Assembly: GCA_963793255.1 (NCBI GenBank)
Contig: CAWBZK010000003.1
Location: 214,878-278,877 of the forward strand
DNA: 64,000 nt
Direction of reading: 5' to 3'
Source of the DNA: an uncultured Acidobacteriota bacterium
GTDB taxonomy: Bacteria; Acidobacteriota; Vicinamibacteria; Vicinamibacterales; SCN-69-37
Below, piece after piece: positions 1-64,000 of the stretch. The notes beneath the pieces are model-generated. The model did no database searches. It saw only the letters and a program-made list of their open reading frames with translations, and was not told where the DNA came from. Within the stretch, counting starts at the first letter, position 1. Every line of letters starts with the position of its first letter. Both the position numbers and the translations under genes were made by a program.

Positions 1-410
1 ACGAGCGCCGTCAGCGGCACCACACGAAGCTTCAACTCCTGTCGAATCTCGAAGCCGCTGTCGTCGACCACGTCCAAATACACCGTGGGAACGGTGCGCT
101 TGTAGAAGCCCACGCCGGCTCCGAATTCAATGTGGCGGCCGAGTGCGACGTTCCACTCGCCGAAGATCTGGCCGGTCTTGAAGTCGCTGATGCGGAAGGC
201 CAACGCGTCCGTTACCGACGGATCGCCCGGCATCGGTTCGCCAAAGTAGTTTCGAACGAGGATGTCGCCAGTGGCGCGGCTGTCGAGCCCGCGGGGAAAC
301 ACACCGCCGGCGCCGATTTGCACCGAGTGAACCGTTTGTGCCGATGCCGCGGTCGAGACAAGGACGAAAGCGAGGGCGGGAAACAGCAGGCGGACAGGTA
401 TGCGCACCAT
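1..410 (-). CDS. secreted beta-barrel-like outer membrane protein, N-terminal part (gene runs off the window start)
   Basis: Own translation of the minus strand from ATG at 410: MVRIPVRLLFPALAFVLVSTAASAQTVHSVQIGAGGVFPRGLDSRATGD..., a signal peptide followed by a strand-like alternating pattern. Absent from the ORF track because it is open at the window edge. Confidence 0.5.
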   Translation of the reverse strand, partial: MVRIPVRLLFPALAFVLVSTAASAQTVHSVQIGAGGVFPRGLDSRATGDILVRNYFGEPMPGDPSVTDALAFRISDFKTGQIFGEWNVALGRHIEFGAGVGFYKRTVPTVYLDVVDDSGFEIRQELKLRVVPLTAL

Positions 411-579
411 GATCAGCTCCATACGGCGGCCGGCGTGCGGGCTGCCTGTGTCGTCGTGGATAGCAGGAACGGTGCCAAGCAGTGTCGTAGTGCTTGGGCC
501 GCATGTCTGGCTCGCAGATCCTGTGTTGTCGCCGCAAGGGGGCGATCGCCAAAGCACCCGGTGGCCAGTGCGAAGTCGC

Positions 580-2689
580 TCAGCGGGCGCAACGGAAACC
601 GACGTACAAGTTGTGGCGGCCGTGTCTTGAAAGTGCCGCGCGGCGTGGAAAGCTCCGCGCGGGCGTATCCCACGAACCGCCGGCCACCACGCGGAGCTCG
701 TACGTGGCGGTCGATCGGTTGTGCGTCGACGACGTCCACTCCCAGACGTTGCCAACCATGTCGTACAGGCCGTACCGATTGCGGCCGAACGATCCGACCG
801 GAGCCGAGTGTTCGAATCGGTCCGATCCGCGCACGCCGAGCAGATTGGCTTCGCGCGTCTGCTGGTCGCCCCAGACCGGCGGTTGGTCGCCGGTCGGTTC
901 CAGCGCTGATGCATGATCGAACTCTTCTTCCGTCGGCAGCCGCGCGCCCGCAGCCGCGCAGAACGCCTGCGCCTCGTCCCATGTGACGTTGACGACCGGA
1001 TGATCGGGCGCGGAGTACCACGACGGCTGCGTTGGCATTCGTTGGTCATGTGCCGCCGCGAACGCGCTGAAGGCCGCGACCGTGACTTCGTGCGTGAGCA
1101 TCTGAAAGGTCGTCCCGCCGGCCGGCGCGGTGACGGGAACCCATGAAAGCCGATCGGCCGGCTCGGCTGGCGCGGCCGTATCCGCCGGACTCGACGGCCG
1201 GCGCGTCTTCGCGCGCGGCTTCCCGCGATAGACCGCTTCCACGAACCTGGGACGCTCGACTCGGAGGCGAAGTGTTCGGTCCGTCCCTTTCGACTCGCCG
1301 TCCACTTCCCAGTGTTCGAAATTCTCGCCGTTGGCCTGAAGCGCGATCTCGAGGTCTGGAAAGTACAATCCCTCGAATCCATCCCGTGCCGCTTCCCCGT
1401 CGATGGTGATTGACTCGCCGGCCGGCAGGCCGAGCGCCAGTGGTTGGCTTGGGCCCGTGTTCAGCCAGCTCTCGGTCAACTTCCTGAAGAACAGCTGGCC
1501 TCCGTTCGATGAACGTCGCGTATTCGCGGAGGTATTTCGTTTCGGTCACCCCGAGTTGTTGGCCGGCGCGGCGGTAATAGTCCAGCCGTCGGTCGAGAAA
1601 TTCCGGCGTGAGGTGATGATTCATCGCGGCGACGAAGAGCCGCTTGTAGAACGTGCGGAACGCATCATCCTCGGCGAACAGCGTGGTCAGAAGATTGGAG
1701 CGCGGTTCCGTGTGGCTTCGGCCCCGTTGCAGCTCGTCCACCCGGTTCAGTAGATCGGCGTAGCTGTCGAGATCGAACGACCGGAAGCTGCCGTCCATGT
1801 CCCAGTTGACCCAGAACCAGCGCGGCGGGGTCCGGGACGAATCGAGGTACTGACCCGGGCCTTGATACGCGTCACGCGTGGCCATGAACGCCGTCGCCAG
1901 AAACCATCGCGCCAGGCCTTCGACATCCGCCTTCGTCGCGACGTCAGCCATCGTCATCGGCCGGTGTTGCACCGACCACTCCCAGAAGGACTGCATCTCC
2001 TCGTCGGTCCAGTCGATGCGGTCGTGTCCCCAGTGCGCCCGGAAATACTGCTCGTCGAAGCGCTCGGTCAGGACGAACACGCCGTAGAACTCGCCGTTCA
2101 GAAAAAAGCGTACCGGCGATGTTTCGGCCGTGATGGCACCGACTTCACGCGCGATGTCATAGGCCAGCGGGTTGGCGAAATGCCGCCCGTCCCGCACATC
2201 GTTGTGGATGACGAGGTGGCGAACCGGCTGCGCATCCGTGCTGAATAGCACGTCGGGCGGGAGTTGCCGCGCGCCGTACTCGCGGCGGAAGTACAACCGA
2301 AACCCTTGTCGAGGCGACGACTTCCGACTGCCACCGCCGTGGATGCGCACGCCGACGCCGGTTGCGAACCGCAGTTGACCGTCGTCGAAATACGCGACCG
2401 TGCCTGGGCGCTCCCAGTCCCGACCGTGCTCGAGGACATTCGCCAGGATGCCCCGCTCAGGGTCATGAAGGTCCGCGGCGTCCATGACGAGCGACAGGAC
2501 GGGATGCCTGGAGGCAATCTCGCCCGGAGGCAGCGCGGACACGGCGGCAGAAATCCGGGGCACCGTATCGGATGGCCACGAGGCCGATGGAAGGCCGGCC
2601 AGACGCTCGACCACGGCCAGGCCGCCAGCGAGGCCAGCGACCAGTGCCAGCAGCCGCCAGGAACGCAACGGCTGTGGCCGGGACGTCAC
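580..2689 (-). CDS. CotH kinase-family protein with C-terminal FGE/SUMF1 (formylglycine-generating-enzyme-like) domain; frame broken once near 1495-1505
   Basis: ORF 1046..2689 has CotH-like blocks (GVRIHGGGSR, FRLYFRREYG, NPLAYDI, FYGVFVLTERFDEQYF). ORF 580..1479 has FGE-sulfatase blocks (VNVTWDEAQAFC, RLPTEEEFD, GLYDMVGNVWEWT, VVAGGSW). The CotH frame degrades into an Arg/Gly-rich readthrough after ...YATFIERR, while the other frame continues ...QLFFRKLTESWLNTGP. The GTG start overlaps the DUF4956 stop (GTGA). Confidence 0.7.
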
Positions 2690-3393
2690 AGCGGTCCGGG
2701 CCGGTTGAAGAAGACGTTGAACGTCGCGTCGCGCACGGCTTCTCGGATCTCGCCGGGAAGCGCCAGGAGCCCGCTGTCGCTGACGCCACGGAAGCTGAAG
2801 GACACCACGGTTTCGCCGCCCGACTGCGACACGCTCTCGAGTCGTGGCCGCGCCACGTGCTTCTTCAGCACCGCCGTCACGGCCGCGGCGTCAACCGGTC
2901 CGTGCGTGGAAGGCGCCGCGATGACGATCACGCCGTCACCGGCGCCGCCGCTGAGGACGCGAACCGACGCCTGGACGATCAGCGCCACGAACGCAACCAC
3001 GAAGATCAGTCCGGCGAACGTGAGCTTGAAGGTCGCGATGGCGATCGACAGCGCGATGACGAGCATGATGAACCCGATCTCTTCCGGTTCCTTGATGGGC
3101 GTGCGGAACCGGACGATCGACAGCGCGCCGAGCAAGCCAAGCGAGAGCGGGAGCGAGAACTGGATGCAGACGAAGATCGCGGTAATGGAAATCCCGAGCA
3201 GCGGAAATGCGCGGTGGATCTGGCTGCCGGTCGCGCGGTTCGTGAAGAAGTAGAGGTAGAGGTACGAGATCACGAACGACGACGCCAGCGACGCCGCCAT
3301 CAGCACGACGAAGGCGGCCGGACCGATCTGTTGCGCGCCGGTGGCCCCTGCTCCGCCAAGCGCAGCCATGAGCTCATTCAACTGTTGCGGCAT
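2686..3393 (-). CDS. DUF4956 domain membrane protein
   Basis: 235 aa with 4 TM-like segments, then RFRTPIKEPEEIGF and a soluble C-terminal part. This protein type usually sits between VTC and CotH genes. Confidence 0.75.
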   Translation of the reverse strand: MPQQLNELMAALGGAGATGAQQIGPAAFVVLMAASLASSFVISYLYLYFFTNRATGSQIHRAFPLLGISITAIFVCIQFSLPLSLGLLGALSIVRFRTPIKEPEEIGFIMLVIALSIAIATFKLTFAGLIFVVAFVALIVQASVRVLSGGAGDGVIVIAAPSTHGPVDAAAVTAVLKKHVARPRLESVSQSGGETVVSFSFRGVSDSGLLALPGEIREAVRDATFNVFFNRPGPL

Positions 3394-3408
3394 GACGTCG
3401 CCAGGCTC

Positions 3409-4143
3409 CTAGTGAAGCGCGCGGCTGAGTTGCAGAAGCAGCGCCGCGTACTTTGACATCGACTGTTTGCGAAGGCCGAGCGTGATGAGCGGCCGAAGGT
3501 GGCCCGGCAGCACGTCAGCCAGTCCCTTGGTTTCGACGACGGCGACGGGAAGCGGGCCGACGTTTCTCGCGAAGAGATACCGGTGATTCACCGAGACGGC
3601 CGTGATCTCGCTGTCGAGGCTCACGCGCGACCCGGTGGACACGTCCACGAAGCGGCGCCGGCGATACCGCAGCGCAAGCATCGGATGCCAGTCCGGCCCG
3701 AGCAGGAAGCCCTTCGCCGCGAGCCGCTCGGGCAACGCGGCCAACACCGGATCGCTCAGCCGGCGCGGGACGAGCGTGTCGGCCGCCATCGGCAGAAGCA
3801 CGCGCACTTTGTCGCGTCGATTGCCGACGCGCTGCTTCGCTTCGAGAAATACGGGGCCTTGACCGCTGCCGCCCGGCGGCGAGTACCACCGCACGCGAAT
3901 CTTCGTCTTCAGATAGTCGCTGTTCAGTTTTTCGTCGAGCGAGTCGAAACCCTGCGAGTCGTAGTAGATCGTCCAGACGTCAGCGTCCGGGTACTGTGAA
4001 TCCGGCTTGCACAACATGTTGAGGAGACGCGCCGCGATATCCACGCGCGTGGCCGGAAGCACGAATTTCAGTTCACGTTCAAGATCGTCGACGAGCGGTG
4101 ATGCGGGAGGCGCCGGTCGGTCGATAGTGGCAGCCGTGGCCAT
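3409..4143 (-). CDS. VTC domain (polyphosphate-polymerase/CYTH-like) protein
   Basis: 244 aa with ERELKFVLP near the N-terminus, KIRVRWY, LEAKQR, RRRFVD and VVETKG, the alternating-strand pattern typical of VTC/CYTH tunnel domains. Confidence 0.75.
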   Translation of the reverse strand: MATAATIDRPAPPASPLVDDLERELKFVLPATRVDIAARLLNMLCKPDSQYPDADVWTIYYDSQGFDSLDEKLNSDYLKTKIRVRWYSPPGGSGQGPVFLEAKQRVGNRRDKVRVLLPMAADTLVPRRLSDPVLAALPERLAAKGFLLGPDWHPMLALRYRRRRFVDVSTGSRVSLDSEITAVSVNHRYLFARNVGPLPVAVVETKGLADVLPGHLRPLITLGLRKQSMSKYAALLLQLSRALH

Positions 4144-4212
4144 TCGTTCGAGCGGCGATTGTATACCAGCGAAGCGCCTCAGGCCTGCAGCGGACCTGTC
4201 CGCCGAAGCGCC

Positions 4213-5013
4213 CTAGGCGCGAAGGCGGAACGGACGAATCACCGACAGCATTGGATCGTGCAGCGGACCGTTCGTCGCGACGACGTGTCCGGCGAACAGA
4301 TCGAGTGGTCCGCCGTCCATGTCCGTGACCTTCCCGCCGGCTTCCTCGACGAGCAGCACGCCGGCCGCCATGTCCCATGGATGGAGCCGTTCCTCCCAGA
4401 AGCCGTCGAGGCGGCCCGCGGCCACGTAGGCGAGATCGAGGGCCGCCGATCCCAGCCGGCGAACCGCGCGCGCTTCGTCGAGAAACGCGGCGAACACATC
4501 CACCTGGCGACGGCGTTCTTCGCGCACCGTGTACGGAAAACCCGTGCACAACACTCCGTCCACCAGCTCCGACGCCCGGGTGACGCGGAGGGGCTGGCCG
4601 TTGAGGCGGGCGCCGAAACCGCGCTCGGCGGTGAAGAGCTCCTCGCCAATGGGATCGTAGACGACACCGACCTGGATGACGCCGTCGATGCGGAGCGCGA
4701 TCGAGACGGAGAAGAGCGCCAGGCCGTGCGCGAAGTTCGTGGTACCGTCGACCGGGTCGATGATCCACTGCACCGGACGATCGCGAAGCGCAGGCGCCGG
4801 AGCCGCTTCTTCACCGATCACCGCGTGTGTCGGAAAGCGCTGGGCAATGAGCGCGCGGAACGCCTCTTCAGCGGCGAGATCGGCCGCGGTGACGAGATCG
4901 ATGCGACCCTTCTTGTGGACCTCGAGGCCGCGACGGAAGTACTGCCGGTGAATGCGTCCGCATGCCAGCGCGCCTTCGACGGCCGTGGCCAGGTAGAGGG
5001 GGTCGAGATCCAA
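4213..5013 (-). CDS. suhB: inositol monophosphatase family protein
   Basis: Motifs LVTAADLAAEE, WIIDPVDGTTNF and WDMAAG; 266 aa. Confidence 0.85.
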   Translation of the reverse strand: MDLDPLYLATAVEGALACGRIHRQYFRRGLEVHKKGRIDLVTAADLAAEEAFRALIAQRFPTHAVIGEEAAPAPALRDRPVQWIIDPVDGTTNFAHGLALFSVSIALRIDGVIQVGVVYDPIGEELFTAERGFGARLNGQPLRVTRASELVDGVLCTGFPYTVREERRRQVDVFAAFLDEARAVRRLGSAALDLAYVAAGRLDGFWEERLHPWDMAAGVLLVEEAGGKVTDMDGGPLDLFAGHVVATNGPLHDPMLSVIRPFRLRA

Positions 5014-5448
5014 TCAGGCCAGCTTCTTGCTCATCCGCACGTCCATTCCCCCCTCCGGCCGGCGGGTGATGGACACGTCGTCCATGAAGTTGCGCATGAA
5101 GAAAATGCCGCGGCCACTGGACTTCAGCATGTTCTCGGGATCGAGCGGGTTGGCGATGTCCGCCGGGTCGAATCCCTCGCCCTCGTCGAGGACGCGGACG
5201 ACGAATTCCTCAGGACGCGCGCGCGGCCGCAGAATGAACTCCACGACGACGTGCTTGGCGCGGTCCTCGCGGTTGCCGTGCTTGATGGCATTGATGACCG
5301 ATTCGCGGACGGCCACGCTTACCCAATGCGTCAGATCCTCGTCGAGGCCGGCAATCGACGAGAGTCGATCGCTGAGCACCTGGACCAGGTCGAGCAACTC
5401 AAACGAACTGGGCAGCTCGAGGCGGACCAGATGGTCGTCAGTCAGCAT
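5014..5448 (-). CDS. anti-sigma regulatory factor, RsbW/SpoIIAB-like Ser kinase (HATPase_c_2)
   Basis: 144 aa with N-box ESVINAIKHGN, LDEGEGFD and GRGIFFMRNFMD. Confidence 0.7.
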   Translation of the reverse strand: MLTDDHLVRLELPSSFELLDLVQVLSDRLSSIAGLDEDLTHWVSVAVRESVINAIKHGNREDRAKHVVVEFILRPRARPEEFVVRVLDEGEGFDPADIANPLDPENMLKSSGRGIFFMRNFMDDVSITRRPEGGMDVRMSKKLA

Positions 5449-5518
5449 GACCGCGGAGTAAGTAACATATTAAGCTGATCGGGTTCAAGGACGGCTCTCC
5501 GTCCGACCCGTCGAAGTC

Positions 5519-6860
5519 GTGACCAGCACCGTGACACAACACCGTCTCGATCTCAAACCTGTGCGCGCCGTCCGTGGCCTGGTGCCCGTCCCCGGCGACA
5601 AGTCTATTTCTCATCGCTACGTGATGCTCGGATCGATCGCGCAGGGGGTGACCTCGGTCACACATCTGTCGCCGGGCGCCGACGTCGCCGCCACCGTCGC
5701 CTGCATGCGCGCGCTTGGCGTCCGCATCGACGAGACCGGGCCGGGCGCTTTGACCATCCACGGACGCGGACGCGGGGGGCTCCGGGCCTCCCCCACGCCC
5801 ATCGATGCGGCGAATTCCGGCACGACGATGCGTCTGCTGGCCGGCATCCTGGCGGCCTGTCCGTTCTCGACGACGATGATCGGCGATGCATCCCTGTCGA
5901 AGCGGCCGATGCGCCGGATCATCGAACCGCTGAGCGTGATGGGCGGTTCGATCGAGGCGACCGACGGACACGCGCCGCTCATCATCCGCGGCGGGCGGCT
6001 TCGGCCCATCACGTGGGAGAGCAAGGTCGCCAGCGCGCAGGTGAAGAGCGCCATCATGCTGGCGGGCCTCGTGCCGCCGGGCGTCACGACCATCGTCGAA
6101 CCGCTCGCGACACGTGACCATAGCGAGCGCGCGTTCCCGGCGTTCGGCCTGAGCGTGCGGACATCCGCGCCGCCTGACGGCTCGCTCTCACCGCCGTCCG
6201 GTCCGGTGACCGTGTCGGTCGAGGGCGGACAGGAGGCACAGGCACCCGGACGAACGCTCGATGTGCCGGGTGACCCGTCGTCGGCGGCCGTCTGGGCGGC
6301 AGCCGCGGCCGGGTTGCCGGGTTCGTCGGTGGAGTTGACCGGCGTGTGTCTCAACCCTCACCGTCTCGGTTTCATTCGCGCATTGGAGCGGATGGGCGCC
6401 GCGGTGACCATCACGGTGGACGACGAGGTCGCCGGCGAAAAGGTCGGCAGGATCCGCGTTGGCCATGGGCAGCACCTGGACGCGACGATATTGCCCGACG
6501 AGGTCCCGAGCCTCATCGACGAACTGCCCGTGCTGGCCGCGCGCGCGGCCCTTGGGGGCCGGCTCGAGGTGTCAGGCGCGTCCGAGCTGCGGGTCAAGGA
6601 GAGCGACCGCATCACGGCGCTCGTGACCGGATTTCGCGCCATGGGCGTGACGGCCGACGAACGGCCGGACGGCTTCGTCATCGACGGATTCGAAACGGCC
6701 GACCGGCGGCACGGCCGACGCGGCGAGCGATCATCGGCTTGTGATGGCGTTCACGCTCGTCGCGCTCGGATCGACCGGCCCGTCGACGGTCACCGACGCC
6801 GGCGCCGTCGCGGTGTCGTACCCCGCGTTCGCCGAAGATCTGCGAAGGCTGACTGAGTGA
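5519..6860 (+). CDS. aroA: 3-phosphoshikimate 1-carboxyvinyltransferase (EPSP synthase); one frame break near 6688-6692
   Basis: PGDKSISHR, NSGTTMRLL, LRVKESDRI. After ...DGFVIDG the ORF-track frame turns into an Arg-rich tail. The next frame reads KRPTGGTADAASDHRLVMAFTLVALGSTGPSTVTDAGAVAVSYPAFAEDLRRLTE and stops at 6858-6860. Confidence 0.85.
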
Positions 6861-7395
6861 AGACCGACAAGATCTACCTCGTCGGCTTCATGGCGAGCGG
6901 CAAGACGACGATCGCGCGCGCGCTCGCGGCGCGGCTGCGGTTGGCGATCGGAGGACGTCGACGACCTGATCGAGAAGCGCGAGCGGCTCAGCGTGGCCGA
7001 GATCTTCGCACGGCACGGCGAGCCGCACTTCCGCGCGGCGGAGCGTGACATCCTCAAGCTCGTGCAGCCGATGCGCAACCTGGTCGTGGCGACTGGCGGC
7101 GGTACGTTCGCCGATCCAGACAACCGCACCGCGATTAATCTTGATGGCGTGTCGGTCTGGATCGACCTGCCGCTTGCCGATTTGATCCCGCGGATTCCGA
7201 TGGACGGACGCCGGCCGCTCGCGTCGGACCGCGCGCAGCTCGAACGTCTGTACGCGCTGCGCGTCGAAGCGTACCGGGCCGCCGTCGCTTCGCGTGGGCG
7301 CGTCTCACATGTCCACGTCCAAGATCGTGGACCACATCCTCGAGGCCATTCACCACCTGCCCTCGGTCGTTCACCAGCCGACGCCCCGCGTGTGA
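6857..7395 (+). CDS. aroK: shikimate kinase; two frame breaks (about 6940 and 7280)
   Basis: The GTG at 6857 overlaps the aroA stop. P-loop MKTDKIYLVGFMASGKTT. It continues in another frame as EDVDDLIEKRERLSVAEIFARHGEPHFRAAERDIL...VVATGGG, and in a third frame ends ...LRVGASHMSTSKIVDHILEAIHHLPS...PRV, stop 7393-7395. Confidence 0.8.
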
Positions 7396-7399
7396 GTCC

Positions 7400-8139
7400 G
7401 TGCGCTACCTGATCATCAGCGACATCCACGGCAATCTCCACGCGCTCGAGTCCGTTCTGCGCGACGCGGCCGCCATCGGGTACGACGCCGTCGTGTGCCT
7501 CGGGGACCTCGTCGGCTACGGCGCGGACCCGAGCGCCGTGATCCAGCGCGTCCGCGAGCTCGAGCCGGTCAAGATCGTGCGCGGCAACCACGACAAGGTC
7601 GCCGCCGGGCTCGAACCGGCCGTGCTCTTCAACGAAGTGGCCCGCCGTTCGATCGAGTGGACCCGGCAAACGGTGAGCGAGGACGAGCTGGCGTATCTGG
7701 CGGCCATGCCCGAAGGGCCCGGCCGTCGTCAACGAAACGTTCGAGATCTGCCACGGGTCCCCGTTCGACGAAGATCACTACGTCTTCGATCAGGACGACG
7801 CCGCACGATCCATCGAGGCATCGACGTCGCGCGTGTGCCTGTTCGGCCACACCCATTTGCCCGCGGTGTTCACCGCCGCCGACGATCCAGCGACGACCGG
7901 CAACGGACTCGCCGAGGACGAAATGCGGCTGCCGGTGAGCGGCCCGGCACTGATCAACGTCGGCTCCGTCGGCCAGCCGCGCGACGGCGACCCACGCGCC
8001 GCGTACGGCGTGCATGGATCTGGACAAGGGCACCATCCGACTTCGACGCGCGGTCTATGACGTGCAGGGAGCGCAGAGGAAGATCATGAAGGCGGGGTTG
8101 CCGCAATGGCTGGCCCTGCGCCTCGAAAAAGGCCAGTAG
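7400..8139 (+). CDS. metallophosphoesterase (YfcE/MJ0936-like); two frame breaks (about 7720 and 8012)
   Basis: MRYLIISDIHGN, LGDLVGYG, RGNHD; then in shifted frames VVNETFEICHGSPFDEDHY...CLFGHTHLP...INVGSVGQPRDGDPRAAYGV and MDLDKGTIRLRRAVYDVQGAQRKIMKAGLPQWLALRLEKGQ, stop 8137-8139. Confidence 0.75.
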
Positions 8140-8160
8140 CGCAGGACGCTGGCATTGACG

Positions 8161-8226
8161 GATTTGCGATCGGAGATTGATGGATTGCATTGAACAATTT
8201 GCGATTGCGGATTGCGGATTGAGAAC
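8161..8226. repeat. left arm of GATTGNG-heptamer inverted repeat flanking the four-helix-bundle gene
   Basis: gatttgcgatcggagattgatggattgcattgaacaatttgcgattgcggattgcggattgag. Its reverse complement resembles 8668-8750 (gatctgcgatcg...gattg...tgcattga...gattg). Confidence 0.65.
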
Positions 8227-8283
8227 TTCGGCAAGCCCGTGGAACCCGGACTCGTGGCACGAAGCCTGCTCCGTGGACGTCTC

Positions 8284-8643
8284 ATGACACCGCAGGAACT
8301 TCGAGACAGGACCATGGCGTTTCGGTGCGGAGGCCGTAAGGTTCTGTCGCGAGCTGCGGCAGAACCCGAACGCACGCGACCTCGCCAATCAGCTGAGTGC
8401 GTCGGCGACTTCCGTGACGGCGAACTACCGGGCTGCGTGCCCGCGCACGTTCGAAGCGCGAGTTCGTGTCAAAGCTCAGCATCGCGCTCGAAGAGGCCGA
8501 CGAGACAGTCGGATGGCTGGAGCTTCTCGTGCGGTCAGAGACGGCTACAGGGCGAAGCCGTTGATGGTTTGCTGAAAGAGGCGAAAGAACTCTGTCCTGA
8601 TTCTCGCCGCCTCGCGCCGGACGGCTGAACGCGAGCCTGAAGT
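8284..8643 (+). pseudogene. four-helix-bundle protein (23S rRNA intervening-sequence protein / Avd-like family), at least 4 frame breaks
   Basis: Stitching three frames gives MTPQELRDRTMAF..FCRELRQNPNARDLANQLSASATSVTANYRAAC / RARSKREFVSKLSIALEEADETVGWLELLVRSETATG / EAVDGLLKEAKELC / LILAASRRTAER. This is the characteristic pattern of the family: Q-L-x-R-A/S-xxS-V-xxN-xxE..., KEF and E-E-xxE-T-xxWL. Confidence 0.65.
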
Positions 8644-8667
8644 GAGGTCGCGGGCTAGGGGGCGTCT

Positions 8668-8750
8668 CTACAATCGCCGATTGGTCAATCGACTCAATGC
8701 ACCCAATCGTCAATCTCAAATCTCAAATCATCGATCGCAGATCCTCTCTA
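8668..8750. repeat. right arm of GATTGNG-heptamer inverted repeat flanking the four-helix-bundle gene
   Basis: ctacaatcgccgattggtcaatcgactcaatgcacccaatcgtcaatctcaaatctcaaatcatcgatcgcagatcc (CNCAATC words, the complement of GATTGNG). Confidence 0.65.
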
Positions 8751-8904
8751 ATGAGTACCGCGCGCTTGCCTCTCGTTTCTTCAGTTCAGCGGCGTACGCA
8801 TCCTTCGCCGCTCGCGACCCCAGAATCCAGCCGATGACGACGCCGATCATGAGCACTGCCGGAATGAACAGGAAGTGGCTCGACGGCATCTCGGCGAAGT
8901 TCAT
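8728..8904 (-). CDS. small single-TM protein at the distal end of the ccm operon
   Basis: MNFAEMPSSHFLFIPAVLMIGVVIGWILGSRAAKDAYAAELKKRE... Its ATG overlaps the CcmD-like stop (ATGA), and its last codons lie inside the repeat arm. Confidence 0.4.
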   Translation of the reverse strand: MNFAEMPSSHFLFIPAVLMIGVVIGWILGSRAAKDAYAAELKKREASARYSLERICDR

Positions 8905-9257
8905 GGGCGCCTCGCCGAGAGTTTCGCGGACACATCCTTCAGCTCGCGCTCGACGTTCGTGATCCGCCGCCAGAGCACGAAGACATACCCCACGAGCGCG
9001 AGCCACACGACGGAGTAGGCGACGAACACGAGCGGCGCGGCCGGAAGCTGTTCCTGCTCGAGTTCGCCGGGTCTGACGGGAACGAAACCGTCCTGAGCCA
9101 CCGGCGGCAGAGGCGCCTGCGTGATCGGCGGCTCGGACGCCGGAGCTGCCGGCGGCTGTGCGCCCTGCGCCGCTGGGGCGGCGTCCGCCACGAAGAGCGC
9201 AGACACGACCAGTGCGGCAAGCACCACGCGGCGCACGGTCCTAGTCATCAACAGCAA
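8901..9257 (-). CDS. ccmD: CcmD-family (alternative type) haem exporter subunit
   Basis: Signal/TM at the N-terminus, a Pro/Ala linker, then LVFVAYSVVWLALVGYVFVLWRR followed by a coiled tail. It lies directly downstream of ccmC. Confidence 0.55.
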   Translation of the reverse strand: MLLMTRTVRRVVLAALVVSALFVADAAPAAQGAQPPAAPASEPPITQAPLPPVAQDGFVPVRPGELEQEQLPAAPLVFVAYSVVWLALVGYVFVLWRRITNVERELKDVSAKLSARRP

Positions 9258-9918
9258 GATAGGCCTCCTCGAGGCGTGTGCGCGCGCGCTCGAGCCGCAC
9301 GCGAATCAACATCAGCGCGACGAACAGAATCGTGAACGCTGTCCAGCAGAAGTACAGCGGGATGCCCATGTCGACCGGTAGGGTCGGCACCACGCTCGTC
9401 AGCGGATGGATCGTGCGCCAGAGGTTGACCGACCAGTAGACGAACGGCACGAGCGCCATGCCGAAGAAGCCGACCGCGGCTGCGAGCACCTCGCTGCCCG
9501 CGCCGCCGAAACGCCGCAGCAGCAGGTAGGCGTTGAAGACCATCCACATGATGAACGTGCTCGTGATGCGCGGGTCCCAGATCCACCAGGTGCCCCAGGC
9601 CTTGCGCGCCCAGAGCGGCCCGGTGACGAACACGAGCAGCCCGAAGACGACAGAGAGCTCGGCCGCCGCCACGGCGACACGATCGGCCCCCGGCCGGCGC
9701 GAGAAGAGAAAGATCGCGCTGGCGACGCCGCACGTGAGCGCCGACACGAGCATCGTCATCGCCGACGGGAAGTGGAAATAGAAGATCTTGTAGACCAGGC
9801 CCATCGTGGACTCGTACGGCGCCGAGTCGATGAGGAACGGCGCCATGCCGAACATGACGAAGGCCAGCCCGAGAAGGATTGGAACGAGTCGTTGGGTCAC
9901 GCGCGTGTCTCTACTCAC
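9241..9918 (-). CDS. ccmC: haem exporter protein C
   Basis: 225 aa, multi-TM, with the WGTWWIWDPR tryptophan-rich (WWD) motif. Confidence 0.85.
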   Translation of the reverse strand: MSRDTRVTQRLVPILLGLAFVMFGMAPFLIDSAPYESTMGLVYKIFYFHFPSAMTMLVSALTCGVASAIFLFSRRPGADRVAVAAAELSVVFGLLVFVTGPLWARKAWGTWWIWDPRITSTFIMWMVFNAYLLLRRFGGAGSEVLAAAVGFFGMALVPFVYWSVNLWRTIHPLTSVVPTLPVDMGIPLYFCWTAFTILFVALMLIRVRLERARTRLEEAYLAVDD

Positions 9919-10593
9919 CCATCACGGGCGCAAACGTCCAGAGCGACAGCGTGATGAAGACGGCATCAAAGAATATCAGCATCGAGAGCCAGGTCTGGGC
10001 GAGCGCCAGATTCGGCTCCGCCGCGAAGATCGCCGCGGTGCCCTGCATGCCGCCGACCAGCGCCGGCAGCGTAATCGGGTAGAGCACGACCGGCAGCAGC
10101 ACGTCGCGCGATTCGGCCCGGCCGAGCATCGCCGCGAAGAGCGTGCCGACGGCGACAAACCCGACGGTGCCGGACGCGAGCAGGGCCAGAAGCAGTCCGG
10201 GCGCGCGCTCGAGCGGTGCATTGAACAGGAAGGCCACGAGGGGCACGAGCACGACCTCGATACCGATCAAGAGCGACAGCACGCCCAGAAACTTGCCGAG
10301 ATAGACGGCCGATCGCTCGACGGGCGCAAGCAACAACGCGCGCAGGGTCTCGGCCTGCCGCTCGCGCTCGAACGTCCGGCCAAGGGCCAGCGTGCCCGAG
10401 AACGCAATGGCCACCCACAGGATGCCGGCCGCCGAGTTGTCGATGGCCTCCCCTTCCCGTACGAACGCGAACGAGAAGATGAGGATGCAGGACACGGCGA
10501 AAAACAGCGCCGTGTAGACGAGCTCGCGGCTTCGCGACTCAATGCGGAAGTCCTTCCGAGCGATGAGCCACGCGGCTCGAAGGACGTTCGTCA
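9911..10593 (-). CDS. ccmB: haem exporter protein B
   Basis: Start MTNVLRAAWLIARKDFRIESRSRE; six TM-like segments; its ATG overlaps the ccmA stop. Confidence 0.8.
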
Positions 10594-11328
10594 TGCCGTC
10601 GGCTCTGCGAGTGCCCGGCGATACCGTTCGCGAAGCGGCTCGCGCCCGCCGGGAACGGCCAGCAGACGTCCATCCCGGAGACACACCGGCACGTCGACGA
10701 TGGCGTCGGCGCTTTCGAAGTCGTGCGTGGCCATCACGACGATGGCGCCCCGCTCCCGCAGCGTTCTCAAACGGGCCACGAGCAGACCGGACGACTCGTC
10801 GTCGAGGCCCGTGAACGGCTCGTCGAGCAGCAGGAGCCGCGGACTGTGCAGCAGCGCGCGTTCGAGCGCGAGCCGCTGGCGCAGGCCTCGCGAAAAACTC
10901 GCGACCCGATCGTGTGAACGGTCGGTGAGCCGCGCCTCCTGAAGTCCCTCGTCCAGACGCCGGTCGAGGTCCGTCAGACCGTAGAGCCGTCCGAAAAACG
11001 CAAGGTTTTCGCGCGCAGAGAGATCGCCGTAAAGAAACAGGTCGTGACCGAGCATGCCGATACGCCCGCGAAGCTGGTCGCCCCAGGTGCGCGCGGGCCG
11101 ATCGCCGTAGAGCACATCGCCGGCCGAGGGGCGAACGAGTGTCGAGAGCACGCCGAGGAGCGTGGATTTACCGGCGCCGTTCGGCCCGAGCAAACCGACG
11201 ATCTGGCCCGCACGGCAGTCGATCGACACGCGCGAAAGGGCGCGCCGGCGTCCGAAGTGGCGCGAGACCGCTTGCACGCTGACGACGTCGAAATCGACGC
11301 CGGAGTCTGGGGAAGGGGCGCCCGCCAT
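10591..11328 (-). CDS. ccmA: haem ABC exporter ATP-binding protein
   Basis: Internal start MAGAPSPDSG...; Walker A GPNGAGKST, signature SRGLRQRLAL, Walker B LLLLDEP. The upstream part of the 350-aa ORF is Arg/Gly-rich and overlaps the preceding gene. Confidence 0.85.
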   Translation of the reverse strand: MAGAPSPDSGVDFDVVSVQAVSRHFGRRRALSRVSIDCRAGQIVGLLGPNGAGKSTLLGVLSTLVRPSAGDVLYGDRPARTWGDQLRGRIGMLGHDLFLYGDLSARENLAFFGRLYGLTDLDRRLDEGLQEARLTDRSHDRVASFSRGLRQRLALERALLHSPRLLLLDEPFTGLDDESSGLLVARLRTLRERGAIVVMATHDFESADAIVDVPVCLRDGRLLAVPGGREPLRERYRRALAEPTA

Positions 11329-11345
11329 CGGTCGGGAGGTGAGAG

Positions 11346-12395
11346 TCAGGCAGCCCGGCCGCGCGAGCGCGAGCCGGTGGCGAACAGACCCGCCCAGAGC
11401 CCGGCGAACACGATCACGCCCGCGGCCGACAGCGCGACGTATCGTGGCCATCGGGCCTGATATGGCAGGCCGGTGATGTCGAGCGTCAGCGTCTCCCCCA
11501 CTGCCATCCCAGGGCCCGAGCCGACCACCAGCAGCTGGCCCTGCTCGGTGACGACCCGTTGTCCGCTGAGTTGTGGCGACCGCAGATCGAGATTTCCCGT
11601 CTTGAGCGCGAACACGATGAGCTGCTGGAGTGGCGCCGGCCATTTCTGCTCGAGCCGCGCGACCGGCCCGTTGTACGGCAACTCGAACCGCACGGTCACG
11701 CGCGTCGTCCCGGGCTGAAACGGTCCCCTGACCACGACGCGCGGCCCGTTGGCCGTCGCCTGAGGGGACGAATCCTCGACCGTCGCGGCGCCAATGGCGC
11801 CTTGAGGCAGCTCGAACGTCAGCGGCCCACCGATGTCCACCGGCGAGGAACTGGAGTTGAGAATCGACAGCACGTAGAAGATGAAGAGCTTGTCGTCGCT
11901 GAACTGAGCGATGACCCGCGACTCGGGACCGAGGACCACGGGGCCGGAAACGGCTGGCCCCGCCGTCGCCGCGCCCGGAGACGGTGCGGCGGAGGCGGGC
12001 CCTGAAGGCGCTCCGGCTGGGGCGGACGTGGACAGGATGAATCGATAGCCGCTCTGCCCGATCGTGACTTCCTGTGTCTCGAGCCGCTCGCCATCGACCA
12101 CAGCGGAGGCTTTGACGCGTGCTCCCGGGGCGAGGCCCTTGATCTCGGCGCGACCAGCGGCGTCCGTGCGAACCTCCGTGGTCTTCCCGCTCACGTCAAA
12201 CGTCACCGTCGCGTCCGTCACGTTGTTCGCAAAGCTGCCGCGGACGACACGAACGGAAATGCTGCCCGCCGGCAGGTCGGTCGTCGGAAGTGGAACGCCT
12301 GACATCTGCCGAAGATCGGGCGTGTTGACCTGCGCCGCGATCGCATTCGCGAACAGGAACACGCCGGCGATGGCGCCCAGAACGCGTCCGGTCAC
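11346..12395 (-). CDS. secreted protein with carboxypeptidase-regulatory-like beta-sandwich and C-terminal TM anchor
   Basis: The GTG start overlaps the upstream stop (GTGA). Signal VTGRVLGAIAGVFLFANAIAAQ; ISVRVVRGSF...VTFDVSGKTTEVRTDAAGRAEIKGLAPG; C-terminal RYVALSAAGVIVFAGLWAGLF. Confidence 0.5.
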   Translation of the reverse strand: MTGRVLGAIAGVFLFANAIAAQVNTPDLRQMSGVPLPTTDLPAGSISVRVVRGSFANNVTDATVTFDVSGKTTEVRTDAAGRAEIKGLAPGARVKASAVVDGERLETQEVTIGQSGYRFILSTSAPAGAPSGPASAAPSPGAATAGPAVSGPVVLGPESRVIAQFSDDKLFIFYVLSILNSSSSPVDIGGPLTFELPQGAIGAATVEDSSPQATANGPRVVVRGPFQPGTTRVTVRFELPYNGPVARLEQKWPAPLQQLIVFALKTGNLDLRSPQLSGQRVVTEQGQLLVVGSGPGMAVGETLTLDITGLPYQARWPRYVALSAAGVIVFAGLWAGLFATGSRSRGRAA

Positions 12396-12914
12396 AACTT
12401 CGCTCCGCAGTGCTTGCAAAACCGGGCGTCGGAATCGATGGGTGCATCGCACGATGCGCATGTCGTCCGCTTTGCGGGCGCTGGGGCCTTCTCGACAGGT
12501 CCATCGAGCGCCTGCATCAGCTCGAGGGCGCGCGCACGCAGGCGGCCACCGATTTCCGCGAAGTCCTGATCGCTCACCTTCCGCATGGCGCGATCGAACT
12601 CGAGCTCCTTGATTGACCGAAGGACGAGGGCTTTCTCTTGTTCCAGAAACTGGCGCGTCCGGCCGAGACGCCACCTTCTCGACGGATCCACCACCGAGGA
12701 AGCCGGCGATCGCGGAGTGAAGGGCGGCGCCGACAAGACCCGCCGCGACAATCGACGCGCTCAGCATGATCAGCGCCGCCGGATGTGTATTGCGCGACAC
12801 GATCACCGCTCCTGTCGCTCCGGCGAGCGACAGGAGGATGTAAAAGTGCCAGGGCTGAAAGCTGGAATCGCGGCGCGTCGCGCCGCGGTCAGTCGAGCTC
12901 CCGGAGCTCATCAT
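12392..12914 (-). CDS. 2-TM / coiled-coil / zinc-ribbon protein; one frame break about 12660-12700
   Basis: MMSSGSS...WHFYILLSLAGATGAVIV...LIMLSASIVAAGLVGAAL in one frame. Then RQFLEQEKALVLRSIKELEFDRAMRKVSDQDF...CASCDAPIDSDARFCKHCGAKL in the frame of ORF 12392..12751. Confidence 0.5.
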
Positions 12915-15375
12915 CAAGACGATCCTGGAGGGCTGAAGGGGCCGTGGCGGCGGCTGGCGCCTCGGGAGTGGTTCCATTGCCGCGACGACGGCTCCAACGC
13001 ATCGCCACGCCGCCGACGAGCACGATGCCGCCGAGTCCCACGCCATAGGGCAAGAGCCAGGCAAGGCGATTGAAGCCGCGATCGATCGGCTCGGTCAGCA
13101 CTTCCTGGCTTCCCCACTTCTTGATGAAGAGCTGGACGATCTCGTCGCGGCTGCGACCGCCTGCAACATGCCCCGCGAGCTCCTTGCGCATGTCAGCAGC
13201 CAAAGGACACGTGCACTCGCCAATCTTCTTCCGGCCACATCCCCCGCACATGCACACGAGATGACCCTGCAGGTCCTTCTCGAGCTGCGTCTTGGGGACG
13301 AGGATCACCGTCTGCGGTTGATCGACGTGCTGAGCCGCAACCCGCGCGCCACCAAGCGCCAGGGCAATGACCAGGATGAGCGCCGTCGGCACGGAACTGG
13401 ACGGCACGGGCGCCGTCGCGAACGCAAACGCGCGCTCGGGTAGAAGCGCGATGATCGTGCCGAGGACCATCACACTCACGCCGAACCAGACCCAGTTCAC
13501 CAGCGGGTTGATCGTGATTTGCAGGTGGACTTCCTGGCTTCCGACTTCGAAGTTCGCGAGCACGAGGTGTAGATCGTGCGCAAAGCCCCGCCGCAGCGCG
13601 ACCTCCGTCGTCGGCTCGCCTTCGCGTCCGACGAAATACCACCGCGCCGGATACATCCGCGCGAAGGGTTGCCCCTCGCGCGTGACGGTCACGTCGGCCG
13701 TGATCATCTGTTTCTGCGAGTCCTGGGTGACCTTCAATGCGTTGAAGAGCACCTGGTACGGCCCGACCACCACGTTCTGCCCCGGTTTGAGCCCGACTTC
13801 TTCCTGCAGCTTGCCGTTGAGCCCTTCACCGGCGAAGCCCAGGAAGATGAGCACGATACCCAGGTGCACGATGTAGCCCGCGTACCGGCGCCGTGAGCGG
13901 GTGAACAAGCCGATGAACGCCGTGAGAACGTCCGTGCCCGTGGCGGACTTCCGCACGAACGCGCCACGGATGAACTCCTGCAGGACTGTCGTCGTCACCC
14001 AGGCGCAGAGCGCGAAACACACGCCAGACGCCCAGAGGGGCACGCCAAGCGCGACCATGCCGCCGCCAACGGCCAGAGCGGCCAGCGCCGGCCACATGAA
14101 TTGCGTCTGCATGTTCGCAATCGAGGACTTGCGCCACGCGAGAAGCGGTCCAACACCGGTCAGAAACAGCAGGACGAAGCCGACCGGCGTCATCCACTTG
14201 TTGAAGAACGGTCCGGCGACCGTCAGACGTTCGCCGCGAATCGCTTCACTCAGCGTCGGGAACATCGTCGCGAAGAGCACGAAGAACGCCGCGAACAGAA
14301 GAACCCAGTTGTTCGCGAGGAACGCCGCCTCGCGCGACGCCCAGGAGTCGAGCTCGTTGCGCGACCGGAGGAGCGGCATCCGGTAGATGACCAGGCCGAA
14401 GCTCACCGCGAGCGTGAAGATCATGAACGCGGTGAACATCAGGGCGAGCTCGCGGTCCTCGCCAAAGGCGTGCACCGACTGCACGACGCCGGAGCGCGTC
14501 ATGAAGGTGCCGAAAATCGTCAGGAAGAACGTGACGATGACGAGCGAGATGTTCCAGACCTTCAGCATGCCGCGCCGTTCCTGCACCATGACCGAGTGCA
14601 GAAACGCCGTGGCGGTGAACCACGGCAGCAGGCCCGCGTTCTCGACCGGATCCCAGCCCCAGTAGCCGCCCCAGCCCAGCTCTTCGTACGCCCACATCGC
14701 GCCGAGCGTCAGGCCGACCGTGAGGAACAGCCACGGCACCATCGTCCAGCGGCGAACCGCGCGGAGCCACGAATCGTCCAGCTGCCCGCTCGCGAGCGCC
14801 GCGATGCCGAACGCGAACGGAATGGTCATGCCGACGAAGCCGATGTAGAGCATCGGCGGGTGGATGGCCATGTAGTAGTTCTGCAGCAGCGGGTTCAGGC
14901 CCTCGCCATCCGCATGGATTGTCGCGAGGAACGTCGAAAACGGGTTGTTGTGGATCACCATCAGGAAGAGGAAGAACATCTCCACGACGGCGATCGTTGC
15001 GACGACCCAGGGCACGAGCAGCCGGTAACGCTCGCGATTCACGTGCACGGCCACGCTCCCGAAGGCCGAGAGCAGCGTGACCCAGAACATGATGGAGCCG
15101 TCGAGCCCGCCCCAGTACGACGCGAGCTTGTAGAAGAGCGGCTGCGCGGAGTTCGAGTAGTGCTGAACGTAGCGAATGGTGAAGTCGCCGGTGACGAAGG
15201 CGTGCACCATGATCGCCGACGCGACGAGCATGATCGCCGTGACGACGTGGAAGAGACCGAGGCCGCCGAGGATCAGGGCGTTGTGACGGCGACGGGCGCC
15301 CGCGAAGGACGCCGCGAATGCCCCGCTCGCGATGACGAACGCCGCGAGCAGAAGGAACGAGCCGAGGCTGGCCAC
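12889..15375 (-). CDS. ccmF: cytochrome c haem lyase CcmF fused to a CcmH/NrfF-like C-terminal domain
   Basis: Uninterrupted ORF. WGGYWGWDPVENA WWD motif and many TMs. The C-terminal 130 aa read HLVCMCGGCGRKKIGECTCPLAADMRKEL...SRDEIVQLFIKKWGSQEVLTEP plus a TM, which is CcmH-like. GTG start at 15375 overlaps the ccmE stop. Confidence 0.85.
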   Translation of the reverse strand: MASLGSFLLLAAFVIASGAFAASFAGARRRHNALILGGLGLFHVVTAIMLVASAIMVHAFVTGDFTIRYVQHYSNSAQPLFYKLASYWGGLDGSIMFWVTLLSAFGSVAVHVNRERYRLLVPWVVATIAVVEMFFLFLMVIHNNPFSTFLATIHADGEGLNPLLQNYYMAIHPPMLYIGFVGMTIPFAFGIAALASGQLDDSWLRAVRRWTMVPWLFLTVGLTLGAMWAYEELGWGGYWGWDPVENAGLLPWFTATAFLHSVMVQERRGMLKVWNISLVIVTFFLTIFGTFMTRSGVVQSVHAFGEDRELALMFTAFMIFTLAVSFGLVIYRMPLLRSRNELDSWASREAAFLANNWVLLFAAFFVLFATMFPTLSEAIRGERLTVAGPFFNKWMTPVGFVLLFLTGVGPLLAWRKSSIANMQTQFMWPALAALAVGGGMVALGVPLWASGVCFALCAWVTTTVLQEFIRGAFVRKSATGTDVLTAFIGLFTRSRRRYAGYIVHLGIVLIFLGFAGEGLNGKLQEEVGLKPGQNVVVGPYQVLFNALKVTQDSQKQMITADVTVTREGQPFARMYPARWYFVGREGEPTTEVALRRGFAHDLHLVLANFEVGSQEVHLQITINPLVNWVWFGVSVMVLGTIIALLPERAFAFATAPVPSSSVPTALILVIALALGGARVAAQHVDQPQTVILVPKTQLEKDLQGHLVCMCGGCGRKKIGECTCPLAADMRKELAGHVAGGRSRDEIVQLFIKKWGSQEVLTEPIDRGFNRLAWLLPYGVGLGGIVLVGGVAMRWSRRRGNGTTPEAPAAATAPSALQDRLDDELRELD

Positions 15376-15818
15376 TAGTAACTCACGGGTCGCGCGGAGG
15401 CGGCCTTCTGGTCCGGGTCGTACCGCGACGGACACTTGGCCGTGACGCCGTTGCGCTTGACCTGGAATCCTCCGGGCTCGAGCGTGCCGGTCAGCACCAC
15501 CTCAGCGCCGTCCTTGAACGTGTCCGGCACGGTGCCTGTGTAGGTCGCGGTGACCGTGTGGTCGCCGTTCTTGACCTTGAACCGGTAGTCGAGGCTGTTC
15601 GGTCGCTTCTCGATCGAGCCGTCGACGACGAAGCCATGGAGATTCATGTTCTTGCCGTACCACTGCTCCGGGCTCGGCATGACCTCGTGCACTTCCTTGT
15701 AGTACGCGGCGCTCTCGGCCATCGTGGTGAACAGCAGCGCGCCGAGCGCGGTGCCGACGATCAGCACAGAGAGAATGGCCCGAGAGGTCCTGGTACTCAT
15801 TAATCGTGGCTCCGTCAC
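15375..15818 (-). CDS. ccmE: haem chaperone CcmE, CxxxY variant
   Basis: N-terminal TM, OB-fold blocks NMNLHGFVVDGSI and GAEVVLTGTL. The haem-binding position reads AKCPSRY instead of the canonical AKHxxxY. An alternative start at 15800 is possible. Confidence 0.8.
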   Translation of the reverse strand: MTEPRLMSTRTSRAILSVLIVGTALGALLFTTMAESAAYYKEVHEVMPSPEQWYGKNMNLHGFVVDGSIEKRPNSLDYRFKVKNGDHTVTATYTGTVPDTFKDGAEVVLTGTLEPGGFQVKRNGVTAKCPSRYDPDQKAASARPVSY

Positions 15819-15848
15819 CGATCAGGATACGGCCCGGAGGCGGCTGAA

Positions 15849-16412
15849 TCAACTGCCATCCACCAGATCGGCCAGGGCGGCAAGCGGCAAGCCGACGACG
15901 TTCGAGTAGGAACCATCGATTCTCGGGATGAACCGAGCCGCGAGTCCCTGAATCGCGTAGCCGCCGGCCTTGTCCATGGGCTCTCCGGACGTGGCGTACC
16001 ACTCGATTTCCGCCGCGGACAGCGTCCGGAACCAGACGGTCGTCCGCTCCACGTGGGTTCGCACGCGTCCGGCTGCCGCCACGGCGATGCCCGTCATCAC
16101 CTCATGCGAGCGGCCGCTCAACTGGCCCAGCATCTCGCGCGCGTCCGCCTCGTCTCGCGGCTTGCCGAGCACCGCATCCCCGAGGACGACCACCGTGTCG
16201 GCCGCGACGACGATCCGCTGCGGATGACGTCCGGCGCCCGTCGAGGCCTTCAGGCGAGCGACGCGGTCGACATACATCGTCGGCGGTTCGCCGTGGAGCC
16301 GCGACTCGTCGACGTCCACCGGATCGACGTCGAACGCGAACCCCGCGGCGGTGAGCAGCTCGGCGCGTCGCGGTGAGGCCGACGCGAGAACGAGGCGAGT
16401 TGCGCCTGGCAT
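15849..16412 (-). CDS. maf: Maf-like nucleoside triphosphate pyrophosphatase
   Basis: Internal start MPGATRLVLASASPRRAELL; DKAGGYAIQG; GLPL. The upstream part of the ORF is translated hairpin repeat. Confidence 0.85.
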   Translation of the reverse strand: MPGATRLVLASASPRRAELLTAAGFAFDVDPVDVDESRLHGEPPTMYVDRVARLKASTGAGRHPQRIVVAADTVVVLGDAVLGKPRDEADAREMLGQLSGRSHEVMTGIAVAAAGRVRTHVERTTVWFRTLSAAEIEWYATSGEPMDKAGGYAIQGLAARFIPRIDGSYSNVVGLPLAALADLVDGS

Positions 16413-16413
16413 C

Positions 16414-16563
16414 GGGGGATTTGAAATTTGAGATTGATGATCCATTGGGGATCGGGGATCCGGGAATTGTTGATTGGGTCGAGCTCTCGATGCGCAATCA
16501 TCAATCATCAATCCCCAATCATCAATCATCAATGGATCATCAATTTCAAATCTCAAATCCCCC
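16414..16563. repeat. 150-nt imperfect hairpin of GATTG/GATGAT words ('empty' member of the GATTGNG family)
   Basis: The outer 34 nt gggggatttgaaatttgagattgatgatccattg pair with caatggatcatcaatttcaaatctcaaatccccc (2 non-Watson-Crick positions). Inner arms are attgttgattggg / ccccaatcatcaat. It fills the gap between the maf start and the DUF721 start. Confidence 0.8.
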
Positions 16564-16587
16564 GATGCACGTATCATTGAGATTCCC

Positions 16588-16914
16588 ATGAAGCGTCTTG
16601 ATCAAGCGGCGATCGCCGCTCTCAAGTCGATCCTCGAAACCCAACCGACGACCGAAGCCAAGGTGTCGTTTGCCTGGACGATTGCGGCCGGTCCGACGCT
16701 GGCGCGGGCGGCGACCGTCACGTGGTCCGAAACCGGAACCCTCCGCGTCGTGGCGCGTACGGAGGCCTGGCGTCAGGAGCTCGCGCGCGCGCGCCCCCTC
16801 ATCGCGCGGCGCATCGCCGATCTCGTCGGTGAGGACGTCGTGCGTCGCATCGCCATCGACGTCGTGAGGGACGAGCGTCTGGTGTCGAACGTCGTGCCCC
16901 CTTCGCGCAGATGA
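16588..16914 (+). CDS. DUF721 (DciA-like) protein
   Basis: 108 aa, [16 protein letters not shown]...[51 protein letters not shown], the typical DUF721 pattern. Confidence 0.65.
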
Positions 16915-16922
16915 GGGACCAC

Positions 16923-18098
16923 ATGCGCGAGGCCGTCATTGTCAGCGCCACACGCACACCGACCGGGAAATTTCTCGGCTCGCTGAAAGGCTTCAGCGCG
17001 ACCGACCTCGGCGCCATGGCCGTGCGCGAGGCCGTCAGCCGCGCCGGCGTCGACCCTGCCTCGATTGACGAGTGCATCCTCGGCAACGTCGTCAGCGCCG
17101 GCCTCGGCCAGGCGCCTGCGCGCCAGGCGGCCCTCCGAGGCGGTCTTGACCCCAAAGTGGCAGCGCTGACGATCAACAAGGTCTGCGGATCCGGGCTCAA
17201 GGCCGTGATGCTCGCCACCCAGGCCATCGCGCTCGGCGATGCGGACATCGTCGTCGCCGGCGGCATGGAGTCGATGAGCAATTGCCCGTACCTCCTGCCT
17301 GGCGCGCGCGATGGGCTGCGCATGGGCGACGCGAAGCTGGTCGACTCGATGGTCCACGACGGTCTCTGGGATTCATTTCACGACATCCACATGGGCCTGA
17401 CCGGCGAGCACGTGGCGGAGCGCTACAAGGTCACGCGCGAGGAGCAGGACCGATACGCCGTCGAGTCGCATCGGCGAGCCGCGGCCGCCACGCGTGCGGG
17501 CTGGTTCAAGGACGAGATCCTGCCGGTGTCCATTCCCGGAAAGCCAGGTCCGACGATCTTCGATCGCGACGAGTCGATCCGCGAGGACACGAGCACGGAA
17601 GCGTTGGCGCGCCTGAAGCCCGCGTTCAAGAAAGACGGCACGGTGACGGCCGGAAACGCGCCGGGTGTGAACGACGCGGCAGCCGCGCTCGTGGTGATGG
17701 GCGCTGATGTGGCCGAACGACTGAAGGTGAAGCCGATCGCCCGCATCGTCGGCTACGCGACGTCGGGGCTCGAGCCGAAGCTCGTGATGATGACGCCTGT
17801 CGAGGCCGTGCGCGCCCTCGTTCGGAAAATCGGGTGGTCCCTTGGCGGACGTGGATCTCGTCGAGCTGAACGAAGCGTTCTCGGTGCAGGCCGTCGCCGT
17901 GACGCGTGAGCTCGGTCTCGACCCGGGCCGGGTCAACGTTCAGGGCGGCGCCGTCGCGTTGGGGCACCCGATTGGCGCCAGTGGCGCGCGCATCCTGACC
18001 ACTTTGATCTACGCGCTCGGCCGCGCCGGCAAGTCACGAGGCATCGCGACCTTGTGTCTCGGCGGGGGAAACGGCGTGGCACTGGCCGTCGAGCGCGC

Positions 18099-18102
<4 letters not shown>
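16923..18102 (+). CDS. acetyl-CoA C-acetyltransferase (thiolase); one frame break about 17838-17841
   Basis: [25 protein letters not shown], then after ...RKIGWS the frame of ORF 17842..18102 continues [16 protein letters not shown]...[18 protein letters not shown]...[15 protein letters not shown]. Confidence 0.85.
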
Positions 18103-18950
<848 letters not shown>

Positions 18951-19087
18951 TGATCTGCGATCGGTGATTGCGGATTGCATTGACGGATTGGGGATCGATG
19001 GGGATTGAGGATTGAAAATCCTCGATCCGCAATCCTCAGATGACCCGATCATCGATCATCGCAATCGCCGATCACAAATCCTCAATG
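18951..19087. repeat. 137-nt imperfect hairpin, GATTGNG family
   Basis: tgatctgcgatcggtgattgcggattgcattgacggattgggg...gaggattgaaaatcctc...cgcaatcgccgatcacaaatcctcaatg. Centre is gagga-ttgaaaa-tcctc. It starts one base after the hbd stop. Confidence 0.75.
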
Positions 19088-19595
19088 TCATGTGTCTTCG
19101 CCGAATCCACCACGTGCCGACGAAGATGGGCACGAGAATCAGCATCTCCCTCACAAACGACGTGATGTTCTGGTGCCAGAAGTTCTGGCGATCCCAATGG
19201 CGTTCGATCGCGCCAAAGACGTTCAATCCGGTATGCCAGTGCTCGGATGAGAACGGCCAGAACAGCATCACGCCAATGGGCGGCCCAGGTCGAACGAGCT
19301 CGCGTCGAAGAGCGGGTGACTGAACCAGGCGACGAATGCGACGAGCCAGATGCGCGCGCGGGCCATGCGCGATCGGCCAGCGTCGCCACGCGGCGATGGT
19401 GGCGACGATCAGGGCGGCGCCGATGCTGTGTGTTTCCTGACTGTGCCGGCCGATGAGGAGATCGAGATCCGGCGCCATGCCGAGCGCCGCGAGGATGGCG
19501 GTCTGACGGATGAGATCGCGCCGTGACGATTCCGGGCGCGACAGCGACCATCCGGCCGCGGTCGCGCCCAGGGCGTGTGCAATCGGTGAGGGCAA
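19056..19595 (-). CDS. YdjM-family membrane-bound metal-dependent hydrolase (DUF457); two frame breaks (about 19355 and 19285)
   Basis: MPSPIAHALGA...LDLLIGRHSQETHSIGAAL; an alternative frame gives ARIWLVAFVAWFSHPLFDA (the H-x-L-x-D motif); back in frame PPIGVMLFWPFSSEHW. Confidence 0.55.
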   Translation of the reverse strand: MPSPIAHALGATAAGWSLSRPESSRRDLIRQTAILAALGMAPDLDLLIGRHSQETHSIGAALIVATIAAWRRWPIAHGPRAHLARRIRRLVQSPALRRELVRPGPPIGVMLFWPFSSEHWHTGLNVFGAIERHWDRQNFWHQNITSFVREMLILVPIFVGTWWIRRRHMTLRICDRRLR

Positions 19596-19613
19596 ACGTT
19601 CCGGACGTTCCGC

Positions 19614-19898
19614 CTACATCACTGGCGTCGAACCGGTGTCGGGCAGCAGCGGCAGCATCGGTTCAGCCACCGGAGCAGGCGCGACCGGCTTCGGCGCGGG
19701 CTTCCGTGCGGGGGCCGCCTTCCTCACGGGCGCGGCCTTCTTCGCGACAACCTTCTTCTTCACTGCCGCCTTCTTCGGTGCGGCCTTTCTCGCGGCCGCC
19801 TTTTTCTTCGGCGCGGCCTTTTTCTTCGCGGTGCGCTTCGCCGCTTTGCCTTTGGCCCGCCCCGCCTTCTTCTTCGAGCGCGCAGTCTTTTTTGCCAT
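19614..19898 (-). CDS. Lys/Ala-rich histone H1-like (AlgP/Hc1-like) basic protein
   Basis: Internal start MAKKTARSKKKAGRAKGKAAKRTAKKKAAPKKKAAARKAAPKKAAVKKKVVAKKAAPVRKAAP..., preceded by gggagg 6 nt upstream. Confidence 0.6.
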   Translation of the reverse strand: MAKKTARSKKKAGRAKGKAAKRTAKKKAAPKKKAAARKAAPKKAAVKKKVVAKKAAPVRKAAPARKPAPKPVAPAPVAEPMLPLLPDTGSTPVM

Positions 19899-19974
19899 TG
19901 ACGACCTCCCGATCGGACACGCGACACGCGCGCCGAAAATTCGCGTCATTGTGACACAAGAAACTGTGGGCGAA

Positions 19975-20230
19975 AGGTTCGAACGGTTCGAAAGTTCGAA
20001 GGTTCGAAGGTTGGTACGGCTGTTCGAAGGTCGGTTCGAAGGTTCGAGGTTGGTTCGAGGTGCGAAGAATTTCGAAGTCGCGTCGGATCCGTCGAACCGA
20101 GTACCGTCCTTCGAACCTGCGAACCGTCCATCGAACCCTCGAACCGTCCTTCGAACCGTCGTCGAACCTGACCTGTCGAACCTTCGCACCTTCGAACCTC
20201 CGCACCTTCGAACCGTCGGTTCAGGTTCGG
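19975..20230. repeat. about 255-nt inverted array of GGTTCGAA(GG) words
   Basis: Left arm is ggttcgaacggttcgaaagttcgaaggttcgaaggttgg...ggttcgaaggttcgaggttggttcgagg. Right arm is ccttcgaacctgcgaaccgtccatcgaaccctcgaaccgtccttcgaacc...ccttcgaacctccgcaccttcgaacc. Confidence 0.8.
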
Positions 20231-20414
20231 CACTTCCCAGCGTCTCTGTCCCCGTCTGTGTCCTGCCCTGTCATAGCCCCATTGCAGAATCCGAAACGTG
20301 ACGTTGCACGCCGCGATTGGAAATGCTGATCGTTCGGATCTTGAGGCGAAAGTGACTATTCGTGTAACTTGTTCATTTAGCTAAGGATGTCGGCTCATGG
20401 AGAGCTATTTTCGC

Positions 20415-20443
20415 TTGACACCCGGCTGGCACGTCCCTAGAAT
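20415..20443 (+). promoter_or_regulatory. sigma70-type promoter upstream of recA
   Basis: TTGACA (20415-20420), 17-nt spacer, TAGAAT (20438-20443), 55 nt upstream of the recA ATG. GAGGAG RBS at 20489-20494. Confidence 0.55.
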
Positions 20444-20498
20444 CCCGACCAGTCCGGCCCGCGTCGCACCTTTCGGCGGTGCCATATCGAGGAGTCCC

Positions 20499-21551
20499 AT
20501 GGCAGTACCTGAACGCATCGAGAGACACGAAGACCGGACCGACAAAGAGCGCGCGAAAGCGCTCGAGATCGCCGTCAGCCAGATCGAGAAGCAGTTCGGC
20601 AAGGGCTCGATCATGCGGCTGGGGGGCAAGGACACGATCGGCCCCATCGCGGTCATCTCCACCGGTTCGATCAGTGTGGACTGGGCGCTTGGCGTGGGTG
20701 GTCTTCCCCGCGGGCGCGTGATCGAGATTTTCGGACCGGAGTCGTCGGGCAAGACCACGCTGGCGTTACAAACGATCGCGCAAGCGCAGAAGCTCGGCGG
20801 CGTGGCGGCGTTCGTCGACGCCGAGCACGCGCTCGACGCGCAATACGCGCAGAAACTCGGCATCGACCTCGAGAACCTGCTCGTGTCTCAGCCGGACAAT
20901 GGCGAGCAGGCCCTCGAGATCGTCGAGGTCCTCGTGCGCTCGAACGGCGTGGACGTCGTGGTCGTGGACTCGGTGGCGGCGCTCGTCCCGCGCGCCGAAA
21001 TCGAGGGCGAGATGGGCGAAGCGCAGATGGGCTTGCAGGCTCGTCTCATGTCCCAGGCCCTGCGCAAGCTCACGGGCGTCGTCTCGAAGTCGAAGACGTC
21101 CCTCATCTTCATCAACCAGCTCCGCGAGAAGATTGGCGTGATGTTCGGCAATCCGGAAACGACGACCGGTGGCCGCGCGTTGAAGTTCTACTCGTCGGTG
21201 CGCGTGGATATCCGCCGCATCGGCGCCATCAAGGATGGCGAGACGACGGTCGGCGGCCGGACGCGGGTCAAAGTGGTGAAGAACAAGCTCGCTCCGCCCT
21301 TCCGCGAGGCCGAGTTCGACGTGATGTACGGCGAAGGCATCTCGCGCGAGGGCGACCTGGTCGACCAGGGCGTCGAGCACAAGATCATCGACAAGAGCGG
21401 CACGTGGTTCTCGTATGGCGGCGAGCGGCTCGGTCAGGGACGCGAGAACGCCAAGTCGTTCCTGAAGCAGAACCCCGAGATGGCGTCAGCGATCGAGCAG
21501 AAGCTGCGACACGCCATGGGACTGCCTACGCCGGTAACCGAGACGGCGTAG
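20499..21551 (+). CDS. recA: recombinase A
   Basis: [23 protein letters not shown], Walker [43 protein letters not shown]. Confidence 0.95.
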
Positions 21552-21688
21552 GCATTGCGGATCTGTGATTTGTGATTGAGGATGGCATTGGCGATTGAGT
21601 GATCGCGGATTGCGGATTGAAAATCGTCAATCCACAATTCTCCGATGGCCAAATGCAATCCTCAATCGCCGATCACAGATCCGCAATG
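21552..21688. repeat. 137-nt imperfect hairpin, GATTGNG family
   Basis: gcattgcggatctgtgatttgtgattgaggat pairs with atcctcaatcgccgatcacagatccgcaatg. Centre is gcggattgaaaatcgtcaatcc. It starts at the base after the recA stop, and its last 3 nt are the ATG of the next gene. Confidence 0.8.
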
Positions 21689-22549
21689 ACTTTGCATCGC
21701 CTGTTCGTCGTTCTCGCCGCATTCATTCTTCTTGCGGCGCCGGTTCGCACGCAAAGCGGCGCGTTCTTCTTCATTCAGCTGAGCGATCCGCAGTTCGGCA
21801 TGTACAGCGCCGACAAGGAATTCGCTCAGGAAACCGCCAATTTCGAGTTTGCCGTCGCGACGGTCAATCGCCTGAAGCCGGCGTTCGTCGTCATCACCGG
21901 CGATCTCGTCAACAGGGCCGGTGATGCAGCGCAAATCGCGGAATACGAACGGATCAAGGCGAAGGTGTCGCGTGGCATTCCGGTCTACGACATGCCGGGC
22001 AACCACGACGTCGAGAACGCGCCGACGCCGGAAAGCCTCGCGGCCTATCGCAAGCGCAGTCGCGATCACTACGTCTTCAGCCACGGCGGCTTCACGGGCG
22101 TCGTCCTGAACTCGTCGCTGATCCACACGCCGGACAAAGCGGCGGCTGAAGCGTCAGAGCAGATCGAGTGGCTTCACGAGACGCTCGCAAGCGCCCGCGA
22201 CGCCGGTGCCCGGCGCATCGTCGTGTTCCAGCACCATCCCTGGTTTCTGAAAAGCGCGGACGAGCCGGATCAGTACTTCAACATCCCGATCGTGCGGCGC
22301 ACTCCCCTGCTCCGGCTCTTCCGCGAGTCAGGTGTTCGGTTGGTGGTCTCCGGCCACCTGCACCAGAACGCTGGCGCCGTCGTCAACGGCCTCGAGGCCG
22401 TCGTGACCGGTCCCGTCGGCAAGCCGCTCGGCGATGCGCGTTCGGGCCTTCGGATTTTTCTGGTGGCCGACGCGGGAATCACGCACAAGTACTACGACCT
22501 GGGTAGCCTGCCGACGGCGATCGACGTCGGGTCAGGGAAACTGCCGTAG
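21686..22549 (+). CDS. secreted metallophosphoesterase
   Basis: Signal MTLHRLFVVLAAFILLAAPVRTQ; QLSDPQFG, ITGDLVN, GNHD, VFQHHP, SGHLH. Confidence 0.75.
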   Translation: MTLHRLFVVLAAFILLAAPVRTQSGAFFFIQLSDPQFGMYSADKEFAQETANFEFAVATVNRLKPAFVVITGDLVNRAGDAAQIAEYERIKAKVSRGIPVYDMPGNHDVENAPTPESLAAYRKRSRDHYVFSHGGFTGVVLNSSLIHTPDKAAAEASEQIEWLHETLASARDAGARRIVVFQHHPWFLKSADEPDQYFNIPIVRRTPLLRLFRESGVRLVVSGHLHQNAGAVVNGLEAVVTGPVGKPLGDARSGLRIFLVADAGITHKYYDLGSLPTAIDVGSGKLP

Positions 22550-22552
22550 CTC

Positions 22553-23386
22553 CTACTGCGGGCGCATCGTAATTTCGACGAGCTTCCGGTACTTCACCGG
22601 TTGACCGGCGCGTTGCGCCGGCTTGAAGCGCCAGCTGCGGGCGGCCTCGAGCAGCCCGGCGTCGTAGAAGTCCGCCAGCGACTCGACCATCCTGGAGGTC
22701 TCCACGTTGCCGCTCTCGTCAACGACGACCTCGACGACGCCGCGGAACGAGCGCCAGACGAGCTGGGCGGGCGGGTTCCATGGCGGGATGTTCCGTTCGA
22801 GCTCGACGGGTGGGATGACCGCGACGTCGAGCGCCGAGTAGACCACCCGGCTCGATGCGGCGAGCTCCGCCTCGGTCAGCCGCAGGGAACCCTCGGCGAG
22901 CTGCTGCAGGTTCGCGAGAACGGGATCCCCGGACGCGGTTTCCGCTCTGAGCACGATCAAGAGGTCGCGAAGCTGATCGGCGGCCGCCGCGTAGTCCTTC
23001 AGATCGAAGCTGGTCTTGGCCTTGGCGTAGGCCTTGTTGGCCGCCATCGGCAACACTCGTTTTCGAATCGACGCGAACCGGGCGAGGAACGCCGGGGACG
23101 CCGCATTCGGCGCCACGCGGAATTGCGGCGACCGGATCACGATGCGCTCGAGCGCCTGGTCGGCGTCGGTGTCTCGTCCGAGACCCAGGAGGCAGAGCGC
23201 GCGGTACTGATCGAGCGCGTTTGGATCGGACCGACCGTCGAGCAGCGATATGCGCGTGAGCGCGTCTTCGTACGCCGCCGTCGCGTAGAGTCGCTTGACG
23301 GTGTCGAGCTCGGGGTCTGCCACGGCGGGGCCGGCGCTTTGCGCGAGCGCGAGGAGCGCCGTGAGGAAGACGGCGCTGGTCGTCAT
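22553..23386 (-). CDS. secreted TPR-like / TonB C-terminal domain protein
   Basis: Signal peptide; the C-terminal ~80 aa FRGVVEVVVDESGNVETSRMVESLADFYDAGLLEAARSWRFKPAQRAGQPVKYRKLVEI match the TonB_C pattern. Confidence 0.55.
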   Translation of the reverse strand: MTTSAVFLTALLALAQSAGPAVADPELDTVKRLYATAAYEDALTRISLLDGRSDPNALDQYRALCLLGLGRDTDADQALERIVIRSPQFRVAPNAASPAFLARFASIRKRVLPMAANKAYAKAKTSFDLKDYAAAADQLRDLLIVLRAETASGDPVLANLQQLAEGSLRLTEAELAASSRVVYSALDVAVIPPVELERNIPPWNPPAQLVWRSFRGVVEVVVDESGNVETSRMVESLADFYDAGLLEAARSWRFKPAQRAGQPVKYRKLVEITMRPQ

Positions 23387-24537
23387 TGGGTCCAGTCGAC
23401 GCCGAGCCGGACAGCCTGCGAGCCCACGAGCACTGTTTGGCGGCGCTCGCCATGCTCCGGGTGCCGCCAGACGATCTCGTGCGTCCCGAGCGACACCGAC
23501 AGATTGCCAATCGGCGTCTGACCGATGGGCCGGCCGTCGACGGAGACTTCAGCCCACGGTAAGGCAGAGATCGAGAGCGTTCCCCTCGGCATCGGCACGT
23601 TGAGGGCGGCGGAACGTCCGGCGATCACGTTGACGGTGGATTCCATGCGAAAAGCGAGCGGGCGATTGACCAGCTCGAGCGTGTGCCGGCCGGCGGGCAG
23701 CGCGATTCGCGCCGCGCGGCCGGTGGCGAGATGCTGGCCGGCCTCGAACACCTCCAGATCGACCGGCGCGTCGATCTCGACCCAGCCGCTCTGCACGGTC
23801 ACGGGCACCGAGACGACGACCGTCGCCGTGGCGCCGGCCGTGACCTCAACCGTGCGATTGACGGAGGTCCGGCCGCTCGAAACCGTGATGCGATGTGCGC
23901 CAGGCGCCATCTCCGGGACTTTCAGCGGCGTCACGCCGCGGAGCGTGCCGTCGATCGACACCTGTGCGCCTGCCGGCTCGGAGCTGACCTGCAGCTCTCC
24001 TGTGGCGGCCACTCCGCCGAAGTCCACGTGCTGCGTCGCGATCTTGCCCGCCTCGACACTGAGCGGCGTGCGCCGAGACGTCGTGCCGCTCCGCAGTTCG
24101 GCGACGTGCATCCCCACGGGCAAGCTGAGGCTGAGCGGAGTCTGACCGGCATGTTTGCCGTCGATGTACACGTCGGCGCCATTCGGCACGGAGGTCATCG
24201 TGACCGTCGACTCGCGGATCACGACGGGAGCAGCGGCCGCACCGGGAATCGCGCGGGACACGGCTCCGGCCAGGTACGTGATCGCAATCCCAGCGAGCAG
24301 GCCGACGCCGATCGCGATCACGGTGAAGGAGCGAGCTCGCTGGGGCGCGACCTCGGTTTCGACGGGCGGCATGCTTTCGCGGTGTTCAGCCAGGAGCTCC
24401 TGAAACGAGGTTGGCCGTCGTTTCTGGAACCCGGCCTCGCTCGGCGACTCCGGCAAGAACTCCATCAACGAATCTGGGGATTGCTTCGGGGAAGGAGCCG
24501 ACGAGTCAAAGCGTTTGAACAGCCGAGAGGGAGCCAT
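23383..24537 (-). CDS. PEGA domain membrane-anchored protein
   Basis: One TM (FTVIAIGVGLLAGIAITYLAGAV), then repeated PEGA-like units (SVPNGADVYIDGKHAGQTPLSL; SEPAGAQVSIDGTLRGVTPLKV; LPWAEVSVDGRPIGQTPIG). An alternative start at 24552 is possible. Confidence 0.7.
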   Translation of the reverse strand: MAPSRLFKRFDSSAPSPKQSPDSLMEFLPESPSEAGFQKRRPTSFQELLAEHRESMPPVETEVAPQRARSFTVIAIGVGLLAGIAITYLAGAVSRAIPGAAAAPVVIRESTVTMTSVPNGADVYIDGKHAGQTPLSLSLPVGMHVAELRSGTTSRRTPLSVEAGKIATQHVDFGGVAATGELQVSSEPAGAQVSIDGTLRGVTPLKVPEMAPGAHRITVSSGRTSVNRTVEVTAGATATVVVSVPVTVQSGWVEIDAPVDLEVFEAGQHLATGRAARIALPAGRHTLELVNRPLAFRMESTVNVIAGRSAALNVPMPRGTLSISALPWAEVSVDGRPIGQTPIGNLSVSLGTHEIVWRHPEHGERRQTVLVGSQAVRLGVDWTQ

Positions 24538-24959
24538 GGCCCGAGGCAGCATGCGAACGCCGGGCCAGCTATCGCTGACATTTTTGCCCACGACGGGAAG
24601 ACTAGACCCACAAACGCTCCTTCCCGGCGAATTTTTGTCGCCCGTCAGGCCGACAACTTCGTGCTGCGGTATCCCGCCCAAAGAAACGCGTGGAGGTCTC
24701 TCATGCCTTCTGACACCCGAGCAGCCTGCCGCTCGCGAGGTCTCTGGTGGCGGTGACACGGCGCCCGCAGCAGCCTTCGTTGCCGGGCGACCGTGTGCGG
24801 GCGGGCGACCACTTCGCGATCGAATTCCACGCCGGCCGTCCGGTCGAGACGATTGAGGCAGACGCGGCGCGGTGGGCTCGTCACGGACCGGCTGAACTGC
24901 GTCGTCTGGGTCCGTTCTTTCGCGTGGGTGAATCGCCGGGCCGCTCAGAGTGTCGGGAT

Positions 24960-24988
24960 TTGCGGCTGGTCGCGGGCCCGGTTATGAT
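24960..24988 (+). promoter_or_regulatory. possible promoter for tRNA-Phe
   Basis: TTGCGG (24960-24965), 17 nt, TATGAT (24983-24988), 35 nt upstream of the tRNA 5' end. The -35 element is weak. Confidence 0.3.
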
Positions 24989-25023
24989 CGCGAGGTTCTA
25001 CCGCCCCGCTGCGACCCTGCCGT

Positions 25024-25099
25024 GCCGAGGTAGCTCAGTTGGTAGAGCACGTGACTGAAAATCACGGTGTCGGCAGTTCGATTCTGCCCCTCGGCACCA
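25024..25099 (+). tRNA. tRNA-Phe (GAA) with encoded CCA
   Basis: Folded by hand: acceptor GCCGAGG/CCTCGGC, D arm GCTC/GAGC, anticodon stem CGTGA/TCACG with loop CTGAAAA, variable loop GTGTC, T arm GGCAG-TTCGATT-CTGCC, discriminator A, CCA. Confidence 0.95.
25053..25099 (+). repeat. attL-like: 3' 47 nt of tRNA-Phe, repeated at 31011-31058
   Basis: gactgaaaatcacggtgtcggcagttcgattctgcccctcggcacca is repeated at 31011-31058 with a single extra T. Confidence 0.8.
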
Positions 25100-25157
25100 T
25101 TTAAAATCAACAACTTACAGCTGACTTACCGGAAGCGCGACGAGCGTCATGGTAAGT

Positions 25158-25344
25158 CAGTGGTAAGCAAACGACGCGGCGTGCCCTAGATTGCTGGAGC
25201 TTCGGCCGGAGCCGGCCCGCGCCGGCCACCAAAAGCAAAGGCCCGCGCGATGGCGGGCCTCTGCACTTCTCGCGACGTTCGTGCTGCTACGTGCGTTTGC
25301 GGAACCGTCGCACGGCTGCGCCCGCGAGGCCGACGCCGAGCAGC
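25158..25344. repeat. island-internal direct repeat, copy 1 (sorting-signal tail + terminator module)
   Basis: About 90 percent identical, with small indels, to 26747-26923. On the minus strand it encodes ...LLGVGLAGAAVRRFRKRT-stop followed by a hairpin and T-run. Confidence 0.75.
25231..25262 (-). terminator. intrinsic terminator inside repeat copy 1
   Basis: Minus strand: gaggcccgcc-atcg-cgcgggcct followed by ttgcttttgg. Confidence 0.5.
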
Positions 25345-25649
25345 GGAGAGCGGCAGCGCAACGGCAACCTTTAGCGGCGACTAAAGAATCAACCAATGCG
25401 ACTCCGAAGTGCAGTCCACGGGCGGCACCGTACAAATGAAGCTCGCGTTGAGGCTGGCGGAGCAGTAGCTGATGAGTCCATTCATACGACGACCGCTGCA
25501 GAACTGCGGGCCTCTTGGCTTCGTGACCTTCAGACCGTCGACATCTTCCGCTGCAGCGGCTGAGGTCAGGCTGATGACGGCACGCGGTCACGCTCCGCCT
25601 CCATGCGCTCAAGAGGTCTCGCGCCAGTCGTCCTCCGTGCGGAAGCTTT

Positions 25650-26800
25650 TGCTGTTCATGGCGTGCTCATACGCTCACGGCTTACGGCATCGTCGAATAC
25701 TTCACGAGCGTTCGGCGCAGCAGCGAACGCCACGGAGGCGTAGGAGTTTGAAATAGCCGACCAAGTTCTGTTGATACAGCGACACCAGGACCGTGCTGGC
25801 CGTCGCGGACTGGTCGGCGACGGCCTATCTACATCGCCGTCGGGAACACGTCGACTTCCAGGCCGCCATCGGGAGAACATTCGCGCTCGGGTCCACGATG
25901 ACGATGTTGTTCATCGCGGCTTCACTCGCGACGACCTCAAGGCCGAAGCCGGGCACCTGGCCGCGAATCGCCGCCGCATAGGTGCCATTGGCAATAGGAC
26001 GGGCGCTTCCGCGCCAGGCCGCGCAGCGAAGAAGGCGGCGATTAAGGCTTTGACCGACGCGACCACATCGGCCGTGCCGACGAGTGGCGCCCCGGCCATC
26101 GAGGTAATTGAGCCGGGGCGTTGGCCGATGATGAGCGTCGAGGCCGGGTCGAGAAACGACTTGTCGACGAACGCATTGAGGCCGGAGGTCATCGCCCGTT
26201 GCAACGCGGGCGCGGTGCCGGTATTCGCCAGCATCGCCAGCTCTTCACTCAGGACGATGATGCCGAGAATTTTCGACGGCGGCAAGGTGAGGCCGTCACT
26301 AAACGCCAACTTGGAAACCGGCGTCGGCGTTGTTTCACTCACCCACACGAAATTCGCCTCGGCGGTCTGATACGGCACTTTCGCGTTGGAACGGAATTTG
26401 TTGCAGCGGGAGGCGACCGAGCAAATTTTTCGAATGCGCGACTTCGAGGAACCCGCCCGCCCATGACTCAATCCCGACGAGCGGCTTCGCCCATGCGGCG
26501 TCGGTGCGACGTGCCCGGCGCAGTCACCGTTTTGGTGACCAAGTCGAGGGTGCCCGACTCTAACCATGTTTTTAGCTGGCCTCCCCCGTAGGTGCGCCCA
26601 AAACGGCTCACGAACAGTTCCGCCGCGTCCTGCTGACTGCCGTAAGTGTGGGCGAGACAACTTAAAGATTTTGTGAAATCCAACGCATTCTGCGTTCGGA
26701 TTTCGTCGCGGGTCGATTCGCGCAGTCGCAGCGGCGGGCTGATGTCCAGTGGTAAGCAAGCGACGCGGCGTGCTCTAGGTTGCTGGAAGTGTTCGCCCCG
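25650..26800 (-). pseudogene. HK97-family phage major capsid protein, at least 4 frame breaks
   Basis: Fragments in different frames: AELFVSRFGRTYGGGQLKTWLESGTLDLVTKTVTAPGTS; ANFVWVSETTPTPVSKLAFSDGLTLPPSKILGIIVLSEELAMLANTGTAPALQRAMTSGLNAFVDKSFLDP...GSITSMAGAPLVGT; NGTYAAAIRGQVPGFGLEVVASEAAMNNIVIVDPSANVL; VSLYQQNLVG. Confidence 0.55.
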
Positions 26801-26923
26801 GAGCCGGCCCCCAAAAGCAAAGGCCCGCGCGATGGCGGGCCTCTGCACGTCTCGCGACGTTCGTGCTACGTGCGCTTCCGGAACCGTCGCACGGCCGCGC
26901 CTGCGAGACCGACGCCGAGCAAC
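26747..26923. repeat. island-internal direct repeat, copy 2
   Basis: See 25158-25344. Here it forms the 3' end of the IPT-domain gene. Confidence 0.75.
26811..26843 (-). terminator. intrinsic terminator inside repeat copy 2
   Basis: Same ggcccgc/gcgggcc hairpin followed by ttgcttttgg on the minus strand. Confidence 0.5.
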
Positions 26924-27710
26924 CTTACTTTCTTACGGTGGTCCAGCCGCCGGTGCAAGGGACGAGGTTCATCGTCCCAATCGCTTGAGACGTCGAGACG
27001 ATCCTGCCAGATACGAAGGCGTCGTCATCTCGAAAAGAAGAAAACGCGCCGTTCCTGACCGGCACCGGAGGTGAGAACGTCACTATCGGAGACCGAGTTG
27101 CACGAGATACGGGTCAGCCCGTTGCTCTCGATGGTGAACTCGACCGAGTTGTCCGCGCTGTCACTGCCCCACCATGTTCCGTTGAAATCAAACGATGCGG
27201 CCGAAGCGAACGTGTAACCGGCAGCCAGCCTACTAGTCTGCGCGTCTGGGTTGGTTACGACCGCATCCACTGTTCCTGCAGCGTGGATTGGGCTCTCGAA
27301 ATACAGGATGGTGCCAGCTGGATCTCGTCCGTCGGAGCTCGCTGGAACGTAGTTTCCCCCGAGCGTCACCGTCGCGGCAGCATGGAATCCGCATACCAGC
27401 AATGATCAGCGAATGTGCCGCCACCGGTCGATCCGGAACTCGGGGAGACCGTAGTAATCGACGGTGCTGCACTTGGTGGCGCAGGCTGTGAAGGTTGTGA
27501 AGGCTGTGAAGGGGAGAGCCCTTCGCAGCCAAGACTCGACTCCTGGCGACATCGAGCGAGCCCACCCGAAAGCGAACTACGGTTGAACTGTAGCGACTCC
27601 CGCTTCCGACTGTAAGGGCTTTGGAAGCTGTCGGCGCGTGCGATCGCGCCTGTCCGAACGGCAGAACAGACCGGTTGAATCGGGCGGAAGGCCTGTTCGG
27701 TATCGAACAC
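26866..27710 (-). pseudogene. secreted IPT/TIG-domain protein with hydrophobic-basic C-terminal tail, at least 3 frame breaks
   Basis: PSITTVSPSSGSTGGGTF / LIIAG / GFHAAATVTLGGNYVPASSDGRDPAGTILYFESPIHAAGTVDAVVTNPDAQTSRLAAGYTF is an IPT-like fold pattern. A second beta domain follows (FDFNGTWWGSDSADNSVEFTIESNG), and the tail is LLGVGLAGAAVRRFRKRT. Confidence 0.5.
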
Positions 27711-28159
27711 CTCCCGTATGGTGCAGGCGGGTACACGCTTTCCGGCGAAGGGCTCCTAAGATCGGTCCTAGTGCCGCGGTGCGCGCCCGGAGTATGCCGC
27801 TCCGGACGTCGTGAGATGCAGGACGGCGAACTCGATCCGCTCGACGCGCGCCCGCATCCACCGACCGTCCACTTCAACCCACACGAGCGTGCCCGCCGGC
27901 ATCGATGGCGCGCGGCAGTGAATCTTCCGCGCGGTTGATCGCGACTCGCCGGCCAGCGTGACGGGCATGACGATTGGTTTCTCGCGCATGACACACGCGC
28001 ATCATGCGGTCGTGTTGTGTCGAAGCGGGTCACGCTGCTGGAAGAAGTGTGAGTCTCGACGCTCTGGAAAGCACCCGCATGATCACGAAAGGTCCCTAGG
28101 TTTCTCCTGCTTCATCCTGAGTCGCAGCTCAGCCGCCCGTCGCCGGCGGCTCACTTCAC

Positions 28160-28660
28160 CTAGGGGTGAAACATGCAGTTCGCAGCCGCACTGGTGCCAC
28201 TGGCGACGCCGCTCCCCTGGTCGAGGTACCGGAATCGGAAGCCGATCACGGGCGTGACGCTGACGAAGCCGAAATTCATCAATGCCTCTCCCGAGGCGTT
28301 GACCCCGATTGTGACCATGAGGCGTCCACGTCGCCGTTCCGTTGGCACACGCCTCGATCGGCGCTTCGTCTACATGCGTGATATCGTCCTTAGGACGTCC
28401 GTTGAGCGAGCAGTATTCGAAAATCACCGTGCCCGTCTTCGCTGGAAGTCCGGAGCCATCCTTCACCTGCGCTCTGAGGATCAATTCCTCGCGAAAGGGC
28501 ACGCTAGAAACAGGTTCAGCGCCCGCCTTCCCTAAAAAAAGCGAGCTGATACGTCGGGGGACCGGGGGGAGCCTGACTAGGTTCCACCGGCGACTTGTCC
28601 GAGCATGCAACCAATCCGAAACCGATCGCTACAACAGTGAGAAGACAGGTTGCGTGACAT
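28160..28660 (-). pseudogene. lipoprotein with Ig-like domain, about 3 frame breaks
   Basis: ATG at 28660; lipobox in a shifted frame LLTVVAIGFGLVAC-SDKSPVEP; then GAEPVSSVPFREELILRAQVKDGSGLPAKTGTVIFEYCSLNG...ACANGTATW; then LMVTIGVNASGEALMNFGFVSVTPVIGFRFRYLDQGSG. One break is at an A7/T7 run (28536-28542). Confidence 0.45.
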
Positions 28661-28746
28661 GGCGACACTCTATGGCATGGTGACCTCTTGGGATAGGACG
28701 GATTAACAGCGTTCTTCCTTCGAGTTTGCCGGCTTTTACGAGCGGC

Positions 28747-29105
28747 TCAAGCAACCAGCCCATTCAGCAACCCGGTCTCTTTGGCGAATTCAAGGTTTTC
28801 CGGTAGCACCAGCGGTCCCAAGGCAACGCGAAGGCGCGAGCCTCGCTGAATCAACCGGAGTCGCCGGCCATCTTCGGTTGCTCCTGCTGCAATCTGAGCC
28901 GGAGTTCCACGGCTTGACGTCGAAGGTGGCCATCGAGCGCCTCGGCCGCCATCTCCGGTCGCTCCACCTCCACGGGCATGACGTGGAGCCACTGAACCGT
29001 CTGCCGTTCGTTGATGCCAGCCAGTAACCGCGCGAGCGTGCAGGACGACGGCAGCGCCGACTTCGGCAGACCAACTGCGATCTCATGAACGAGGTTGGCC
29101 AGCAA
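28747..29105 (-). other. unassigned coding remnant (two frames)
   Basis: LANLVHEIAVGLPKSALPSSCTLARLLAGINERQTVQWLHV..., then after a frame change LIQRGSRLRVALGPLVLPENLEFAKETGLLNGLVA. No family recognised. Confidence 0.2.
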
Positions 29106-29174
29106 TCAAGAAGAATGTCTACGAAAATCTCATGGGCGGTCTGTTCTCAGTGCGCGACTGAAGTCGAACGGCCG

Positions 29175-29340
29175 TCTGTTCACGTTTCTGGCGATGGCGG
29201 ATGGTCGGAGTTCTACTGGACGTTCAACGCGACGCTCAGAGAGAACGGAAGCCCAGTCGTAAGCCGTGGTCGAGAGTCACAAATTTACCGGCGCGAGAAC
29301 GGCCAATGGCGCATCGTGCATGTTCATTACTCGAGCACGC
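29175..29340 (+). pseudogene. C-terminal fragment of a DUF4440/SnoaL-like (NTF2 fold) protein
   Basis: VHVSGDGGWSEFYWTFNATLRENGSPVVSRGRESQIYRRENGQWRIVHVHYS matches the last three strands of the fold; the N-terminal helices are missing. Confidence 0.35.
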
Positions 29341-29503
29341 CAGAGACTCGCGCAGGTCCCGGGCTCTCGCCCTGCGCGAAGATGCTGGGGGCTCGCAGAG
29401 ATCCGCTAGACCTCGCTCAGAGCGCCTTGACGCCTCGAAACTGCCGCGCCTATCATCCGGCCGCTTGCACCACTCGCCGGAGGCCCGATTGACTTGTCCT
29501 TCC

Positions 29504-29911
29504 GTGAAGCGTTTCGTCGCGCTCTGTCTTGCGTTCGTGCTCGCTTTCACAGGACTTATTAGCACGGCCTGCAACTCGGGCAGTGACAACGGGGTGGTGT
29601 CTCCCTCTCCTCTCACCTCGCAGCCGTCAGGTCGCTATTTCGCGTTTCAAACGGACAACTCCAAGGTGCCCGCCATGGCGATCGATGCCGAGGAAGGAGT
29701 CCTACTCGGCGTCGTGACAGGAAATGGACCGGACTCCGGCGGCGCAGTGTTTGTACACAACGGCCAGCCAATTACCGTCTTCCGGAACGCCAGTGGTTTG
29801 CCAGGGCGCATGGTCGTCGGCACCACCGTCTTTCTGTTCGAGAACTACACGGACACGACAGTCGATATTGCGTCGGCGTCGGGAAACCAGTTTGAGATCG
29901 CTAGGCGATAA
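29504..29911 (+). CDS. lipoprotein, unknown function
   Basis: GTG start; VKRFVALCLAFVLAFTGLISTAC-NSGSDNG lipobox; 135 aa. Confidence 0.5.
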   Translation: MKRFVALCLAFVLAFTGLISTACNSGSDNGVVSPSPLTSQPSGRYFAFQTDNSKVPAMAIDAEEGVLLGVVTGNGPDSGGAVFVHNGQPITVFRNASGLPGRMVVGTTVFLFENYTDTTVDIASASGNQFEIARR

Positions 29912-29999
29912 CCGATCGACTCAGCGAAACTGGCCTCGCTTCGTGGTTCCATGTCCTTGCCTTTCGATTTGGTCGGCGCCCTGCTGCCTTGTCTCGTGA

Positions 30000-30781
30000 A
30001 TGGAGCAAGTTCTGGTTGCCACGGCGCTACTGGTGAATATCGCCGCTTGTGCAGTAGCCATAGCATTTCCGCCAGCCGGGGCACTTGCCGGCCTCATATT
30101 GGCTTGCTCTTCTGCAGTGATTGGCCTGCTGACGCTCCCTGGCGTCCTCGACGATCCCAACATCAAAGATGCACTTGAAGTTGTCGACGGTCTGAAGGCT
30201 ATCAGCGAGGACGTGGGTTGTGTCTTGGGATCGCCCGTCGCCGTCCTGATCCAGTGCTTCGCAGCCGCCATCGATACGTTCAAGCTCGCCGCGCCGGGAA
30301 TTTCTGACCTGACCGACTCGCTCGCGGAGGCTCTGGAAGAACTCCTGAAGCCCGATCCCGCAGAACCGAATCCGGCTACGGGATTGTTTCGCGGGTCCTT
30401 CGTCGCCACCGGGAGTTTTTCTTCCGGCCCATGCGTATGGAGCGTGAAAGAAGACTGGAAAGATGTCCAACTGTCGATCACTCCAGATCGTGGAGGATAC
30501 AGAGGCTACATGTGGGCCGCCCTGAGGTTTGAGCGAGGTACGCTGGTTAGCGGTCCTTCAAGTTGTCCGATACCGCTTTGGTCCAGGAGCGGACCACGTA
30601 TCGGTTTTTGAACGTGACGGGAACGGAGGGAAACTGGCGATTCGAGGCGGTCGGCGGAGCGCCTCCCGGCCAAGACGTTGTAACGTTCGACGGAACGGCC
30701 AGCCGCAGCAATGCCTCAGGGAGCTACTCGCGGACAAATACCGGTCTCAGCGTCAGTGGCGACTTCGGGTTGAGTCGCTGA
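30000..30781 (+). CDS. membrane-anchored hypothetical protein; one frame break about 30565
   Basis: Two N-terminal TM segments (LVATALLVNIAACAVAIAF, ALAGLILACSSAVIGLLTL). After ...RFERGTLVSGPSSC the frame of ORF 30563..30781 continues DTALVQERTTYRFLNVTGTEGNWRFEAVGG... Confidence 0.4.
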
Positions 30782-30960
30782 CTACTCGGGCTCGGCCGCG
30801 CGAGCGACTATTCAGTTTTCAAGGAGCTTCGCCAAATCTTGTGCGGCCAAGAAGATGGCATCGCTGGTGAAACCTCCGCGATCACCGCTCACGGAGCGGC
30901 GGCCCAACGTGTACCCGACATCGGTCCTCCGACACCCAATTCCAACGAACTTGCTGAAAG

Positions 30961-30996
30961 AAAACAGGCCGGATTTGTTGGGAATCCGGCCTGTTT
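30961..30996. terminator. bidirectional intrinsic terminator-like hairpin just inside attR
   Basis: aaacaggccgga-tttgttgggaa-tccggcctgtttt: a 12-bp stem flanked by an A-run on the left and a T-run on the right. Confidence 0.5.
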
Positions 30997-31010
30997 TCGA
31001 ACCGCCTGAG

Positions 31011-31058
31011 AGACTGAAAATCACGGTGTCGGCAGTTCGATTCTGCCCCTCGGCACCA
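31011..31058 (+). repeat. attR-like partial tRNA-Phe copy
   Basis: gactgaaaattcacggtgtcggcagttcgattctgcccctcggcacca; identical to tRNA positions 25053-25099 except for one inserted T. Confidence 0.8.
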
Positions 31059-31181
31059 ATCAAGAACTTCAAGATCAACAACTTCGACGGACCGCAGACG
31101 GACGAGCGCGGTCTGTGACGCGAGATAATGGCCCTTATTTCTACAGCTCGCTAATGGTTCTTATCGTTGATAGGAGTCAGT

Positions 31182-32141
31182 GTGATCAAGCGGCGACTCG
31201 GGTCTACGGCAATGGAAATCACGTCGATCGGCATCGGCACGTGGGCGATCGGCGGACACCTGTGGGGCGGCCAGGATGACGCGCTGAGCATCGCGGCGAT
31301 TCATGCGGCGGTCGATCACGGCGTCAACTGGATCGACACCGCGCCCATTTACGGATCGGGTCACTCCGAGACGGTCGTCGGCCGCGCGATCAAGGCGCTG
31401 CCCTCGTCGCGCCGGCCGCTCATCTTCACGAAGTGCGGGTTGGGTCAGAACAGCGACGCGGCCACCAAATCCGCGAGCGCCGCGGAGGTCATCGAAGAGT
31501 GCGACGCGAGCCTGCGGCGGCTCGGCATCGACGCGATCGATTTGTATCAGCTCCACTGGCCCGTGCCGCAGCCAATCGCCGAAACCGCCGGAGCCTTCGC
31601 AAAGCTCCTCGCGGCCGGCAAGATCCGCGCGATCGGCGTGTCGAACTTCTCAGTGCCTCAGCTCGAGGAATGGCGCGCGACGGGCGTACCGTTGCACTCC
31701 GATCAGCCGCCGTTCAGTGTGCTGCGGCCGGCCGCCGGCAAGGACGTGCTGCCATGGTGCGCGGCGAACGGCGTGGGCGCGATCTCGTACTCGCCGCTTC
31801 TGCGCGGCATGCTGTTCGGCACCTGGACGCGTGACAAGACGTTTCCGCCCGATGACGGTCGCAGCACCCACAAGGACTACTCCGGCCGCCGGTTTCAACG
31901 CCACCTCGACGCGATCGACGAGCTGCAGGCGCTCGCGCGCCAGGGCGGCCTGAGCTGCGGTCAACTCTCGGTCGGCGTGCTGCTCCGCCACCCGGGACTC
32001 ACCGGCTGCATCGTCGGCGCGCGCAACGCGCGACAGGCCGCGCTCATCGCGGGCCTTGGCGTGACCGTCACCAACGAACAGGACGCTGAAGTCTGGAAGA
32101 TCGTCGGGCGGCTGCAGAAGGATCTGGAAACCATGTACTGA
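31182..32141 (+). CDS. aldo/keto reductase
   Basis: GTG start 7 nt after AGGAG; IGIGTWAIGG, IDTAPIYG, DLYQLHWP, AIGVSNF. Confidence 0.85.
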   Translation: MIKRRLGSTAMEITSIGIGTWAIGGHLWGGQDDALSIAAIHAAVDHGVNWIDTAPIYGSGHSETVVGRAIKALPSSRRPLIFTKCGLGQNSDAATKSASAAEVIEECDASLRRLGIDAIDLYQLHWPVPQPIAETAGAFAKLLAAGKIRAIGVSNFSVPQLEEWRATGVPLHSDQPPFSVLRPAAGKDVLPWCAANGVGAISYSPLLRGMLFGTWTRDKTFPPDDGRSTHKDYSGRRFQRHLDAIDELQALARQGGLSCGQLSVGVLLRHPGLTGCIVGARNARQAALIAGLGVTVTNEQDAEVWKIVGRLQKDLETMY

Positions 32142-32181
32142 ACTACGGCCGGTCTGAAGACCGGCCGCTCCATCGCAGCAC

Positions 32182-33159
32182 TCACGTCCAGGGCAGCTGG
32201 CCGCGACGCGTCCAGTACTGATCGGCCGGCTCCGCGATCGCGCCGAGCGCCTCCAGGTGCGAAGGCTCGAGGGGCACACGCAGACTTTGCACGTTGCTGG
32301 CCAGCTGCGCTTCGGTCACCGCCCCCGACAAGACGACGTCGGCCCACGGTTGGGCGAGCACCGCCGCGAGCGCGACGGCGTCTGCGCTTGCATCGAGTCG
32401 ATCGGCGACGTCCCGAAGCGCCGTCGGACAGGCGCTTTCCGAGCGGCTCGCCAGTCTCCCGTTCGCGAGGCCTTCCTTCACGATCACGCCCCAACCAAGC
32501 CGGTGCGCCTCGTCCAGCGCGGAGGCCGCCGACGGCTCCAGCAGGTTCCACGTCGCTTGCACGCATCGAAACGGATTGACGCCCTCAACCTCCGCGTCGA
32601 ATGCCCGGCGAATGGTTTCGGCCTGGCGCGGACCGCTGACCGTCAGACCGATCACGAGTCCGTCATCCGCCAGTCGCACGAGCTTCGCGAGCACACGCCG
32701 ATCCTCGAGCACGCCGCTGTCGAGCGTCGCCGAATGGATTTGATAGAGGGCCAACCGGTCGCCCAGCTGGGCTCGAGTTTCCGCGATCTGCCGCTCGAGC
32801 GTCTCGAGCGAGAGGTCCTTCACTTCGTGCACGCGGGCGTCCGGCTGCCAGTCCGCCGTGTACGTGTAGCCCCATTTCGATCCGACGGTCGCGTCGGTCC
32901 GCGACAGTTGGCGCGCGTGCAACCAGTGACCCAGGAACTCTTCGGCGAGGCCGTATGAGCGCGCCGCATCGAAATAACGAATCCCTGCCGCATACGCCGC
33001 GTCGAGCACCGCGTGACAACGGCGTTCCATCACGTCCACGTCCCGGTCGGCGGGCAGGTCCGCGCCTCTGCCGAGATTGATGTACGACGGCCGGCCGAGC
33101 GCCGCCAGTCCGAGTCCGAGGCGCGTCACCGGCAGCCCGGTCCTTCCAAGCAGTCGCAT
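32182..33159 (-). CDS. aldo/keto reductase
   Basis: Internal start MRLLGRTGLPVTRLGLGLAALG; FDAARSYG, LALYQIHS. The N-terminal 83 codons of the ORF overlap glpF antisense and look non-coding. Confidence 0.8.
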   Translation of the reverse strand: MRLLGRTGLPVTRLGLGLAALGRPSYINLGRGADLPADRDVDVMERRCHAVLDAAYAAGIRYFDAARSYGLAEEFLGHWLHARQLSRTDATVGSKWGYTYTADWQPDARVHEVKDLSLETLERQIAETRAQLGDRLALYQIHSATLDSGVLEDRRVLAKLVRLADDGLVIGLTVSGPRQAETIRRAFDAEVEGVNPFRCVQATWNLLEPSAASALDEAHRLGWGVIVKEGLANGRLASRSESACPTALRDVADRLDASADAVALAAVLAQPWADVVLSGAVTEAQLASNVQSLRVPLEPSHLEALGAIAEPADQYWTRRGQLPWT

Positions 33160-33262
33160 TCCCGTTACTTTAGAGGACCGAGGGGCTCCGCCCCTGGACT
33201 CTCCGCAGTGGCCTGGACGCTTGATGCCACGGGCGCAACCGGATAGGCTGTGCGCCGCCACC

Positions 33263-33994
33263 ATGACTCCATTCCTTGCGGAACTTGTCGGTACCATGCT
33301 GCTCGTCCTCTTCGGCGACGGCGTCGTCGCCAACGTCGTGCTCGGAAAATCCAAGGGCCAGAACTCCGGCTGGATCGTCATCGCGGCCGGCTGGGCGGCG
33401 GCCGTCACGATTGCCGTCTACGCGGTGAACGCGCTGAGCGGCGCGCACCTGAACCCGGCGGTGACGATCGGGATGGCTGTCATCGGCAAGTTCCCGTGGG
33501 CGAACGTGCCCTCGTACGTGCTGGCGCAGACCATCGGCGCGTTCATCGGCGGTGTGCTGGTGTGGCTGACGTATCTGCCGCACTGGGCGCATACCAGCGA
33601 CGCCGGCGCGAAGCTCGCGGTGTTCTCCACCGGCCCCGCCGTTCGGAACCTGGCGTCGAACGTGATCACCGAGGCCATCGCAACCGCGGCGCTCGTCATC
33701 GGGATCCTCAGCGTGCTCACGCCGAAGAACCTCGTCCCGAACACGGGATTCGACACCGGCCTCGCGCCGCTGCTCGTCGGCGTGATCGTGTTCGGCATCG
33801 GTTTGTCACTTGGCGGACCGACGGGTTACGCAATCAATCCCGCCCGCGACCTCGGCCCACGCATCGCGCACGCGCTGCTGCCTATTCCTGGCAAGGGATC
33901 GTCGGACTGGGGCTACGCGCTGGTGCCAGTCGTCGGCCCGATCCTCGGCGGCGTTGCGGGCGCGCTCCTGTACTCGATGCTCTGGGGGGCGTGA
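33263..33994 (+). CDS. glpF: aquaglyceroporin (MIP family)
   Basis: Two NPA boxes (SGAHLNPAVT, GYAINPARDLGPR); six TM segments. Confidence 0.85.
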   Translation: MTPFLAELVGTMLLVLFGDGVVANVVLGKSKGQNSGWIVIAAGWAAAVTIAVYAVNALSGAHLNPAVTIGMAVIGKFPWANVPSYVLAQTIGAFIGGVLVWLTYLPHWAHTSDAGAKLAVFSTGPAVRNLASNVITEAIATAALVIGILSVLTPKNLVPNTGFDTGLAPLLVGVIVFGIGLSLGGPTGYAINPARDLGPRIAHALLPIPGKGSSDWGYALVPVVGPILGGVAGALLYSMLWGA

Positions 33995-34073
33995 GGCAGG
34001 CGCGACCTACCCAGGGAGCCCCTCCCTAGCCATCACACGACCGGCGGCCACGTTTAGGTTGGCACCACGTGGC

Positions 34074-34577
34074 TCAGTGCCAATTCCAGTCGTCGTTGCG
34101 CGACAAATCGGCCGAGCCACCGAGGACGCCGATCGAGATGTTCGCGAACGTGAACACCTTCGTTCCGGGCTCGAGGTGGCCGCCGACGACCTGGCGTGGG
34201 TTCGCCAGGGTGATGTGCGGATGCACGCGGCCGTTCATGATGAGGCCACTGACGTTCAGCAGATCGTATGGACCATTGCCTTTCACGTAGACGTCTTTCG
34301 GCGGGAAGAACGTGTTGTCTACGACGTGCACATGGTAAGACGTCACCGATCCGAAGGCACTGAGAATGACCCCGTTCGTGATCTTCTCGCGCGCGACGGC
34401 CTGTTTTAGCGCCTCGAGCAAGTCAGTCCCATTCTTCAGTCGAACAACGACGACGCGCTCGATGTCGGCCGACGTGGTGTGAACATCGGGCGCGGCCGTG
34501 GCAGTGGCCTGCGGTTGGGCGGACACGACCGTCGCAGACACGCCGATCGCGAGCGCGAGACACAGAAGTCGTCGCAT
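34074..34577 (-). CDS. secreted PPC/PCC (DUF296) domain protein
   Basis: Signal MRRLLCLALAIGVSATVVSAQ; VVVRLKNGTDLLEALKQ...ILSAFGSV...LNVSGLIMNGRVHPHITLA...VVGGHLEPG. Confidence 0.65.
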   Translation of the reverse strand: MRRLLCLALAIGVSATVVSAQPQATATAAPDVHTTSADIERVVVVRLKNGTDLLEALKQAVAREKITNGVILSAFGSVTSYHVHVVDNTFFPPKDVYVKGNGPYDLLNVSGLIMNGRVHPHITLANPRQVVGGHLEPGTKVFTFANISIGVLGGSADLSRNDDWNWH

Positions 34578-34788
34578 GGATCCTCCAGCGCTGCACTCTA
34601 CAATCAAACGCTGGACAGAAGATCGTCAGCTCGTTCGCCGCCGGCCGCACCGGCCACACTCAAGGGATCGAGTGCGGTAACACCGTAGGGGAAGGTCTCC
34701 ATATGACCATGCCGGTCGCATGCATAGACATGCACTGGTTGTGTCTCTCCAGATATTCCGCGATTCTAGGCGGCCAGAAGGAGTGCCC

Positions 34789-35979
34789 ATGACCACCGCG
34801 CGTTTCACGTGGATCGCGACAGCGCTCGCGTTGCTCATTGCCACGACGCCCGCTCGCGCGCAGACGACGTCGCCCTCGGCCGAGATCAGCCAAGAGGGCC
34901 GGACCACCTTCCGTGTCCATGCGCCCGAGGCCACCGATGTTCGCGTCACCGGCAACTGGCCTGGCGGGGGGCCCGTGGCGATGACGAAGGACGCCGGTGG
35001 CGTCTGGTCCGCGACCGTGGGTCCGCTCACGCCGGAGCTGTGGTCGTATCGCTTTATCGTCAACGGCGTCCCGACCGTGGACCCGCAGAACAACAACGTC
35101 ATCCGCGACGGGTTGCGCGTGGACAACCTGCTGCTCGTGCCGGGCGCCGAGTCCGCCCTGTACCAGAACCGTGATGTTCCGCACGGCACGCTGGCGGCCA
35201 CGTGGTACGACTCGCCTTCCCTCAAGCTCAAGCGGCGGATGCTCGTGTACACACCGCCCGGCTACGAGACGTCGTCGGCACGGTTTCCAGTGCTCTACCT
35301 GCTCCACGGCTACGGCGGCGACGAAGGTGAATGGGTTGGGCTTGGCCGGACGGTGCAGATCATGGACAACCTGATCGCGCAGGGGCGCGCCAGGCCGATG
35401 ATCGTGGTGATGCCCAACGGCCACGCCGCCGAACGAATGGCGCCGGGCAGCGGACCGGTGGAGGGTCAGACGCCGCGTCCCCAGCCGGCCGTCGGCCCGC
35501 CGTCGCCACCTCCGCCCGCTCCAGCCGCTCCGCTCACCGCCGCCACGCGCGGGATGGTCCTTGGCGGAACCTATCCGGATAGCTTCATGACGGACGTTGT
35601 CTCGTTCGTCGAACGCACGTACCGTGTCGCGCCCGGCGCCGGCAATCACGCGGTCGCCGGCCTCTCGATGGGCGGCATGCACACGTTGGCCATCGCCACC
35701 GCCAATCCCGGTACGTTCGACTACGTCGGCATCTTCAGCCACGCCTCTCGCATCGATGATGGCGTCAACGGACGGCTGGCGGCGCTCAAGGCCAGGAGCC
35801 CGAAACTGCTCTACGTGGCCGTGGGGGTAGACGATTTTCTTCTCGAGAACTCGCGGGCGTTGTTGGAACGGATGAAAGCCGCTGGCCTCGCGCCGGCCTA
35901 TCAGGAGACACCGGGCGCGCACACGTGGTTCGTCTGGCGCCGGTACCTGGGCGACTTCGCGCCGCGGCTCTTCCGTTGA
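34789..35979 (+). CDS. secreted esterase (putative-esterase fold) with N-terminal E-set/CBM48-like domain
   Basis: GAAGGAG RBS; signal peptide; TFRVHAPEATDVRVTGNW...WSYRFIVNG; PVLYLLHGYGGDEGEW; GLSMGG. Confidence 0.75.
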   Translation: MTTARFTWIATALALLIATTPARAQTTSPSAEISQEGRTTFRVHAPEATDVRVTGNWPGGGPVAMTKDAGGVWSATVGPLTPELWSYRFIVNGVPTVDPQNNNVIRDGLRVDNLLLVPGAESALYQNRDVPHGTLAATWYDSPSLKLKRRMLVYTPPGYETSSARFPVLYLLHGYGGDEGEWVGLGRTVQIMDNLIAQGRARPMIVVMPNGHAAERMAPGSGPVEGQTPRPQPAVGPPSPPPPAPAAPLTAATRGMVLGGTYPDSFMTDVVSFVERTYRVAPGAGNHAVAGLSMGGMHTLAIATANPGTFDYVGIFSHASRIDDGVNGRLAALKARSPKLLYVAVGVDDFLLENSRALLERMKAAGLAPAYQETPGAHTWFVWRRYLGDFAPRLFR

Positions 35980-36098
35980 CGGAGGCCCGAAACGGCAACC
36001 GCTTCCGAGGCGTATCGCCGTTGTCGGGTCAGTCTTGATGTTGTTGGCCGGCTTCTTCCGGCTGGTCGAGAGCTATTTTTCGTTTGAAGGCTGGAGGG

Positions 36099-36134
36099 CC
36101 TGAGCCCTAAGCCGTGAGCCCTAAGCCCAGCGCC
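36099..36134. repeat. single-arm heptamer array NTNAGCC x5
   Basis: cctgagc cctaagc cgtgagc cctaagc ccagcgc, upstream of the DUF3500 gene. Confidence 0.5.
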
Positions 36135-36191
36135 GGAAGACGGTGCTAGACTTCGCCTTTCAGCCCAGTTCCCCGGGAGAGGAATCGACTC

Positions 36192-37577
36192 ATGCGTCTC
36201 ATTTCTCAACGAGCGTTGGTGTACACGGCAGTTGGCGTCGTCGCAATGGGCTTGTGGGCGACCGGGCTCGTCGCGCGGCAGCGCGCCGCGGCGGCGATGG
36301 CGACGGCGGCCACGGCCTATGTGAACAGCCTGACGCCGGAACAGAAACAGAAGGGCGTCTTCCCGATGCCCGACAAGGCGTGTCTCGACGCGGAGACCTC
36401 GACCTGCGAGTGGACAAAATGGGCGTTCATCCCCGCGAGCATGTCGCCGAGAAACGGCGTGCCCCTCAAAGACATGACCGAGCAGCAGCGCCAGCGCGCG
36501 CACGACCTGATGAAAGCGAGCATGAGCCAGGCCGGGTACACCACCGCGACGACGATCATGAGTCTCGAGCTGGTGATGCGCGTCACGGAGGGCGCCGACG
36601 AGACCGGTCGCTCGGGCGGCCAGCCGGTCGGACAGTTCGTCATGACGACGCCCGCGCCAACGCTCGGCGCGGCGTGCGGTCTTGGTGACATGAGCGCCGT
36701 CGTCCCCGCGCCGGGCGTCCCGACGGGTCGCCGCGGTGGCGGCGCGCGTGCTGGCGGTCAGCCGGGTGGCGCAGCAGGCGGCGGTCAGGCTGCGGGTGGC
36801 GCGGCGCAGCCTGGCGGCGGTCAGGCTGCAGCTGGTGCTGGTCAGCCTGGCGGCGGTGGCGGTCGTGCAGGTGGCGGCGGTCGTGCCGGCGGCGGCGCGC
36901 CGATCATCCGCGATCCCGGGCTCTACTACTTCAGCGTGTTCGGCGAGCCCTCCACGAAGACGGCCTGGGGCTGGCGCGTGGAAGGCCATCACGTCTCGTT
37001 CCGTTTCGCCGTGGACGGCGCGAAGATGACCGTGGCGACGACGCCGAACTTCCTCGGCGCGAATCCGGCCCGTGTGCCCGATGGCGCGCCGAATCCGGGC
37101 CTGCGCGCGCTTGCGCTGCAGGAAGACTCCGCGCGAGCGCTCATGCAGTCGATGACGCCGGCGCAGTGCTCCGTCGCGCTCGTTTCCGGCACGCCGATTG
37201 GCGATGTCGGGAGCGGGACTCGGCTCAAGGTCGATCCCGCCAACCCCCTCGGCATACCCGCGGCGCAGATGACGCCGGCGCAGCGCGACCTGCTCCTGAA
37301 GCTGCTCGAGAGCTACACGAACGTGATGGCCGCCGACATCGCGGCCGATCGGGTGAACAAGATCAAGGCCGCCGGCATCGAGAAGATCTCGTTCGCGTGG
37401 TCCGGTTCCAGCGAGCCGCGCCAGCCCTACTTCTACCAGGTGCAGGGGCCGACGTTCGTGCTCGAGCACAACAACACGCAGAACAACGCCAACCACATCC
37501 ACTCGGTGTGGCGTGACTACAACGGGGACTTCGGCCGCGACCTCCTCGCCGAGCACCTCGCGGCGGTACCGCATTAA
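36192..37577 (+). CDS. DUF3500 domain protein with Gly-rich low-complexity insert
   Basis: GWRVEGHHVSFRF, FLGANP, VLEHNNTQNNANHIHSVWRDYNGDFGRDLL. Insert RRGGGARAGGQPGGAAGGGQAAGGAAQPGGGQAAAGAGQPGGGGGRAGGGGRAGGG. Confidence 0.75.
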   Translation: MRLISQRALVYTAVGVVAMGLWATGLVARQRAAAAMATAATAYVNSLTPEQKQKGVFPMPDKACLDAETSTCEWTKWAFIPASMSPRNGVPLKDMTEQQRQRAHDLMKASMSQAGYTTATTIMSLELVMRVTEGADETGRSGGQPVGQFVMTTPAPTLGAACGLGDMSAVVPAPGVPTGRRGGGARAGGQPGGAAGGGQAAGGAAQPGGGQAAAGAGQPGGGGGRAGGGGRAGGGAPIIRDPGLYYFSVFGEPSTKTAWGWRVEGHHVSFRFAVDGAKMTVATTPNFLGANPARVPDGAPNPGLRALALQEDSARALMQSMTPAQCSVALVSGTPIGDVGSGTRLKVDPANPLGIPAAQMTPAQRDLLLKLLESYTNVMAADIAADRVNKIKAAGIEKISFAWSGSSEPRQPYFYQVQGPTFVLEHNNTQNNANHIHSVWRDYNGDFGRDLLAEHLAAVPH

Positions 37578-37585
37578 ACAAGTTC

Positions 37586-37650
37586 GAAGTAAGAAGTGAG
37601 AAGTCAGAATTCATACTTCTGACTTCTTACTTTCTGACTTCTCACTTACT
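37586..37650. terminator. bidirectional hairpin of GAAGTNA heptamers between convergent genes
   Basis: gaagtaa gaagtga gaagtca gaattc-at-acttctgacttcttactttctgacttctcacttact. The right arm overlaps the last 3 codons of the kinase gene. Confidence 0.6.
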
Positions 37651-38643
37651 GGGAGCCGCTTGAAAGTCCATCACCACCCTGAGTCCTCCTAGCGGCGACT
37701 CTCCAAGAGACGTGCGCCCACCGTACGCCTGGACGAGGTCCTGGGCAATCGACAACCCGAGGCCGCTGCCTGGTGCTGCCTCGTCGGCTCGAATTCCTCG
37801 CGCCGGCACGCGGTCTCGCACCTCCGCCGGAATGCCGGGCCCGTCGTCGTCGATGACGACGATGACGCGGCCGGCCTCGACGCGGGCGTCGACACGACAT
37901 GACGAGCGTGCCCATTTGCACGCGTTCTCGAGGATGTTGCCGAGAATCTCGTCGAGATCCTCCCTCGAGGCCATCACCTCGATGCCCTCGGACACGCGGA
38001 CGTCGAAGGCAATCCCGCGCTCGCTGTACAGCCGCTCCAGCGTGCGGACCACGCCCTCGATCGATTCCAGTAACGGCACCGGCGCGACGACGCGATGGCG
38101 CGACACGTCGATGCGCGCGCGTGTCAGATGAGCGTCCACCTGCCGACGCATGCGATCCACCTGCGCCACGATGCTCGCCGCGAGTTGCGCGTGTCCGTCG
38201 CGCGCGGCGCGCTCCCCATCCAGCGCGAGAATGGCCAGCGGCGTCTTGAGGCCGTGCGCCAGATCACCCGCCGCCAGGTTCGCGCGTGCGACCATCGCGT
38301 CACGCTGATCGAGGAGGCGGTTCACGTCCGCCGCCAGTGGCGCGATCTCGGCGGGATAGCGCCCGGCCAAACGTCCCTCCGGCCTCTCATGGATGTCGGC
38401 GAGATGGCCGCGAACCTGGTCGATCGATCGCCAGCCGCGCTGCACCTGCGATACGCCAACCACCATGCAGGCCAGGCATACGATCCCGAACAGGTGTGCG
38501 TGGCTCAGGAGCGCGAAGAACATCGACGGCGGCTCCTGATGGCCGAGCGTGATGTGCCACAGAATGATCGACCCGCCGAACAACCCAACCATCAGGAAGA
38601 CAGCGCCGATCATCAGGTGCGCGCGAAGCGACAGCGGCCGCAT
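37642..38643 (-). CDS. sensor histidine kinase (2 TM, HisKA, HATPase_c)
   Basis: H-box AHGLKTPLAIL, N-box NILENACKW, DDDGPGIP, GSGLGLSIA. No response regulator is adjacent. Confidence 0.8.
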   Translation of the reverse strand: MRPLSLRAHLMIGAVFLMVGLFGGSIILWHITLGHQEPPSMFFALLSHAHLFGIVCLACMVVGVSQVQRGWRSIDQVRGHLADIHERPEGRLAGRYPAEIAPLAADVNRLLDQRDAMVARANLAAGDLAHGLKTPLAILALDGERAARDGHAQLAASIVAQVDRMRRQVDAHLTRARIDVSRHRVVAPVPLLESIEGVVRTLERLYSERGIAFDVRVSEGIEVMASREDLDEILGNILENACKWARSSCRVDARVEAGRVIVVIDDDGPGIPAEVRDRVPARGIRADEAAPGSGLGLSIAQDLVQAYGGRTSLGESPLGGLRVVMDFQAAPSK

Positions 38644-38682
38644 CAGTCGTGAGTCCGCCTCAATGCTACAGAACTCGCGGGG

Positions 38683-39441
38683 TTACGGCTTGACCAGCAG
38701 AAAGTAGGTCGTCACGGGACGCGTGCCCTCTTCGCGGACCTCGAATCCCGATTTCGTGGCGGCGTCGCGCCACCAGTCCGCGCCGTAGGTGCCGCCGTGG
38801 GAAAGCAGTGGACCGAAAGCCAGCTTGGCCCACCCGTCGTTGGCCACCAGCATGAGGAGGAAATCGCCGCGCGGTTTGAGTACGCGATGCGCCTCCGCCA
38901 ACGCCGTTCGTGCGCCGGCGCGGCCGAGGTGGTCCATGGCGTACGCGCTCACGAGGGCGTCGAAGCTGTCGTCTCCAAACGGCAGCTTCAGCATGTCGGC
39001 CGTCTCAATCGTGGCCCGTCCGTCCACGCCGGCCGCCCTCAAATTGGCGAGCAGTCGATCCTGCGGCCGCTCGCCAGGGCCGAAATGATGCGTGAAGGAA
39101 TCGCCGAAGAGGTCGGACGCGACGAGCGTGGCCTGGGGCCGTTCCGTGAGCACCATGATCGACGACCGGCCTGTCCCGGCGCCCAGATCGAGCACACGAC
39201 CGCTACCCGAGCTCAGGAATGCTTGGGTCGGGAGCGGCGGGACGGTGTTGATGCCGAACAGGTGCACGAGCAGCGCCACGCTGCCGGCCCAGAGAGACAA
39301 CACGCCCAGCGGAATCGTCACCCATCGTGAGGCGCCGGCTGCACGCGCCGCGAGCACCGCCGCCAGCAACACCCCGAACAGGGCGAGATGTCCGTAGTTC
39401 AGCCACCAGGGATAGCCAAAATCGATTGCGGTCTGTGACAC
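38683..39441 (-). CDS. membrane-anchored class I SAM-dependent methyltransferase
   Basis: Two N-terminal TMs, motif I VLDLGAGTGR, post-I ASDL, FDALVS. Confidence 0.75.
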   Translation of the reverse strand: MSQTAIDFGYPWWLNYGHLALFGVLLAAVLAARAAGASRWVTIPLGVLSLWAGSVALLVHLFGINTVPPLPTQAFLSSGSGRVLDLGAGTGRSSIMVLTERPQATLVASDLFGDSFTHHFGPGERPQDRLLANLRAAGVDGRATIETADMLKLPFGDDSFDALVSAYAMDHLGRAGARTALAEAHRVLKPRGDFLLMLVANDGWAKLAFGPLLSHGGTYGADWWRDAATKSGFEVREEGTRPVTTYFLLVKP

Positions 39442-39496
39442 GCCGCCATTCTGAGCGGTCGAGAGCTGAATGGGGGCTGAACGGACGCGAGGCAGC

Positions 39497-42285
<2,789 letters not shown>

Positions 42286-42339
42286 GTCGGCGGGATTAAC
42301 TCTGTCCCTCCGAAGTTCTGGATAACTGGCGCCCGAGCG

Positions 42340-43380
42340 TTACTTCTTCCCGTCGGGATTCCAGTTCATCAGCAGCGTGATCGGCGCGGTGTCGTTCTCC
42401 AGCTCCCTGTTGATCAGGAAGCGCCCGTCGGGCGCGACGTTGTACTGCCGCCCCTGCTGCACGTCCTCGCCGCCGCCGAGAATGCGCGCGGGAAAGAGCT
42501 CCACGGTACGCCAGGCTCGACCGTGGCGCCCGTGACAGCGATTGGCGCTGCCATCATGGCGCCCGCCTGGTTGAGGTGGAAGATTAAGATGCCGGCCTGG
42601 GAGTTCAGCCGGTTCCGCGCGATCGCCGAACGCGGCACGTCGAAGCTCGCGACGCCCCTGCCGGCAGGCAAGACCGCTGGCCAGCAGAAAATCGAAGACC
42701 TCGACACGTGCGTGCGGGGCCGTGGGAAAATAGTGACGGTACGGGCTCTTGTGGCGGACACACGCATCAGGGGACTGTTTCCACTGGTGGTAACAGGATG
42801 ATGCTGTCGGCACTCCACGTCTCGCTGAACGTGTTGAACGTCGGAGCCAGAGTTTGCGGAGAGCTTGTGGAGGTCGAGTTGCATGAGCGCGTTTTTGGTA
42901 AAAAAAATGACTGAGTGGTTGTCAGGTGACTAGAAGGGATTCATGGTGTTGTCGGTGCTTGTTAATGGTTGCTCACTCGTGGTGGTTATTGACCGCAGCC
43001 ACAAGCGCGACACGCGATCACTCACGATCACGAAGACAATCTGGTGAGCGTCTGGTGACAGCGCAAACGACGTGGGCTGGTTGGTGGCGGGCGTGACGTT
43101 CACGAATGTATCTCGAACTCGGGCACTTCGTTGAGAAGCCGCACGGCGTGTATCGCCAACGCGCCGGCCAGGAGCCCTGCGGCGGTGCCAGGGTCCGCGC
43201 GAGCGCACGCGAGCACGCCGATCGCGACGCCGGGGCTGCTGAGGCAGGCATGACGACGCCGTTAGGCCAGCAGAATCGATCCAGACGATCTCGACACGTG
43301 CCTCGCCGATGTACACGCGGGAGCTGTCTCCGGCGCATGTGAAACCGAACAGCGCGGCGGCACTTTTCACCAGCAGCTGT
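42340..43380 (-). pseudogene. TolB-like beta-propeller fragment (paralog of the C-terminal half of the neighbouring kinase), several frame breaks, no kinase domain
   Basis: FALSPDAHQIVFV, NPF/WSPDNHSVIFF, YNVAPDGRFLINRELENDTAPITLLMNWNPDGKK. Confidence 0.5.
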
Positions 43381-43408
43381 GAACGTAGCAGCCGGCCTGG
43401 ATGACGAT

Positions 43409-44393
43409 CTACCCCTTGACGTGTCTGTCGAGAAAATCAATCACCGTCTGCCACGTCGGCACGGCCGGCGTCGGATTGACCACCGTCGTGCAGTCGGCCG
43501 ACGTCGATCGCATCGTCGCAGCCTCCCGCAACCCATCGTCGGTGAGGAATCCGTTCCAGTTGCCGTGCGGGGCCTTCGGCAAGCTGATGAAGATGGACGC
43601 CTTGCAGGCTTTGTTCAGCGCCATGTAGAACTGCTCGCCCTGATTGTGCGGCACGAGCTGGTCCGAACCGCCATGCAGGATCATGATTGGCGGATCGGCT
43701 GGGGTGATGTAGCGCAGCGGATTGGCGGCGCGCGTTTTCTCCGGGCACGACTGGATCGCGCAACCGATGAGCTGCGATTCCGGCGAGCTCGCCGCGTCGT
43801 GACAGAAGCTGCCGCTCGCGCACGGCCGGAGCATCCACGCATCCATCTCGAGAAAATCAGTGGGCGGATAGAACGCCACCGCCGCGCGCACAGTGCTCGG
43901 CACGCCGGTCGTGCCAATCATTCCCTCCAGATCGGGAACATCGCCGGTGACGGCCGCCATGGCCGACGTCCACCCGCCGGAGCTGTCGCCGATGATGGCC
44001 ACGCGGGCCGGATCGAGACGGTACATGCCGGCGTTCGCGCGCAACCAGCGGATCGCCGCCTTGATGTCGTGTAACTGCCCCGGGAACCTGATCTGCGAGC
44101 TCGAGCGAATTGAAACACCAGCGACCGCGTACCCGGCAGGGTTCAATCTAACGGCCACGCCGCCCGCGAGGTTCTTGCCGGTGTCAGCCCTCCACGCCGA
44201 GCCGCCGGTCCACACGACAACGGGGAACGGCCCCGCGCCCGAGGGGATGTAGAGATCGAGCTTGTGTCCGTTGCTCGTCGCCGGTTCGGGCGCGGGTGTA
44301 CTCGAGATTCGCGTGCGTCGGTGCCGGGCCCTGCAGTGCTGACGTTGCCGTCAGTGCCGTGCCCAACGCCAGTCCGACCATCAATCGGCCCAT
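43409..44393 (-). CDS. secreted alpha/beta hydrolase (esterase/lipase type); one frame break about 44288-44292
   Basis: Signal MGRLMVGLALGTALTATSALQ in ORF 44184..44393. The main frame continues PAPEPATSNGHKLDLYIPSGAGPFPVVVWTGGSAW; nucleophile elbow IIGDSSGG; ILHGGSDQLVP. Confidence 0.7.
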
Positions 44394-44429
44394 GCATCAC
44401 CTCGTCCGAGACAGGTTGATTATCGTTCT

Positions 44430-44457
44430 AACTTCCGACTTCTCACTTCCAACTTGG
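44430..44457. repeat. single-arm heptamer array TNACTTC x4 (complement of GAAGTNA)
   Basis: taacttc cgacttc tcacttc caacttg, in the divergent region between the hydrolase and dhaK. Confidence 0.5.
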
Positions 44458-44506
44458 CGAAGCTGGATTGCGCACCGGCCGGCGCGTGATGGTATCTTGG
44501 CCAGTC

Positions 44507-45508
44507 ATGAAGAAACTGATCAACGGCCCGTTGGACGTGATGCGGGAATCGCTGGAAGGGTTCGCCGCAGCCCACTCCGACATTCTCAAGGCCTCTTTCG
44601 ATCCGGTGTACGTGGTCCGGGCGGACGCCCCCGTCAAAGGCAAGGTCGGCATCATCTCTGGCGGAGGGAGCGGTCACGAACCGATGCACGGCGGATTCGT
44701 GGGCAAGGGCATGCTCGACGCCGCCTGTCCGGGCCAGGTCTTCACGTCCCCGAGTCCCGATCAGATGGAAGCCGCTACCGCCGCCGTCGATGGCGGCGCC
44801 GGCGTGCTTCACATCGTCAAGAACTACACCGGCGACGTCATGAATTTCGAAATGGCCGCCGAGCTCTGCCAGGCCAATGGCATCCAGGTGGAGTCCGTCG
44901 TCATCAATGACGACGTCGCGGTGAAAGACAGCCTGTATACGGCGGGCCGGCGCGGCGTCGGAACGACCGTGCTCGCGGAGAAGATCTGCGGCGCGGCGGC
45001 CGAGCGCGGCTACGATCTCGCCCGCGTGACCGCGCTGGGCAAGAAAGTGAACGACCACGGCCGTTCGATGGGCATGGCGTTGACCGCAGGCACCGTGCCC
45101 GCCGCCGGCAAACCGGGTTTCGAGCTGGGCGGCGGCGACATCGAAATGGGCGTCGGCATTCACGGCGAGCCAGGCCGCGAGCGCATGCCGCTCAAGCCGG
45201 TCAAGGACCTGGTCGCCTACATGGCGGAGGCCGTCCTCGGCGACCTGCCGTTTCGCGGCGGCGACCGCGTCATTGCCATGGTCAGCGGCATGGGTGGGAC
45301 GCCTCCGATCGAGCTTTACATCGTCTACCGGGAACTGGAGCTGATCCTGCGCGAACGGAAAATCACGGCCTCGCGCCGCCTGGTCGGCAACTACATCACC
45401 AGCCTCGACATGGCCGGCTGCGCGATCACCCTGTTGAAGGCCGACGACGAGCTGCTGTCGCTCTGGGACGACCCCGTGCTGACGCCGGCCCTGCGCTGGG
45501 GGATCTGA
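44507..45508 (+). CDS. dhaK: dihydroxyacetone kinase subunit DhaK
   Basis: [45 protein letters not shown]. Confidence 0.9.
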
Positions 45509-45510
45509 GC

Positions 45511-46143
45511 ATGGCCGTGAACAAGCAGGACGTCCTGCGCTGGCTGGACGCGCTGCAGAAGCTCTTCCTCGAGAAACGGCAGGAGCTGACCGACCTGGAC
45601 TCCGCCGTCGGCGACGGCGATTTCGGCATCAGTCTGGAGCGCGGTTTCACGGCGGTGCAGAGTGAGTTGACCGCGAAGCCTCCCGCTGACCTCAAGGCCG
45701 TCTTTCAGAACACGGCGACGGTGCTCATCAAGTCCATGGGAGGCAGCTCCGGGCCGCTCCTGGGGACTTTTTTTTTGAGAGCCGGCGCGACCGTGGCGGA
45801 CAAGTCCGAGCTCGCGCCCGCCGACGTGGTGGCGCTGTTCCAGGCCGGCGTCGAAGGCATGCAACAGCGAGGTAAAGCCGCGCCCGGCGACAAGACGATG
45901 ATGGACGCGTGGTTTCCCGCCGTGGATGCCATGCGAGGTGCGCTCGAGGGTGGAGGCGGCCTGACCGAGGTCCTCGATCGGGGCACGGCGGCCGCCGAAG
46001 CGGGCGCGGAGGCAACCAAAGCCATGTCGGCACGCAAAGGCCGGGCGAGCTACATCGGAGAACGCAGCGTCGGGCACCCGGACCCCGGCGCCATCGCCGT
46101 TGCCATGATGCTGAAAGCTGCCGCCGACGCGTGGCGGTCGTGA
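45511..46143 (+). CDS. dhaL: dihydroxyacetone kinase subunit DhaL
   Basis: LDSAVGDGDFG, GGSSGPLLGTFF, PGDKTMMDA, KGRASYIGERSVGHPDPGA. Confidence 0.85.
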   Translation: MAVNKQDVLRWLDALQKLFLEKRQELTDLDSAVGDGDFGISLERGFTAVQSELTAKPPADLKAVFQNTATVLIKSMGGSSGPLLGTFFLRAGATVADKSELAPADVVALFQAGVEGMQQRGKAAPGDKTMMDAWFPAVDAMRGALEGGGGLTEVLDRGTAAAEAGAEATKAMSARKGRASYIGERSVGHPDPGAIAVAMMLKAAADAWRS

Positions 46144-46201
46144 TCGGTCTGGCCTTCGTCGCGCCCCGGTGTTAAATTCTGCACTGTTTCCGAGGTGTCC
46201 A

Positions 46202-47323
46202 ATGAAAAGACGTCCCCTTAGTTTGGTGGCGGCGGCGCTCGCGCTGTCTGGCACCGTGTTCGCCCAGGGCCAGGCCCCTGGTGCTGGTGCTGGCGCCCAG
46301 GCTCCGGTGACCGCCCCAGGCGGCGTCGTCCTGACGCCCGCCGCGGCGAGACTGCTGCCCAAGGCCATCGACGCGTCCGATATCAAGTACGAAGTCGTGA
46401 AGGACTTCATGAAGATGCCGCCCAACGTGTACATGGGCGAAGGCATCGGTGTCGCCAGCAACTCCAAGGGGCACATCTTCGTCAACACCTGCGCCCAGCA
46501 GACCCGCAATTTCGAGTTCGACCAGAACGGCAACTTCGTGCGGGAGATCGGGAAGGACTCCTACGGCAACGTGTTCTGTCACGGCATTCGCGTTGATGCC
46601 CAGGACAACATCTGGGTGATCGACGAGGGTGCCAACTCGATCATCAAGTACAACCCCGCGGGTCGCGCGGTGATGATCCTGGGTCGCCGGCTCGGGTTCC
46701 CCTACACCGGGATGGAGCCCCCCGTGAAGGAGATGAGTCCGGCGCCGCCGTATATTTTCAATCGCCCCACGGACGTCGCCTGGGACGCGGCCGGCAACAT
46801 CTTCGTCGCCGACGGCTACGTCAATTCACGCATCGTCAAGTACGACAAGGACGGCAAGTTCATCAAGCAGGTCGGCACGCGCGGATCCCAGGGCCCGCAG
46901 TTCAATCTGATCCACGCGATTGCCGTGGATGCCCAGGGCAATGTGTACGGTGGCAGCCGCAGCGACATGCGCATCGTGGTGTTCGACAACGATCTGAACT
47001 ACAAGACCACGTTCGACCACGTCGGCGCGCCGTGGTCGCTGTGCATCACCCCCGGCCCAGGGAAGCAGTATCTCTACACCTCCAATTCCAACCCTGACTC
47101 GCAGGACACCGAGCTGCACAAGGCCAGCGGCCAGATTTTCAAGATGGAGCTGGACGGCAAGGTTCTCGGCAAATTCGGCGTCCCCGGCAAAGAGCAGGGA
47201 CAGTTCAGCACGGTGCACGGCATCGATTGCCGCGTCGAGAATCAGCTGCTGATCACCGAGATCGTCGAATGGCGACTGCAGAAATTCATCCTGCACCCCA
47301 CTGCCGCCCAGGGGGGCAAGTAA
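46202..47323 (+). CDS. secreted NHL-repeat six-bladed propeller protein (peptidylglycine-lyase-like), paralog 1
   Basis: Signal peptide; repeated blocks PTDVAWDAAGNIFVADGYVNSRIVKYDKDGKFIKQVGTRGSQGPQFNLIHAIAVDAQGNVY. Confidence 0.7.
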   Translation: MKRRPLSLVAAALALSGTVFAQGQAPGAGAGAQAPVTAPGGVVLTPAAARLLPKAIDASDIKYEVVKDFMKMPPNVYMGEGIGVASNSKGHIFVNTCAQQTRNFEFDQNGNFVREIGKDSYGNVFCHGIRVDAQDNIWVIDEGANSIIKYNPAGRAVMILGRRLGFPYTGMEPPVKEMSPAPPYIFNRPTDVAWDAAGNIFVADGYVNSRIVKYDKDGKFIKQVGTRGSQGPQFNLIHAIAVDAQGNVYGGSRSDMRIVVFDNDLNYKTTFDHVGAPWSLCITPGPGKQYLYTSNSNPDSQDTELHKASGQIFKMELDGKVLGKFGVPGKEQGQFSTVHGIDCRVENQLLITEIVEWRLQKFILHPTAAQGGK

Positions 47324-48414
47324 TGAAATCCTCACGCATCGCATTCACACTGGTATTCGCCGGCGCGCTCGCGGCCGGATCGCTTCTGGGCGGCCCGGTC
47401 GTTGCTGAGCGGGCTCAGCCGGCCCAGCAGAAAGAAATCCCGTTCGAAACGGCCGGTGATTTTCTGAAGCTGCCGGACGACATCCATCTCGGTGAAGTGG
47501 CCGGCGCGGCCACCACTCAGAAGGGCAACCTGTTCGTGTACTACCAGGGCGGCGGGCCGAACGCCACGATTGGCGCATCGCGCGTGTACATCAACGGCGG
47601 CGCGCGCCTGCTGGAGTTCGATCGCACCGGAAAGTTCCTCCGCGAGATCGGCAACAGCGAAAACGATCGTCCGTACGCGTTCCTGTTCGCGCAGGGCGTC
47701 CGGGTCGATCCGCAGGACAACATCTGGATCGTGGACCGCGCCTCCAGAATGGTCGTCAAGTTCGACCAGACCGGCAAAGTCCTGCTGACGCTCGGCCGCA
47801 GGCTCGAGGCGGTTGGTGAGCTCGGCAGCAGCGGCGTGTTCGGCCGCGCGTCCGGCCCTCCGGGATCCGGTGTCCCCGGCGACAACTTCAACCAGCCCCT
47901 TGACGTGGCCTTTGACGCGGCCGGGAACATCTTCATCCCCGACGGCTACGGCAACGCCCGCGTCGCCAAGTTCGACAAGAACGGGAAGTTCGTGAAGTCC
48001 TGGGGCGCGACCGGTGCCGAGCAGGGCCAGTTCAACACGCCGCACTCCGTCGCCGTCGATGCCGCCGGCAACGTCTACGTCGCGGATATGGGCAACAAGC
48101 GCATCCAGGTGTTCGACAACAACGGCACGTTCAAGACTCAGTTCGCGAACGTGGGCGCGCCGCGCGCCCTCTGCATCTCGCCGGGCCCGCAGCAGTTCCT
48201 CTACAGCTCGAACTCGAACACGACCGAGGATCCGTTCCTCGGCGGCGAGATTTACAAGATGCAGCTCGACGGGACCGTGGTCGGCCGTTTCGGCAAGGCG
48301 GGCAAGCAGATGAAAGAGTTCGGCATGGTCAACCAGATCGACTGCCGCGAGCCCAACACGTTGTACGTCGCCGAGATGATGAACTGGCGCGTGCAGAAGC
48401 TCACGCTGAAGTAG
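47323..48414 (+). CDS. secreted NHL-repeat propeller protein, paralog 2
   Basis: ATG overlaps the upstream TAA (TAATG). PLDVAFDAAGNIFIPDGYGNARVAKFDKNGKFVKSWGATGAEQGQFNTPHSVAVDAAGNVYVADMGNKRIQVFD. Confidence 0.7.
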   Translation: MKSSRIAFTLVFAGALAAGSLLGGPVVAERAQPAQQKEIPFETAGDFLKLPDDIHLGEVAGAATTQKGNLFVYYQGGGPNATIGASRVYINGGARLLEFDRTGKFLREIGNSENDRPYAFLFAQGVRVDPQDNIWIVDRASRMVVKFDQTGKVLLTLGRRLEAVGELGSSGVFGRASGPPGSGVPGDNFNQPLDVAFDAAGNIFIPDGYGNARVAKFDKNGKFVKSWGATGAEQGQFNTPHSVAVDAAGNVYVADMGNKRIQVFDNNGTFKTQFANVGAPRALCISPGPQQFLYSSNSNTTEDPFLGGEIYKMQLDGTVVGRFGKAGKQMKEFGMVNQIDCREPNTLYVAEMMNWRVQKLTLK

Positions 48415-48450
48415 CGCGTCGACGCACGTCGGAACATCGAGATCGTCACC

Positions 48451-48481
48451 GAGGGCCTGGAGGCATCACCTCCAGGCCCTC
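48451..48481 (+). terminator. 13-bp GC-rich hairpin after the NHL genes (no U-tract)
   Basis: gagggcctggagg-catca-cctccaggccctc. Confidence 0.4.
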
Positions 48482-48492
48482 GCGTCTGTACG

Positions 48493-48712
48493 CCCAGTTT
48501 GCGATTGAACTGTCGTCCGGCCGCCTCTGCGGAGATGCCGCTCGAACGCGCTCGCTCCATCCGCGCAGCGTGCGACCTGGCGCAGTCGGGCCGCTTCGCA
48601 AGTGTGCGAAGACGGCCCTCGCACGCTCGCGCTCCTTCCGCGGCGCGTTCATGGACCGACGTCGCGGCACTCCGAAGTCGGCCGCCGGACGACACTTCAA
48701 CCGCAAACTGGG
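48493..48712. repeat. about 220-nt nested inverted repeat (long hairpin 1)
   Basis: Outer arms cccagtttgcgattgaactgtcgtccggccgcc...gcggag / ctccgaagtcggccgccggacgacacttcaaccgcaaactggg. Inner pairs gcagcgtgcga/ctcgcacgct and ccgcttcgca/tgcgaagacgg. Confidence 0.7.
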
Positions 48713-48734
48713 CGGCGATCAGACTGACTGACCG

Positions 48735-48972
48735 CCCAATCCCGGCGGGCGCTTGTGTTGGCGGCACGGCCGCCTCGGCGGGCCGCGATGGGCGACAGGT
48801 CGAAGCGGCGCCGCAGGGAGCGAAGCGGGTCGAGCGTCGCTCCGTGGCTGCGAAGCCAGAAGTGTAGGAGCGACGCGAATCGAGGGTATGACCCGCGAGC
48901 GGACGGAGGTGCCGCTTCGAGCGGCCTCGCCGCGAAGGCCGGGACGTCAATGCAAGCGCCCGCCGGGATTAG
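48735..48972. repeat. about 240-nt nested inverted repeat (long hairpin 2)
   Basis: Outer arms aatcccggcgggcgcttg / caagcgcccgccgggatt. Inner pairs tcgaagcggcgcc/ggtgccgcttcga, gcgtcgctcc/ggagcgacgc, cgggtc/gacccg. Confidence 0.7.
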
Positions 48973-48988
48973 TAGCCGGCTCCGCGGA

Positions 48989-49021
48989 GGCCGCCGGACG
49001 ACACTCCAATCGCAACCTGGG
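48989..49021. repeat. third, unpaired copy of the 33-nt GGCCGCCGGACGACA..CAA.CGCAA.CTGGG motif
   Basis: ggccgccggacgacactccaatcgcaacctggg; compare 48680-48712 (direct) and 48493-48525 (inverted). Confidence 0.7.
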
Positions 49022-49068
49022 CTCACGTCCGCGCGAGTCAAGAAACAAGAGGGCCCTATAATTCGCTG

Positions 49069-49887
49069 GTGCTGCGGCTGAACGTGATCCTCGGGCCTGC
49101 TCTCGCTGCCTTCATCGTCAGCGCGCCTGTCGTCTCGTCATCCCAAGCTCCCGCTGCGCTCGTGGCCGAGATCGCGCCGACGGGCAGGCTGCGTGCGGGC
49201 ATCAACTACAACAACCCGGTGCTGGCCCGACGCGATGCGGCGACCGGCGAAGTCAGCGGCATCGCCGCCGATCTGTCTCGAGAGCTCGGACGCCGCCTCG
49301 GCGTGCCCGTCGACGTCATTGCCTATGACGCGACGGGAAAGATGGCGACAGCCGCGACGACCGGCGCCTGGGACATCGCGTACCTCGGCATCGACCCGGC
49401 GCGGGCGAAGGAGATCGACTTCACGGCCGCGTACATCAATCTGGAAGGCACGTATCTGGTGCCGGCAGGCTCACCGCTTCAGACGGTCGACGATGTGGAC
49501 CGCGACGGCATTCGCGTGGCCGTCACCGCGAAGAGCGCCTACGATCTGTTCCTGAGCCGCGAGCTCAAACGGGCGAGCATTGTTCGAGCCGACAGCACGC
49601 CTGGTTCGATCAGGATGATGGTCGATCAGAAACTCGACGCCGTGGCCGGTGTGAGAACGGCTCTTGTCGCCGAATCACGCCGCACGCAGGGTTCACGGGT
49701 CATGAGCGGACACTTCATGACGATCCCACAGGCGGCCGGAATTCCTAAGGGCCGACCTGCGGCGGCGCGTTACGTGCGGCAGTTCATTGAGGAGATGAAA
49801 GCCTCGGGATTCGTCGCGACATCGCTCGCGCGGCACGGGCTAGGACCGGATGATGCCGTTGTGGCGCCGGCCGCCTCGGCGCAGTAG
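49069..49887 (+). CDS. periplasmic solute-binding protein (family 3, amino-acid type)
   Basis: Signal peptide; LRAGINYNNPVLA, GIAADLSRELGRRLGVPVDVIAYD, WDIAYLGIDPARAKEIDFTAAY. Confidence 0.7.
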   Translation: MLRLNVILGPALAAFIVSAPVVSSSQAPAALVAEIAPTGRLRAGINYNNPVLARRDAATGEVSGIAADLSRELGRRLGVPVDVIAYDATGKMATAATTGAWDIAYLGIDPARAKEIDFTAAYINLEGTYLVPAGSPLQTVDDVDRDGIRVAVTAKSAYDLFLSRELKRASIVRADSTPGSIRMMVDQKLDAVAGVRTALVAESRRTQGSRVMSGHFMTIPQAAGIPKGRPAAARYVRQFIEEMKASGFVATSLARHGLGPDDAVVAPAASAQ

Positions 49888-50040
49888 CATCCCGATCCGA
49901 GAAACGAGCACCTGGCAGGCAAGGGCACGAGTGGCGAGCGCTCATGCCTGCGTGCTATTCCCGATGATGGGGTCGATGACCCCCTGACCAACGGGGTCAT
50001 TGAACCCACCCCAAACCGGGATGAAACCAGACTGACTGAC

Positions 50041-50697
50041 TCAAGCCGCGAGGCCGGACGTGTGCGCCTCGGTGAGAGAACCCATGAACGCCTCGACGAG
50101 GTCGCGGCGTCGCCAGCCCTTTCTCATTTCATCCATGAGCGTTTCGCATGCCGTGGCGTGCGACCGCGCCGCCTTGTAGGGGCGCGCGCTCGTGAGCGCG
50201 TCGTACACATCCGCGATGCCGATGAGCTGCGCGAGGAGCGGGATTCGGTCGCCCTTCAAGCCATCCGGATATCCGGTCCCGTCGAGCCGCTCGTGGTGCC
50301 ACCGGACAATCGGACGAACCCGATGGAGCAACGGCAATGCCCGGCAGAGCGCGTCGCCGATCACGGGATGGAGCTTCATCGTGGCGAATTCCTTCGGCGT
50401 CAAATGGCCTGGCTTGCGGAGGATGCGGTCCGGAATGGCAATCTTGCCCAGGTCGTGCAGGTACCCGCCTTGGTGCAGGGTACGAAGGTCGTCGACGGCC
50501 AGCCCGAGTCTCGCGCCGGTGGCGGCCGCGTGCGCGGCGAGCCGCTGGCAATGTCCCAGCGTGTTCCTGTCCCGCATTTTCACGAGAGCGCCGAGCGCAA
50601 GAACGACGGCGTCCGTCAGCACAGGCTCGTCCACGCGACGATGCGCGCGAGCACGATCGCCGATCGACGCAACCTGATGGGCGTACGTGAACTGCAT
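50041..50697 (-). CDS. HD-GYP domain phosphodiesterase (stand-alone)
   Basis: Internal start MQFTYAHQ; HCQRLA, YLHDLGKIAIPD, HHERLDGTGYPDGLKGDRIP, IADVYDALTSARPYK. Confidence 0.8.
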   Translation of the reverse strand: MQFTYAHQVASIGDRARAHRRVDEPVLTDAVVLALGALVKMRDRNTLGHCQRLAAHAAATGARLGLAVDDLRTLHQGGYLHDLGKIAIPDRILRKPGHLTPKEFATMKLHPVIGDALCRALPLLHRVRPIVRWHHERLDGTGYPDGLKGDRIPLLAQLIGIADVYDALTSARPYKAARSHATACETLMDEMRKGWRRRDLVEAFMGSLTEAHTSGLAA

Positions 50698-50910
50698 GGC
50701 GCCTCCAGGGCGCTTACACCGCAGGTTTGGTGCCAGCGCCCCCACGCGAAGAACGGCGTGCGGCGGGTTGACGGTTTCAAAACTGTACGGGCGCCGGGAG
50801 GTGTTGAGGTGCGACCGCCCGGCAGTTCTTACAGCCACCGGGCGTTTTTTACGTTCTTCCGCGTTCCAGCTTCTGCGTTCCAGTCGGTGCGCTGAACCTG
50901 ACGACTTAGG

Positions 50911-51327
50911 TCAAACCCCGACGGTGGCGTGCGCCTCGGCCACGGTCGCCTCGGCCATCAGGGCGAGCACCCGTCGGAGATTTTCGGCCGGCTGTGGCAG
51001 GAACTCGAAGCCCGCGGCGTACCGCGGCGCGCGATTCGAATGCCCCTGATTCGAAGGATCGACGCGTTGAATGTGGCGGCACACGGCCACGATGGTCGTC
51101 GGCCGGCCGCCGACGGCCTGAAACCGGAAGCTGTGTTCCGAACCGACAGGAAATGGGCATTCACTCTCGATTCGGAATCCCCCGCGGCTCGCGTCGCGCA
51201 CGAGCACCGGAAGATCCAGCGCGACGACACACCCGTATAAATCCGACAACAACTCGACGCGCGGGTTCTTGCGTCGCTCTTCGACCATCGGCTCCGGTTT
51301 CGCACGGCGGCGCTTGGTGTTTCTCAT
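50911..51327 (-). CDS. PilZ domain protein
   Basis: ERRKNPR (RxxxR) and DASRGGF (D/NxSxxG) motifs with the correct spacing; start MRNTKRRRAKPEP. Confidence 0.7.
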   Translation of the reverse strand: MRNTKRRRAKPEPMVEERRKNPRVELLSDLYGCVVALDLPVLVRDASRGGFRIESECPFPVGSEHSFRFQAVGGRPTTIVAVCRHIQRVDPSNQGHSNRAPRYAAGFEFLPQPAENLRRVLALMAEATVAEAHATVGV

Positions 51328-51498
51328 GTTCCCTCCCGTCAGCTCGGGGTGAGTGCGCAAACCCTGTGCCGCAGCTGGCAGGCGGAAGCCGTTGAGTCAG
51401 ACCGTCTTGACGTTTGCCCGGAACTGGCGAGGGTGGCCACGAGATTACAGAAACGCACAGGGATGCATTCAGGTCCGCCCTCGAGCGTCACGAGTTTC

Positions 51499-51810
51499 AT
51501 GGCGCGTGGCGTCGATTGTTCCCACTGGCGTGCGGGTCTTTCAGTCGTGAACCAGGGCGGCGAGGTGCATACGTTCACCGAGGTCGATGACTTCGGTGGT
51601 GGCATTGTGCCCGAGCTCAACGCGCTTTCCGGAACGCCGGTGGTTGCGCCCGAATGTCTGGCTCTGGGCGCAGGCGATTTCATCGCGCCGGGAGGGCAAA
51701 CGTCACACACGTTTGAACGCGGCGAGGCGGACAAGTACCAGTGCTGCATCCATCCGTGGATGCGTGCTCGACTCGATAGAGTCGGTACTCGAACCGCACT
51801 CCGATCCTGA
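51499..51810 (+). pseudogene. cupredoxin-like copper protein fragment (no signal peptide; N-terminal region disrupted)
   Basis: VVNQGGEVHTFTEV...GDFIAPGGQTSHTF...YQCCIHPWM carries the His...Cys-x2-His-x2-Met type-1 copper ligand pattern. The upstream part changes frame and overlaps the pilZ start. Confidence 0.4.
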
Positions 51811-54500
51811 GCGTGCGCGGGGGCTGGACGGCCGTGATCCGCCGGAAGCCGGGTCCGGCGATCGGGTCCTCCTCCACCTCGTTGCCGCTGTTGAGCAGGT
51901 TGAACACGTCCACCCTGAACGCCGCCCGGCCACGCTTCACCGCGAACCCCTTCTCGAATCGCGTGTCGAGCGTCGTGGCGAACGTGAACCGGGTGGTACC
52001 GAGCTCGTCGGCTGAGATCGCTTCCGCACCTTGCGCGAGGTCGGGCACGAGCACCAGGCGGGAGAACGGCTGACCGTCCTGGTAGCGAGCCGTGACGCCA
52101 ACCAGGAAGTCGTTCTGCGTGCGGAAACTCGTGGACCAGTTCAGCACGTACGCGCAATCGAAGAACAGGCGGCCGCTCGAGAACGTGGTCGCGTTCGGAT
52201 CCTCGTAGATCTCCCCGATCACGCCCGGGTCGTTCTCGTTGACGTGGAAGCCCCGGTTGCCGCCCGATCCTTTCGCGCGGTACGCCGCGATGCCGGCCAT
52301 CGAGTACCACCGGGGCGTTTCGAGCCCCCAATCCACCTCGAGGCCGTCGTACGCCGATTCGTCATTCGGCACGTTCGTGAGCAGATAACGATCCTGCCCG
52401 AACGTCGAGGGCAGCCGATCGTACACGGTCAGCAAGCCATCCGATCCCTGCGTCGTGTCGCCATCCGGTACGAGCACGACGGCGTAGCCGGACGTCGGCA
52501 CGCCGACGTCGACCGAGCGTGGGATGTTGCGGCTGCGACGCACGACCGCCGTGACGCGCACGAACGTGTGGCTGAAACGATGCTCGGCCGACAGGGCGTA
52601 TTCGTCCACTCGCGGCGGCTTCAGGTCCGGGTCGATGCTGGCGATCGCGGGACCACGGCCCGTGAGGGCCACGAGCGTACCGGTTTCGCCCGCGTCGAGC
52701 CGACCGTCGTCGTCCGAATCCTGCCACCGGTGCACGTTCACCACGGGTTCGCCAGGGTCGCCGAACGCCAGCAGATCCGGTGAGAGACGTGGCTGATACC
52801 GGCTGAACCCGCCGAAGAAGGTCACGCCCTTCGGCGCCCACCGGAAGGACACGCGGGGTGACAGTGTCCCCCACGTAGATGCCGGCCTCCGCGCCGGCAG
52901 CCTCTCCGTTCGAGATCTCAGCCCGCAGGCCGAGGTCGAGCGTGAAGCGGCTGGCGATCGGCATCGTGCTCTGGATAGCCGCGCTCGCTTCGGTCACCCG
53001 GCGATCAGAGTTCGAGATCGGCGCCTCGGGGATCCACACACGCGCCGGCACACCGGCCACCAGCTCGGCAACGGCCGGCAACGCGAGCACCTCGGAGGAT
53101 TGCGACGTGCGCGCGGCGGCCACGACGACCCGGACGTCGCCCAGCCGGCGCGAGACGCGCGGGTTGAGCTCCAGGCGCGCGTCCAAGCGCGACCGGACCG
53201 CGTGGGATGCCACCGCCGGAATCACGCCGTCGTAGATCCGGTCGACCGTACCGCCCACGGTCGATCCCGGTACAGGCGTGAAGGTGGCCCGCTGCACACC
53301 GAACGAAATCTCCCGCTGCGATCCATTCGCGCTGACATGGTCCCAGGCGAGCTCTCCCTGCCCAAACGTGTTCGTTTCCGTCGCGCTGCGATCGGCAAAC
53401 TGCGCGCGGCCGTCGAAGGCGTGGGCCAACCATTGGATCGCGCCGAGGACGCGGACCTCGTCGCGGTCGCCGGGACGCGAGACCACGTGCGTGAACACAC
53501 TGGTCGCGTCGGCCTCGACAGGGGGTTCGTCGCCGCGCTCGGTTAACGTTGCGCGCGACGCCGAGACCGAGACCAGCACGCCCGTGGTCTTCCGCACGGG
53601 ACCACCCACCTGCACGTTCACGTTCGCCCAGTCGTTCACGGCGGCGATTGGCGTCAGGCCCGGATCGGCGCTCGACGTGCTCACCATGCCTGGCGTGGTG
53701 AACGACGCGTCCACGGCCGTTCGCAGGCGCGTTCCAGGGCGCTTCGGCACGAGCGCAATCGCAACGCCGGACGCCGCCATGTCCGGCGGCATCAGGCCCG
53801 ACGAGATCGTCACGGCGGCGGCGGCCGAAAGGTCGGGATAAAGCGCGAACGCCCCTGAGGTGGTCGGTGAGCCGGCGTCGAGTCCACCCATCGACAAGGA
53901 GGTCGTCGTCCAGGAGGCTCCGCGCATGTCCAGGCGCGGCGACGTCGCGGTGCCCACGCCGCCGTTGTCGATGCGGTCAGCCGCGACGAGGGGGGCGGCC
54001 GTGTCGATGAACGCCCACAGATCTCCGCCCGATGGCAGGCCCTCCAGTTGCGCGGCGCTGAAGCTGGTGCCGTGACTGAACTGGCTTCTGTCGACGATCA
54101 CGAGTCGAGGCACATCGGGCGGCTGTCCGAAGGTGGCCTCGAGCCACACGATCGTGCCCGCCGCCAGCGCAACCTCGATGGTCGCCGGCGCGGCGCCGTT
54201 GGGTGCGGGAATGGTGACCGTGTAGGTCGCCGGGGGAAGGCGGTGAACCGTGGAGACCTGGCCGCTCGCAATCGGCGTAGACCACCGGCGCAGCGGGTCG
54301 CCGCCCGAAACGTCCACCGAGGTCGCAAGCCCCGCCGGGCCCACGAGCCTCACGTGAAGCGTTGCCGATGTCGATTGGCCGGCGTGCGCGTCGCCTGGGG
54401 CGAACGCCATCAAAAGGGCCGCGAGCGCGACCGAGCGCCGAAGAGCCGGAATCCCGTCGTTCAATACCACATCGCTCTGCGGACACGAGGCATGCCCCAT
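51680..54500 (-). CDS. TonB-dependent-receptor-like outer membrane barrel with N-terminal carboxypeptidase-regulatory-like domain; one frame break about 52850-52856
   Basis: Signal ALRRSVALAALLMAFAPGDAHA; ATLHVRLVGPAG...YTVTIPAPNG. After ...IYVGDTVTPRV the frame of ORF 51680..52852 continues SFRWAPKGVTFFGG...RVDVFNLLNSGN...PRTLRIGVRFEY, a typical TBDR C-terminus. The true stop may be near 51777. Confidence 0.65.
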
Positions 54501-54562
54501 ACTTTATCGGACGCCTTGAAGATCGTGTGACGAATTGGGGCATCGGCCTCAGAGGAGCTCTG

Positions 54563-54652
54563 ATGTTCGTGGTTCGTTTGATCCTGGCGATGCTCGTGGT
54601 GTTCCTGATTCTCACAGCGATCCGGATGTACCTCGGTTCTAGAAACCGCTAG
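54563..54652 (+). CDS. possible 29-aa single-TM peptide
   Basis: GAGGAG 7 nt upstream of the ATG; MFVVRLILAMLVVFLILTAIRMYLGSRNR. Confidence 0.25.
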   Translation: MFVVRLILAMLVVFLILTAIRMYLGSRNR

Positions 54653-54760
54653 CCAGAGCAGGCCTAACCGTTAGCTCTGCCAGCGATCGCGCCAGCATTC
54701 TTGCGCTGGTGGATGGTCTGAGATGTGTCAGAATCCGCCCTTCCACCGAGGGAGCACATC

Positions 54761-55810
54761 ATGAAGCGACTGGGATTCATCACCGGGATCTGCTTCGTCC
54801 TCTCCATGGCCGTGGGCTGGCCTACCGCACAGACGCCGGCGCCGGCCGGTCAAGGTCAGGAAGGCGCCGCGCGCGGTGGCGGCGGCGGGACTCAATACAA
54901 CTGGCAATACGGTAGCGTGACGCCCGCGACGCCCGATGCCCGTGGCTGGGGCTGGCAGGCCAAATCGTACGTCAGCGCGGGCGCAACGCGGCCGTTCTAC
55001 AACATCGCCAAGGAACTGCTCTTCCAGGACAAGCAGATCACGAGCTACACGATTTCCACGTTCAGCCCGGAGCTGTACTGCGAGGTCGGCAAGCATTTCG
55101 ACTACATCTGGTTCGAGATGCAGCACAGCACGATGTCATTCGACGAGGTGCGCCGGATGATCCTGACGTGCCCCAGGGTTGGCGCCGCGCCGATGATTCG
55201 GATGCCCGACGCGCTCGAAGCCAATATCCAGAAGGCGACCGATCTCGGAGTGCTTGGCATCATCGTGCCGACCGTGGACGACGCGCTCGAGGCAAGGGAT
55301 GCGGCGCGCTTCTCGCGCTTCCCGCCGTTTGGCCGCCGGAGCGCCGGCGGCGGCGCGGCGTCCCAGCTCTGGACGCAGCCCGGCGTGAACTACCGCGCCA
55401 CCATCAACGACAACATGCTCGTCGTCGTGATGATCGAGACACTCGAGGGCGTCGCCAATGCCAGCGAAATCGCGGCGACCCAGGGTGTGGACGCGGTGAT
55501 CATCGGCAACAACGACCTGTCGAGTTTCTCGGGCTGGGCGCAGACCGACCCTCGATATCAGGACGCCATCACGCTGGTCCACAACGCGACGCTCAAGGCC
55601 GGCAAGTACTTCGGGAACGCGGGCGCGCAATACCTCACGGGCAATCGACTGAGCGCGAACACCCGCATCGTCCAGAACGGCCCCGCTCGAGATGGATGGA
55701 CACCGCCCGCTCGCGGACGCGGCCGGGGTCCCGAGGAAGAGCCGGTCATCGGCATGCCGGGGAGCGAAGGCGGTGCGCGCGGAGGACGGAGAGGCGGTGG
55801 CGCGCAGTAG
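54761..55810 (+). CDS. HpcH/HpaI-family aldolase with N-terminal signal peptide and Gly/Arg-rich termini
   Basis: MKRLGFITGICFVLSMAVGWPTAQ; FEMQHS, MIRMPD, LGIIVPTVDD, VVVMIETLEGV, DAVIIGNNDLS. The tail is ARGRGRGPEEEP...GGARGGRRGGGAQ. Confidence 0.75.
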   Translation: MKRLGFITGICFVLSMAVGWPTAQTPAPAGQGQEGAARGGGGGTQYNWQYGSVTPATPDARGWGWQAKSYVSAGATRPFYNIAKELLFQDKQITSYTISTFSPELYCEVGKHFDYIWFEMQHSTMSFDEVRRMILTCPRVGAAPMIRMPDALEANIQKATDLGVLGIIVPTVDDALEARDAARFSRFPPFGRRSAGGGAASQLWTQPGVNYRATINDNMLVVVMIETLEGVANASEIAATQGVDAVIIGNNDLSSFSGWAQTDPRYQDAITLVHNATLKAGKYFGNAGAQYLTGNRLSANTRIVQNGPARDGWTPPARGRGRGPEEEPVIGMPGSEGGARGGRRGGGAQ

Positions 55811-55879
55811 GAGATTTCCACTCTCAGGTGTCGACGTACTCATCGCGAAACCCGCGCATTGCAATTCGGTCGCATCGTG

Positions 55880-55895
55880 TTGGCAAAGAACTCGC
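55880..55895 (+). promoter_or_regulatory. possible sigma54 (-24/-12) promoter
   Basis: TGGCAaagaacTcGCA against the consensus TGGCACGnnnnTTGCW, with correct GG/GC spacing, 35 nt upstream of the ATG at 55930. Confidence 0.35.
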
Positions 55896-55929
55896 ACTCG
55901 GAGACGGTCACTTTTAGAGGAGTCCGACC

Positions 55930-56180
55930 ATGTCCACAACCGTGCTCAACCCATCGCGCGTTTCACCTCCCGTCCCTCCTGGCGTCGCGACCGAGATCCC
56001 GGCCCTTCCGACGGTTCCGGATCCGGTGAGCCAGGTGGAGAGCCGGCAGCCTCAGCGCTCCCGATTGAAGAAGTTCAAGCCGAGGCCTATCGGCTCTATC
56101 TCGAACGCGGCGGCGAAGACGGCCACGATGTCGAGGATTGGCTGGCAGCCGAAGCGCTCGTACGGGCGAAGATGCTTTAG
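55930..56180 (+). CDS. small DUF2934 domain protein; one frame break about 56025-56045
   Basis: AGAGGAG RBS; MSTTVLNPSRVSPPVPPG... in one frame, and the C-terminus PIEEVQAEAYRLYLERGGEDGHDVEDWLAAEALVRAKML (the DUF2934 signature) in the other. There is no start codon in the second frame. Confidence 0.5.
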
Positions 56181-56194
56181 CTCACGGCACCTGC

Positions 56195-56358
56195 GGTTCA
56201 GGGTTTCGGGTTCCAGGTTTCGGGTTCTGGTTCAGAGTTCCGAGGTTCAGGGTTCTGTCATTGAGCCATGAACCTGGCAACTCGGAACCAGAACCTGAAA
56301 CCAGGAACTCTGAGGAACCAGAACCCGAAACCCGGAACCCGAAACCAGGAACCCGAAG
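56195..56358. repeat. about 160-nt hairpin of GGTTNNG heptamers
   Basis: Left arm ggttcag ggtttcg ggttcca ggtttcg ggttctg gttcaga gttccga ggttcag ggttctg; loop tcattgagccat; right arm gaacc...ggaactctgaggaaccagaacccgaaacccggaacccgaaaccaggaaccc. Confidence 0.8.
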
Positions 56359-56420
56359 TCCAGGTGAGCGTCTGACCCGCTGCTCGCCTGCTGATAGCAT
56401 TCGGCGGCAGGAGCCCAACC

Positions 56421-57591
56421 ATGCCCCTGTTGCTCGTTAGAAGTGCCGCCGTTGCCGCCATCCTGATTGCCGGCGGTACGCTCGCCGCCCAGCAGGACGT
56501 CTACAAGTCCGCCAACCACGACTACCGCGTCGTGACCGTCGTCGACGCGCTCGTGCAGCCGTGGTCGATCGCGTTTCTCCCGAACGGGGACTGGCTGATC
56601 ACGGAGCGCCCGGGGCGCTTGCGGATCGTTCGCAACGGCAAGCTGCTTCCGCAAGCCGTCGAGGGAACGCCGAAGGTGTTCACTTCGACCCAGGCGGGTC
56701 TCCTCGAGGTCGCGCTTCACCCGGACTTCGCGACCAACCGGTTCCTCTACTTGACCTACTCAAAACCGGGCGTGGGTGATGAATCCACGACGGCCCTGGT
56801 CAGGGGCCGCTTTGAGAACGACCGGCTGACCGACGTCGAAGGAGTTGTTCGCGTCGGTGTCATCGGGGCTCAACCACTACGGTGGCAAGATCGCGTTCGA
56901 CCGTAACGGCTATCTCTGGCTGACGCTCGGCGACCGGCAGGTTCCACCCCAGGGGAACCTGGAGGCGCACCCTGCCCAGGACCTGTCGAATCACCACGGC
57001 AAACTGATTCGGTTGCACGACGATGGCCGGGTGCCTGCGGACAACCCGTTCGTCGGCCGTGCCGGCGCGAAGCCCGAGATTTGGAGCTACGGCCACCGGA
57101 ACATGCAGGGCATCGCGATTCATCCGGTGACGGGCGACGTCTGGACCAACGAGCACGGCCCGCAAGGTGGCGATGAGCTGAATCTCGAGCTTCCCGGACG
57201 CAACTATGGCTGGCCGGTCATTGGATTCGGCGTGAACTACACGACCGGTGCGGCCATCCATTCAGGCACGATGCGCGAGGGCATGGAGCAGCCCCGCCAG
57301 GTCTGGGTGCCGTCGATCGGGATCTCCGGCGCGATGTTCTACACCGGCGATCGCTTTCCGGAGTGGCGCGGGAACCTTTTCGTCGGCGGCATGGCCGGAC
57401 AACAGCTTGTGCGGCTCACGCTCGACGGCCAGCGTGTCACGGGTCGAGAGGACCTGGTGCCGCAGCGAGGCCGGATCCGCGACGTGCGCCAGGGGCCGGA
57501 CGGGTTGATCTACCTCGTCACGGACAACCGGGAGGGTCAGCCGACGCCGATCTATCGCCTGGAACCTGTCGTCCGCCAGGCCGCGAGGTAA
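56421..57591 (+). CDS. PQQ-dependent sugar (glucose/sorbosone) dehydrogenase, soluble type; one frame break about 56841-56845
   Basis: PWSIAFLPNGDWLITERPGRLRIV, LLEVALHPDF; after ...LTDVE the frame of ORF 56845..57591 continues LFASVSSGLNHYGGKIAFDRNGYLWLTLGDR, GHRNMQGIA, GPQGGDELN, NYGWP. Confidence 0.8.
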
Positions 57592-57596
57592 CACGC

Positions 57597-58091
57597 GTGC
57601 TGTCGCCAAAAGAATTCACCCGGACACTTTTCACTGTCGTCGTGATTGGGTTCGGCGCACTGTCGGCGTCCTTCGGGGCTCAAAGCAAGTCCACGACGGT
57701 GCAGATTGACCTTCGCGTCGGCGGCGCCGCCTACACGGTCAGCGGTCCTGGCGAGTGCCACGCGACCGATGACGCCAGCATCTTCAACGCACCGGCCGGG
57801 ATGAAGGGTGCGCAGCAGTCCGACGCGAGCCGCAGCCTGAACTTCACGATGTGGCGGCTCGTGAAAGGCGGCGACATGATCACACTCGACATCACGCTCG
57901 GAGCCAAACGGCATCGGGTCAATACGCTGACGGTCGCCCCTGCGGCCGAGCGGCGTGGCTCCGGCAGCGTGACGTTCCAGGCCCGCGGCGCCGGCGGCGT
58001 GTTCACGTTCGACGCCACGGCTGATACAGGCGCTCGGATCACCGGCCAGGTCAGCTGCTCCGCCTTCGCCAAGCCAGAAGAGAACGGCTGA
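57597..58091 (+). CDS. secreted hypothetical protein
   Basis: GTG start; TM/signal TLFTVVVIGFGALSASFGAQS; 164 aa; no family recognised. Confidence 0.4.
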   Translation: MLSPKEFTRTLFTVVVIGFGALSASFGAQSKSTTVQIDLRVGGAAYTVSGPGECHATDDASIFNAPAGMKGAQQSDASRSLNFTMWRLVKGGDMITLDITLGAKRHRVNTLTVAPAAERRGSGSVTFQARGAGGVFTFDATADTGARITGQVSCSAFAKPEENG

Positions 58092-58137
58092 GCCGCCGGA
58101 TGCGGACTGCTCCGGGCGATCATCGCCAAACCCTGAC

Positions 58138-59575
58138 GTGAAGCTGCTTCTCGTTGTCGTGTGGGCCGCCGTGGTCGTCTGGACGGCATGGGCATCCGAC
58201 GACGCGTTCATCACGCTTCGGACGGTGGACAACGCGCTGAACGGGTACGGGCTTCGATTCAATGTCGCCGAGCGCGTTCAGGCGTACACCCATCCCCTGT
58301 GGATGTTCGTGACGCTTGCCGCGACATGGGTCGCCGGATCGGCATACCTCGGCGCGATGTGGGTCTCGATCGCGGCGTCCGTCGCCTCAGTCGTCGTGTT
58401 CCTCCGGCGAATCGCCGCCGGAACGTTTGGCGCCGTTCTCGCTGTCACGTTGCTTCTCAGCTCGCGGGCGTTCACCGACTACTCGACGTCCGGGCTCGAA
58501 AACCCTCTGACGCACCTGTTGCTCGCGTCCTTCGTTGCGACCTGGTGGTCGCTCGCCGCTGGCCCGAGGCGGACGTTCTGGCTCGCCCTGCTGGTCGCGG
58601 CCATCATGATCAACAGGATCGACGCCGGCGTGCTCGTGTTGCCCGCGTTCGCCGTCGCGGCGTGGCAGCGTCCGATGAGACCCCATCTGATCGCGGCTCT
58701 GGCCGGCTTCCTGCCGTTGGCTCTCTGGGAAGCGTTCTCCCTCATCTACTACGGCTTTCTCTTTCCGAACACGGCCTACGCCAAGCTCTCAACCGGGGTG
58801 CCGCAACTCGACCTGATGGCGCAGGCCGTGCACTACTACACGAACTCTCTCCAGACGGACGCCCCGACGCTTCTGACGATTGCCGCCGCCCTCGTCCTGG
58901 CCGCCACGAGGCGGAAGGCCGACACGTGGCCTCTCGCGGTTGGCATCCTGCTCTATCTCGTCTACATCGTGCGGATCGGCGGCGATTTCATGGCGGGCCG
59001 ATTCTTTGCCGCGCCGTTCTTCGTCGCCGTCATGGTGGTGTGCCACGGTCCTCTGCCGGCCCGCTGGACGGTTCGCGGCGGAATTGTGGCGACCCTCCTT
59101 GTGGCTCGCGCACTGCTCCTGTCGATACCGTTCGACATCTCAATGCGTCATGGCATCACCGATCAGCGACGTCTGGTACTCCGATGGGACGCGATTGGTG
59201 ACGCAACGCACTTATCCGCTCGAAGGACGGCCGGAGGCCATTCGCGGGCGGGTGATCCGCGATACCCGCCCTGGCGTGGTCGAGTGGGGGATGATCGGGA
59301 TCACTGGCTACTTTGCCGGGCCTGACGTGCACATTCTCGATACCTACGCGCTCTCGGATCCGCTCCTGGCGCGAAGGCCCGCCAACGCCAAGTGGCGCAT
59401 CGGGCACTTCGAACGGCGCGTGCCCGCCGGGTACGCGCGCTCGCTTCGGACGGGACAGAATCATCTCGAGAGCAAGATGCTGGCGGCGCTCTACGACGAC
59501 ATCCTTCTTGCAACCCGGGGTCCGCTGTGGACCCGTGACCGGTGGGGGGCGATTCTGCGCCTGAACCTTCAATAA
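58138..59575 (+). CDS. GT-C-fold integral membrane glycosyltransferase (arabinofuranosyltransferase-like, DDxF motif); one frame break about 59145-59165
   Basis: ASDDAFITLRTVDNALNGYGLRFN, about 9 TMs. The C-terminal soluble part in the frame of ORF 58880..59575 reads ISDVWYSDG...ILDTYALSDPLLARRPANAKWRIGHFERRVPAGY. Confidence 0.6.
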
Positions 59576-59645
59576 CGACGCCTGAACCTTCAATAACCAA
59601 TGACCAATAGCCAATCCAATAACCAATAACAAATAATCAATAGGA
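59557..59645. repeat. 21-nt tandem duplication spanning the stop codon, followed by a CCAATNN heptamer array
   Basis: gcgcctgaaccttcaataac / acgcctgaaccttcaataac (period 21), then caatgac caatagc caatcca ataacca ataacaa ataatca atagg, ending 2 nt before the usp ATG. Confidence 0.75.
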
Positions 59646-59646
59646 A

Positions 59647-60561
59647 ATGTCCTGGCGCCCGTCCATCCTCTGCCCGGTCGACTTCTCCGACTCGGCGCGC
59701 GTCGCGCTCCGGTATGCCGTCGCCGTCGGGTCGCATTTCGGCGCCACCGTCACGCTCGTCACGGTGAACGACCCGATTCTCGCCGAGAGCGCCGATCTCA
59801 AACTCGGACCCGACTGGCTGACCAGGCAGTGCCAGACCGAGTTGCAGTCGGAGGTCGCCAAGACCTTTGCCGGCCGGACGCTCGAGAACGTCGAGATGAA
59901 GTACGTGATCGCGACGGGCGAGGCCGCGCCTGAGATTCTGCGTGCCGCCCGGGAGTGCCGCTGCGACCTCATCGTGATGAGCAGCCGCGGGCTGAGCGGC
60001 GTCAGAAAGCTGTTCTTCGGCGCGACGACCGAGCGTGTCCTTCGAGAGACCTCGGTTCCGATGCTCGTCACTCCACCGTCGGGCGCGGCGCCGTTCACGC
60101 TCGAAGAGATGGCCGCGGAAATCCGGCGTGTGCTCGTCCCAGTGGACCTCGTGACGTCGCCGACGCGTCAGGTGCGGGTCGCGTCGGGGATCGCCGCGGC
60201 GCTTGGCGCTCCGCTGCTCCTTCTTCACGTGCTGGAGCCCCTCAGGACGCCGGTGCCTATGCAGATGCCGTTGCCGAACGTCGATGTCGAGCGGCGTGCC
60301 CAGGCGGATCAGACACTCGCGGAGTTGAGCGCGAAAATCGGATCGGGCGTCAAAGTCGAGGCGCTGACCGCGTTTGGCGACTCGGCCGAGGAAATCGCCA
60401 AGATTGCGGCCGATCGCCAGGTCGGGCTGCTCGTGATGGGCCTTCACGCGTCGCCGCTGGCGGGCACGCGCATGGGGTCGGTCACGTACCGCGTGCTGTG
60501 CCTCGCCCACACGCTCGTGCTCGCCCTGCCGCCCACGCCCCCTGAGGTTCGGCCCGCCTGA
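59647..60561 (+). CDS. tandem universal stress protein (two UspA domains)
   Basis: ILCPVDFSDSA...LIVMSSRGLSGVRKLFFGATTERVLRETSVPMLV, and a second unit VLVPVDL...LLVMGLHASPLAGTRMGSVTYRVL. Confidence 0.8.
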   Translation: MSWRPSILCPVDFSDSARVALRYAVAVGSHFGATVTLVTVNDPILAESADLKLGPDWLTRQCQTELQSEVAKTFAGRTLENVEMKYVIATGEAAPEILRAARECRCDLIVMSSRGLSGVRKLFFGATTERVLRETSVPMLVTPPSGAAPFTLEEMAAEIRRVLVPVDLVTSPTRQVRVASGIAAALGAPLLLLHVLEPLRTPVPMQMPLPNVDVERRAQADQTLAELSAKIGSGVKVEALTAFGDSAEEIAKIAADRQVGLLVMGLHASPLAGTRMGSVTYRVLCLAHTLVLALPPTPPEVRPA

Positions 60562-60563
60562 AC

Positions 60564-61667
60564 GTGGCCGTGAGCGCTTCGGTGCCTAACGTCTCCGCGA
60601 CGATTACCGCCTACTACCTCTTCGAGGTGTCCGAGAGCATCCGGCTCGATGCCCTTCAATCGTCGCTCGGGCCGGCGGCCGCGCGGGCCACTGTGTACGA
60701 CAAGGCGCCTGGCGCTCCCCACGTGCGGTACATCCAGCCGCCGGTGATCATCGATGGTGACGCGCTTGGCGAAGCGGCGATCGGGGACTTTCGAGTTCGC
60801 GTCAAGTTCTATGACTACGGCGTGGTGTCGCTTGCGCTCGCCCGACCGGTCTCGTGCGCCTGGCCCGAGCTCGTCGCCCTTTCCCAGGAGCTCGTCGAGA
60901 ACGAGGCTCTGCAGGCGCAGGCGGAAGCGGCCTTCCGCCGAATCCTCACGAGGGTTGAACCGTCGGTCGAGGGCAAGCACGCCGGGATTCTCGACGAGGA
61001 GTACCTCGTTGTCGGCGTCACGTCGTGCGACCCGCCGCTGTCGGCCATCGACATGCTCGAGCAGCATGGCGCCGACATCGCCCAGATCCTTCGCGGCGAA
61101 CGGCAGGCTCTCAGCACCCAGGAGCGCGAGGAGGTGCTGCGCCATCGGCTCTCCTACCTTGCAGACGACCTCGTCGTCGCCGCATGGAACGCCGCGTTCG
61201 TCTACGACTCGGAAGCGGCGATGTCGGGAGCCGCCGAGGTGCTCGAGTTCGCGAATTCGCAGCTGCTCGAGTTCCGGTATCACGACGAGCGCCTGGAGGC
61301 GGCTCTCGGCCGCATCTACGGCGCGCTGCAGCATCCCCGGTGGATCGACAATCTGATCGGCCGTCGATATCTTCGGGCGACTCGGGAGCTCCACTCGCTG
61401 TTCATCGACGTGAATGAGCTGACCGACCGAACCGAGAACGCGCTGAAGCTCGTCGGGGACGTGTATGCCGCCCGGCTGTTCACGATTGTGGCGGCGCGGC
61501 TGGGGCTCGATCACTGGAAACGGAACGTCGAGGACAAACTCAAGACGCTCGACGATATTTACCGGTTCGCTGTGGAGCAAACCCGCGTGTCCCAGGGGAA
61601 CATTCTCGAGCTTGTCATTGTTCTCATTCTGGTCTTCGAGCTTGGCAGGAGCCTCCTGGGGTGGTGA
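60564..61667 (+). CDS. DUF155/RMD1(YagE)-like protein with C-terminal TM helix
   Basis: ITAYYLFEVSESIRLDAL start and C-terminal NILELVIVLILVFELG fit my recollection of the family architecture. The larger antisense ORF 60444..61718 is Arg-rich and rejected. Confidence 0.45.
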   Translation: MAVSASVPNVSATITAYYLFEVSESIRLDALQSSLGPAAARATVYDKAPGAPHVRYIQPPVIIDGDALGEAAIGDFRVRVKFYDYGVVSLALARPVSCAWPELVALSQELVENEALQAQAEAAFRRILTRVEPSVEGKHAGILDEEYLVVGVTSCDPPLSAIDMLEQHGADIAQILRGERQALSTQEREEVLRHRLSYLADDLVVAAWNAAFVYDSEAAMSGAAEVLEFANSQLLEFRYHDERLEAALGRIYGALQHPRWIDNLIGRRYLRATRELHSLFIDVNELTDRTENALKLVGDVYAARLFTIVAARLGLDHWKRNVEDKLKTLDDIYRFAVEQTRVSQGNILELVIVLILVFELGRSLLGW

Positions 61668-61709
61668 GAGTCCCGGCGGCCCGGCTATACTTTCCGCGCG
61701 AGGTTTCCC

Positions 61710-62651
61710 ATGTCGCATCGCTTCCTGAAGTTAACGGTCGGGGTGTTCATGGTCGGCGCGGGCGTGGCGTTCAGCCCCGCCGCCAACCTGGCTGGTCAAG
61801 CGCTCACACGTACGGTTCATGTCGCGGTCACCGACAAGGCGGGCGCGACCGTGACCGACATGCGAGCGGACGAATTCGAGCTGAAGTACGCGGGCAAGGC
61901 GGCGCCCATCACCGATGTGAAGATCGCCACGACGCCCGTTCGCGTGGCGTTGATCATCGCGGACCGCGGGGCAGGGATATTCCAGGCGGGCACGTTGAAT
62001 TTCGTGAATGCTCTGCTCAGCAAGGGCGAGTTCTCGATTACCAGCGTCGTCACACAGCCGGAACGCTTCGCCGACTATTCCAGTGACGTGAGCGTGCTCA
62101 AGCCGGCGGTGATACAGCTGCAGCGGCGCAACTCCAATCAGGGTGGCGCGCAGCTCGTCGATGCGATCCTGGCCGCGGCGAAAGAGGTCAAGAAAGAAGG
62201 CTTCCGTCCGGCTATCGTCGTGATGCGCGCCGGTGGCGAAGCGCCGACAGCGACTCGCTCGGAGACCGTTCGTGAGGAGATTCGCAAGAGCGGCGCCGTG
62301 CTGTACGCGATCTCGCGCACCGGGACTCAGAGCATGGGCGGCGGCCAGAGTGCCACGACCGCGCCAACGGCCGCGAGCGTTTCGCGTGACAACGCCGAGT
62401 CGGAAATCCGTGAGGGGCAACTCACCCTCGGGACGATTCTCGGCGAGGGCAGCAGGGAGTCCGGCGGTCGCCACGTGCAGACCGTGGCGCCGAGCATCGA
62501 GGATCTCGTGAAGCAGATCGCCAGCGAGATCGGGAACCGTTACGAGATTACCTACACCATTCCTCAGGCGGGCCGTCCGAACGACAAGCTCGAGGTATCC
62601 ACCAAGCGGAAAGACGTGACCGTGCTCGCGCCGATCCGCGTGCCGAACTAA
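61710..62651 (+). CDS. secreted VWA-like protein of the VWFA-related acidobacterial domain type
   Basis: Signal peptide; VHVAVTDKAGATVTDMRADEFELKYAGKAAPITDVK...VRVALIIADRG; C-terminal YEITYTIP...LEVSTKRKDVTVLAPIRV. Confidence 0.65.
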   Translation: MSHRFLKLTVGVFMVGAGVAFSPAANLAGQALTRTVHVAVTDKAGATVTDMRADEFELKYAGKAAPITDVKIATTPVRVALIIADRGAGIFQAGTLNFVNALLSKGEFSITSVVTQPERFADYSSDVSVLKPAVIQLQRRNSNQGGAQLVDAILAAAKEVKKEGFRPAIVVMRAGGEAPTATRSETVREEIRKSGAVLYAISRTGTQSMGGGQSATTAPTAASVSRDNAESEIREGQLTLGTILGEGSRESGGRHVQTVAPSIEDLVKQIASEIGNRYEITYTIPQAGRPNDKLEVSTKRKDVTVLAPIRVPN

Positions 62652-62654
62652 CAG

Positions 62655-63572
62655 ATGAAATCACTCGTGCCCGTTGCGGTCCTCGGGCTGACACTTGCAA
62701 CAGCTACACGCGTCGGCCTGGCGGATCGCCAGCAGGCGCCCGCGCCTGCGCCGGCCGCACAGGACAATCCCGCGGCCCGCGGTGGTCCGCCGCCCCAGGG
62801 CCGTGGCGGACGCGGTGGCCGGGCGACGTTCCCCGCGCAGCAGCGAGAGCTCGCGGATCCCGCGGTCATCGAACGCGGCCGCGGCATCTACAGCGCGACC
62901 TGCTCGGCGTGTCACGGCGGCGATCTTCGAGGCGGGCAGCTCGGCGGCCCCAACCTGCTGCGCTCCCCCGTCGTGCTCGCCGACGACATCGCCGTCCAGC
63001 TCGAGCCCATCCTGAAGGGCTCGCGCGCCGAGCGCGGCATGCCGGCCTTCCCGCTTCCGGCTGACGATGTCGCGGCGATTGGCGCGTTCCTGCACAGTGT
63101 CGTCGCGACGATGCGCGGACAGGGATCACCGCCGCCGGGGCCGACCGTCGAGCTGCAGGTGGTGGTGGGTGACGCAAAGGCCGGCGCGGCCTACTTTTCC
63201 GCGAAATGCGGCTCGTGCCACTCGGCCGACGGTGACCTGCGCGGGCTGGCGACCCGCGTGACCGAGCCGCGAGCGCTGCAGAACATGTGGGTCGCGGGCG
63301 GCGGACGAGGCAGCGCGCCCAGCGATCGACGAATCGTGACCGCCGTCGTGACGGAGCCCTCGGGCCAACGCACCCAGGGGCGGCTCGTTCGCTACGACGA
63401 CTTCACGGTGACGCTGGCGTTGGCGGACGGCACCATGCGGTCGTTCGCCCGTACCGGCGATGTGCCGAAGCTCGAGATCAACGATCCGATGGCTGGTCAT
63501 CGTGCGCTCCTCCCCACCCTCACCAATAAAGACATGCACGACGTGACCGCGTATCTGGTGACCTTGAAATGA
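62655..63572 (+). CDS. secreted dihaem c-type cytochrome
   Basis: Two CxxCH motifs (CSACHG, CGSCHS), a signal peptide and an RGG-rich linker (PQGRGGRGGR). Confidence 0.75.
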   Translation: MKSLVPVAVLGLTLATATRVGLADRQQAPAPAPAAQDNPAARGGPPPQGRGGRGGRATFPAQQRELADPAVIERGRGIYSATCSACHGGDLRGGQLGGPNLLRSPVVLADDIAVQLEPILKGSRAERGMPAFPLPADDVAAIGAFLHSVVATMRGQGSPPPGPTVELQVVVGDAKAGAAYFSAKCGSCHSADGDLRGLATRVTEPRALQNMWVAGGGRGSAPSDRRIVTAVVTEPSGQRTQGRLVRYDDFTVTLALADGTMRSFARTGDVPKLEINDPMAGHRALLPTLTNKDMHDVTAYLVTLK

Positions 63573-64000
63573 GATTTGCGACCTTTCTCTGTGGATCCAT
63601 CCTGCTGGCGCCCGCGCTCCTTGCGGGTCAGGGCCAGGGGGTCGCGCCCGCCGACCTCAAGAAGCCGCTCGGCGAATCCTGGACCACGCACAACGGCGAC
63701 TACAGCGGCCGGCGATACAGCTCGCTCAAGGACATCAACCGAGAGACGGTGAAGCACCTGTCGCTCGCCTGGATTGCGAACCTGCCTGCCGGCATGGGCG
63801 GGGGCGGCCGGGGCGGCGGGGCGGGCGCCGGCGTGCAGGTGGGTGGCCACGGCACCGGCGACTTTCCCGGCGGCAACACCGCGAGCGTCAAAGGGACGCC
63901 GCTCATGGTGGACGGTACGATCTACATGTCCGCGCCCGACAATGCGTGGGCGATCGACGCGCGTGATGGACGCGTGCTCTGGCGGTACTTCTGGAAGACG
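63569..64000 (+). CDS. PQQ-dependent dehydrogenase, methanol/ethanol family (5' part; continues beyond the window)
   Basis: ATG overlaps the cytochrome stop (ATGA). Own translation: MRFATFLCGSILLAPALLAGQ...WTTHNGDYSGRRYSSLKDINRETVKHLSLAW...GTPLMVDGTIYMSAPDNAWAIDARDGRVLWRY. Confidence 0.75.
   Translation, partial: MRFATFLCGSILLAPALLAGQGQGVAPADLKKPLGESWTTHNGDYSGRRYSSLKDINRETVKHLSLAWIANLPAGMGGGGRGGGAGAGVQVGGHGTGDFPGGNTASVKGTPLMVDGTIYMSAPDNAWAIDARDGRVLWRYFWKT

Follow-up and report, generated by a model that had tools for sequence, protein, structure and literature searches.

The 64-kb stretch of DNA analysed here (hereafter, the window) contains at positions 8153-8753 a compact cassette in which a small gene is enclosed by two arms built of short complementary words. 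A metallophosphoesterase gene on the forward strand ends at 8139, upstream of the cassette, and a small membrane ORF on the reverse strand converges on it, its last codons and stop being supplied by the outer end of the right arm. The left (5′) arm (8153-8223, forward strand) is a G/T-rich array of 71 nt that reads CATTGACGGATTTGCGATCGG...GATTGCGGATTGCGGATTGAG and is made of degenerate 7-nt words (GATTGNG, GATTTGC, GATCGGA). The right (3′) arm (8670-8753, forward strand) spans 84 nt, reads ACAATCGCC...ATCGATCGCAGATCCTCTCTAATG and carries the C/A-rich complement words CAATC, CAAATC and CGATC. Between the arms lie a 60-nt leader (8224-8283, forward strand), running from the left arm to the start codon and containing no detectable sigma-70-like promoter, and a gene (8284-8645, forward strand) composed of 357 nt plus five single-base insertions. 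The preliminary description of this DNA had placed the element between convergent genes and outside rRNA, and both points hold: the flanks are protein-coding, and an Rfam search over the window returned only a tRNA, with no rRNA and no family matching any hairpin.

The long arms reported around the gene also stand up to quantitative analysis. Their predicted pairing energy is -61.5 kcal/mol, against -30.5 +/- 4.5 kcal/mol for shuffled sequences (z -6.9), of 500 segments drawn at random from the window not one paired as well, and in the minimum free energy fold of 8145-8760 the two arms are base-paired to each other. The blocks GAT(C/T)TGCGATCG and TGCATTGA, previously noted as common to both arms, were found in each of them, and the outer ~38 nt of the left arm fit a family terminal consensus, CATTG-M-GGATCTGCGATCGG-Y-GATTG-M-GGATTGCATTG. 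The depiction of the arms as arrays of GATTGNG words needs qualification: the words are present as degenerate, clustered variants, whereas the exact word occurs 42 times in the window against 39 expected and is not over-represented. The significance of these degenerate words lies in their clustering only, not in a window-wide count. Because the exact count was not above chance, it was dropped as a statistic and replaced by clustering, pairing energy and shared inverted k-mers.

With the insertions removed, the gene encodes a protein of 118 aa. The hand-stitched ORF scores 60.6 bits against PF05635 (cut-off 33.8) and 81.7 bits against TIGR02436 (cut-off 24), and one unstitched frame alone matches the family at E = 2.7e-5. 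The closest database relative is 92% identical, and the corrected product is 95% identical to an orthologue, P0001, that carries the PF05635 annotation. An AF2 model of the 92%-identical orthologue consists of four helices (pLDDT 96), and in a Foldseek comparison this model matched 2RLD with TM-scores of 0.87-0.92, 2GSC with 0.76-0.80 and Avd (4DWL and 8UB7 chains) with about 0.7. Profile scores and predicted structure thus identify the gene as a member of the S23p/Avd four-helix-bundle family, the assignment originally proposed. Of the family motif GxxRxxxSxxxNxxE (Zhang 2013; PMC3936711), the protein has the SxxxN portion, as SATSVTAN; throughout its subfamily an A stands in place of the final E (NYRA), and the EEADE and W77 positions are invariant instead. 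The deposited structures 2RLD and 2GSC each contain five chains, and by analogy the cassette protein may form a homopentameric ring. Profile searches and structure comparison revealed no transposase domain or fold in the product. PADLOC and PHROGs gave no match, and membership of a defence system or phage family was therefore rejected. In a single-sequence search, the PF05635 family comprised 7,524 clusters at 50% identity.

The same gene had been regarded as decayed, a view that our comparisons do not uphold. The insertions lie at about 8323, 8440, 8548, 8593 and 8632, and without these five bases the ORF runs to its full length and shows constraint (dN/dS 0.16). Relative to a 95%-identical short-read contig, all seven indels of the window cassette are +1 insertions, six of them of a C, and the frameshifts are absent from that contig. 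Five orthologues on short-read contigs are intact, with dN/dS of 0.07-0.17, and these ratios indicate that the protein is under purifying selection. In a second metagenome-assembled genome (MAG), 17 insertion events fall within the cassette, all but two of a single base, and none within the adjoining 737-nt gene; this MAG is labelled MFD, like others with broken copies, and is probably a long-read assembly. The frameshifts are thus probably assembly or consensus errors in a gene that is intact in the organism, and cassette genes would look like pseudogenes in long-read MAGs because of cassette-specific insertion errors. That insertions should be so numerous within the cassette in long-read assemblies counts against the explanation favoured below.

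Three further loci had been described as carrying the same arms without an ORF, and all of them fold into hairpins (fold z -6.4 to -12). The first (16414-16563) has a sister arm type (GATTTGAAATTTGAGATTGATGATCCATTG), and these same arms flank a four-helix-bundle gene in locus L215. The other two (18945-19087 and 21553-21688) carry the ~38-nt termini of the ORF-bearing element, and the latter is 84% identical to the former through the apical loop. The terminal AATTGA of 18945-19087 includes the stop codon of the upstream gene, and the terminal CAATG of 21553-21688 includes the probable ATG of the downstream gene. Word hairpins in other dialects were identified at 19966-20217 (GGTTCGAA, period 8), 37575-37650 (AGAAGTN) and 56190-56360 (GGTTCNG), the AGAAGTN type also flanking four-helix-bundle genes in L151 and L155. 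The window thus has six ORF-less hairpins for its one ORF-bearing copy. ORF-less hairpins of ~140 nt are scattered in the window and in related genomes, and the alignment of arms suggested in the preliminary description yielded a ~38-nt terminal consensus common to ORF-less and ORF-bearing copies. Hairpins occur between divergent, tandem and convergent gene pairs alike and take up entire intergenic spacers, touching the stop and start codons of their neighbours. A terminator scan flagged none of them and no T-run follows any, and their reading as intrinsic terminators was rejected. A genome-wide scan with a 19-nt arm pattern returned 83 matches, of which about half are chance matches inside genes (by our own estimate, ~35 expected); its true relatives are L015, L021, L024, L044, L062, L075, L067 and L071.

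In this clade, the cassette occupies the junction between aroA-aroK-metallophosphoesterase and ccm. Seven related contigs have this syntenic site in common, and all close relatives, to a protein identity as low as 70%, have the ORF copy there. The ORF-bearing cassette is vertically inherited at this single site; divergence across its copies reaches a dS of about 3, and the arms keep one dialect. Strains that are 95% identical differ in arm length by 28 nt, or 4 words. Across different genera, the orthologous site is empty, hairpin-filled or cassette-filled; ORF-less relatives are bare there or have hairpins built of quite different words, and the same arms minus the ORF were seen in none of the relatives compared. 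No ORF-sized insertion polymorphism within an otherwise identical hairpin was seen, and metagenome and recA scans, whose listed matches were all distant relatives, documented no case in which a hairpin had been gained or lost between near-isogenic genomes. For the 3-hydroxyacyl-CoA dehydrogenase adjoining hairpin 18945, the best metagenome matches are only about 66% identical, and its exact sequence has no database record. As an anchor for orthologous regions, recA proved too conserved, the close relative falling outside the matches listed, and its loci were re-used as a control set. No target-site duplication could be seen, the sequences outside CATTG...CAATG being unrelated between copies.

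The generality of this layout was assessed on 78 loci from many phyla, picked by protein similarity alone. On average, 9.4 inverted 7-mers are common to the two flanks of a locus, as opposed to 2.1 at random positions taken from the same 78 loci, 3.6 when the flanks are compared in direct orientation and 2.6 when flanks of mismatched loci are compared. Five or more shared inverted 7-mers were found in 79% of the loci versus 12.5% of controls, and roughly one homologue in five has no detectable inverted 7-mers. Words recur with period 7 in 51 arms, with period 8 in 25 and with period 9 in 4 (76 of 80 clean arrays have period 7 or 8), periods of 5, 6, 10 and 11 were never observed, and an arm consists of about 3-5 words. 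In 86% of loci it is the 5′ arm that is rich in G, the G/C polarity being reversed in a few, and the gene upstream has the same orientation in 57 cases versus 5. Words vary freely across lineages and the two arms of one hairpin stay matched; a single genome holds several word dialects, and these loci contain 28 extra ORF-less hairpins. Run blind on the recA control set, the detector picked out one more cassette (L259). Of six plasmids of cultured organisms examined, four (Nostoc, Gloeocapsa, Chlorohelix and Treponema) have the gene between inverted word arrays, with GTCGGAG x4 paired with CTCCGAC in Nostoc punctiforme; the Planktothrix plasmid has complex arrays at the gene and the Bernardetia plasmid allowed no clear call. 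All three viral-labelled contigs examined have inverted word arrays at the gene. According to a published supplementary table (PMC4692102), a GGGAATC x4 array coincides with the start of XCC0516 in Xanthomonas, and XCC0516 is the protein of PDB 2GSC. Judged from these flanking sequences, the inverted-word layout is a rule for this protein family across phyla and not a one-off. The preliminary description had let its proposal stand or fall with a family match of the stitched ORF and with the presence of such arms beside other family members, and both were found. Genes of the GxxExxY family (TIGR04256), which is unrelated to the four-helix bundle, have the same word-arm architecture and occupy the same orthologous hotspot. 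The arms are therefore not specific to the four-helix-bundle protein, and no property unique to that protein can explain them.

The stem-with-ORF-in-loop layout, as had been pointed out, matches that of the ORF-bearing intervening sequences (IVSs) in the 23S rRNA of Coxiella, Leptospira and others. The two share the S23p protein family, terminal inverted repeats that form a stem of about 28 bp or more, and a loop ORF that reads in the sense direction of the host transcript. In the Coxiella IVS, which is cut by RNase III, the stem measures 28 bp and the loop contains S23p, and IVSs replace tetraloops of rRNA helices (PMC4990558). In contrast, the 8153-8753 cassette lies between protein genes, and homologous cassettes also lie inside operons, rather than in rRNA; its stems are made of tandem 7-8-nt words, and purifying selection acts on its protein, decay having been reported for the S23p of Coxiella. 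A second likeness is to REPIN-RAYT systems (Bertels and Rainey; PMC3116915; bioRxiv 10.1101/2021.07.10.451892), in which a vertically inherited, single-copy gene (putatively single-copy in the cassette) likewise lies between inverted repeats, the same repeats are dispersed in the genome as ORF-less hairpins of about 100-150 nt, and a genome has different families. The proteins and repeats differ, with a four-helix bundle and word arrays here versus a Y1/HUH transposase and REP palindromes with a conserved GTAG there. By analogy, the cassette and its ORF-less hairpins appear closer to REPIN-RAYT than to a transposon/MITE pair.

Tandem heptamer repeats (STRR) were reportedly described in cyanobacteria by Mazel and colleagues in 1990. 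GGGAATC and GGGGAYT repeats are on record for Xanthomonas and Nostoc (Rehm et al., 2015; PMC4692102), the Xanthomonas heptamers, which are G-rich and transcribed, often forming convergent pairs able to adopt stem-loops (70 pairs). Like STRR and GGGAATC repeats, the arrays described here are intergenic tandem heptamers, and they have the attributes of the class, namely head-to-tail 7-nt units between genes, often in convergent pairs. In heptamer-repeat studies the arrays were interpreted as G-quadruplex formers, with no link drawn to PF05635 genes (PMC4692102). We rejected the G-quadruplex reading for the words found here, most of which (GATTGCG, GATTTTC, AGAAGTN) contain no G-runs.

Our best explanation, held with moderate confidence, is that 8153-8753 represents a widespread type of cassette in which a ~120-aa S23p/Avd-like gene lies between inverted 7-8-nt word arrays, and that this cassette is the non-ribosomal counterpart of ORF-bearing 23S rRNA IVSs. 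It would lack a promoter of its own and depend on transcription that reads through from the co-oriented gene upstream. In the RNA, its G-rich 5′ arm would pair with its C-rich 3′ arm into a putative dsRNA stem of at least two helical turns, which would insulate the insert from its neighbours and, by analogy with IVSs, would be a likely RNase III substrate. The putatively pentameric protein would bind the word stems, both in its own cassette and in ORF-less copies, a putative interaction modelled on Avd, the only studied relative, which is a pentamer that binds RNA stem-loops (bioRxiv 10.1101/2023.10.23.563531). If the protein binds ORF-less stems in this way, the ORF-less copies would be dependents of the single-copy gene, as in REPIN-RAYT. 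A more specific proposal, which we consider quite doubtful, is that PF05635 pentamers and GxxExxY proteins are sequence-specific readers of 7-8-nt arrays, forming vertically inherited, self-propagating hairpin populations with about one protomer per word, ~4-5 words per arm and one dialect per paralogue.

It is also possible, though rather unlikely, that the word hairpins pre-exist and that small ORFs, four-helix-bundle and GxxExxY alike, home into their loops, the arms being the target. Two unrelated ORF families in the same architecture and orthologous hotspot would fit such homing, as would the preponderance of ORF-less hairpins (six to one in the window, and the 28 extra at four-helix-bundle loci), the many word dialects per genome and the replacement of rRNA tetraloops by IVSs (PMC4990558). 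However, ORF-less orthologous sites are bare or hold hairpins of other words, none being the same arms minus the ORF, no otherwise identical hairpin has an ORF-sized insertion polymorphism, and the ORF copy has been inherited vertically with its arms in the same dialect throughout. The occupation of whole spacers up to stop and start codons, the selection on and vertical inheritance of the protein, and the repeated presence of some hairpin at the orthologous site could instead point to RNAs that benefit the host as REP-like mRNA stabilisers, terminators or insulators, the helix-bundle protein being a regulator encoded inside by chance. We find this distinctly unlikely, as none of the hairpins has a T-tract behind it or was flagged as a terminator, the hairpins disregard the orientation of adjacent genes (divergent, tandem or convergent), the site is empty in many relatives and word sequences turn over fast. 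Replication slippage and quasi-palindrome template switching might also make and homogenise arrays at any inverted repeat, with a functionless link to the gene, a scenario compatible with the 4-word difference in arm length between 95%-identical strains and with words that are free to vary among lineages in arms kept matched. It is nonetheless improbable, leaving unaccounted for the contrast between 79% of one family's genes and 12.5% of control positions, the strict 7-8-nt period and G-first polarity, and the ~38 nt of non-repetitive termini and the loop common to dispersed copies.

The preliminary description had likened the cassette and its ORF-less relatives to an autonomous element with MITEs, in which case the ORF copy would be a dying transposon. 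The five frameshifts in the window sequence and the terminal inverted repeats shared by short dispersed copies with the longer ORF-bearing one are what recommends this comparison, but the breaks are all +1 and absent from the 95%-identical short-read contig, the corrected gene and its five intact orthologues are constrained, and the ORF copy is fixed at one syntenic position to 70% protein identity, with neither a transposase fold nor a target-site duplication; we regard such decay as highly improbable. As to an Avd accessory protein of a diversity-generating retroelement (DGR), what speaks for it is the four-helix-bundle fold common to the protein and Avd (TM about 0.7 to 4DWL and 8UB7 chains), together with a CDD grouping that places Avd with this family (PMC10053308); solved relatives are pentamers, and Avd binds RNA stem-loops. 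The sequence similarity is remote, however, the nearest structural matches, 2RLD and 2GSC, are proteins that stand alone, and PADLOC and PHROGs gave no match. A search for a reverse transcriptase or DGR, suggested earlier, found no template/variable repeat pair in the 64-kb window and no reverse-transcriptase Pfam match in the orthologous 12-kb neighbourhood, so that the DGR reading is effectively refuted for this locus.

The cassette reading, in which an S23p/Avd-like gene lies between inverted word arrays, bears on a very large family, PF05635, whose function is known only within DGRs. A single rule, that of a gene placed between inverted 7-8-nt word arrays, ties together PF05635, ORF-bearing rRNA IVSs and bacterial heptamer repeats, and its second half is that ORF-less copies carry the termini of the gene-bearing copy. 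The origin and mobility of ORF-bearing rRNA IVSs have been a standing question since about 1990. On bacterial heptamer repeats, no detailed literature existed according to Rehm et al. (2015; PMC4692102). In the searchable literature, which leaves subscription journals outside, we found no paper linking PF05635 or GxxExxY to flanking word arrays. Cassettes occur inside operons, defence operons included, and the rule can be tested in tractable organisms with solved structures (XCC0516, BT_0352, Nostoc punctiforme). Were these proteins indeed readers of the words, this would account for the excess of heptamer repeats (STRR, GGGAATC) and for the ORFs in rRNA IVSs, as well as for the stray small genes in nuo, fab, cas, BREX and DISARM operons.

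A 601-nt unit of the window (8153-8753) lies between a plus-strand metallophosphoesterase gene, which ends at 8139, and a small membrane ORF in convergent orientation. It is made up of a 5' arm of degenerate G/T-rich 7-nt words (8153-8223), a 60-nt leader, a 362-nt reading frame (8284-8645) and a 3' arm of C/A-rich words complementary to the 5' arm (8670-8753). Pairing of the two arms reaches -61.5 kcal/mol (z -6.9), where shuffled arms give -30.5 ± 4.5. In a set of 500 random segments of the window, not one pairs with the left arm as strongly as the right arm does, and the arms also pair with each other when the full 616-nt region is folded to minimum energy. The preliminary description had identified a hairpin with arms of GATTGNG words. 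The complementary arms do pair, but exact GATTGNG is not enriched across the whole window (42 matches versus 39 expected), and the signal resides in clustering and symmetry rather than in word count. A sequence scan detected no promoter-like or terminator-like site at the cassette.

The gene in the loop belongs, as had been proposed, to the four-helix-bundle family. Its protein is split over three reading frames, each holding a part, and the stitched product scores 60.6 bits against PF05635 and 81.7 bits against TIGR02436, both far above the curated cut-offs, with 2,093 database relatives (top identity 92%). The AlphaFold model of the 92%-identical orthologue comprises four helices (pLDDT 96), and its best structural matches are BT_0352 (2RLD, TM 0.87-0.92) and XCC0516 (2GSC, TM 0.76-0.80), followed by the DGR protein Avd (4DWL, 8UB7) at a TM of about 0.7. 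PADLOC and PHROGs returned no match for the protein. The suggested search for a DGR gave neither a reverse transcriptase in the orthologous neighbourhood of the cassette nor a template/variable repeat pair within the 64-kb window.

Inverted word arrays are a family-wide rule for four-helix-bundle genes. Eighty loci were picked from GTDB species genomes by protein similarity alone. Almost every one has short word arrays before the gene and the reverse complement of these words after it, a pattern seen in Acidobacteriota, Planctomycetota, Verrucomicrobiota, Bacteroidota, Desulfobacterota, Gemmatimonadota, Ignavibacteria, SAR324 and cyanobacteria. Scoring of 78 loci with 150-nt flanks yielded a mean of 9.4 inverted 7-mers in common between real flanks, versus 2.1 for random positions in the same loci, 2.6 for mismatched loci and 3.6 in direct orientation; at least five were found in 79% of loci and 12.5% of controls. 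A blind detector run on a recA control set recovered one additional cassette (L259). Clean arrays have periods of 7 (n=51), 8 (n=25) or 9 (n=4), never 5, 6, 10 or 11, and each arm contains roughly 3-5 words. In 86% of loci it is the 5' arm that is rich in G, and the upstream neighbour is co-oriented with the cassette in 57 cases versus 5. Words vary from one lineage to another and can differ within a single nuo operon, as in two cassettes separated by 2.3 kb, yet each cassette's own two arms are always matched. Insertion sites are kept within clades, as at nuoD|nuoE in Terriglobia and between an efflux adaptor and a CusA-like pump in Planctomycetes. At three planctomycete loci (L097:3334-3949, L106:3346-4136, L136:3328-3917), an extra word hairpin follows closely after the cassette. 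It falls ~500 nt inside the CusA-like pump frame and either interrupts the gene or forms a translated, in-frame part of it.

Three ORF-less hairpins in the window, at 16414, 18945 and 21553, are near-perfect and fold with z-scores of -6.4 to -12 on either strand, in agreement with the preliminary description. Alignment of 20 arms defined a ~38-nt terminal consensus, CATTG-M-GGATCTGCGATCGG-Y-GATTG-M-GGATTGCATTG, common to ORF-bearing copies (the window, L411, L413, L414 and L165) and to ORF-less hairpins (18945 and 21553 in the window, and L015, L021, L024, L044 and L075 from related Acidobacteriota MAGs). In the same alignment, sequence beyond the terminal CATTG is unrelated between copies, and no target-site duplication was seen. 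Hairpins 18945 and 21553 are 84% identical through the apical loop and are therefore copies of one another, while 16414 has a sister arm type that also brackets a four-helix-bundle gene of another genome, L215. The terminal CATTGA/CAATG abuts or supplies a neighbour's stop codon (18948-18950) and start codon (21686-21688). Further word hairpins occur at 19966-20217 (dialect GGTTCGAA, within a long predicted ORF), 37575-37650 (AGAAGTN) and 56190-56360 (GGTTCNG), and all seven window hairpins are G-rich on the 5' side of the stem and C-rich on the 3' side. Elsewhere in the window, the 3' half of a tRNA gene (25024-25096) is repeated 5,959 nt downstream (31012-31072, 90% identity), as the att sites of an integrated ~6-kb island would look, and a 185-nt stretch inside this interval is duplicated (25158-25342 and 26747-26921, 91-94% identity). 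Two tandem paralogous segments at 46516-48188 (spacing 1,130 nt, 70-72% identity) look like an ordinary gene duplication.

The preliminary description regarded the loop gene as decayed, a view that comparison with other assemblies does not uphold. In L164, a short-read JGI contig about 95% identical to the window, the 118-codon gene of the same cassette is intact. Compared with this contig, the four-helix-bundle gene of the window contains five inserted single bases (four C, one T) and the metallophosphoesterase gene next to it two inserted single Cs, with no deletions in either; once the five bases are taken out, the frame is open over its full length, with a dN/dS against L164 of 0.16 (0.10 for the metallophosphoesterase gene). 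Single-C insertions fall in housekeeping genes of the window at 7709 and 8013, and because such genes are frameshifted the window resembles an error-prone consensus that was probably built from long reads. In the stretch 6700-8140, which holds aroA, aroK and the metallophosphoesterase gene, aroA and aroK also appear frameshifted. L165, a MAG labelled MFD like others with broken copies and hence probably a long-read assembly, was compared with the short-read contig L414 (94% identity): 17 insertion events (15 single-base) fall inside its cassette, over ~575 nt, and the neighbouring gene of 737 nt has none; in L215, a third MAG of this kind, the cassette gene is likewise broken. This pile-up in the cassettes may reflect an effect of the hairpin on the pore signal, DNA modification or mis-polishing of repeats. 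The apparent decay is thus most likely an artefact, and since short-read assemblies give five intact orthologues, whose pairwise dN/dS values are 0.07-0.17, the comparison indicates a protein that is functional in this clade.

The closest homologues (70-96% identity) all occupy the same aroA-aroK-metallophosphoesterase | ccm junction, so the cassette is vertically inherited in this clade, with fast-changing arms; arm length differs by 28 nt (four words) between 95%-identical strains. In 80 other Vicinamibacterales genomes the orthologous site is empty, filled by ORF-less hairpins of markedly different dialects (GGGTTCC, CACGAAG, GGAGATT, GGGAATT, AGAGCGG and others) or filled by a GxxExxY gene. 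The latter (TIGR04256, 141.9 bits), placed by Pfam in the PD-(D/E)XK superfamily as PDDEXK_3, lies with flanking inverted words at L214:3613-4341 and L172:3606-4340, the same site as window 8140-8760. Plasmid GxxExxY genes (L416-L418) are also wedged into operons with flanking word arrays. Gemmatirosa and Bernardetia have inverted arrays on either side of the gene; in Sphingomonas, where the gene sits between fabD and fabG, there are arrays only upstream.

For four-helix-bundle genes on finished plasmids of cultured hosts, inverted arrays were found in four of six (Nostoc punctiforme, Gloeocapsa, Chlorohelix and Treponema); Planktothrix has complex arrays and the Bernardetia locus is not clear-cut. 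The layout also occurs on three IMG/VR contigs. Treponema saccharophilum pTS1 (L330) and Planktothrix agardhii p1 (L329) have very long arrays (~250 nt of GAAAGNN words, or GATTTAC with CCCCAAT), with more than one complementary partner around the gene, so that alternative pairings with or without the ORF are possible. In L326, L328, L329 and L421, cassettes, several of them on these plasmids, lie co-directionally inside defence or restriction-modification clusters: between drmD and an MmeI-like gene of DISARM, between genes for a DUF1156 protein and a Swt1-type HEPN protein, and between helicase and methylase genes. Reading of flanking peptides placed one IMG/VR cassette between BREX pglX and pglZ. 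These locations agree with an earlier report of 23S_rRNA_IVP genes inside cas loci (PMC3936711).

Searches of the literature outside subscription journals found no description of the association with word arrays. The nearest papers, besides that on cas loci, cover heptamer repeats in Xanthomonas and Nostoc (PMC4692102) and IVS biology (PMC4990558); a supplementary table of Rehm et al. 2015 (PMC4692102) contains a GGGAATC x4 array overlapping the start of XCC0516, whose structure is PDB 2GSC, an overlap passed without comment. The main rival to the reading that we consider best is a landing-pad model, in which hairpins precede the small ORFs that home into their loops, and the presence of GxxExxY, a second and unrelated ORF family, in the same architecture makes it serious. 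In our preferred reading, transcription of the co-oriented upstream gene would read through the cassette, and the arms would pair into a dsRNA stem at least two turns long that insulates the insert and is probably processed. The G-first polarity may, speculatively, keep C-rich, Rho-loading RNA unexposed until its partner has been transcribed. We infer stem processing and protein-stem action because RNase III cuts IVS stems that carry this ORF (PMC4990558) and the single relative studied, the pentamer Avd, grips RNA stem-loops (bioRxiv 10.1101/2023.10.23.563531). The four-helix-bundle protein would act on the word stem of its own cassette and on those of the ORF-less copies, a relation between gene and dispersed hairpins similar to REPIN-RAYT but in a cassette without a known transposase.
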